A stretch of 63,934 nt of DNA, counting the filler, from Folioceros fuciformis (Eukaryota), in assembly GCA_049999805.1 (NCBI GenBank). It is 15 parts of 15 records of this genome, joined end to end, with 100 filler letters (N's around TTAATTAATTAA, not from the genome) between each part and the next. Parts side by side here need not be neighbours in the genome. Positions count along the whole stretch, not along the records: positions 18,228 to 22,828 come from JBNGIO010005550.1; 14 more parts are not named here. One strand, given 5' to 3'. The notes beneath the pieces are model-generated. The model did no database searches. It was not told where the DNA came from and saw nothing but the letters and a program-made list of their open reading frames with translations. Of the stretch, positions 1-63,934 are shown piece after piece; the stretch's first letter is position 1, and each line of letters opens with the position of its first letter. Position numbers and translations under genes: made by a program.

Positions 1-1425
1 GGCTCTTGGTGAAGCCAAAGACCAAAAGTTCAGCGTCCAACACTGCATTCCAGGCCATTGCAGATTGCTTCAAGCCATATAAGGTTTTGTGTAATTTACA
101 AACATAATCCTCCTTGCCTTTTACTTCATAGCCAGGAGGTTGTTGCATATAAATTTCAGTATCAAGTTTGCCATTCAAGAATGTTGTCTTGACATCAAAC
201 ATCTGTAATTCATAATCCTTATATGCTGATATTGCGCACATGGCTCGCAGGGTTGGGAGTTTCACCACAGGAGCATAAGTCTCCAGGTAGTCTACACCTG
301 GCACTTGTGAAAAGCCTCGTGCTACAAGACGAGCTTTGTATCTGTCAAATGTACCATCTGCTTTAATTTTGAGTTTGAACACCCATTTGCATGTAACCAT
401 TTTTCTGCCAGGGGGTAACTTTGCCAATTCCCATGTGCCATTATCAATGAATGAATCATATTCTGACTGTATAGCTTTCTCCCACTCCTTGTGATCAGGT
501 CTGCATAGAGCCTCAGCATATGATTGTGGCTCAATAGGATCAAGATCAGTAGCAGCATAAGCCTGAACATAATCAGAAGAAGGAAGAAAGTTAGGTGCAT
601 TGTAAAAATCAGGAGGTCGCCGTTCATGGGTAGGATAGCGGCGAACAGGTGTAGAGTCTTGCATAGGTACTGATTCAATATCATTTGCAACAATGGGTTC
701 TGGCAGGTCATCAAATGGAGGATCAGGGGGATCAGGTAAGATGTCTCCATGAGGATGGAGGTCCTCCAAAACAGATTGGTCAGAGTCTAACAATGATGCA
801 TCTGCTTCTGACTCTGGAACAGTAACTGATGTGTCCCCCCTTGCAGGAGATACATCCGAATCATGAGTGCCATGATCTGTAAGGTCAAAATAAGAAATCT
901 CAAGAGTGTCTTCAGCATCATCAGAGTTTGGAAGAGAGGGATGAGCTCCCACTGAAGCCCAAGTCCTGGTTTCATCAAATGTCACACTCCGAGCATAGAT
1001 CACTTTGTTAGAAGGAACATCATACAACTTGTAAGCTTTTATCCCCTCTGTATAGCCCAGCATAAGCAACTTGCGTGCTTTATCTGAAAGTTTACTTCTC
1101 TGCTTTTTAGGAATAAATGCATAGGCTAGGCAACCAAACATTCTTAAACGCTGTATAGATGGTTTGCGGCCTGTAAAGGCCTCATAGGAGGTTTTATTAG
1201 CAACTTCACTTGTTGGCAGCTTGTTGCGCAGGTAAGTGGAGGTCATAAGGGCTTCAGCCCAATAGGGAAGTGGCAGCTCAGCATCATGCAGCAAGGAGGA
1301 AACCATTTCCTGCAATGTAAGATTCAGACGTTCAACCACTCCGCTCCGCTGCGGAGTATACACAACAGTAAGTTGACGGCCTATGCCCTCATCCTTGCAA
1401 AAGCTTTGAAATTCATTAGAAATGA
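1..1425 (-). mobile_element. Ty1/Copia pol fragment (integrase core/C-terminus followed by reverse transcriptase), open across the contig
   Basis: Manual minus-strand translation: TPQRSGVVER...YWAEALMTSTYLRNKLPT...FGCLAYAFIPK (integrase), then EPQSYAEAL...KWVFKLK...RYKARLVARGFSQVPGVDY...DVKTTFLNG...LYGLKQS (RVT_2). Integrase before RT is the Copia order. It is missing from the ORF track because it runs off the window. Confidence 0.93.
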
Positions 1426-1525
1426 NNNNNNNNNNNNNNNNNNNNNNNNNNNNNNNNNNNNNNNNNNNNTTAATTAATTAANNNNNNNNNNNNNNNNNNN
1501 NNNNNNNNNNNNNNNNNNNNNNNNN
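1426..1525. other. Artificial contig-joining spacer (44 N + TTAATTAATTAA + 44 N). Identical spacers also start at 2884, 4608, 9933, 18128, 22829, 31298, 39874, 44236, 45980, 53192, 57418, 58945 and 62824
   Basis: Fourteen identical 100-bp blocks with a six-frame stop linker; flanking sequences are unrelated and ORFs are cut at the edges. Confidence 0.98.
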
Positions 1526-2883
1526 GTCATACAATCGAAAAGCTTTTCTCTCCAAGTCATAACCTACAAAAATACACTCCACTGACTTTGCCTCCAACTT
1601 GGTTCTTATCTCCTTGGACTTATGCACAAATGCCTTGCACCCAAAGACATGCAAATGAGCAATGGAAGGCTTCCTTCCGGTCCAACACTCTTCGGGTGTG
1701 ATGCCCTCCAATGATGCAGTCACACTCCTATTTGTTAGATACACAGCAGTTGCAATAGCCTCACCCCAAAACTCATATCCCAATCCTCCATGGTGCAACA
1801 TACTTCTTGCACATTCTACCAAAGTTCTATTTTTGCGTTCTGCAACTCCGTTTTGTTGAGGACTATAAGGTGCTGAGAATTGATGAACAATTCCGTGCTC
1901 CTTGCAAAACATCTCAAATTCCTTGGACATGTACTCCCCTCCATTGTCACTTCGTAGAGTCTTGATCTTTCTCCCAATTTGGTTCTCCACAAATGCTTTG
2001 TACTCCTTGAATTTGGAGAAGCATGCCTCCTTGGATTTCAAAAAGTACACCTTCGTATATCTAGACTTATCATCCGTGAAGGTAAGAAAATACTTAGCAC
2101 CTCCTATGGATGTAGTCTTCATGGGACCACAAATGTCTGTATGCACCACCTCTAACAAATGATTGGATCTACTTCCTTGCTTTGGAAATGGAAGGCGGTG
2201 TTGCTTACCCATAATACACCCTTTGCAAACGCCAATGTCTTCGTCTTCACCAAGATCGAGTCCTTGCACCATTTTCTTACGATCCATGAGCTTGATGTTT
2301 TGAACGCCAAGATGTCCTAGCCTTTGGTGCCATAAGAGCAACTTGTTAGTGTTCTTTTGTACCACATTTGCCTCCTCGATGCTCGACCTCGGCATGACAA
2401 CGCTCCCACTCAAGCAATAGAGCTTGCCAATCTTTTCTCCTTGTGCCCTCACTTTTCCGTGCGCATTAGTGAAAGACACATTAGATCCTTCAAATCTCAC
2501 TACCAATCCTAGAGAGGTGGCTGCACTCACGGAAAACAAGTTCTTCCCCAAGCCTGGTACGTATAGCACCCTTTTCAACATCCCACGCACTACTCCGTTA
2601 GGTGTGGTCATATCCATTGCCACAACACCTTCCCCCTCACACATTTGGATTGAATTATCACCCAAATAGATCTTGGTAGCAGCAATGGACTTGAAAGATT
2701 GGAACCACTCACGCCTATTGGTCATGTGCTCCGTAGCTCCCGAATCAATGTACCATTCTTCGACTTGCTTGGAGGGATGATGTGTGCACACAAAAGCTTC
2801 CTCGTACTCTTCCACGAAGTTTCCTTGACTCTTTGCCTTCTCATCTCGATCTCTCTTGAAGCAATTCCTTGCAAAATGTCCAA
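1526..2883 (-). mobile_element. Ty1/Copia pol fragment: protease, GAG-pre-integrase, integrase core
   Basis: WYIDSGATEHM protease motif; LWHQRLGH...CKGC; HTDICGP, LRSDNGGEY and PQQNGVAERKNRT integrase DDE motifs. Confidence 0.95.
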
Positions 2884-2983
2884 NNNNNNNNNNNNNNNNN
2901 NNNNNNNNNNNNNNNNNNNNNNNNNNNTTAATTAATTAANNNNNNNNNNNNNNNNNNNNNNNNNNNNNNNNNNNNNNNNNNNN

Positions 2984-4150
2984 ACCACCTTGCTGGTAAC
3001 GAAAAATCTGCGGATGTGTGACCATTGCCACAGAGGCACGAATTTCTTCTCCAAGATAGAGAATAGGGAGATCATAATTAGAGACGCCCAGCGAGTTCAT
3101 CACTTCAAGGGTGGCGTTTGTTCGTGTGGAGACCACAATTGAGAGCTGTCAGTACGAACAAAAATTCAGGATCACACTCATCCTATTCAACGAGTGGGAG
3201 CTAGCTGACTGACACCCTAGGTTTGGCACTGATTGCAAGAGCTGTAGACACAGGACCACAGCCTGGAGGAGCCGTGAACGGAGCACGCCTTGAAACTCGT
3301 GACAACATGGTGGCCTGAACCATGGTGACAAATTATGTCAATGCATACATATGCATCTCATCTCAGCAGTCTTGCCAGCCTTCCTGCCCTGCGTGAAGCG
3401 CAGTGCAGACAGAAACATGGAGAGTCAACGTGGTTCATCAGAGAACCTTGTGCATGCAAGCCCAAGGGGGTTTCTCATTCACGACTCATGTCACGACTCA
3501 GTGAAACAACGGAATCACGTGGATGTGTTGAGGGTTCTACACTACAAGCATGACCGGCAAGCATCGTTACAGAGACAGGGCACCCTGCAGCTTCGAATTC
3601 TGAAGCATGCACCACCGTCTGCATCGTGCCTCGATTGTGACCCATGCACACACACGAACAGGGAGATCCAGGTCAGCTGTGGAAATCAAGGTGAGCTACA
3701 GAGCCACAGCAGGTGCTTCTAGACATGTTGGGATTCCATCCCACACCTCCAGTGTAATCTGTCCCGCACTCTTACAAAACCAACCGGAACCACGAATCCT
3801 CTCCCTACGACTTGAACCTGAACCGCCTTGCCACATTGGAGACTGAAGGTTTCGCCCCCTGCAGCAGGCGTTGCTTGCCAGACACATTTTCTTGGAGCAC
3901 TCGCATCCTGGTGTGGAAGAAACGTATAGGTGCAGAGACTCACCTTGTTTTGCATTGCTTTGTCCGTGCAAGCAAATGTCTCCTCAACAGTGTCTGCGTT
4001 CGTGGCTCAGGAATGCATTCACCACAGGACGTCACTCAAAGCAGGAATGCACTTGTCGCTTGTGATTGTAGTAGAGAGCAGGAAACTACCCACTTCATCG
4101 GAATCTCTCATTCGCGTCCAACACACGAACCTCAAGATTTGTGCCCTGCA
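2984..4150 (-). CDS. Possible multi-exon host gene of unknown function (fragment)
   Basis: Minus-strand GT..AG-bounded short segments (e.g. donor AAG|gtgag at ~3942; exon [27 protein letters not shown]; last open segment ...[31 protein letters not shown]...). No family recognised. Confidence 0.3.
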
Positions 4151-4844
4151 TCTCTTTGCTCTCGTCATGCCAGAAGAACAGTAACTGCTGCACAGTGTAC
4201 GAGGAAGCAACACACAATCGACTACACTCACCCCATCATTTGCCTACACTTCCCTGCTGGGACTAATAAATTCACATGTGGAACTAATCTCTCTGCCAGC
4301 CACTCTCCTAACGAATCTGCGAACCACTCTCCTTCCAACCATCTCCTCTCGGCTCCGCCCCGAGGCATGCCAACCACCTGATGGACCGCCTCGTTTCCTC
4401 ACGTCACGCCCGAAATGCGAAGGCAGACAGTCACACACGCCGAATGTGAGTCACGTCAACGCCAAAATGGATGACAGAATCGTCGGTTCCACCAAGTCCG
4501 GTGCGAACCACATGGACCACAAGATGCAAGATTCGCAAGGTGGTGTTCCTGGCCAAGCTCAGAAACGCGGCGAGGAGAGACGAGTGACAGGATAGAGCGC
4601 AGCCGCTNNNNNNNNNNNNNNNNNNNNNNNNNNNNNNNNNNNNNNNNNNNNTTAATTAATTAANNNNNNNNNNNNNNNNNNNNNNNNNNNNNNNNNNNNN
4701 NNNNNNNAAGTTGTAGCTAGGGCTATTTAGCTTAGTGTGAAAAGACACACAATTTTTAAAAACCTAATTGCCATAGCATATGGCATATAAAAACCATAAG
4801 ACCTTGTATGTACGTATGAATGTTTTCTCTCAAGCAAATGTCTC

Positions 4845-4922
4845 TCCAAATTTGTATGGTATCAGAGCTGAGATTGTAAGCGATCCAAATTTGTATGGTA
4901 TCAGAGCTGAGATTGTAAGCGA
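4845..4922 (+). promoter_or_regulatory. tRNA-iMet primer-binding site TGGTATCAGAGC present twice (4857-4868, 4896-4907) within a perfect 39-bp tandem duplication
   Basis: Sequence reads (tccaaatttgtatggtatcagagctgagattgtaagcga)x2, about 1.3 kb upstream of a same-strand Copia gag. Confidence 0.85.
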
Positions 4923-6249
4923 TGCCATGCATCGCAGCTAGCATTGCCCCTACCGCCTGGATGCTCTAAAGGAGATGGTGATCTTTTTAATTTCTTCTTG
5001 TTTTTAGAAGAAAGAGAAAAAAAGAAAAAAGAATGTAGGCAGCACGACAACGAGCTGTGGCCGGGGTGCCGTGGCCATGGTCGTGTGATTTAGGGAAACA
5101 CCACTCCCTGTATAGCAACACAACGCGCCCTGCAACTGTAGACACGAAATGCATCTGAGACAGGAACCCGCGCAGCGGAAGCGTGGTGAGCCCAAACATG
5201 ATGCTCCGCAGGCAGGAATCCTCTTAGGCTGCAGAATTATAAGGATGGAGAAGGAACTGGCCACGGCGACAGCATCGCGGCAGTGATCGAAGTGATCATT
5301 CCATACAGCGGCAGGAACATGTGGCTGGCACGATTGATCGTGGTTGTGTGTACTCCGCTCCCTGCCAGCCATAGGCACAAACACGCATGTTGCTCCTGGA
5401 TGGTTGCGGAGCAAGATCCAGCCGCGGCAGCATCGAATAGAACAGGAACAAATCGTGGATGCAGCAGCCGGGGCAGGTGCAGGCCACGGTGGCAACGATC
5501 TCAGGCCGAATCTATCTGGTAGAGATGTGATCTTACCCTACTGCCCTACAGAGGCGCTGGAGGAAGAGCAATCTGTGGCAGGATCTCGCCCTGCAACGGC
5601 AAAGCAAAGCAAAGGAATCAGACCCTGCAGCCGCGGTGGCAACAATCTCGATCACCTGCGGCATGGCGTGAAGGCAGAATCCGGCTATGTGGCAACAAGT
5701 GCAGGACGCGGCGGTATCGATTTGAGGCAGGAGCAAAGCTTGGTGGCAACAATCTGTGAAAGAATCACCCTGTGCCCGCTGCAGCAACCTTGAGGCCAGC
5801 AACCTCCAAGGCGCAACCTGAGGCTGCTGCAGCGCAGCACTGTAGCCTGGATGTGTGAGGCGGCGGCATCTTGTGCTAAAGCATGCTGCGGCGACCCTCC
5901 TCTCGCAGCCGCACACATTCTCCTGCACAAACCTCATTTGAAAAAAAAACGGGGGAAAGGGAAACGAATCTGAAACACGCAGCACAGAACCATGCATTGA
6001 GTGGCAGATCAAGGCCAGCCCAGGGCCATCTAATGCAACTTGTGGCCATGTTTGATGCCTCCGAAGAGGTCACTTTCTGCTGAGAGGCCACAAGGCAGAA
6101 GCAGAGGGCCACGTTTGGATACCCCAATTGTGAGAGCCCGTTCCGAATCACCACCTTCAAAGTCCACGATCTCAAGGCATTGGCTCCAAGGGTCGTTGCC
6201 TACCTGGCTGACTCAATCACCAGCATATCAGCGCATCAAAGGTGCTACT

Positions 6250-9200
6250 ATGGCGAGTGTGACACGCCTTGATTTCAAGGACAAGGATCGATTTTCAGGG
6301 GCAAATTATGATGTCTGGGCTCGCAGGGTCAAGACCTTGCTACAAGTTGAGGAATTGTGGGACATCGTGGATGGCACAACTCCGAAGCCAGGTGCCAACG
6401 GACCGCATGCCAATGTTGCAGCATGGATTAAGAAAGATCTTAGAGCCAGGGCCATATTGGAGGCTACCATCGACAGTTCGATGATCTACCACATTGATGA
6501 TGCATCTGAATCTTACACGGCATGGACAGCTTTGTCACAAATGTTTGCGACTACAAATCAATCCTCCCTGGTACATGCCACCAGATTTTTTTGGAATTGC
6601 AAGATGAAAGACACGGACAGCGTTGAGGAGCACGTGATGCGATTTCGCCACCTTAGACAGAAGCTGGCATCCGCAGGCACGACAGTCGCGGAGTTGGAGG
6701 CTTCGGTGGCTTTGCTCATGTCATTGCCAGACAAATACAGGGTATTTGCCAGCACACAAAATAGCAGCTTGAGGACTGCTACTGCTGCTACTGTGTCTCT
6801 ATCCAACACAATTGGTGCTTTGCTTGAGGAGGAAGCGACCATGCACTCCAGCCGTGGAGGCCAAGGTTCGCACAGCCAGGTCCTTTATGCTGGCCGAGGA
6901 GGAAGAGGGGGTCGTGGTGGCCGCTTTCCCACACGACCACCATCGCAGGGCAGAGGCAAAACACATGACGGTCGACCTCCACCAAACCCCAACCATAGGA
7001 AACTCACCTGCAATTGGTGTCGTCTTGTAGGCCACATAGAGGCCGACTGCAGAAAGAAAAAAGCCGAGGAGAGCATTGGAGGCTCATGTAGCTGCCCGGG
7101 CCAAAACGACAAATCCAAACACCATCCTTACTGTGTTCCTCGCACACACCAAGGCTGATCAAGATCATTGGTTTGTCGACTCAGGTGCCTCCGCGCACAT
7201 ATGCTACATGCGAGAAGGCTTCATCAACTATACCACCTATGCACCTGGACAGCTTGTCCTACTTGGAGATGGGAGTGGACTTGCAGTTGCTGGCTGCGGC
7301 ACAGTGCAAATTCAGCTGCAAGATGGATCCACCCGCCTGCTTCACCAAGTGCTACACGTTCCACAGATGTGTAAAAATCTACTATCAGTTCGGCATCTTT
7401 GCAGGGACTGGATGGTCAATATTTCTTTTAGCGAAAAACACTGTGAGCTGCGAGAGACGCCGACAGACCACATCCTGGCCCTCGGTACTTTGCAGGCTGA
7501 TTTATACAAGTTGGACTGTATCACATCACCTGCTGGACATCCACAGGCCCACTCAACATCTCAAGCCATGCTGGCTAAATGTCTTACACATGATGATCCT
7601 CAGCTCCTATGGCATTCAAGGCTTGCACATCCAAACTTCATAAAGATGAAACGGATGACAGAGCAAGAGCTGTACCGTGAGAAACTCGATTGGAAGATTA
7701 CTGATACACATGTATTATGTGGCGCTTGCATCCATAGTAAGATGGTCAAGAAGAAGCCTAAGAAGGGTGAGCAGAACCGTGCTTCTGACCTATTGGAAAT
7801 GATCCATACGGATCTTTGTGGACCAATGTCAACACCATCTCTTGGTGGTTCCCTTTATTTTATGGCTGTCATTGATGATTACAGTAGATATATTGTCACA
7901 TATTTCCTGCGACATAAGAGTGAGGCTCTAGATATGCTCAAACAGTATGTGGATTTTTCTCAACGACAAACCGGGAAAACTCTCAAGGTGCTAAGGACTG
8001 ATAATGGGGGCGAATTTATTAGCGGCGATTTTCAGTCATACTGTCGTTCTCTTGGCATTGCCCGTCAGCTGACTTCTTCGCATACGTCCAGCCAAAACCC
8101 ATTGGCAGAGGCGAAAAACAGATACCTCCAAGAAGCAGCCAAGGCCATGCTATATCAATCTGGTTTATCCAAGCACTATTGGGCTGATGCAGTTCAAACT
8201 GCAACATATGTGCCAAATCGTCTGCCTACCTCCTCTTTCATAGGAGCTACCCCATATGAGCGGTGGACTGGTTGTAAACCCTCCATCTCACATCTGAAAA
8301 TATTTGGCAGCCATGTGTATATGCATATTCCCAAGACCCAACGGAGGAAGCTGGATTACCAGGCCCGTGCTATGACCTTCATTGGATATACTGAGGGTAT
8401 CAAAGGGTACAAGGTATATGACCCTACCTCCGGCCATGTTACTCACACCCGTGTTGGTATATTTGATGAACACAGCTTGCTATTTGCGGCTTGTGCCCGA
8501 GAGGGGGGGAGAAAGGATGTGATGCCTGACCCTCGGGTTGCTGAACTCCATAGCGATAGTGACTCTGAAATTGAGCAAATAATCCCAAGTGTGAGTCATC
8601 CACAAGCAGCTCTACCACAAGCCCCAAGCCATACCTCAGCTCCAGGCCTAAATCCACCATTACAAGTTGACACTGATGTTGATGATGCATTTGAGGCCAG
8701 TGCAAGTGAGGATGAAGCTGATACCAATGTACCAACACAGCCTGAACCTGGTTAGCTTGCTACGCTTAGGAGGTCAACGAGACATCACACAAGCTCTCCC
8801 CTGGAATGGAGTCAAGTGCCACTTGCCATGGAAGGGCACATACAGCCTAATGCAAACACGAATGCCATGCTAGCTCAAATACTCACAGCAGCCCAAGACC
8901 TTGGTGAACCAGCATCCTACAAAGAAGCCATCAACTCACCAGAGAAGGAGCAATGGCAGGCAGCGATCCAATCAGAGTATGACTCTCTCATTGAGAATGA
9001 GACATGGGAATTAGTTGATTTACCTCATGGAAGGAGCCCAATTTCAAACAAATGGGTATTTAAAAGAAAACTCAACCCTGATGGCACTACAGGTAGATTC
9101 AAGGCTAGACTAGTGGTGCGTGGATTCTCCCAAAGAGAAGGGATAGACTATAATGAGACCTTCTCCCCTGTTGTGCGCGTGTCATCATTAAGAACACTCA

Positions 9201-9932
9201 TGGCCATTACTGCCCAACAAGGTTATCATGTCCACCAGATGGATGTACAGACAGCATTCCTTAATGGCCTCCTTGAAGAAGAGGTATACATGATCCAGCC
9301 TGAGGGTTACATTGATGCCAAGCACCCAAACAAGGTTTGCAGGCTGAAGAAGACTCAGTACGGCCTCAAACAATCGGATCGTGGGTGGAATTTGAGGCTG
9401 CATGCATACCTTGTAAGGAGAGGGTTTAAGCAATCAGATGCTGATGGTAGTGTCTATGTATATAAGAAGAAAGGGCAGACTGCCTACCTAGCAGTGTATG
9501 TCGATGACACAATCATTTTTGGATCCGATGATGGCATGGTAAAAGAGGTAAAGCGTATCTTGTCATCAGAATTCAAAATGACAGATTTGGGCCCTTGCAA
9601 ATTCTTCTTAGGTGTCCAAGCACTCATGAACTCAACGACAGGAAGTGTGTTTCTCCACCAACAACATTATGTCAACAGACTACTTGAGAAGTTCAATATG
9701 CAAAATGCGAAGCCGGCAGCAACTCCAGCTGCAGTGGGGGCTACCCTGACACAAGATCAGTGCCCCAAGACACCTGCTGAGCAAAAGGAGATGGAGAACA
9801 TACCATACAGGGTTCTTGAAGGTTGCTTGCCATGGTTGAGTGGATGGACCAGACCTGATATTGCCCATGCCACGTCAATTGCCTCACAGTTCCTAGCCAA
9901 TCCAGGACAGCAGCATTGGATAGCTGCCAAGC
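6250..9932 (+). mobile_element. Ty1/Copia gag-pol (gag, zinc knuckle, protease, integrase, RT), disrupted by one frameshift (~7070) and one in-frame TAG (8753-8755), 3' truncated
   Basis: MASVTRLDFKDKDRFSGANYDVW gag start; CNWCRLVGHIEADC knuckle; WFVDSGASAH protease; HTDLCGP/RTDNGGEF integrase; KARLVVRGF...DVQTAFLNG...YVDD RT. ORFs 7076 and 8816 are in the same frame. Confidence 0.95.
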
Positions 9933-10150
9933 NNNNNNNNNNNNNNNNNNNNNNNNNNNNNNNNNNNNNNNNNNNNTTAATTAATTAANNNNNNNNNNNN
10001 NNNNNNNNNNNNNNNNNNNNNNNNNNNNNNNNGGTGGAGCTTACAAAGCTTGGAAGAAGAAATGAAGTCGACGGTGCGTCCTGTGCTCAATTTCCCAAGG
10101 GTGCAGCTGGTATTGACCGAAGTTCAAGTGTGACCCAGTGCACACCCGCC

Positions 10151-11329
10151 ATGGCAGCTGTCACCTCGCGATCCCTTCAGGGCAATGACGGCGGACAGCA
10201 GATTTTCATTCAAATGAAGCCTGGCGAAGGAGAGGACAGCTACGTGCAGAACTCGTCAATCCAGTCGCACGTTATTCAGGTGGTGGAAGCTCAGCTGTGG
10301 CACGGGATTGAATCTGCTTCCCGCGTTCCAGAGATGGGCAATGCTGGGAACGCCCTGCGCGTAGCAGACCTGGGATGCGCCACGGGTAACAACACCATCA
10401 GAACCGTGGACAAGCTCCTGGAAAGTCTGGCAGCGCTGTGGCAGTCCAAGAGTGGCCGGCTGCACCTACACCTGCAGCGGCGGCCCTTCCCCACGGACGT
10501 TCAGGTTTTCTTCCCCGACCTACCGTCCAACGATTTCAACACTCTCTTCTGCAGCCTGTCCCGTCACGAAGCTGGATCCAGGCGCTATTTCGCAGCCGGT
10601 GTCCCTGGATCCTTCTATGGCCCGCTGTTTCCCGCCGCGAGCATCCACGCTTTCACCTGCTTCACCGCGCTGCATTGCCTGTCCCGAGTACCTCCCGAGG
10701 TCCTGGACGAGAATTCCCCTGCATTCAACTTTGACAGGGTGCACGTCGGTGGCGCCAATCCCGCCGTGGATCGGGCCTTCGCTGGCCAGAGCCACAACGA
10801 CCTGACGGAATTCTTCACCAACCGAGCCAATGAGCTGGTACCGGGAGGGTTCGTTGCGCTGGCCATACTCGCCAAACCAGACGAGTAGCCGCACCGAGCA
10901 CCACTCTTCGACATGTTCTTGGACACCTTCCACGAGCTAGCTGTCCAGGGCGCTTTTCCACGGGATCTCATCGAGACCTTTAACATCCCCTTGTACTTCC
11001 CGAGTATTGCACAGGTGAGGCGGGCTGTGGAGCAGGTGGGACTCTTCGACATCCACATCCTCCAATCCTGCGGTGACGTCTCCTCCTATCCTCCAGACAA
11101 ATGTGCGGAATATCGAGCGGATCTCGGCAAATTGGCAAGGGACAGTTCTTTGATGTGGAAGAGCATCTTCCTCACAAGCGTACTGAAGCACTTCGGTGTG
11201 GAGTTGAGCAACGCACTGTTCGAGCGGTACGAGCATCATGTTCACACGCTTCGTCTTCAGCCCGGGCGTAAAAGCGTGGACCATTACTTCACCAACAATT
11301 ACGGTGTTGTTCTTCTGACTAGGAAGTAG
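10151..11329 (+). pseudogene. Intronless SABATH-family SAM-dependent carboxyl methyltransferase with a single in-frame TAG at 10886-10888
   Basis: MKPGEGEDSYVQNS, VADLGCATGNNT (SAM motif), DLPSNDFNTLF, AAGVPGSFYGPLFP, RANELVPGG, FNIPLYFPS. ORFs 10034-10888 and 10913-11329 share a frame. Confidence 0.9.
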
Positions 11330-13081
11330 ACTAAAATGTTGTGAATAGTCGGAAGTAAGTATGAATTGAATAAATTTACTATAATTTGATATTTGCTTTA
11401 TTATAAAATAATATATAAGATGCCTGCCCGACGAACTCACATCAAAGAAGCAACAACTTGTGGTGTTGAAGCTCGCTGCAGATCTCGAATAACTTGGTTA
11501 ACAAACCTGAAAATCTCGGGCAGTGCGAGACACCAGATCCGCAGAGGCTTCTAGAGGGTAAAAAGCGACATTGCAAACGACTACACGGTTCGTGACGTTC
11601 GGCATACGGAGGTGCCACTCCACTCGTGCGCTGCCGGAGCCGGCACTCGCTTCTCTGCCACTTTCTCGAAATCCAAGGCTGCGAGGCAACCCTTGCTCGT
11701 GGTCCGACCACCCAACTCCCACTGCATGATCAGGTAGCTACAAGGCTCTTGTTTGAGTGGAGTCCACTTTTGGGTTTAGGGAGCTTTAAGACGAGGGTGA
11801 GGAGCGGAGGTTCAAAGGGATGCCAAGGAATAAAAGAATACTTGGACCAGGAAATTTACATGTGATACTTGTCAGGATCTCCCCATTCCTGCCTATGCTA
11901 AGAAGTAGCAGTGCCGGACAAGCATGAATAGGAGGAGTGGACAGGATCTTCCTCGTACGCTGAGATGGTGACGATCGTCTTTTGCTCAGAGGACGCAGTG
12001 CCGGTGTCTGTGGCCACAGCCTGATGGGCACGATGAGTGGTTGAAGTACGGCTTCAGCGGAGGAATGTGGTTGTGCGTACTGACGTTTCAGCCGCATCTG
12101 CAGCATCCTGTACCAGCTTCCGGGATCTCATGCCGACGAGGCATCAGGGCCGATGGATAATAATTGCCTGGCTGTTAACGTATGGGAGAACCCAGTCACC
12201 TGGGAGCTACCGGTGCAGCGACCTTCTTGGTCGAGAAGCAACTCATGCCCACTTGAACGCAAGGAAGATCGATGCAGGGAACTCGCACCGGTCTGTAGCG
12301 GCTCTGGACACGCGTATCATGAGCGTTCGCAACTCCAGGACCCGCAGCGTGTGTTGAGTTCCACTTCAGGTCGCGCTGAACGTGCGTCCAGTTACAAGCA
12401 CAATTGCAACATCCCATGGTTTCTGTCGCCATCTGCGTGCTTCGCTCCCAAGCTCGATCACCTCATTCCAGCGCTGGCAGCGCGCTTCCTTGTGGTGGAG
12501 AATAGTAGAAGATAACATGAAGATCGCGCTGATCCCATTTGGCCCTCCTCCTTGGCGGGGATCCAGCCTCCCGGCTCATCTTTAAACAAAGCTCATCGTT
12601 GCGGTACCGCGCCAGACGGTTTCTTACTCTGAGCCATGTGCAATGTTGTGTACCTCCTGCTTTGGTCATCATTACACATCGCTGGTTGGTGCGGTACGGG
12701 ACGGTTTCTTAGTAAGAATCTGTCCCGTCGAAACTTTCTTACTCTGAGCAACGTCATGCCACATAAGATAACTCGTGCTTTCTTAAACCAGGCAAGATTC
12801 TGAAGTGGAAACGGCTGCCGGTACAACAACCTTGATTTCTGAGGTAGGAAGAGTACAAAGAAATCCCTGTTGTTCTATTCTCGAACTATAGTTTAACAAA
12901 AGTTCGGTCAGATCACCTAGAATCATGTGGTACCGTCCACTGAGGCCGAGAATAGTCTTCTTGCCGAAGAGTTAGCACATCTCGTGTTGCGAACCTACAA
13001 TGCCTTGGTGCGGCTTCAGAAATCGGCTTCAGAACCCAAGTCCTGCACTCTAAAAATTCATTCTGCATTCACACACTCACA

Positions 13082-13251
13082 CCGCGGGGTCTTGTCGAAA
13101 CCCTCGACATCCACTTTTACTTCCCGACTATCACACAGGCGAGGCGAGCGGTGGATCAGGTAGGTAGGCCTCTTCGATATCCACTTCCTCCAATCCTGCG
13201 GTGAGATCTCCCTCTATCCATCCTGCAGGTAAATGTGAGGAATACCGAGCG
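13082..13251 (+). pseudogene. Diverged partial copy of the SABATH gene 3' region
   Basis: Aligns by eye with ~10958-11121 (e.g. ctcttcgatatccacttcctccaatcctgcggtga vs ctcttcgacatccacatcctccaatcctgcggtga), with small indels. Confidence 0.75.
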
Positions 13252-13326
13252 GCCACCGGTATTGAGAACTGAGGGCTCAAATTGAATTGGCATCCCTCCC
13301 GACGGATTTGGCGCTCCGTAAGGTCC

Positions 13327-16300
13327 TTACTGATATGGGCATTGGGTACAGGATTTTGTGCCCAATTTCAGCTTTTCCATCTTTAATGCTGCGGTGATGG
13401 AAGACTTCGTCTTCACGAATCTCAAACGACCATCAAGAGTGTACTTTCCTGGTCCTTTTACAGCCAGCGAGACTTTCCTTGAGAGGTACCGTATCTCTCT
13501 CTCCCTTGACCCTAGGTCTTGGATGTCCAAAGTAACCTCCAGAAGGACCCCGTTCTCCCAACTCATGGCCACAGTTGCGGCGCCTCTGGCACGAAGACCA
13601 GACACATGACCTGATCGCCAGACGCGAGGTAATGCAGGGAGAAGATGGATGTAGAATCTGTCACTTTGCAGCAACATCTCCGCAATCCCAGCTGTGAACC
13701 TACGCAGGCACGAGCTAATGGTTGATGCTTGGTCCCTCAATTGACATGCAGACTTTTAATGGTTGAGACCAGCTTGGGGCAAAATATAGTCCATCTCACC
13801 CAAAATTTCCATCGATTTGGAATGGAGGATGTGCATTGAAGAGGTTTGCATAAAGGCCCCCACCATCATATAGCTCTCTTGTTTCTGCAGCGTCAATCAA
13901 CTTGTACATTCTTTTGACCATACTGAAAGCACGGTCGGCTTCACGGAGGCGTGCCCATAGTGCTACCTTCCACGCCATTGACCATCCTGGCCCCGCTTGT
14001 CCTGATATCATACTTTCAGTGTGCTGAGTCCAATGCAAAACGCCTGCTGATATTAAGCTCAAAGCTTCCTTAGTATACTCACCTCTCTTGATGACGCTCT
14101 GAACAGCCGCTTTGCACAGCTCAGGACTGCTGTCAAGCGTTATCGAGTGGCCTGGAAAAAGGCCAAACAGGTGCGACATATGCCTGTGATGCTCCTCTGT
14201 GTCGCCATACTCCTCGGGCTGTGGCACGATGACATCACTTCCCGTTTAGATCACGCTGTCCTTCAAGCAGCAATTTCACTTACTGGTACGCCAGCTAATG
14301 ACCATTGCCCACCCATTCCAGAAGCAAACCGTTCTCCCCTATTTTGGGTCTCAATAGCCGCTGTTGTGCATCTCTCACTCGTCCTACGAAGTGGTCATCC
14401 GTGTTTGGGAGTTCCTGTGCAGCACACAGCGAAGTAAGAGTGGCTAAATCGTTCACTCCCAGCAAGGGAATCAACAGTGAACTTTATAACTCCAAAGAAG
14501 CCATACCTGAGCAGCTGAAGTGACAGCGGTAAATACCTCCCAAATGATGGCCATATCCATAGCCGTAGCATAGGTCACACATGCTTTTTCACCTGAAGGG
14601 GCCATGAAGTAATGCTCTGGGGACGTTGATGGGTTGGTGACTAGATGGCCTTTTCCATCCTCCATAAGCCAGTCGAGGAGGAATTCGGAACAGCTCTTTA
14701 GAAGTGGATATGCCCTTCTCTCAAGAAAACTCTGCATATGAAGACAGCCCTGATGAAATTCTTTTCACAATCGCACAACTTCACCAAGAAAATAGATGCT
14801 TACTTTGTCTAAAGAGAAGGCATAATGTTCCCAAACATGCAGCGATAACCAAGCTCCGCCCATGGGCCAAAGTGCCCATACCGGATCACCTCCAACAGGT
14901 GCTGTTTGTGCCCAGATATCTGCATTGTGATGGCAAACCCACCCACTCATCCCATAATTTACCTGCAGTTCACATTGCAGGAAACTCTGTAAAAGTATAA
15001 ACTCCAGTCAAGGTCATGCAACCAGTACATTGCACCACATACCTTGGCAGTAGTGCTGCCAGCTATAGCTAGTGAAGAGACCAGATCCAACAGGGGCTCG
15101 TGGCATTCTGACAGGTTGCAGGTTTCGGCTGGCCAGTAATTCATTTCTAGGTTGATGTTCAAATGTGGTACACACCTATGGCAAGTGAAAATTTGTCATC
15201 AGTCTGTGTGGGAGAGGGCTGAGGCCATCAAGAGAAGAGCTAGATGATCCAGCAGTAAAAACACAGCCCACCGCCAAGAAGGTAACAAATCCTTGTTCCA
15301 CAGTCCCTGCAGATTGGCAACGAAGCTGCCAGGTCTCGAAGACGCAAGCAACAAATATCGGCCAAACTGGAACAGCAAAACCACCAAAGCTGGATCTTCA
15401 TTCTGGTTAAACGCTTGAATTCTCTCTTTCGTGGAAGCTTTTCGAGTTTGCAGCCTTTCTGTTCCAGCAGGAGCTTTGTCCATCGAGGGCATGAGAATGC
15501 TTGACTTGGAGAGGCAAAGACAAACTCTTCGGAAGAGTGGCTGATAGTCTGCCAGGTGGGACGAAAGAATCTCATCAAAAGAAACACCGTGCAAGGCATT
15601 GAGCACCTCCAAGGAAGCTGCAACAGGGTCCCTGCCTGCATCCACAGGATCCTGCAATGGCCCAGCAAAAGAGGAGGCAGCAGCTATCAGCAAAACAGCC
15701 CAGTCTGCCGTTTCTACTCTAAGAGTATAATCGTTGTCCACTCGTATGTGTCCCCCCTCACTGACTCGCACCTCCAGAATTGCTGCAAAAGCCATACCTA
15801 GTTCTCTGGTTTTAGACAAGTCATTCCCACCCTCTCTCGTACAAGGTCCATAAGAGCCCAGATCTGGAACAAGTCCGGCACACCGGCCCTGCAGAACGTA
15901 ACAGTCCACTCCTAGATCTCTTCTTATCTCCCGTAGCTGGCTGTCAAGATTCATCTGGAAGCTTAAGGCACTCTTGCTGCTTGTCGAGATCCTCACTACC
16001 AGAACCTGATGAACTCCAGAACAGAAAACCTCACGTGTGAAGGATGTGGCGTCGACATGGTAGACTGTGGACACTAGTGCCCTGTGTAGGTCCAGGTCTC
16101 TACAGTAGCTGCTAGCGTCGTATCCCCGGTGCTCAAAGGTCAGCCTCAAATCAGCCAGTGGTTGGTATACCTGTTGTCCATCAAGACTGCCATTGGGTGA
16201 ACCAAATGTGAACCACGGCATCCACAGAAACTCAATGGAAGACAATGGTACTAAGAAAGGTGCTTGACCCCGTGGCTAACTGCAGCATTGAAGATCACCT

Positions 16301-16749
16301 GGGCGTACGGTCCCAACATTTGCCGGGACAACGCTGAGGCCTCTGCGTAGCGGCCTCCCGAAACTAGACTCCTTACTTGAGGTAACAGTTCAGCTGCCCT
16401 GGGATTGTTCCAGTCCCTAGGGCCCCCTGACCAAAGACTGTCCTCTACACACTCCGTGGCAAACGTCAGTATATCACGTTCACTTCCATTTTCGCATAGC
16501 AGAAACCTCACATGGAATGAAGAGGAGAATAAAGATACCATTAAGATGAAGAAGCTCGGATTCCACACCACCAAACACCATGGCTCCGAGCTTTCCATTC
16601 CCCACAGGCAAGGCTTCTGTCCAGAACAATGCAGGCTCAAAAAACTGGATTTTCAACTCCTCCTGGAGCGCACTGAAAAATTCTCCAGAGCCTTCTACAT
16701 CGTCCGCAAGGACCCACTCGTCGTCGATCAAGACGAAGTCGGCGTCCAT
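13327..16749 (-). CDS. FUC95A: Glycoside hydrolase family 95 alpha-L-fucosidase (alpha-L-fucosidase 2-like), multi-exon
   Basis: Exons encode WTEALPVGNGKLGAMVFGG, LFQFGRYLLLASSRPG...ANLQGLWN, NINLEMNYWPAE, NPSTSPEH, HHRHMSHLFGLFPG, NLFNAHPPFQIDGNFG and LLPALP...GLRARG. Introns are short GT-AG; ATG at 16749, stop at 13327. Confidence 0.93.
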
Positions 16750-17147
16750 TTCAACAACAACTGGCTAGAAAAAGCGCGGACGACAAGTGGACCGAGGCGC
16801 AACAAGATTTCCGTACGGGAAGGCGCTTGGAAAAGAAACGTGTCGTATTCTGCAAACGAAAAATAGTTGCCCCCACTTCTTACACTACAGAAGGCAGGCG
16901 TCCTGGACAACATACCTCTCATTGCGTCAGCTTGGAGAGTCTGAAGGCGTTTAGATATGCAAGGTTCATGCCCAAATTCAGCGAGTCCCTACGATCGTTT
17001 ATGATTGCAATCCCTTCAGTAATGGTGGACATCTAACACAATACAACAGAGGCGGGTTCGTTCACGACGTGTATTTCATCACACGCCCTGGCAAAGAATC
17101 AAACGATGCACCTAATTCTAAATCTAAGTCAAGAGTTTCAACAAAGC

Positions 17148-18127
17148 TTAATGTTTTTTTCTCTTGAATTTGTGATTCTTCTGCACAGCATTCTCATCGA
17201 CTTCCCCCCTCCCTCGCTCTCTTTTTGACATTAAGGCTTGCAACCGCGAGGTGTGGTTTGTGCTTCTGCTGTCCATTTTGTGTAATCCTGGGGCACAAAG
17301 AAGCAAGGCTAAGGAGCTGACCTCCAAACTGAAAGCGATAAGGGACGGAGGATACATGAAAGTAGCCACTAACCTGCTGGCTGTCGCACGATTAGAAGCC
17401 AGTTCTTGAGGCTTGGACCGGCAGGCCAGCCACAGGACACATCCTGTATTTTCGGACTGCAGAGAACCGGTGATATCTATGAACTGCTCAGCTTCCTGCA
17501 CACTGCAGACACGGTCCCAGATTAGAAAAGCTAGAAAAAAGAGAAGAGAGCTATCATGGTTCCTACTCGTCATGCACAGATGAAGGGCGACAGAGAAACC
17601 CACCTCTTCACCGTGAAGGTGATAATACTTCCAAGTTTGATGACATGCATTCTGTCAGCCTTGCTACACCAGGCTCTTTGAGATTGTAGCTCAGAATCAC
17701 CTTCCTGCATGCAGCATTCGATCATATTGTCAGAGCCGAGGGAAATCGAAAACGACAGTTTGCATCACAAAAGACGCATATGCAGTACCGGGCCTTGGTA
17801 CTGGAGGTCATCTCTGATGTCAGCTACCGCAATTGACGCATTGAAGATGTTCAAAACCAAAACACCTAGATGGTCCTTTCCCAGCTTGTTTACCTTCCCA
17901 TCTGCACCATACAAAGGCCATCTCATTACTAGGCGCACAGTTGATGATCACAGCAACAGAATTGAAGCAAAACTGGACTAACGAGGAAAGGCACGACCTA
18001 AAGCCCCATTCACCTCACCTAGCTTCATTTCAGGTTTGGGACAAAACAAAAGCAACTTGGCTACAATCTTGACATGGAAGTAAGGGTAAAGCCCGTCGAG
18101 AATTTTGCCAGTACGCCCTACCAGCTT
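17148..18127 (-). CDS. RPA43: RNA polymerase I subunit RPA43/NRPA7-like, multi-exon, 5' truncated
   Basis: Manually spliced exons: GKILDGLYPYFHVKIVAKLLLFCPKP / DGKVNKLGKDHLGVLVLNIFNASIAVADIRDD / HVIKLGSIITFTV / IDITGSLQSENTGCVLWL / basic tail ...HKFKRKKH*. These match the plant RPA43 OB-fold pattern. Confidence 0.8.
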
Positions 18128-18288
18128 NNNNNNNNNNNNNNNNNNNNNNNNNNNNNNNNNNNNNNNNNNNNTTAATTAATTAANNNNNNNNNNNNNNNNN
18201 NNNNNNNNNNNNNNNNNNNNNNNNNNNCCGGGGATCTGCCTAGACGAGACTTTTGTGAGAGTCATCTTCCGACAGCGGTCCCTGAAAG

Positions 18289-20875
18289 ATGGCCACAGTA
18301 TGGCAACCGGACCTGTTGTGGACCCAACAAGTTGGAATTGGTGTGTGTTCAAGGACTCTCCCAGGAACCCCCAGTCACCCCAGCTTCGGGAGTGAACCCT
18401 TTGCAAACAAAGCCTGCAGGCGCAGCAGTGTCAGGAACCCAGCACGTCGATCTCCGAGAGGCAGAGCGTGTTTGGGCAGGGACGGGTTTTCCGACGATGC
18501 TGGTAGTTGCCAGGAGCAGCAGGAGCACTTGTGGCAACAACTTTTTCTGGACCCTACCATGTGGTGGGATATCAGACGAGACAAGAAGAGCTCCCGTTCC
18601 CCTGACTTCCGGCGTAAGGGGTCCGGCGAGGTGCTGTGGTGAAACAGCAATCACAAGCCAGCTTGGGTTGATGAGCAGCTCGTTTGCTTCGATCTTTGGA
18701 TGCGTTATGGTGTCTGTCCTGAAGGTGGCAGGGGTCCAGGATCGGAAATGGGCGTGGTTACGGCTGCAACTCTGAGGGCTTATTGCCAGCAGGGGAAGCT
18801 TTCTGAGGCCGTTGGAGCCCTGGAAACTCTTGAGCAGACAGGCTTCGCCATCTCTCAGTCTCTCTTCTGCACTGTGCTAAAACTCTGTACGGCTAACAAG
18901 TATGTCGCTGTGGGTCGACGGATTCATAACCTTACTGTCAAACTCGGGTGTCAGTCGGATGCGTACTTGGGGAACCATATCTTGCGCATGTATGCAGGTG
19001 GAGGTAGGCTGTAGGAGGCCATGGATGTGTTTACCAGGGTGGGCAAACCAGATGTTATCACGTGGAGTTCCATCATCTTTGCGTATGCGAAACAAGGGAC
19101 ACCTCATAAGGCCATACAACTATACCATGAGATGCGTAGGTCAGGAGTGAAGGCCAATGGTAACGTCTTTGTAGCTGCCCTACAAGCTTGTGCTCTTCCC
19201 TCCGACTTGGAATCCGGCAGAAAAAGTGCACTGTGATGTGTTGCGCAGTGGCATTCCTCCGGACTTGTTTGTTGACAACTCCCCTGGTGGACATGTATGC
19301 AAAATGTGGCCAACTGACAGGTGCTCGCCAGGTTTTTGACAGCGTTGCCACAAAGGATGTGATGACGTGGAATGCGCTGGTATCTGGGTATGCTCTGCAA
19401 GGACTTGGCCAGGGGGCGCTCCTTCTGTATGCACAAATGGAGCAACAGGGCCTCATTTTGCCTGACCATGTTACTTTTGCTTGCCTACTGAAGGCCTGCG
19501 AGCACTGGTGCCTTACAGAAGAGCAGGCAGCGGCACTCACAGATTGTCAAAAGAGGACTTTTGAATGACGTACTAGTGGGCACCTCCCTAGTGGACACCT
19601 CCCTGGTTGACATGTACGCAAAATGTGGTGAACTGGAAGACGCACGCCAGGTCTTTGACACCATGAACACAAAAGATGTAGTGGCATGGACGGCCCTGAT
19701 ATCTGGGTACGCACAGCTAGGACTCGGCTTCTTCTCTATGGACAAATGGAGCAAGAAGGCCTCATTTTGGCTTACCATTTTACGTTTGGTTGCCTCCTGA
19801 ATGCACGTGGAAGCAGTTGTGTCTTACAGAAGGGCAGGCAGCTACACTCTTAGATTGTGGAAAGAAGACTGCTGAATAACGTCGTGTTGGGCACCTGCCT
19901 GGTCGACACGTATGCAAAATGTGGTGAAATGAAAAATGCACACCGGGCCTTTGATAGCATGAACACCAAGGACGTGGTGACGTGGGATGCCCTTATAGCT
20001 GGCTATGGTAATTGTGATCAAAGGCACAAGGGACTAGCGTGTTGTGATGAGATGTATAAGTGCCGGTGTTCAGCTTGATGGTGCTACTTTTACTTGCACT
20101 TGCATTCTAGTAGCATGTAGTCACGAGGGTCTGGTTGACGAGGTACTCGCATTCAATGGCTGAACAGCATGGGATCACACCTACCCGTGAGCATGACATT
20201 TGTATGATTGATCTTCTTTGCCGTGCGGGCCATGTGGACGAGGCAGAGAAGATGCTATTGTTCCGTGAGGGACAGAGTAGTGTTGTGGGCTTGACGTCTC
20301 TGTTGAGTGCCTGCAAAAGGCACGGCGACGTACAGAGGGCCATGCCGTGTTTTGAAAGGATTGTTGGATTGGAACCTCAGAGTGCATCCCCATATGTTCT
20401 CATGGCAAATGCTCATGCAGATGCAGGCAGGTGGAGCGATGTAGACAGGATTGAAATGCAGAGAACAGAGGCAGGAGCTAACAAGAAACCTGCAGAGGCG
20501 ACCGTTGAGGTGAATCAAGAAGGTACATAGATTTTCGGTGGGAGAAAGGAGAGGATATTGCGATACAGGTGCAGAGCACGAATGCGCGCAGGAAGGAGGC
20601 CATGGTCCTCACTCAAAGTTGGTGTTGAAGTCACTGCGTGGGAAGGAGAAGGAAGATGCGCTTTGTGGGTATGCTGAGAAGCTAGCCCTGGCTTTTGGTC
20701 TCTTGAACACTCCTAGTGGGACACCTCTAGTGGTAACCAAGAANNNNNNNNNNAGCGGCCGCCACAGCTCCATGGAGATTATGTCAAGGCTTGAACAAAA
20801 GGATATTGTGGTAAGCGATGGGTACCGTGTGCATGGATTCGCAGGTGGTTCTTGCAGTTGTAGAGGTGGACCGTG
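18289..20875 (+). pseudogene. PLS-class PPR-E-DYW:KP (GRP-type) pseudogene with an N-terminal OSB-like PDF motif
   Basis: The same frame runs from ATG 18289 through LWQQLFLDPTMWWDIRRDKKSSRSPDFRRKGSGEVLW*...PAWVDEQL into PPR repeats ([24 protein letters not shown]). The C-terminus reads KKPAEATVEV...CGYAEKLALAFGLLNTP...CSCRGGP. Several stops and frameshifts; 10-N gap at 20744-20753. Confidence 0.9.
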
Positions 20876-20959
20876 GAGTACCCCGAGCTCAAGTGTGTAC
20901 TTCTACGCCAAGGAATATTGCAATTGCACTTTAGGTTGAATGTGCCTGCTCATCTCTCC

Positions 20960-21530
20960 GTCCCTGTCCCTGCGCACTCGGGAGTCCCAGCGTCCCGGGG
21001 TGTCCCGGCGCACTCGGGAGCCCCAGCCGTCCCGAGTGTGTCCCGGAGCCCTCGGGAGTCGCAGCGTCCCGGTTTGTCCCGGCGCACTCGGGAGTCCCGC
21101 TGTCCTTAGTGTGTCCCGGCGCACTCAGGAGTCCCGCTGTCCCGAGTGTGGCCCGGCGCACTCGGGAGTCCCGGCGTCCCGAGTGTGTCCCGGCACACTC
21201 GCGAGTCCCGCTGTCCCTAATGTGTCCCGGCACACCCGGGAGTCCCGCTGCTCCGATTGTGTCCCGGCGTCCCGAGTGTGTCCCGGCGCACTCGGGGGTC
21301 TCAGCGTCCCGCAGTGTCTTGCGCACTTTGGAGTCTCTGCGTCCTGGTGTGCCGGTGCTCTACGGAGTCCCGCCGTACTCATATGTCCCGGCGCACCCGG
21401 GAGTCCCAGTGTCCTAGTGTGTCCTGGTGCAATCGGGAGTCTCGACGTCCCGGTCTGTCCTGGCACACTTGGGAGTGTCAGCCTCCCGGTGTGTCCTGGC
21501 GCACTTGGGAGTCTTAGCGTTCCGGTGCAT
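20960..21530. repeat. GC-rich ~37-bp tandem minisatellite (~15 degenerate copies), each unit with an internal 9-bp inverted repeat
   Basis: Consensus tgtcccggcg-cactcggga-gtcccgctg-tcccgagtg; units start at 21075, 21112 and 21149 (period 37). Confidence 0.9.
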
Positions 21531-21534
21531 CTGG

Positions 21535-22828
21535 GTATGCGAAATGCGGTGAAATGAAAGATGCACACCAGGTTTTTGACAGAATGAACACAAAGAATGT
21601 GGTGATATGGAATGCCCTCATATCTGGATATGCCGAGCAAGGGCTAGGACATCATGCTCTTGCTCTGTATGGGCAGATGGAGAAGGATGGGCTGATTTCG
21701 GGTAACCATGTTACAATCGCTAGCCTTCTGAAGGCGTGTGCAGCGGCGGGTGCCTTACAGAGGGGCAGGCAGTTGCACTCGCTGGTCGTTGAAAGAGGGC
21801 TGATGGAGGGAGCAGTGCTGGGCACGTGCCTGGTGGACATGTATGCAAAATGTGGTGAACTGGATGATGCACGACATGTTTTTGACAGCTTGGCCACAGG
21901 ATGTGGTGACATGGAATGCCCTAATTTCTGGGTATGCTGACCAAGGGCTCGGACATGAGGCGTTTGCTGTCTATGCACTAACGGAGCAGGAGGGCATCAG
22001 TTCGGCTGATCATGTCACGTTTACTTGCCTGCTGAAGAGCTGTACAAGCAGTGGGGACTTGCACAAGGGCGGGGCCCTGCACTCACTGATTGTTGAAAGG
22101 GGACTGTCGGATAATGTAGTGGTGGGCAACTGTCTGGTGGGCATGTGTGCAAGATGTGGTGAAGTGAGAGATGCACGCAAGGTTTTTGACAGCTTGACCA
22201 CAAAGGATGTGGTGACATGTAATGCCTTAATTGCAGGGTATGCACGGCAAGGTCTTGGCCCAGAGGCACTTGGTGTGTATGAACACATGGAACAAGAGGG
22301 CCTCACTTTCGCTGATGATGTGACTTTTTCGTGGCTTCTGAAGGCCTGTGGAAGCACCGGTGCGTTACAGAAGGGCAGGCAGCTGCACTCACTGATTGTC
22401 GAAAGAGGCCTGCTGGATAACGTAGTGCTGGGCAACTGCCTGGTGGACATGTATACAAAATGCGGTGAAGTGGAACATGCACGCCGTGTTTTTGACAGAA
22501 TGGCCGCAAAGGATGTGGTGACATGGACGGCGCTGATTGCTGGGTATGCACAGCAAGGTCTAGGAATTGAGGGGTTTGTTTTGTATGGACAAATGGGGCA
22601 GGAGGGCCCCGTCATAGCCAATCATGTTACTTTTGCTTGCCTTCTCAATGCCTGTGCGAGCACTGGCGCCTTAGAGCTGGGCAGGCAGCTGCACTCGGAG
22701 ATGATGAAAGTGGTGTACTGGAAAATGTGGTGTTGGGCAACTGCCTGGTGGACATGTATGCAAAATGCGGCGAATTGGAAGACGCACAGCAGGTGTTTGA
22801 CAGCTTGGCCATGAAGGATGTGGTGACA
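21535..22828 (+). pseudogene. Second PLS-class PPR array, frameshifted (~21900, ~22705), 5' end lost and 3' end truncated by the contig end
   Basis: Repeated DVVTW(N/T)ALI(S/A)GYAxQG / HVTFxCLLKAC / [15 protein letters not shown] triplets, closely similar to the other PPR loci. Confidence 0.9.
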
Positions 22829-22928
22829 NNNNNNNNNNNNNNNNNNNNNNNNNNNNNNNNNNNNNNNNNNNNTTAATTAATTAANNNNNNNNNNNNNNNN
22901 NNNNNNNNNNNNNNNNNNNNNNNNNNNN

Positions 22929-23595
22929 GTTGATGTTGTCTCGCCACACTTTCCTACCTAGTATCCGCCAAACCTAATGGCCAAGAAGGGTGATGCCTAG
23001 CCTTCTATATGATTGCTTTGACAAAACAATGAGTAATTGTGCAGGCAGTTGACTATCCCACTACGAAGCTTTCACCTATGGCCAGTCTCCTTAAGGCAAT
23101 GGCAACTTGTTTCTGCACAAAGATAATCGTCCCGGAGATGCTCGCAAATCCTGGAACTAGAGTCAGGTCAAGAAAGTCATGAACTAGATTGCAGATGTAC
23201 GTAAAGGTTGCCCATGGGAATCGATAGAAACGGGCAAACCTTTTTGGATCCTCTTGTGCCACTTGAAGGTATAAAGTCCACGTGTCCTGTACGCAGGGTT
23301 TCACATAGTATGTTGATAATTGAATGCAAGTTAGAAATCCCCTTGGTAATTGTCTTGTGTGGGCTGCAATTGCAAGAGCAGCCTCCAATTGTTGACATGA
23401 CAGAAGAGTGTTATCAAGAGCATCATCTAGAAGTCTTTGGCCATCCATGCTCATAGACCTTAAAGATAGCCTGCAATCGGTGATGGTTGCATCACTACTC
23501 CCCTCAAAGTAATTCAGTAAATGAAACAAGTCTCCAACTACACTTAGTGTAGCAAGGGCTACGCTGTAGACGGCTATTTGCTCCACATTGGCCAT
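22929..23595 (-). mobile_element. PIF/Harbinger-type transposase (HARBI1/ALP1-like) N-terminal relic
   Basis: RFARFYRFPWATFTYICNLV...VQKQVAIALRRLAIGES...*STAC matches the Harbinger transposase HTH region preceding the DDE_Tnp_4 core; degenerate. Confidence 0.72.
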
Positions 23596-25108
23596 AGATT
23601 GTCAATCCTTAAGCTTCAACCTAAAACTTAGCTTGTTGAGCATGAAACTTGCCGAGCTTTGTCAGAGTGCATAGCGACACTTGAGTTCGATCGCGAACAG
23701 CCCAAGGCCAGCCCGTTGTACTGAACCGGTGATGACCCATTTCAAGCACTTGGCAATTGTCGGTCATGAGTTCCGGTATGGGATCGTTCACATGTAACAT
23801 GGAAAAAAATCCCCGGAGAAAACGCTCATGGTCCGGGCTACATGGGAACCTAGCATTAGTGCCCTTGCCCAGCCCCTTATGTCTATCGCACTTTAATCCA
23901 CATTTAAATCTTTCGTTAAACCCCTAAGTTCCTGCTTTGGGTGTCCGGTTTGGTGCAATTTGATTGGATGCCCCAATCGAACACAATGAATTCGAGCATC
24001 AAGAAGAATATCCTGGTAGATACCTCACGAGAAATCCTGAGAAATGAAAGTGATATGTTGAGAAAGACCAGTTTCGCCGTGGCATAGCTGCTGCCTATGG
24101 CATGCCAAAGCGGACACTCTCTCACTGCAACTATTTTAATGGTTTTTTTTAAAATATCTTGAAAAATATATTTTTTTCATACCCAGGTTTTTCATTTCCC
24201 TTCTGTCAAAGGGTACCGAACCGGTCCTGCACCGAAGGGACATGGCTCAACGATTTGAACCAGGTTACAGCCCGTTTTCGGCTGGATGCCGGGCGGCCTG
24301 AGGACAGAAAGCCCAGACACCGCCTGTAACCATGGGAGGGCGCGCGCCCGTGCTTGGGCAAGGCTTGCACTTTGCCCGTGCTTGGGCAAGGTTTGCTTGC
24401 AAAGTGCAAGCATGTCCTGTTTGGTTTTGGCTTTGGCTTTAAAACTCGTGTACGCTCCAAAGGGGACGCGTAAACCCTGTGTTTGTAAAAAAAAGTTAGA
24501 GAGAGGGGACGCGTCCCCTTGGGGATGCCATAGCTGCCACCTTGTTATGTGGAAGCTCATGTCTGCTGTGACCGTCAAAGCCAACGAGGATTACAAATGC
24601 AGCTGGACTGAACATGTTAGTCAATCCGGAGCGTTGCTTGCTAGCATTGACAAGTTCTGCGAGATTGTGTCATGACTGACCAACATTGCATTCCCACGCA
24701 TTCCGAAAGGCCTGTCCAGGCACTCACTGTGGATGTTGCATGCGTAGCCTCTTCACAGCTCGTGGTTTGCAGTCGCGGCTTGCAGCTCTATGACAGGAGA
24801 CCAGGTTAGGTAGACGCTTGGAATGTCTTTTTAGATGCTCTGGCTCTTGTGTGTTCCTTTGGTGCTTTCATGACTTCCTTGCTGCTCAGTGCTGCGTGAC
24901 GGTTCTCTGACCGACTCGTTCCCACGTATCTCAGTTTCGATCGGCCTCATGATCGTGCGAAATGGGTGTGAGCCGACGGAATGTGAAAACTGCAGCCATG
25001 AATGATGGGTTTGATGTTCCTGGAAGTTGGCATCGCTGAGTAGGTCAAGAATGCTGTAGTGGGAGTGAAGGAATTCCAGGCATCCAGGTCGCCGGGGCCG
25101 GGTTCAGG

Positions 25109-36866: not shown

Positions 36867-37549
36867 TATGATCTAAGAGGGGTTGTAATCACTGGTTGCC
36901 CCTACCAAAAAGCATCAGCCTCTCAAAACTACCAAAAACCATCAGTGCCTCTCAACACTCTCCTCTCCTCTCTCAGATCATCCCTTTCCCTCAATCATCC
37001 TGCAACCCTTTAGAGCCTCTACCTACTTCCGGTCCTCCCACCCCCCATCCTGCTGGTCAGGGGGCCCATGACCCGGCAAAGCTGCCCATCTAGTACCCCT
37101 GAGGAGGTAACCTTGTAAACCTGGCACCTGAAAGTGACATCCCACCATCTCTTGCCGACATAATTATCACTAGGCTTCCCTCCTGCGAGTAGCACGTCTA
37201 TATTTAGACCTTCTGCCTATGAGCAGCCAAACGTGCTGCTCGCAGACAGCTAGCCAAATGCTTATCATATTATCTGGCTGCCTGTAGGAGGGGTGCGTTG
37301 CTCAGGCCCCAGTCTAGTTGCAAAAGTAGCAATGCATGGCTCACGAATGCATTCGGTGCTGCCCAGGTTGACCGCTCAAAAGGCCCACAACAGCATTGAT
37401 CCAACGCCCCCCAACAACATTGATCCCTCTGTTTCTGGAGCCACAAACCTTCTCCCAACTACCCCGCTTTGCCCAACCCGTTGAGAAACGGCCGCTCACT
37501 AGCTGCTTGAGTCACGGCCGCATAGCCCATGCCTAGCCCTTGCTCATCC

Positions 37550-39380
37550 GACCAGTCCTCCTTCCTTGCTCCAACCCAGCTACTGTTCCACTCTGATCTA
37601 GCCCATGATTCCACTAGAGTCGCAAGAGCAGCGTCTTGCCTCCCAATTGGTCTTCCAACCGTGATCCAGCCAACACCCAAATTTGCCTACCATCTGACTA
37701 CCTGCTAGCCTGCTATTGACCCGCCCACTAGGCTGCCTTCGATCTGGCCAACACCTGCCTGGACGGATCCACTTGTAAGGTTGCTGTCAGCTAGCCTGCC
37801 ATTCCGGCCGGATCCTTCCCCTGCAGCCACAACTTAGCTAGCCCGCCGACTGGCCACGGTCCAGCCAGTCGGCCTGGCTGCCTAAATTCTCCATTCCACG
37901 GCCTGCCTGGATCCCAACCAGCTCCTGGAGCCCACCAATCTGGTCTCTACCCCGCCCACCTGGTCTGGACCCGGCTTCCACCCACCTTGTTGATCTAGCC
38001 AAGCGGCCAACTCCTGGGACTCACCTAGCCAGTCGGCCTGCTGGATTCAGCCCGTAGCCTGCCTGGGTCCGCTCCTACCTCATTCGCAACCGGCCAAGCA
38101 TTGGCGCCTACCTGCAACCTGAATCAGCCGGCCGGGCCGGCTAGCTACTGGCCCGGCCACCCACCCTATTGCCTGTCCTGCTGCCGGCCCGGGCTGGCTT
38201 GCTAGCTAGGCCCTTCAGCAACTCTCCAATCTGTCAACAGTTCCCCAACAGCTGCGGTCAATGGCCTGGGCAGCCAGCCTCCAGCGCCCAGCCAAGTCGA
38301 CTATGCCCTGCCTGGCCAGTCTGCTGGCCGGGTAGATCTAGCCTGCAAGCCAGCTAGACCCGACAGCCCCCCTGCCAACCTGCGACCTGCCGGCTGCCTA
38401 CCTGCGCCGGTGCTGTGTCGCCTGCTCGACTCCAGGATCTGCTAGCCAAGTAGCTAGGCCGACTCCCGCTGCTGGCTGCCTGCCTGCAACTCGATCGGCT
38501 AGGCTGGCCACTGCCGAGCCGGTCTGGGTTGCCTGCATGCTCATGGCCCGGCTGCTTGCACCCCGCATGGCCAGTGTGGATCCAACCCAGTTGCCGGCCT
38601 GCTGACAGGCTAGGCTGCCTGCTGCCCCTTGCGCCTACAGCCAGCCGGCCCGCCCGATCCAACCCCGTCCTCAGCTTGGATCCTATCCCGGCCTGCTACG
38701 CCCGCGGATCTAGCGCCGCCCGCCTGGCCTGGATCCGACTACTGTTGAGTCGCCTGCCAGCTCCCAGACTCGGCCCTGGCCTCAACCAACCTGGATCCAC
38801 CTGCAGCCAACCCGCTGCCAGCCCTCCTGGCAGCCTACTGCAAGGCCACTTGCCAGAGGCCGCAAGCTGGCCTCCCTCCTTCCGGATTTGGCCAGGCAGC
38901 CAACCTGCTCGGCTTGGCTGCCTGCTAAACCGGTCCTCCCATAGCTAACGCCGCCGCCTGTCACCTATTCCAGCCATGCCCAGTTGGCCAGCCCGAATGG
39001 GCGAGCAGCCAAATTGCTACTCGCCCAGCCCCCTGCTTTGCCGACCAACCTGGCCACCTGGCGGGGTAGATCCTCTAGCCCCCCAGCGGCCGCCAATCAC
39101 CTGTTCCAGCTAGGAGGCCACCTGAGCCTACTAGCCAGCCAACCTAATCTGCTGGGTGGCCCGCCGGCTCCTCAACAGCCGGGCCGCTGCTGGACAGGCC
39201 GCCTGTTGGGCTGCTGCTGGCTCGGCCAGCCACCTAGACCGCCTGCCACTCCCGGATCCACCCCTGGCCAAATCCGCCAGCCAGAGCCCTGTTGCTGTCG
39301 GCCCCCGATCCGACCACATCCAAGCCAGCACCCCAAATCCCGCCGGTCTGCTAATCTGGCTAGCCGTTCCGCCGCAACCG
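37550..39380. repeat. GC-rich dispersed repeat (CAGCC/GGCC/GGATCC-rich), retroelement-associated
   Basis: 37554-37760 aligns by eye with 59655-59875; sequence of the same composition lies in opposite orientation at 46820-47925 and 51860-52210. Confidence 0.65.
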
Positions 39381-39527
39381 GGTATCTACCGTTCCAGCTA
39401 TCTTCCAAAGCATTTTATTTTGTAAAGCTCCACGCACTCTGATTACCCATATATTGTAATCATAACCACCAAATCTGTCCTTTTCCCTAAACCCTTCCCC
39501 ACCATAGCTAGATAAGGGATCAGCCAT
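39360..39527 (-). mobile_element. Copia gag N-terminal stub interrupted by the GC-rich repeat
   Basis: MADPLSSYGGEGFREKDRFGGYDYNIWVIRVRGALQNKMLWKI, the same motif as the gags at 6250 and 33961. Confidence 0.72.
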
Positions 39528-39710
39528 TTTTCCTCTTTTGTATTCTAGGTTAGCTACTCCCAAAACACTAACATACTAAAAATGACTGACCTTTATAAGT
39601 TTGTTTATCTAGACCTGAGGCACATGTATCTTTAGCAACAGAGTCAGAGAATGTTAGCAACAAGGTTAAACAAACTGTCTACAGATATGTTTACTGACCC
39701 ATGGTGCTGT

Positions 39711-39873
39711 TGTAGTGGCAAAACCCCGGACCTTGTTTGCCAACGGGTTCAACCTTTAGCGGCCACACTTATCCCATTGTCGTTGAGACATTGGGTTTCC
39801 TTCCCACGAAAGAGCGATGGGGTTTTTAGCTGCTATGGATGGAGGGTCGGACTCAATCGACTCGATGACAGAT
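39711..39873. mobile_element. LTR family C terminus (partial)
   Basis: tgtagtggcaaaaccccgg...ttgagacattgggtttc...cccacgaa shared with 39974-40194 (reverse), 42803+, 52228+ and 62703+. Confidence 0.75.
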
Positions 39874-39973
39874 NNNNNNNNNNNNNNNNNNNNNNNNNNN
39901 NNNNNNNNNNNNNNNNNTTAATTAATTAANNNNNNNNNNNNNNNNNNNNNNNNNNNNNNNNNNNNNNNNNNNN

Positions 39974-40194
39974 GACCGCCGGACAGCGAGGCCTGTCCTA
40001 CGCCTGATCGGAGCTGGAGGGGAGCCCTCGAATCCATCATCGAGTTCATCAAGTCCGACCCTCCACCCACAGCAGCAAGGAACCCCATCGCTCCTTCGTG
40101 GGAACGAAACCCAATGTCTCAACGACAGTGGGATAAGTGTGGCCACTAAAGGTGGGACCCGTCGGCAATCAGTGCCCGGGGTTTTGCCTCCACA
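39974..40194. mobile_element. LTR family C terminus (reverse orientation) nested in a Copia RT
   Basis: Reverse complement of the 62703-62823 copy; ends ...ctccaca at 40194 and is followed at once by RT coding sequence EMTDQGELQFCLGIQI. Confidence 0.8.
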
Positions 40195-41083
40195 GAGATG
40201 ACTGACCAAGGTGAGTTGCAGTTTTGCTTGGGTATCCAGATCTTGAGATAGTGTGACAGAGGTGTTATCATTTTACATCAGACAAAATATATTATGGAAA
40301 TTCTTAAGCGGTTTAATTTAGCTGAAGCAAGACTAGTTACCACGCCTTTAGCAGTGGGAGAGAAATTAACAGCAGAACAATCTCCTCAAAGTGCTGGAGA
40401 ACTTACTGATATGGCTGCTGTTCCATATGCTGAAGCCGTTGGTTGCCTGATTTTTCTTGCTAATTGGACCCGTCTGGATATCTCTTATGCAGTAAGTATT
40501 GTCTCTCAATTCTTGAAGGCACTTGGACGAACACACTGGTCAGCTGTTAAGAGAATATATCGGTATTTAAGAGGCACACTAAATTGGGGACTTCACTATA
40601 CAGCTAGTGGAGAAAATAAATTTACACTTACCTCTTTTGCTGATGCTGATTGGGCATCGGATTCAGACACTAGAAAAAGTCTGTCAGCGTATTGCTTTAT
40701 TTTGGCTTCAGGTGTGGTTAGCTGGAGCTGTGAAAAACAAACATCGTTAGCTTTGTCCTCCACTGAGGCTGAATAGAAGGCTTTGACTGACGCATGTAAA
40801 GAAGATGAGTGGGACCGCCAATTTTTGGATTCTGTGCATCAGACACAAGTTGGCCCAACTCAGCTTAAGTGTGACAATATGTCTGCCATAGCCTTGGTGT
40901 CAAATCCCTCGTACCAAGCATATTGAGCTCTACCATCACTACATACGAGATGTAGCTGAGCGGGGACTGGTTAAAGTGGAATACGTGAGTATTGAGGACA
41001 ATACTGTTGATCTCCTTACGAAAGGATTACCTAAGCTCAAACATTACAAACACAGTGCAGCCCTTAGGCTGCGAGAGTTTTAA
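40195..41083 (+). mobile_element. Degenerate Copia RT C-terminus and RNase H
   Basis: PYAEAVGCL...TRLDISYAV...KRIYRYLRGT; FADADWA; SWS...ALSSTEAE*; CDNMSAI; DLLTKGL. Confidence 0.9.
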
Positions 41084-42802
41084 GTAATTGGAAATACTAC
41101 CTAAATTATGTGCTGTGAGCTCGGCAGTGACATATGACCACAAAACAAAATTATGGAGAATTAGTAACCTATAGATTCTAAGCTGGGTTCCTTATATGGG
41201 CAGAGCCTAACTGGTGTTGTTCAGGTCAGGCCCTGTCCCCTTCTCACTGCTAATCTGCACATACTCCTGGATGCTTTAGGGTTTAGTTTTTTCTTGTAAC
41301 CATTTTTCTATATGTAGCTGTTCAGAGGGGTTAGCATAGTGGATGAAGCAGGCAGGAATAATTCAATCGTGTGTTTACCAACTCTGGACAGTGCTTGTTG
41401 TGATGAGAATCAACGAGTATAAAAAAAAAAAAATTGAAACCACAACAACATACAAAGAGAACGAACCGTGGATTCAGATGGCAACAAAAACGGGTGTGTG
41501 GCAAACTTTCTTACAATTTCATGGAGTGATCACGGCTCCGGTGTCTCCGTCTGGTGGTGCTTCCTTCTCCCTCCTGGGTTCCAGCCACATGGTCATCTCT
41601 TTGATCATGTGAACAACCTCGATTTCCTGCAGTGGAAACATGCGAGGATGTGATGGAGGTGCTGATGCCAGGAGATCCCGGAGCTCCAGTGATCGAAGCT
41701 TGGCAGAGTGGAGGAGCTCCATGAGTTCTTCCACCTTCTGAGCTGTTTCGAAGAGGTGAACAATCTAGTTGCGGTCTGCTTGGGTCGGCCACCATTTCTT
41801 GCTTGAAGTCTCATCCCCGCTGGCGCTCCCTTTGCATGGATTTGATGCTGGACTGTTTTGGCTAGTTGAACGCCTGCGTTTCTTTTTTGTGTCTGCCATG
41901 GAAGACAATTGCTGGATCAGAAGGTGCTGGGGATAGGAGGATCAGCCCGTGCCAGCCCGTAGCACAATTCCTTAGCCCAGTGATAGGCCGACAGCTCGCG
42001 CTCCGCGACAGCCCATGCCTTCCTTGAGTGCTGGATTGAGATGCATGGGAGCATTGGGATCAGCCCGTGTTCTTATGCTCATCTTGGTTCGAGAGGAGAG
42101 ACAGCCCGCACCATTCCGTGCCAGCCCGCGCCAGACAGACACAATCACTCCTCGTTGGTTGGACAACATCGTCCCGTTCTGAATTGCTGGCCGGACTCCT
42201 CACAAGGGCATCGCGATGTCCGGTGTGTGGATCGTGGCATGTGGTTCATGGTGGTGTCTATGCAGTGAGTCTTTCGTGAACGGGGTTTGCACGTGTGTGA
42301 GTAGGCGTCTCGCGTGCAAGTTTAATTTGTCCGTTCGCCCGTTGCCTATTTTGCTTCCCTTGCTTGTTTGCCATTTCACCGCTGATTAAGTTGGGTAATT
42401 ACGTTTACCCTTAAGTTAATTTATTCATTTAACCTAAGCTTAGGTTAAGTAGGAGTGTTAGTAATAAAGGGTTATTTTAATATAACCTACCTTAGGGTTA
42501 ATTAACCGTAGTTATGAAAGACACTTTGTATAAATTGTACTTTTTTTTATGTGAGTTTAATTAATTTTGTTATTATGCACTAGCTCTTTTCTTCTAGCAC
42601 AAGTCCTTTCACCACACTGGTTACAATCCCTTGGGCCGCCTTGGTAGCTCCTTCCAAAGTAACTCTTGTGTAGAACTGGTAGTTGGGAGGTAACTTAGCC
42701 CTCCCAAAGGATGTCTAGATCGCTTTCCTCATGGGCTCTGGATCCGTAACTTATTTGTCAATTAAGTCCTCTAGGACTACAGAACAAGGTAGGGCTCTCC
42801 AT

Positions 42803-43745
42803 CACTATCGTTGAGACATTGGGTTTTGTTCCCACGAAGGAGCGACAGAGTTCCTCATTGCTATGGATGGAGGGTCAGACTTTCTTCACGCACAGCCCAC
42901 AATGGGCTGCCAGCCACTAAGAACACGCACCAAGGACAGTATTCCTATGGTTGGACAACCCTCGCGACTTTAGCACACATTTACACTCACAATGATGGAT
43001 TTGAGGGCTCCTCTCAAGCTCCAATTAGGCGTAGGATAGTCCTCGCTGTCCAGTGGTTAACTGCACCTCTCCCAGTGCTAACATACGCACTACAGCCACT
43101 ACAAACACAACTAACTCTACGACTTTCCTTACTCACTCATTTGCTCACTCATTCTAGCATCAACAGCAACAAGACTATACTCTATACATTCCTGTCGACT
43201 CCCCCACTTGGCAAGAGCCACTCAACTAAACTAACCCCAAAGAAAAACATACCACTTCCCAAGATCCAACCAAACACAATGCAAGCATGGCCGGCACACA
43301 ACTCTAATCTTGCAAGGAAACAAGAGGGATAGACCACAGGAACACAATACAAATAGCACGATTAAGAATAAAGGGCCCAATCCTTAATCCTAGCCACTAC
43401 TTCTCAAGGCTTTACCAAACATTGTGCAACACACATACCCAGCACACACTGCTTCAACTAAGCAGGGACACCAAGAGAGCGAGAATCAAGTGACAAAGCG
43501 GGTTCAAGAGGCTTTTAGTCTCTTATAGGAGCCTCCTCACTCTAGTCCTACTTCCTCTCTTTGCAAGGCGACTACTACGACATGTCAACTAAACTAGTAG
43601 ACTATCCTAAACTACTAATCTAGGTTACCCTACCCTACCGTCAACTTAATGAGCCACCAGCCCCCTTGTCGACCCCACCAACAACCCTTGCAGACCATTG
43701 GTTGTTGACTGACCTTCAAGATTTGGTGGGCGTCGTCTCTTGATT
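42803..43745. mobile_element. Older, diverged LTR family C copy
   Basis: Shares ttgagacattggg...cccacgaaggagcga...ggatggagggtc and downstream blocks with 52228-53191. Confidence 0.65.
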
Positions 43746-44335
43746 GTTGGATGGTTGCCTAAAAAGTCTTCCCCCGCAACTACCCACATGATGGCTAGGT
43801 CTACCTTGAGGCCAATCACCTTCTCTCTTGTAACATCTCCCATAATAGCTCCCATGGCGGTTGGCACGCCGCCTTCATGGGAGGAGCATCTTTTAGTTTG
43901 TTAATTTAGTCTTAAGATGATGTTCTATGGGCCCATGAACGGTAGGTTAGACCTACCCAAGATGTGTTAGTAGTAATAAGAACACAATAGAAGAGGTTAG
44001 TGGTTGCAGGAGCTAAGCTCCCATCGAAGAAGGTTAGCATAGCAATCAAGTAAGTGGTCCACTCAACTAGCCAGCAAAATTGGTAGCTGCCAACAGGTCA
44101 AAAACAACCCAAAGGGGTAGTGGACAGTCATATAGTCCTAAGGTGGAAGTTCCTTGGTGTTAGTAGAAGTAGTGGGAAAAGAGAGGAGAAAGGACTAGAG
44201 AGGAAGTGGTTAGCAGCTAAAACTAGGCTTGGAAANNNNNNNNNNNNNNNNNNNNNNNNNNNNNNNNNNNNNNNNNNNNTTAATTAATTAANNNNNNNNN
44301 NNNNNNNNNNNNNNNNNNNNNNNNNNNNNNNNNNN

Positions 44336-44658
44336 TCCATAAGTATTCTCCCTTGCAAGACGAGCATACTTTCATCCCCCTTGCTCTTGAGACTCATGGA
44401 GCTATGGGCAAGGACTTTTCAAGGTTTATCAAGGAGTGCGCCGAGGTTTATCAAAGCAACAGGAATGGTGTTCTCCCTCTTTCCTCTGTGGTGGCCTTCT
44501 TTCGACAACGTGTATCCATAACTTTGCAACGAGTATTGGCCAATGTAGTTTTTAGAACAGCAACAAGCGCAGGTCAAGCGGCTTCTTCGGCACCGGTGGT
44601 AGGTAGGTCTTTTGTTATTCCACATCATGACATTTTGGGAGCAGTAGGTAGTTTTTGA
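44336..44658 (+). mobile_element. 3' end of a non-LTR retrotransposon ORF with restriction-like endonuclease (CRE/NeSL-type)
   Basis: HKYSPL...FIPLALETHGAMGKDFSRFIKECA...FFRQRVSITLQRVLA fits the K..KY / F.P...ET.G..G / R.S..LQR C-terminal signature of REL-encoding elements. Confidence 0.68.
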
Positions 44659-45468
44659 AAACGATATTCGCAGGGCAAAGTTCCTCTTTTTGCCTTTGGC
44701 CCTAATGGGGTTGTTCCTCCAATCTTTGGAGTAGATGAGACTTTCCATCTCTTTTTCAACCATAGAAAATACTCTTCCATTTGAAAAAGTTTGGGCAACA
44801 CATCTATTTTCCATAAGTCTTTTCTATTCTATAGTGGTCTAGTACTTTCCAAGAGGCATTAGACTCTTTGAGGGTTAACCATTTTATGGTTTGAAGATCT
44901 ATTAAGGTCACTCCACTGAGGTTTAAAATGTTTGAGCTTTAATCATTCCATGGTTCTAAGACCTATTAAGGTGATTCCATTGTGTTTTACATTCTAATTT
45001 AATCATTCCAGTTCTCTAGTTCTTCTTTCCACACACAATAAAGACTTCATTTTTCATTTCCCTTTTCTATGTGAAGGCATGGTTTATTATTAAAAGCATG
45101 ACAATAAACAATTATTCCTTAACAACCGTGTAATAGGGTAGATTCAAGGAGGTTTGGGCAAAGGTACGCCTAAAGCTGGATCGCAATGCATAGATTTCAG
45201 GAGGTCTAGAATGAGGTGGTAGGAGGATTGTTCCATAGTCTGATTGTAGAAACAATAAGACGATAACAATCATATATGTATATATGATTCTTCTACATTG
45301 AACATATAGCTGTGCATTGATTTCCAAAGGTCGGCCATCTTCAATCAACAAGTACCATTACACGTCTTTCGACGCACTTCTTACACTGTGCTTTAACAGC
45401 ATGCCATGTGGCATGCCCATGCCCTCAACTCAAGGATGCCGCGCCCTTCACGTCCATCGTGCCTTCAC

Positions 45469-45486
45469 TCCCCGGCAACGGCGCCA
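45469..45486 (-). promoter_or_regulatory. Primer-binding site TGGCGCCGTTGCCGGGGA (tRNA-Asp type, as in Athila-like Gypsy elements)
   Basis: Plus strand tccccggcaacggcgcca lies 3 nt from the LTR A terminus at 45490. Confidence 0.85.
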
Positions 45487-45489
45487 AAA

Positions 45490-45979
45490 TGTGGAGTGAT
45501 TTCTTGCACACCCAAGAACCACCAAGGGGCCACACTTCCCCTTATTATCGTTGTAGTCTTATGATTCGCTCCCAAGGGAGTGAACTAATGTCAAGGTTAC
45601 CTACATCTCCCTAATCTCACCCTATCTATCAGCATATACCAAGTGCTCCAGCCATAGGTCAGAATTCTCGATCCTGTCTTCGGCTCCTACCACAACACTA
45701 ACCCCAGCCTCAACAAAATGAGAACTCCAGCATTGTCTTCAACCCTCGTTTCCAACTCCAAGTATCAATCACTTCAGTGCTGAGAGGAGGCTCCAGCCCC
45801 AAGTCTGGCCTCCAACTCTCAGTACCTAGTGCTAGCTACCTGCGCAGCTGAACGAGAACCTCAACTTCAGCTAGCTCCTCACTCCAGCTCCAACACTTCA
45901 GTCCACCACTTCAGCACTTCAGTCCTTCACTTCAGCACTTCACTTCACCCTCCAGCCCCTCACTTCAGCTCAACTCCTC
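45490..45979 (-). mobile_element. LTR family A, 5' LTR (partial)
   Basis: tgtggagtgatttcttgcacacccaagaacc...tcgctcccaagggagtgaact homologous to 35476 and 60937; adjacent PBS. Confidence 0.82.
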
Positions 45980-46079
45980 NNNNNNNNNNNNNNNNNNNNN
46001 NNNNNNNNNNNNNNNNNNNNNNNTTAATTAATTAANNNNNNNNNNNNNNNNNNNNNNNNNNNNNNNNNNNNNNNNNNNN

Positions 46080-46409
46080 ATATTATTCTATTATTGTTAA
46101 TTATTTAATATTATATATCTTTAATTAATATTAAACTAATCACCTGATCTAGACTCAAACTTTCCCAACCCTATGGCCCGGTACCGGACCTAAACTTTCT
46201 CAAGTCTGGGACCAGACCTGTACCCACTTTAATAACCAAACCAACTATTTCCTAGTCAATTAACCTAATTAGCACAAAGAAAAATAGGAAAATGACCAGA
46301 AAATAAAGAAAAATTAGGGAAAAGAAGTTGAAAAAGAAAACCAAACCATACCACTATTAACCCTTTTTCAACCAAAATAAACTACTACCCCAAACTTTGG
46401 AGGTTCACA
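46080..46409. mobile_element. LTR family B terminus (partial)
   Basis: Closely similar to 59080-59412, ending ...ccccaaactttggaggttcaca. Confidence 0.8.
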
Positions 46410-46819
46410 CCCAGACCGAGTCCTTTCAGGGAGGGGTGGCGTCTTCGCCTGATAGCGTCCCAACCAACCTCAGTGCGCCTAAGGGAAGGAAAGTTGAGGA
46501 GATGGAGGCGCTGGACACAGTTGGGCAGGTTGTCGAGGCCCAGACAAAGCAATTCCTGGCAACATTCATAGCTCCGATGGATGAAGAATCACACGACTTT
46601 TTTCTGCTAAACATCACAGGTGCGGGTGGGGAAGGTAGTGCACAATCAAAGCTGGATGTTGCTAAGGATCCCTCAGGGGTTTTCTTGCAAGGCGGTTCCT
46701 GGAGGCGAGGTGGGAGCGGGTTAGAGTCTGTCATGAAGCCTGCGGCAGACTTTGTGAGAGTAGCCAAGGTGCCACTGGTTTGGATGTTTCAGTTGGGGGA
46801 GAAGAGATCTCGCATATAG

Positions 46820-47925
46820 AGCCTGGGGCAGGCTAGTGGTGGGCAAATCTAACCAGGCAACCAGCCCGGGCCAGTAGCAGCAGGGCCGAGGAAGGACTGG
46901 TGGCTGGATCATCTGACAGGCCTCCGGAGGGAGAGCAGGCCAGCTTGTGGCCTCTAGCAGGCGGATACTACCAGTGGCAGACCAGGCAGGCGGATCCAGG
47001 CGGCCAGGTTGGCGACAGGCTGGCTGGCAAGCGATCCTGCAGGCGGATCCGACCAGACAGCCGCCTGGTGGAGGCCGGCTGGCTGGAGGAGATCATGGTC
47101 GGTAGGGCGAGGAGCAGGGAGCCCTTCCAAAGCAGGTACCCGCCTGGCGGCTGGCGGTTGGCTCAGCAGGATCTAAGGGGGGGCTAGTTGCTTGGCCAGA
47201 TCTATGAGGACAAAAGGCCGGTGTGCAGCCTCTGGGCGAGCTGGTCGCAGCCGGGCCAGACAAGGGGGAGCGTAGCAGGGTCAGGGGGCAAGGTTTGCGT
47301 GTGGCTAGGGGAATCGGGTGGCCGGGCTGGTCGGCAGCTAGACTGGCTGCAGGAGAATTCAGCCAGATAGCCGGGCCAATCCAGCTGGCTGGCGTGCGAG
47401 TCTGTAACAAGGCGGAGGTTGGCCGGGGGAGACAGCTAGGCTTGGGCAGGCTTGGTGGGTTGGATTTAGCCAGCCAGCGAATCAACTTGGCTGCAGCTAG
47501 AGGCGGATCCAGGCAGGTCGAGGAGCGAAGGATTCAGCCGGCCAGGCTGACTGGCTGGACCGTGGCCAGTCGGTGGGTTGGCTGAGTTGTGGCCGAGGTC
47601 ATGGTGCAGGGGCCTGGCTAGGTCCAGGCAAGCCGGCCAGATTCGGACCAGCAGCGCAGGCAGGCTAGGCGGGTGCGGTCGGCCTGGCAGGACGCTGGAG
47701 GCGGGCTGTTGGCAAGGCGCTCCAGGCATGGTAGGCCGGGGCAGGGCTAAGGCAGGCCGTATGGCGGCGAGTTAGCCGGATCTAGAAGGAGGGAGGCCAC
47801 CTTGCAACCTCTGGCAGGCGGCCGGAAGCAGGTGGTAGGAGGTCGACTTGTGGGCGCATGGCAAGCTGGCTGCGGCTGGTTGAGTTGGGGTCGACTGGCC
47901 AGGGGAATTGAAGGTGGACGGGAAT
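46820..47925. repeat. GC-rich dispersed repeat (G-rich orientation) fused directly to Copia pol
   Basis: Dense ggctgg/ggatcc/gccgg motifs, with an abrupt compositional switch at ~47925 into pol sequence. Confidence 0.6.
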
Positions 47926-47929
47926 TGAA

Positions 47930-50900
47930 GATGGCTGAACAAAATCTGCAGGTTCGATTCAATAAAGATGGATGCTTTATTGAAGAATATGATAGAGGAT
48001 GCAAATTGATTGCTAAAGGTTACTAGTAGGAATGGACGGATGTTCACTCTGGATGCATCCATTCCAGAGCTAAATGCAACAATGTTTACAAATGATGCAG
48101 GTGCCATACGTGATGTTGAAATATGGCATACGAGGGTTGGGCATGTGAATATAGAGAAGCTGAAATCTATGCAACAGAAAAGTGTGGTGGAAGGATTGCC
48201 CAAGTTCACAAGTATGCTGATCTTGGTCATGTGTGTTCTGCATGTCAATTTTGAGAACAATCAAGGTTTCCATTTGTGCGACATGTGCAGAACAGCTCGA
48301 GACGTTTGCAATTGATACACTCTGATGTATGGGGTCCTTCACAGAATGCATCGTTTGGAGGAGCCCACTTCTATGTCTCCTTCATTGATGATTTCAGCAG
48401 GTACACGTGGCTGTACATACTGAAGCATAACGATGAAGTGTTCGAGTCTTTCAAGGACTTCAAAAAGCATGCTGAAAATGACTTCAGCTGCTCCATCTCT
48501 TGTCTAAGATCAGATGGAGGGGGAGAATATGTCTCAAATGAGTTTGACAGGTATCTTGCAGATCATGGTATACGAAGACAGCTGACTTGCAAATACACAC
48601 CACAACAGAATGGTGTTGCAGAGAGGAAGAACAGGGTAGTCATGGAAACAGCAAGGGCACTGCTGGATGAGAAGTGCTTACCTAATGATTATTGGGCAAA
48701 AGCAGTGATGACAGCAGTGTATGTACTAAATTGAACTCCTACGACAGGAATTCATGATGCTACACCAATTGAGAGACTCTATGGCTATAAGCCGGATATT
48801 AGGCACTTGAAAGTGTTTGGGTGCATTGCATATGTGCATGTACCTGATGAGAAGCATAGGAAGCTGGATCCTAAAGCAGTGAAGTGTGTTTTTCTGGGGT
48901 ATGCACGAAATAGGAAGGCATATAAGTGATATGTGCCATCCACACATGAGATCCTGATAAGCGGGGTTGTGGCATTTGATGAGTTAGCCTCCTGGTATAG
49001 CAACTCAGTTGCACTACCCTATGACGAACCCACAGGGGAGAGTACTGTTAAGAGTACTCCAGCAAAGAGTGAGGATGTGACCAATGGTGGATCACCAATG
49101 GTGAATCCACGGTCTGGAAGACTGCGGAATGGTAAACCCAAGACCATTGACCCGGACATGTTAGTGAAGAGGAGAGTAGAAAGCAGCAAAACTGGAAATG
49201 AGGGATATGAATGCTCAAGTAGTGAGAGCATTAACAATGAGTTTGGCATTCCTTCTGTGGAAACGCCAGGTGCTAAGGAGCAACGATATGCAAGGTAGGT
49301 TCAAACTGAACCAAGACCAAGGAGATCTGAGAGGGTTAGGAAACCCATTGATAGGTACACCTATATAAGCTACAATGCGCAACATTATGCGTATATGACA
49401 AGGGTCACAGCTTGTAAGGAGCCAACCAAGTTTGCTGAGGCAGTGATAGATGATAAGTGGTGTCAAGCCATGGATGAAGAATACTCGGCATTAGTTAAGA
49501 ACGGAACGTGGGATTTGGTTCAATTCCCTGATGGCAAGGTTCTTATTGGTTCTAAGTGGGTGTACAAGCTGAAGTTCAAGTCAAATGGAACGCTGGAGTG
49601 TTATAAGGCCAGGTTGGTTGCAAAGGGATATGCACAACAGTATGGTCTTGATTATGAGGAAACCTTTAGTCCAATAGCCAAGATGACAACTGTAAGGACA
49701 GTCATAGCATTAGCAGCAGCTAAAGGATGGAAGTTATGGCAAATGGATGTCAAGAATGCTTTCTTGAATGGTGAGTTGCAGGAGGAAGTGTACGTGGAAC
49801 AGCCTGAAGGATATGTTCTTCCTAAGTTTCCAACGTACGTATGCAAATTGAAGAAGGCATTGTATGGACTCAAACAGACACCTAGAGCATGGAATGCTCG
49901 TATCACAAGCTATTTGAAGGAGCAAGGGTTTGTGATTGGAGACGCATATCACATTCTGTTTGTAAAACAGACCAAGGTAGGACAAGTGTGTCTTGTCGTT
50001 TATGTTGACGACTTGATCATCATAAGAGATGATGTAGATGGTATTGCAGATGTCAAGGCGAATCTGCAAAAAGAGTTCAAGGTGAAGGATCTTGGTGAAC
50101 TCAGATACTTCTTAGGAATTGAGGTTGTGTCTACACCTCAAGGAATCTATTCCAAAAACAATTGAGGTTGTGTCTATTCCAAAAACAATATGCTAAGGAT
50201 ATGCTGCAGAAGTATGGCATGGCAAATTGCAAAGCGATGGATACACCATTGGAGCATAACGTCAAGCTGCAAATGGATGTAGGAACTGAGCTGGAAAATG
50301 TGACCATGTATCGAAAGATGGTCGGAAGTTTGATCTACTTGACTATCACACGTCTTGACTTAAGTTATGCAGTAAGACTAATTAGTCAATTCATGCAGAA
50401 CCCAAGGAAATCACACTTGGATGTAGTTAGAAGAATCATGAGATATGTGAAAGGAAATACTGAGTTTGGATTGCTGTATGAGCTTAGGAAGCATCTTAAA
50501 CTGACAGGATATACAGATGCTGATTGGGCTGGTTGTGCGTATGACAGAATATCAACCAGTGGATATGCATTCAGTCTGGGAACTAGTATCATCAGCTGGC
50601 AAAGCAAGAAACAACCGACAGTTGCTTTGTAAGTACAGAAGCAGAGTATCGAGGAGCTGCAATGGCAGCTTGTGAAGTAGCTTGGTTGCAAAAGTTGCTA
50701 CATGATCTTGGAAATATAGTGAACAGCAAGGTCATAATCTATTGTGACAACATGAGTAGCGTGAGGTTGGCTACTAATCCTGTGTTTCATGCTCGTTCGA
50801 AGCACATAGAAGTACATTATCATTTCAGCAGGGAAGTGGTATTATCTGAGAAGATAGATCTTCAGCATGTGAAGACCGAAGACCAGGTAGCAGATATCTT

Positions 50901-50970
50901 TACTAAGTCGCTAGGTAGAGATAAGTTCTTACACTTTCGTGAACTACTTGGAGTGTTACAAATAATCTGA
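47930..50970 (+). mobile_element. Degenerate Ty1/Copia pol (pre-integrase, integrase, RT, RNase H)
   Basis: IWHTRVGH; HSDVWGP, LRSDGGGEY, PQQNGVAERKNR; KARLVAKGY, DVKNAFLNG, YVDD; YTDADWAG, HARSKHIEVHYHF, ADIFTKSL. Several stops and frameshifts. Confidence 0.95.
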
Positions 50971-50974
50971 GCTT

Positions 50975-51180
50975 GAGGGGGAGTGTTAGAAATCAAGCTC
51001 TAACTGAATAGAGCATACAACACTTAGGATAGTGTATATTATCCCATATTGAACTCATAGTTATCTACCACCTAAGTGTTATCAGGATATACCAGGATAT
51101 TGCACCCTTGAGACTAAGGCTTACCTTATCGAGGGTTGCCCCGCCTGAAGGCTATATATGTAGCATCCTGTGCACCATAA
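50975..51180 (+). mobile_element. Polypurine tract and start of the Copia 3' LTR (TGTT at 50984)
   Basis: gagggggag immediately before tgttagaa, just after the RNase H stop; TATA-like tatatat at ~51154; LTR end not identified. Confidence 0.75.
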
Positions 51181-51238
51181 GGAATGTACTGTGGAGTCCA
51201 TCTAAGCTAGTGGTGCTATTTCAACAGGGGAGGCAGAG

Positions 51239-51846
51239 GTGGAAAAATGTGTGTGTTTCTCTAGTAGGCAGAGGAGGATGGTGGTGGATGATGTGAAGTC
51301 TACAAGGGCTGCATTACACTGGGCCATGTTCAATGTGGTCCGCAGGGGAGACATTATCACCTTGCTGCATGTGCACCCCTCTATCCCTGGCCGTCCTTCT
51401 TCCTCCGTTCACAGTGCAACATGCCTGCTTAAGGGCGGGGCCAAGGTTGTGGACAGGATTCGCAGGCTCCTCTGGCTCAATGGTTATCAGCTTGCTCTAT
51501 CCCTCAAGGAGTTGTGTGACCGTCAAAATCCTGAGGCAAGCGGGGAGATCATAGTTGTTGAAGGTGATCAAGGCCCTACCATAGTGTCGAATACCAAGAG
51601 CTGGAAGCCTCTGCAATAATCCTGGGACAGCGCAGACGAGGACTGTTATGGAGGATCATGGGGAAAGAAGACACCCCCAAGTACTGTATGAAGCACTCTG
51701 ATTGTCTGGTGCTAATTGTGAAACAGGATCGCAAACAGCGCCGGCTCTTCACGCAATGCAAGATGGCGTCACAGCAACTCACAGGACAATGGCGCTGGGG
51801 ACGGAACGGAGTTGTGGAAACACATTTCAACCTCACTGCTAATTAG
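51239..51846 (+). pseudogene. Universal stress protein A-like (USP) intronless pseudogene, frameshift at ~51597
   Basis: MVVDDVKSTRAALHWAMFNVVRRGDIITLLHV...IVVEGDQGPTIV [fs] LEASAIILGQR...YCMKHSDCLVLIVK, a typical plant USP pattern. Confidence 0.82.
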
Positions 51847-52227
51847 TGAGAAAACTACAAAACCTGGCCGATGGGGGAAGTCCAGGCCAGGGGGGAATCC
51901 CGGCAGGTGGCTGGCCTAGCAGCAACTGGCTGGATCGTGACCAGGCCTACCAAGCAGGGAGCAAGGTGTGGCCCTCGTGAGACGGCTGGGGGCTGGATTC
52001 AGGAGCCAGGCAGCGGCGTGGCTGCAGGATCCTAAGCAAGAAAGGCAGCGGGATTTGGGCTGTGATCTCGGGCGAATCCGGCTGACTACAGATGCAAGGG
52101 AAGGTGCCCGGGCCCTGGCTAATGGTTAGCTGTTTGGATACGGGCTGCAGGGCACTAGATGAGTAGGTTTGCCAGGTCATGGGCCTTGGCCAGCAGAATG
52201 GAGGAAAGGATCTGAAGACAGTGGGGT

Positions 52228-53191
52228 CTCTGAGACATTGGGTTCCGTTCCCACGAAGGAGCGATGGGGTTCCTTGCTGCTATGGATGGAGGGTCGGACT
52301 CAATCGACTCGATGATGGATTCGAGGGCTCCCCTCCAGCTCTGATCAGGCGTAGGACATGCCTCGCTGTCCAGCGGTCAGCTGCTCCTCTCTTGGTGCCC
52401 ACAAACTCACTCCAATCACTACAACGACCCTAACCTCTCAGATTTGCGACTTCCCTCACTCACTTCACTCACTCTCTCACTCTAGCACCAACACCAGCAA
52501 CTAACAATGACACCACTACCTTCTACACTTCCCTACTGACTCCTCCTACCCGGCAAGAGTCACTAGACTAACCCCAAAGAAAAGAAAGAAGGGAACACAC
52601 TCCCCTCTTGGATATCTCCCCCCTACAACCTTACCAGACGCCATGAAACATGGCCGGCCTACAACACTTGTCCAAGCAAGGAACAAGAGTGGACAGGTCG
52701 AGAGAAAGACACATCCTTTACAATCAAGAGCTAGGGGCAAGCCCCTATACCCTGGTCATTACACCTTGTGATCCTACCAGACACTGTACAGCCGGCAACA
52801 CACGGCTTGCGATCCTACCAGACGTTGCACAGCCGGCAACACACTACAGGTCCTAAAGCAAGCAGGGACAGACCACAAGAGCTCATGAAGAGAGGACCTC
52901 CAAGAGCTCACGAAGAGATAGACTGACTCCGAAAGTGAATGACTCCCTCCTCCTACAGGCTCACCTGATCTTATAGGAGCCTCTCTCTCTCTCTGACTTC
53001 ACCTCTCTCTAACTTGAGAAATATTATTTTAATAGCCTAGCCGGCTGTCACCAGCCACTTATTTAGACCTCTAGCACAACCTGCCACCAATGAGCTCCTG
53101 GCCCTACCACCACAAGGATCTACCACCTCTTAGACTATCCAGAGACTTTGGAGGATGTCTGATCTTCAAAGGTTTGCGGACGCCGCCTCTT
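52228..53191. mobile_element. LTR family C copy
   Basis: Contains the family C core tgagacattgggttccgttcccacgaaggagcgatggggttccttgctgc...gagggctccc. Confidence 0.72.
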
Positions 53192-53802
53192 NNNNNNNNN
53201 NNNNNNNNNNNNNNNNNNNNNNNNNNNNNNNNNNNTTAATTAATTAANNNNNNNNNNNNNNNNNNNNNNNNNNNNNNNNNNNNNNNNNNNNCGGTCTACC
53301 GGCGCCTTCGGCCCTGCACGAGGCCCAGAGCGCCGGTCTACCGGCTCACTCAGCCCCCAAGCATGGTGCTTTAGGGTTGATTTGTAGCCAGACTAATTTT
53401 TGTTACTCTTGTTGCAGAAACCCTAAGAAATCGCCGACTTGGAGTCCCTGCCGAAGCCTTTTCAGGATTTTGTCTATTCGGCAAAAATTGGAAAAGGATG
53501 GAGGAAGAAAAAAAAAAATTAGCTGCAGTAGATATCAATGCAGGGCTCTTAGATTTTCAAGTTCTAGCAAGTAACTCGAAGGTGAAGTACTAGGTGATTC
53601 AATGGAATGTGCTTGAAATGAAGGCATTCCTTGTCAAGCGACCCTACACCCTGCTATTTGCAGATTTGCCTCGGGGCTTACAACGACACGAGTTTGACAA
53701 GCAGTTGAAGGTGGCATGCTACGAGGGTTCAATGAATGCACCTCGAGCAATATTTTCAGGGTTATTCTTATGTATGGAGTGGACATGATTTCGGAAGTCA
53801 GG

Positions 53803-54275
53803 GATGGTCTTCAGTATGTTGGGGAAGAAAGGAGAGGTTATACATTAGATTGATGATAGGACCGCGGAAGACCTATATGCCATCACTGTCTGGGACGAGA
53901 ATTGCACTCTGCCGCCTCAAACTACATGATGGTCTTCAGTATGTTGGGGAAGAAAGGAGAGGTTATACATTAGATTGATGATAGGACCGCGGAAGACCTA
54001 TATGCCATCACCGTCTCAAACTACATGATGGTCTTTAGTATGTTGGGGAAGAAAGGAGAGGTTATACATTAGATTGATGATAGGACCGCGGAAGACCTAT
54101 ATGCCATCACCGTCTGGGACGAGAATTGCACTCTGCCGCCTCAAACTACATGATGGTCTTCAGTATGTTGGGGAAGAAAGGAGAGGTTATACATTAGATT
54201 GATGATAGGACCGCGGAAGACCTATATGCCATCACTGTATGGGACGAGAATTGCACTCTGCCGCCTCAAACTACA
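53803..54275. repeat. 125-bp tandem repeat, 4 copies (second copy with a 26-bp deletion)
   Basis: Units start at 53803, 53928, 54027 and 54152 (gatggtcttcagtatgttggggaagaaagg...). Confidence 0.92.
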
Positions 54276-54769
54276 GAGGATCCAAACTTCTCGGTGCTTC
54301 GGGTGGGTGCCGATGATTTTGTAGAAATTGATGCGCATCGTTTGCATGATTTGGATGTGGCTGTAGACTCTGAAGCGAACCAGGATGGCCCTATTTTTGT
54401 TTAGGGTCGAGACTTAACTTAATTTGAAATTGGTTGTCGTGAAATTTTAAGTACCTTTTAATGTAGTGCGCCGATTGACCGGCGCACCACACGTTTTTTA
54501 TTGCAGAAAATCAAAGTTAATAGAGACGACGCAAAAAGTTTTCTTCAGAAGTGTTTGTTTGGTTGACGTTTATTAGAACAAAAAATTTAGATGACATGTC
54601 GAAGGAATCATTGTTTGTTAAAGGAGATGATATGTAGATAATAAGCGCGGATCGCGACAAATTTGAAATGTGCAAAACGGGCTTCATGGAATCCGCTCGT
54701 CGGGGTTAGACCATGTTGAGGTTCCTAACAACCAAGAGGTTCTGAAAATGTCGGAGAAAGGTGGAAATG

Positions 54770-55889
54770 CCTTTCTATGGCATAGACGATTTGGGCATAT
54801 ACCAACTTGAAGTTTCTCCTAGAGATGGAGCGGAAGGAGCTCGTGATAGGAATGGAGCTCCAAAAGGCAGAACTTGGTCTGTGTGACACTTGCATGAAAG
54901 GCAAGCATCCCCGAAGGTCTTATGTTCCAATCATGAAGAGAGGAAAAGAAGTCTTGGAACTTGTCCACTCTGATCTTTGCGGACCAATGCAAGTGGAAGC
55001 AAGGATGATACAGGTGAGATACTACATTTTGTTTATTGACGACTACAGTAGGAGAACAGCGGTGTACTTCCTGCAGAAGAAGAGTGACGCTCTCCAAGCA
55101 TTTCAAATGTTCAGGGCGATTGCGGAGAAACAAACCGGAAAGAAGTTGAAGAAACTTCGAACTGATGGGGAAGGAGAGTATTTGAGTAAACTCTTCAAGG
55201 ATGAATGCATAGTGGCCAGAATTGAGAGGCAATTGACGACAAGGTACACACCGCAATCGGTAGGGATCGCCGAGTGGAAGAATTGTACCATTTGCAATGG
55301 CACTAGGAGTAAGCTAGCAGAAAGCAGGATGCCAAAATATTTTTGGGTAGATGTACTGGCAGCGGCGGTACACGTACAGAATATGTCAAGTACCATGGCA
55401 CTAGGTGGCTCTATAACACCCCATGAAGCTTGGTTTGGTGAGAAACCAAATGTCTCACACTTGAGAGTGTTTGGTTGTGTAGCATATGTGCATGTTCCTA
55501 AGCAACTGCGGAAGAAGTTGGACAACAGAAGCATCAAGTGCAGCTTCATTGGTAATGCGAATGAGCGAAAGGCTGACAGATTGTGGGATCCCATCAGCAA
55601 GCAGATGCATGAAAGTTCTGATGTTGTGTTCGCTAAGAACAACATTGGAAGTCATGTGGAGAGCACAACTATTTACATGAACTTCAGCTCTGAGTTTATC
55701 TAGGACACCTTCCTTGTTCCAAATCCACCAACGACAACAGAAGAGGATCACCACACACCGAAGGGTGATGGTGTGGACATCCCAGTAGGTGAGTTGTACC
55801 ACCTATTGTTCCCACAGGAATTCTCGGAGGAGGAGACCTAGAAGGAGCACTACAGCAGCAGCAAGTTAAGGAGTTAGTTCCAACATTAG

Positions 55890-55935
<46 letters not shown>

Positions 55936-56480
55936 AAGGGTCTGACTGCCTTCGTGGAAGGTCCTCGAGAATGCCCAGCCCAACATGGTGAGCGGACCAG
56001 AATGGTGTTTTCTTCTCGAAGATGATATCTCGCTCAAAATTGAGGAAGCACGAAATGGACCTGAAGATGAGATTCTGGAATGAAGCTATTCGTACTGAGT
56101 ATAATTCGATGCTTGAAAACAACATTTGGACGTTGATTGATTTGCCACCTGAGAGAAAAGCCGTCGACTGCAAGTGGACTTTCAAGTACAATGCTGACGG
56201 ATCTCTAGAAAGGTACAAGGCGAGACTAGTGGCTCGTGGTTTCACTCAAGTGAAAGGGCTGAACTGCAAGGAGACCTTCTCCTTGGTAGTTCGCATGACC
56301 AGCTTGCGAACCTAATTTGCTGTGGTGGCAAAGCAGGATTGGGACATACATCATTTGGACATTACGACTGCATTCCTTTACGGTGAGTTAGTCGAAGAAA
56401 TCTATATGCGGCAACCTCCAGGTTTTGAGGTTCCCGACATGGAGAATAAGGTATGCAAACTTCTTCGGTCCAAGGCAATT
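54770..56480 (+). mobile_element. Degenerate Copia pol (pre-integrase, integrase, partial RT) with a 45-nt poly(A) at 55890-55934
   Basis: LWHRRFGH; HSDLCGP; LRTDGEGEY; HLRVFGCVAY; RYKARLVARGF; DITTAFLYG. Confidence 0.9.
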
Positions 56481-56586
56481 TCCAAGGTTTTGATCTGTTA
56501 TGTAAAGGTGGTTGGTAACCTTTTTCTCATCCAAGGGAAAAGGTCACCCTCATTGGCTTGGTCTTCCTCTTGTGTGTATTGTGTAT

Positions 56587-56700
56587 TGTAGCACATTTTT
56601 GGCAAAGGGTTTCCATTGTAGGGTGTAGCGCATTTCGGCAAAGGGTTTCCATTGTAGGGTGTAGCGCATTTCGGCAAAGGGTTTCCATTGCCCTACAATG
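56587..56700. repeat. 36-bp tandem repeat (~3 copies) ending in a short inverted segment
   Basis: tgtagcgcatttcggcaaagggtttccattgtaggg repeated, followed by ccctacaatg (reverse complement of cattgtaggg). Confidence 0.8.
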
Positions 56701-57210
56701 TGCATTTAATGTCAAATACAGGATGACAATGTTAGTAAGAGAATCAAAGTCACTAACTCTAGTAATAGATAGACTAAGTAGACCCTTTCTTCTCCCAGAC
56801 CATTATGATTTTAAATGCTATTGATAGTGAGAGATACGAGAGTATTCCCTATTGCTAGGTCCATGATCAATTCACTCATTCAATAACTTTTTTTAAACAA
56901 TTCTTTGCTTCTCAAGCCTAGCACGTGATGTTGTTGTTCAATCTTGTGCACATCATTTGTAACTATCTTACACTCATAATTTTCATGAAGTATTTTCATG
57001 AAGTCACTACTCTTTTTCTATACTCCTTCCCTTGCACCCCACTTCCACATCATTTGTACATCATGGCATGAAAGTCGTTTGGAAGATGATTCTTAAATTT
57101 GGCGGACATGGGAGCAACTTGCAAGAGGCTGCTCTCAGACGTCAAGCTTAATTACAAGCACACGAGCTCGGCCTTCGCGCTCGATGACTGAGCTGATCGG
57201 AAACAGATGA

Positions 57211-57417
57211 TCAGGATGCGGGAGCAGGAGCAACAGAAGCAGCTGCGGAGTTGACAACGTGGCAGTTGGTCCTGATTTCACCTTGTGCCCCGGTCAGAAC
57301 TCCCACGTTGCTGAGCTTGAAGATGGAGGATTTGAACTGGGCGAAGAAGGCTCTCTGGCTTGAGGCGAACTTGGTGACGAAGGGCTTGGTGCGGGAGTCG
57401 AAGAGGAGGTACTGGTC
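57211..57417 (-). CDS. Class III plant peroxidase C-terminus (5' truncated by the contig end)
   Basis: Manual translation DQYLLFDSRTKPFVTKFASSQRAFFAQFKSSIFKLSNVGVLTGAQGEIRTNCHVVNSAAASVAPAPAS* contains the hallmark VLTG..GEIR.NC..VN; not in the ORF track. Confidence 0.9.
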   Translation of the reverse strand, partial: DQYLLFDSRTKPFVTKFASSQRAFFAQFKSSIFKLSNVGVLTGAQGEIRTNCHVVNSAAASVAPAPAS

Positions 57418-57517
57418 NNNNNNNNNNNNNNNNNNNNNNNNNNNNNNNNNNNNNNNNNNNNTTAATTAATTAANNNNNNNNNNNNNNNNNNNNNNNNNNN
57501 NNNNNNNNNNNNNNNNN

Positions 57518-58944
57518 GGGCACCTCTCCACATCAACCTTACGAAGCCCTAAACCAATAAGTGTTGCCCTCCCTAACATCAAGGGTTGAGCCCCAGAGTC
57601 CAACAAGACTCTCTCTGGTCTATACACGGTGCCTGTAGGTCCAACAATACGGAAGATACCAGTGCGGTTATCTAACAATACCACACCTGGTGTCACCATA
57701 GCACGGTCAATGGCTGGTCTCGCGGGTAAACTCTCCATCCGAGCAACTGCACCCTGCCATGTCTCACAAGTAGCTGCCTGAGCACTCCTCGAAGGCAAGT
57801 CTACTCTAGAATCATCAACTACCCCTGTACTAGAAGTAGGAGTATCTCCACCCTCACATAGGGTAGCAGCCAAACGAAAAACCTCTGATGGCCTAACTCT
57901 CATAGAAGCCAAATCAGTAGCAGAAAACAATGGCTCTCGTACAATAGAGTGAGCCATGTCCAACAAAGTATGAGAGACGACCCTATCAATAGAAGGTCGG
58001 GCAATCTCACCAACGCCTTGTGAGCCTCGTGCTCTAGGCTGAACTCCACCGTCCTGAGTAGCTCTGGTGGGTACCATGGAAGAGGTATGAATCACCTCAG
58101 ATAAAGTGAAAGACTGAGGGAGTCTAGTCTGCCTGCTAGCCTCTCCTCGTTGTGGATCCAAGTCCACAGATGCACCTCGAGGCTCAGATACTCTCGCTGC
58201 ACCTCGGGTCACCACGGCCGCAGCCTCAACCTGTGCTGCTCCACATAAATACTGTAACTCTGGGAACTCATCCCCTGCTCCACGAGAAGTAGAAGCCTCA
58301 CCTCCACTAGGTGCTGACCTCCTCTGTGCTAAGGTCATGGCAGCCAATCTCTGCTCTAACTGCTCAATCCTCGCAGCCACTCCAGCATCTGTACTAGAGT
58401 CCACTGTAGGGCCCACTTGCCCTCGACCACCTCCAGATCCTCGACCTCGACCACCTCGTGCCCTCTGAGCAGGTCCACCACCACCCACTGGTGCTCTCTC
58501 TGTCCTCAACTCAGGATGTAGGTCAAAGCACCGATCACTCGTGTGGTTATACCTGTGACAATGGTCACACTGTCTCTAGGATGACTGGGTCCCATCCTGG
58601 CTCGCCTGTGCTCCATCCTGCCCACTGCCTCTCTGCGGGCAATCTCTCTTGTGGTGCGCACCACCACATGTCCAGCAACTAATCCCTGTGTGCTGACCAG
58701 AGAAGGAAGGGAGAACCTTAGGCTCACTAGGCCTCTTATACCCTCCAGGAGTCTGTGGTTGCCCACCTTTCTCCTTAGGGTTCCGTGACTGAGTCGCTGG
58801 CTGGGAACGAGAAGAGGAAGATCCTCCATGTGAAGGATCTCTACTGAAACCTGATGTCACCACCCTCTCCTCAACCATGTTCAGCTCGATCCGCTCGGCC
58901 AAAGTGAAAACCACCTGTAACGTGGGTGCATCCACCTGGAGTAG
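57518..58944 (-). mobile_element. Ty3/Gypsy-type gag (two zinc knuckles) and aspartic protease fragment, one in-frame TAG at 58576-58578
   Basis: CWTCGGAHHKRDC and CDHCHRYNHTSDRC knuckles, RGG tract, VLLDSGAQP protease motif; both ORFs share a frame. Confidence 0.8.
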
Positions 58945-59044
58945 NNNNNNNNNNNNNNNNNNNNNNNNNNNNNNNNNNNNNNNNNNNNTTAATTAATTAA
59001 NNNNNNNNNNNNNNNNNNNNNNNNNNNNNNNNNNNNNNNNNNNN

Positions 59045-59660
59045 CCCCTTCCTATGTTCAAACCATTATTTTGTTATTTTATACTATTCTATCATTATTT
59101 AAGCATTTAATATTATATATCTTTAATTAATATTAAACTAATCACCAGACCTAGACTCAAACTTTCCCAACCCTATGGCCCGGTACCGGACCTAAACTTT
59201 CCCAGGTCTGGGACCAAACCTATACCCACTCTTATAACCAAACCAACTATTTCCTGGTCAATTAACCTAATTAACACACAGAAAAATAGGAAAAATGACC
59301 AGAAAATCAAGGAAAATTAGGGAAAATAAGTAGAAAAAGAAAACCAAACCATACCACTATTAACCCTTTTTCAACCAAAACAAACTACTACCCCAAACTT
59401 TGGAGGTTCACATGCCCCTCTTCTCAGTTGTTTGCGTCCTCGCAAACAACTAACCCTCTCAGGGCTGATAGTACTTCTTGACTTGCCAACCATTGACCCT
59501 AGTTGGCAACAAATCACCATCCAATACCCTCAACTGGACAGACCCATTCTCAAACACTTCCTCCACCTTGTAAGGACCCATCCACCTCAGCCTCAGTTTA
59601 CCTAGGAAATCCATGTACCTACTGTCATACAGTAGCTCCAGATCGCCCTGTACGATGGTC
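59045..59660 (-). mobile_element. 3' end of a Gypsy element: integrase C-terminus (stop 59459), PPT (59415-59425) and 3' LTR family B (59412 downwards)
   Basis: GKLRLRWMGPYKV...GSVQL...VNGWQVKKYY (GPY/F module); minus strand gagaagagggg-ca-TGTGAACC. Confidence 0.85.
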
Positions 59661-60936
59661 TCCTTCCTGTCGGATCCAGCCGGGACCTCGGCCCGGATCT
59701 GGCCCTCGATTCCACCAGAGCCTTCCACCAGGGTCGCAAGAGCAACTTCCTGCCCCCCCGACTGATCTACCAGCCGTGATCCAGCCAGCACCAGACCTGC
59801 CTACCATCTGACTGCCCGCCAACCTGCTACTGGTCCACCCGCTGGGCTGCCTTGCAATCCGGCCAGCGCCCACCTCTGATCTGCCTAGATGACTGGACCG
59901 CCTAGCTTGCCTCCAGCTTGCCAGGATTCGCCTGCTACCGGCTGCCTGCCTAGAGGCCGCACCCCATCATCCTGATGCCGCTTGCCTGGCCTCGCTTGCT
60001 GGCCAGCACGGCCTGGACCAGCCCGAGGCCCGTCTGGCTGGCTAAAACCACACCCGCCAGGCCTGCCAAGGCCTACCTGCCTTCCCCGGCCAGGATTCCC
60101 CTCAACCAGCCGGCCTGCTCCTGCTGTTGGGGACGGGCTGGGCTGTCTGGCGATCCGGCCAGCATCTGCTTGGATCCGCCTACTGGGCTGCCTGCGCTGC
60201 AGGGGCGCCTGCCTGCCCCCTTGGATCTGGCCAAGCAGCCATCCCGAAGGGCTGCCTGCTGCAGCCCTTAGCCAGCCTCCTGCCGATTCGCCCAGAGGCC
60301 GCCTATCACCTGATCCAGCCAGGGGGCCACTTGAGCCCGCTGGCTAGCCACCTCAGCCACTGCCGCTAGCCGCCTGGCCAGCCTGCTGGCTGGCTAGATC
60401 CGACTAGGAAGCCAGCCGAATCTAGCAAGCCTCCCTTGCCAACCTGCTCGCTCGCCCGATTCCCCTGGCCATCGCCTGCTTGCCCAAGCTGACTGGCCAG
60501 AGGCCGCTAGCTGGCCTCTGGCCTCCAGCCACCCAACCCGGCCACCGATCAGCCAGGCCGCTACCAAGTTGCCTGTTGGTTGCCTGCCTGCAATCACAAC
60601 CAGTCCAGACCCTGCAGCCGCATCTAGCCGGTCAGCCCCACTGGTCGCACAGCCGGGCCGCCGCTGGCCCAGCCACCCTCCAGGTCACCTGCCAGGCCGG
60701 CCTACCCTCCTGGATCTGGCCAGGCAGCTAGCCCAATAGATCCACCTAGAGTTGGGCCAGGCTGGGCTGCGGGCTAGGCTCCTCAGTAGCCAGCCGACCA
60801 GCCAGCCGGCCCTCAGCTTGCTGCTGGCTCCGGCCTGGCTTAGATCCACCCCGGCCAACCCCTACAAGCTGGCCGGCTTGCCTGCTCCAAGGTCGGCCAG
60901 CCGGTTGGATCCCCTATCTCTACCAAGCTGGCCGCT
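59660..60936. repeat. GC-rich dispersed repeat in place of the upstream pol region
   Basis: Homologous start to 37554-37760; same motif composition. Confidence 0.65.

Positions 60937-63934: not shown

Follow-up and report, generated by a model that had tools for sequence, protein, structure and literature searches.

An OSB-type PDF motif ahead of a PLS-class PPR array in a DYW:KP pseudogene of Folioceros fuciformis, with intact relatives lacking the deaminase in ferns and Sphagnum

The usual description of a PPR editing factor is a PPR tract followed by E and DYW domains. The PDF motif is known from the OSB proteins, in which an SSB-like OB fold is followed by one to three C-terminal copies of a stretch of about 50 aa, defined by a Pro-Asp-Phe triad with flanking Trp and basic residues (core W...P..WWD.R..K.....PDF...LW...P.W). 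The papers cited by PMC number are cited from excerpts. Its ssDNA binding is known for AtOSB1 and AtOSB2 only, from two reviews: the PDF motif of AtOSB1 is sufficient for ssDNA binding (PMC6963530), and OSB1 and OSB2 favour ssDNA over dsDNA or RNA (PMC4166229). A second relevant system is that of the PLS-class DYW:KP proteins of GRP subtype, which include hornwort candidates for U-to-C editing and carry a PLS array, E1/E2 and a KP box; their hallmarks are a PG box that has KP instead of PG, an Ala within the HxE site (HAE) and a C-terminal GRP triplet (PMC9478123). According to the same excerpt, U-to-C editing activity has been shown for the designer proteins KP2, KP3 and KP6 only, and three clades with U-to-C editing are named, which take in that of the ferns discussed below and do not include mosses. 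The designer proteins begin with the PLS array, and the excerpt of PMC9478123 does not mention a PDF motif. PPR tracts joined to a second, non-PPR nucleic-acid-binding module are known in the form of RRM-PPR fusions (PMC13386178), which resemble the gene reported here in this respect but use a different domain. No paper linking PDF and PPR was found in the literature searched, where the primary OSB report (2006) was represented by the two reviews and the DYW:KP reports of 2020 by PMC9478123.

The locus examined here lies in what we call the window, a stretch of 63 934 nt (filler included) of the Folioceros fuciformis genome (GCA_049999805.1) in which 15 fragments are joined end to end by linkers of N. 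A first-pass annotation had read one gene in it as an in-frame fusion of a PDF motif to a following PLS array with E and DYW:KP (GRP) domains at its end, and the reading frames, tblastn and Pfam all agree with this (Table 1). Collinearity with PLS proteins in tblastn, together with Pfam PPR and E_motif matches, puts a PLS array and then E1/E2 behind the PDF motif, the order of the array reading as (P)LS, three times P1-L1-S1 and then P2-L2-S2. The motif is in the same frame as the first PPRs, as residues 223–448 of the intact PDF-PPR protein P0004 align by tblastn with 18511–19224 (35% over 238 aa).

Table 1. Features of the PPR pseudogene and of the paralogue end used for typing (window coordinates)
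Feature	Position	Strand	Basis
Whole PPR pseudogene: N-terminal extension, PDF, PLS array, E1/E2, DYW:KP (GRP subtype)	18289..20876	+	frames, tblastn
N-terminal extension, 80 aa, R/S/P-rich; presumed organelle transit peptide and spacer	18289..18528	+	translation
PDF motif (OSB-type), PPR-linked subclade with KP.WVD signature	18529..18681	+	phmmer, HMM, alignment, tree
In-frame TGA in the PDF motif; paralogues have TTA (Leu), the consensus LWL position	18640..18642	+	run contigs
PLS-class PPR array, about 14 motifs, frameshifted	18700..20320	+	frames, tblastn
E motif (E1/E2)	20321..20509	+	Pfam PF20431, E 8.3e-11, residues 70–132 of window 20114–20529
KP box KKPAEATVEV replacing the PG box	20483..20512	+	frames, alignment to paralogue
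DYW_deaminase, two halves around an N10 gap (20744–20753)	20598..20867	+	Pfam PF14432, 3.3e-9 and 3e-7
GGPW at the C-terminal end (GRP and stop in the paralogue); stop codon lost	20865..20876	+	alignment to paralogue
3′ end of a paralogue, intact, on a different small contig: last PPRs, E, DYW:KP, ending CSCKGRP and stop	62924..63913	+	open frame; typing reference

The peptide at 18529–18681 on the plus strand, LWQQLFLDPTMWWDIRRDKKSSRSPDFRRKGSGEVLW*NSNHKPAWVDEQL, is in the frame of the ATG at 18289 and is a genuine OSB-type PDF motif, the only one in the 63.9-kb window. Its start is 18529, the 18526 given earlier being one codon too early (His80), and the in-frame TGA at 18640–18642 is its sole stop. 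It answers to the definition used for OSB proteins, keeps all 14 columns that are invariant in an alignment of 13 sequences (W8, P15, W18, W19, D20, R22, K25, P31, D32, F33, L42, W43, P50 and W52) and scores 89.6 bits against a PDF HMM built in this analysis. A phmmer search with the 74-aa PDF stretch (TGA as X) against 1 835 955 588 representative proteins gave 529 matches at E ≤ 1e-3, of which 115 were at or below 1e-10 and 16 at or below 1e-30. Most of the 529 contained 2–13 matched stretches, and they included ‘protein OSB1, mitochondrial’ from Populus (P0042, E 1.1e-19) and Vigna (P0159). These E-values rule out a chance similarity and, with the invariant columns and the named OSB1 matches, confirm the identification as OSB-type. 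The relation to the OSB family was also seen with HMMER, with E down to 1e-74 for members with multiple repeats, and Pfam SSB was found upstream of the PDF repeats in six of nine typical matches of 336–427 aa, with the curated cut-off exceeded in four. The window gene itself is not an OSB, because no Pfam SSB domain was found in 18289–18720, so that there is no SSB-like OB fold N-terminal to the PDF motif, the 80-aa extension in front of it is of low complexity, and PPRs come after it. Where OSB proteins have C-terminal PDFs behind an OB fold, this gene has a single N-terminal PDF and then a PPR solenoid.

Pfam holds no model for the PDF motif, and the peptide matched no Pfam family, even at E ≤ 10, and no PHROGs entry; as there is no such model, Pfam-type domain surveys would miss the motif. 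Homologue searches of other kinds returned little. With region 72–240 of the gene's own N-terminal part, none of 372 candidates reached E ≤ 1e-3 and no relative of 570–1815 aa was found, while residues 18–80 of P0094 gave three matches among 16 candidates, the word index being insensitive for this motif. A metagenome scan gave no match with a strict DNA pattern and four loci with a looser one, but the HMM recognized no PDF in any of the four, and a scan of IMG/VR with P0119 found no relative.

PDF motifs linked to PPRs cluster separately from those of OSB proteins and are marked by a KP.WVD tail. In a FastTree tree of 435 motifs the window motif falls in a clade of 20 leaves (support 0.94), in which 17 of the 19 other leaves are PPR-linked, and the KP.WVD signature, which the window motif has, is present in 15 of 22 PPR-linked motifs as against 4 of 412 others. 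Because the PPR-linked motifs form a clade of their own with this changed C-terminal end, their ligand preference may have shifted. In structural prediction the window motif was modelled by AlphaFold with a pLDDT of 80.9, and for P0079 the 10-residue block means were 78–91 over the PDF (20–86), below 50 in the linker (85–97), and the PPR solenoid began at 101. In these models the PDF is a small module, built as helix, strands and helix, that is attached through a flexible linker. A search of the PDB by sequence matched profile A1 via its PPR flank only, with a best E of 0.26 for the PDF-only P0110; by fold, the best Foldseek E was 5 and the best VIA-align hit in wide mode had Z 3.8 (rmsd 3.5, 56 aligned), with no row prominent. 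For the predicted structure, therefore, these searches point to neither a known nor a new fold, and no solved look-alike emerged.

Intact proteins with the same fusion exist outside the window. Twelve full-length PDF-PPRs were recovered (P0004, P0174, P0094, P0157, P0140, P0152, P0158 and P0175–P0179), the named sources being Adiantum (KAI5076972.1), Ceratopteris (KAH7429238.1 and KAH7415342.1), Pteridium (transcripts) and four Sphagnum species (among the accessions CAM6051292.1), across which one PDF-PPR family is conserved. As in the window gene, an N-terminal PDF of the same subclade, a linker and a PLS array follow one another, and the proteins are collinear with the window gene over the PDF and first repeats, although they carry one to three PDFs. 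They all stop after a (partial) E motif, and no Pfam DYW_deaminase of either type was found in any of the 12, whereas the window gene runs on into DYW:KP. Among the best 150 of the 529 phmmer matches, which were those inspected, there was no intact protein with a PDF-PLS-DYW layout, whatever its DYW type, and the sole example of this architecture is the pseudogene on its 4.6-kb contig; DYW-bearing PDF-PPRs may be present among the other 379. The nine PPR proteins found in the best 150 of the 529 included none from angiosperms, in agreement with the first-pass annotation, which had held that canonical angiosperm PPR-DYW editors lack the motif. It had also called for a search for functional paralogues; intact PDF-PPR fusions do exist, in ferns and Sphagnum and without the deaminase. 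As judged from these sequences, fusion of PDF to PPRs is of old date and no preserve of the U-to-C editors, because the intact fern and Sphagnum versions end after E without a deaminase, and the same absence of DYW from all 12, with the conservation in Sphagnum, argues that the PPR-linked clade would predate, or be independent of, the KP enzymes.

The window copy had been called a pseudogene, and this is what it is, without function. Its first kilobase holds two in-frame stops (TGA at 18640 and TAG at 19012), the tblastn frame order along it is 1,3,1,3,1,2,3, which amounts to at least six frame changes, and its indels relative to the paralogue are +1, +6, −8, +1, −2 and −7. In the deaminase the zinc site has changed from HAE to YAE (TAT at 20670–20672) and from SDCH to SGRH, and no intact HxE and CxxCH lie in an open frame, given these changes, the N10 gap, the stops and the frameshifts. 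We regard the copy as dead because of the two stops, the at least six frame changes, the loss of His from HAE to Tyr and of Cys from CxDCH to Arg, and the lost stop codon. The intact paralogue end nevertheless supports the typing: the KP box KKPAEATVEV, the (Y)AE and the GGPW at the place of GRP and stop in the paralogue identify DYW:KP of GRP subtype, the triplet itself being mutated here. YAE stands in this gene for the HAE-type site and GGPW for the GRP-type end, and the N-terminal PDF sets it apart from the proteins described in the excerpt of PMC9478123. The GRP subtype is that of a hornwort-like organism. The paralogue end has an open frame of 345 codons to the stop, the first 16 of them X from the N run of the linker, and a KP box reading KKKPAVASIEV; it is 78% identical to the pseudogene over 997 nt (80.6% in a global alignment). 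Internal units of the pseudogene's array are 71–74% identical at the DNA level to a neighbouring array at 21535–22828.

Paralogous copies were looked for in sequencing runs, three of the source organism (X1, X2 and X3; organism A) and one of organism B (X4), from which they are known here only as short contigs filtered by likeness. The change 18641 G>T, which turns the TGA into TTA (Leu), was found in 35, 31 and 34 contigs in X1, X2 and X3 and in 101 contigs in X4. Within organism A, 20496 A>T (E to V in the KP box) occurred in 35–43 contigs per run and 20670 T>C (Tyr to His) in 73, 75 and 69 contigs in X1, X2 and X3. In four to eight paralogous contigs per organism A run, 182 nt of the N-terminal extension (18336–18517) are skipped, and in two contigs per run 18693, at the end of the PDF motif, is joined to 18788 in the first PPR. 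Read from these contigs, the PDF-bearing family is multi-copy in the source organism, with dozens of intact-looking PDF copies.

Taking these results together, we think it likely that the window holds a genuine PDF motif in what was one collinear PDF-PLS-E-DYW:KP gene, now dead, that the fusion is old and not specific to U-to-C editing, and that the motif would serve as an aid to single-strand binding. The ancestral unit would have begun with a presumed transit peptide and a single PDF, joined by a short linker to some 14 PLS repeats, with E1/E2 and DYW:KP of GRP subtype behind them. The PDF, which is predicted to fold independently and to be held by a flexible linker some 13 residues long, would bind single strands regardless of sequence, on the upstream (5′) side of the RNA that the PPR array reads, and its binding might raise affinity or keep the target unfolded. 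Such an effect would be independent of the deaminase, whether this is in cis (DYW:KP here), absent, or supplied in trans, as it might be for the E-type fern and moss proteins. The reported ssDNA-over-RNA preference of OSB PDFs fits poorly with an RNA-holding role.

That preference (PMC4166229) and the sufficiency of PDF alone for ssDNA binding (PMC6963530) bring in an alternative with the same anatomy, in which the PDF binds organellar ssDNA or a protein partner and so places the PPR protein at nucleoids co-transcriptionally instead of acting on the RNA target. The predicted flexible linker would suit such a tether, but the PPR-linked motifs are a clade of their own with KP.WVD and may have a different ligand preference from that of OSB motifs, and we hold this alternative to be possible, if rather doubtful. 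Another alternative, which touches the anatomy itself, is a chimera in which the PDF and first repeats stem from an E-type PDF-PPR gene of the fern and Sphagnum kind and the body with the DYW:KP end from another PPR gene. The two would have come together when paralogues recombined or underwent gene conversion, or through an assembly error in a small, repeat-rich contig, and a PDF-DYW:KP protein would then never have existed. It would account for the lack of DYW in all intact relatives; the array units from 19283 on are also 71–74% identical to one another, a repetitiveness that makes unequal recombination and misassembly more likely; the contig, just 4.6 kb long with an N10 gap, is one of 15 linker-joined fragments; and none of the run contigs listed spans the whole pseudogene stretch. 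However, the order PLS-E-DYW, as read from frames, tblastn and Pfam, is complete and ordinary, with terminal motifs neither duplicated nor missing, a 285-nt contig present in both X2 and X3 spans 19016–19302 and crosses the first frame change, and decay runs along the whole gene, in the manner of a single unit inactivated on one occasion. We therefore judge the chimera unlikely and keep to a single collinear gene.

The first-pass annotation had gone further and proposed a functional link to U-to-C editing, with the PDF a speciality of reverse editors, coupling them to nucleoids or unfolding their target, and enriched on KP-type proteins over PG-type or DYW-less ones. The one deaminase seen on a PDF-PPR is indeed of KP type, the ferns among the named sources fall in one of the clades with U-to-C editing (PMC9478123), and in the source organism contig numbers are alike at the PDF motif (31–35, at 18641) and the KP box (35–43, at 20496), a weak indication since the contigs are short and likeness-filtered. 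Against this, DYW is absent from all 12 intact PDF-PPRs, and the fusion is conserved in four species of Sphagnum, mosses being outside the U-to-C clades named in the excerpt of PMC9478123. The proposed link is not supported by these observations, and the outcome comes close to the even spread of the motif over C-to-U and U-to-C type PPRs that the annotation itself had named as counting against it; we consider such a speciality highly improbable. A narrower version, in which within the source lineage the PDF is regular on an expanded GRP-type DYW:KP family and single-strand binding is needed for efficient U-to-C editing in vivo, is in our view a long shot.

The PDF is a real and, it would appear, undescribed accessory module of PPR proteins, of old origin and with no special tie to U-to-C editors. 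Present in peat mosses, ferns and the Folioceros fuciformis genome, it adds an item to the components known for RNA editing and processing in plant organelles, and it shows the OSB PDF motif in a second kind of protein. Synthetic GRP-based U-to-C editors convert just about 22–26% of the target in E. coli (PMC9478123). For designer PPR editors, a module of this small size that folds by itself and binds single strands would be a testable add-on and, were the PDF indeed regular on GRP-type reverse editors, it would be a transferable part for synthetic U-to-C editors.

The peptide that the first-pass annotation had read in the frame of ATG 18289 was recovered exactly, although the start of the PDF motif (LWQQ...DEQL) had been placed one codon too early; an in-frame TGA lies within the motif at 18640–18642. 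The PDF motif, which is about 50 aa long and takes its name from Pro-Asp-Phe, is described as present in one to three copies C-terminal to the OB fold in OSB proteins and, in AtOSB1, as sufficient for ssDNA binding (PMC6963530). The assignment to the OSB type was borne out when the 74-aa stretch was searched with phmmer through 1.84 billion representative proteins. Of the 529 proteins matched at E ≤ 1e-3, 115 reached ≤ 1e-10 and 16 reached ≤ 1e-30; the matches include ‘protein OSB1, mitochondrial’ from Populus (P0042) and Vigna (P0159) and a Ceratopteris protein named ‘single-stranded DNA-binding protein’. In an alignment of 13 sequences the window motif agrees at every one of the 14 invariant columns. 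Most matches contained several matched stretches, as expected because the motif is a repeat. Pfam holds no model of the PDF motif; its SSB domain lies upstream of the PDF repeats in six of nine typical matches (four exceeding the Pfam cut-off).

The order of motifs was established by reading the frames against PLS proteins and, together with the Pfam matches and typing by the paralogue (the intact 3′ end of a related gene), agrees with the proposal that the PDF motif was fused ahead of a PLS array, E motif and DYW:KP domain. The PDF frame continues into the first PPR repeats as far as 19236 with one further stop (TAG at 19012), beyond which the array can be followed only via at least six frame changes. 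The paralogue, on another contig of the window, reads KKKPAVASIEV ... CGHAEKLA ... CSDCH ... CSCKGRP-stop, with KP box, HAE and CSDCH intact, and by the published criteria (KP in place of PG, HAE in place of HSE, and the C-terminal triplet) its sequence types as DYW:KP of the GRP subtype, which has been described for hornworts (PMC9478123). The source organism is probably a hornwort. The pseudogene instead has KKPAEATVEV, YAE, SGRH and GGPW, lacks the stop and carries indels of +1, +6, −8, +1, −2 and −7 nt relative to the paralogue; the annotation as a pseudogene thus stands, and judged on its sequence the window copy is beyond doubt dead.

Features of the PDF-PPR pseudogene, its contig and the paralogue
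Feature	Position	Strand	Description
N-terminal extension			80 aa; first element of gene
PDF motif	18529–18681		after the 80-aa extension
Linker			~25 aa; between PDF and PLS motifs
PLS motifs			roughly 14; after linker
E motif			PF20431, 8.3e-11; after PLS motifs
DYW_deaminase, two halves			PF14432, 3.3e-9 and 3e-7; flanking N10 gap
GC-rich minisatellite	20965–21527		unit 36–37 bp, ~8.3 + 7.3 copies, 70–83% matches
Second PLS array	21518–22828	+	begins mid-repeat just after minisatellite, runs off contig end
Paralogue, intact 3′ end	62924–63913	+	78–81% DNA identity to pseudogene

The window consists of 15 small contigs with linkers (N44-TTAATTAATTAA-N44) between them and is not one piece of chromosome, so adjoining segments are not genomic neighbours; the linkers (e.g. 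18128–18227 and 22829–22928) put stops into all six frames. The pseudogene sits in contig 18228–22828, where the minisatellite lies directly behind it and before the next PPR array. This second array has an unbroken 336-aa frame at 21804–22814 and units with 71–74% DNA identity to those of the pseudogene; no N-terminus is present within the contig.

Among the best 150 of the 529 representative matches, PPRs follow the PDF motif in nine proteins and no named angiosperm PPR protein was seen; using the three P0004 motifs as queries brought in six more PDF-PPR proteins. Intact PDF-PPR fusions therefore exist, and 12 were recovered at full length: P0004 (1371 aa) and the Pteridium protein P0174 (1374 aa), each with three PDF motifs, P0094, P0157 and P0176 from Adiantum, P0140 and P0152 from Ceratopteris, P0179 from Sphagnum compactum (whose 90% cluster has 25 members and also includes S. 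jensenii, S. troendelagicum and S. fallax), and P0158, P0175, P0177 and P0178. They are, however, not of the kind proposed, as none of the 12 contains DYW_deaminase and all end inside the E motif or immediately beyond it. Other contexts of the motif were also observed. By local count P0001 (719 aa), P0002 (Kingdonia, 1160 aa), P0006, P0007 and P0010 carry 8–11 tandem PDF motifs (up to 13 matched stretches in phmmer), well in excess of the one to three reported in OSB proteins. P0048 from Coptis chinensis (1526 aa) has three PDF motifs (190–387) followed by a kinesin motor domain, an arrangement that may reflect either a genuine fusion or two genes merged in the gene model. Two proteins of ~185 aa, P0143 (Logan) and P0119 (ENA, 9990-nt contig), have a single well-conserved PDF motif at the C-terminus behind Q/P/A-rich N-terminal parts that do not look plant-like; no PHROG family matched, and a scan of IMG/VR with P0119 found no relative. 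They may be instances of the motif from beyond the green plants, although a review states that it is confined to these (PMC4166229).

A FastTree phylogeny of 435 motif instances placed the window motif in a 20-leaf clade (support 0.94) in which 17 of the 19 other leaves are PPR-linked, the remaining two being the short fragments P0077 and P0118, the latter of which runs on into PPR-like sequence. The window motif also has the KP.WVD tail found in 15/22 PPR-linked motifs versus 4/412 others, and P0004 from its third PDF motif through its first repeats is collinear with 18511–19224 (35% over 238 aa). Clade placement, tail and collinearity together indicate that the fusion was inherited from an old PDF-PPR lineage and not newly captured from an OSB gene.

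Related copies were sought by comparing the contigs, which are short, of three runs from the source organism and one from another organism to the window at ≥85% likeness. Position 18641 reads T in 35, 31 and 34 contigs of the source-organism runs and in 101 of the other, converting TGA to TTA (Leu; consensus LWL), and a loose contig end continues ...L-D-N-R-F-K-P-T-W-V in translation. The His of HAE is restored at 20670 in 69–75 contigs per source-organism run, and Val at 20496, as in the intact paralogue, is present in 35–43. The counts at these three positions indicate that the PDF-bearing family is multi-copy, with most copies unbroken there. In each run two contigs connect 18693 directly with 18788, which links the end of the PDF motif to the first PPR. 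In 4–8 contigs per source-organism run 182 nt of the N-terminal extension (18336–18517) are skipped, either an insertion in the window copy or a deletion in the paralogues; the skipped length is not divisible by 3.

An AlphaFold2 model built from 63 residues of the window together with 12 relatives (mean pLDDT 80.9) folds the motif as a helix, three short strands and a helix. In the model of the Pteridium fragment P0079 the PDF module (20–86) scores 78–91 as means per 10-residue block, a linker (85–97) falls below 50, and a confident PPR solenoid starts at residue 101, so that in the model the PDF stands apart from the repeats on a flexible tether. Comparison with solved structures gave no convincing resemblance, which shows neither a known nor a new fold.

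The link to U-to-C editing proposed for the module is not supported, as fern and moss PDF-PPR members lack the deaminase and the module therefore cannot be tied to reverse-editing chemistry. The comparable contig counts hint only weakly that GRP-type proteins of a hornwort-like lineage regularly include the PDF, and this single pseudogene might have arisen by recombination of an E-type PDF-PPR gene with a KP gene. Because the N-terminal repeats of PPR proteins recognise the 5′ portion of their target, the PDF would sit upstream of the RNA stretch that is read, a position from which it might strengthen binding or hold the RNA unfolded. An equally possible role is that of a nucleoid or ssDNA tether, given the reported preference of OSB1 and OSB2 for ssDNA over dsDNA or RNA (PMC4166229). 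We found no literature linking the PDF motif to PPR proteins: one review names pentatricopeptide proteins and the motif separately, and the relevant PDF-motif papers found were all on OSBs. The link is thus apparently undescribed, provisionally so, as Zaegel 2006, Gerke 2020 and Gutmann 2020 were outside the search. The PDF-PPR architecture itself is real and conserved, and the evidence best supports a lineage of PPR proteins whose N-terminus has long borne a tethered module that binds single strands irrespective of sequence.
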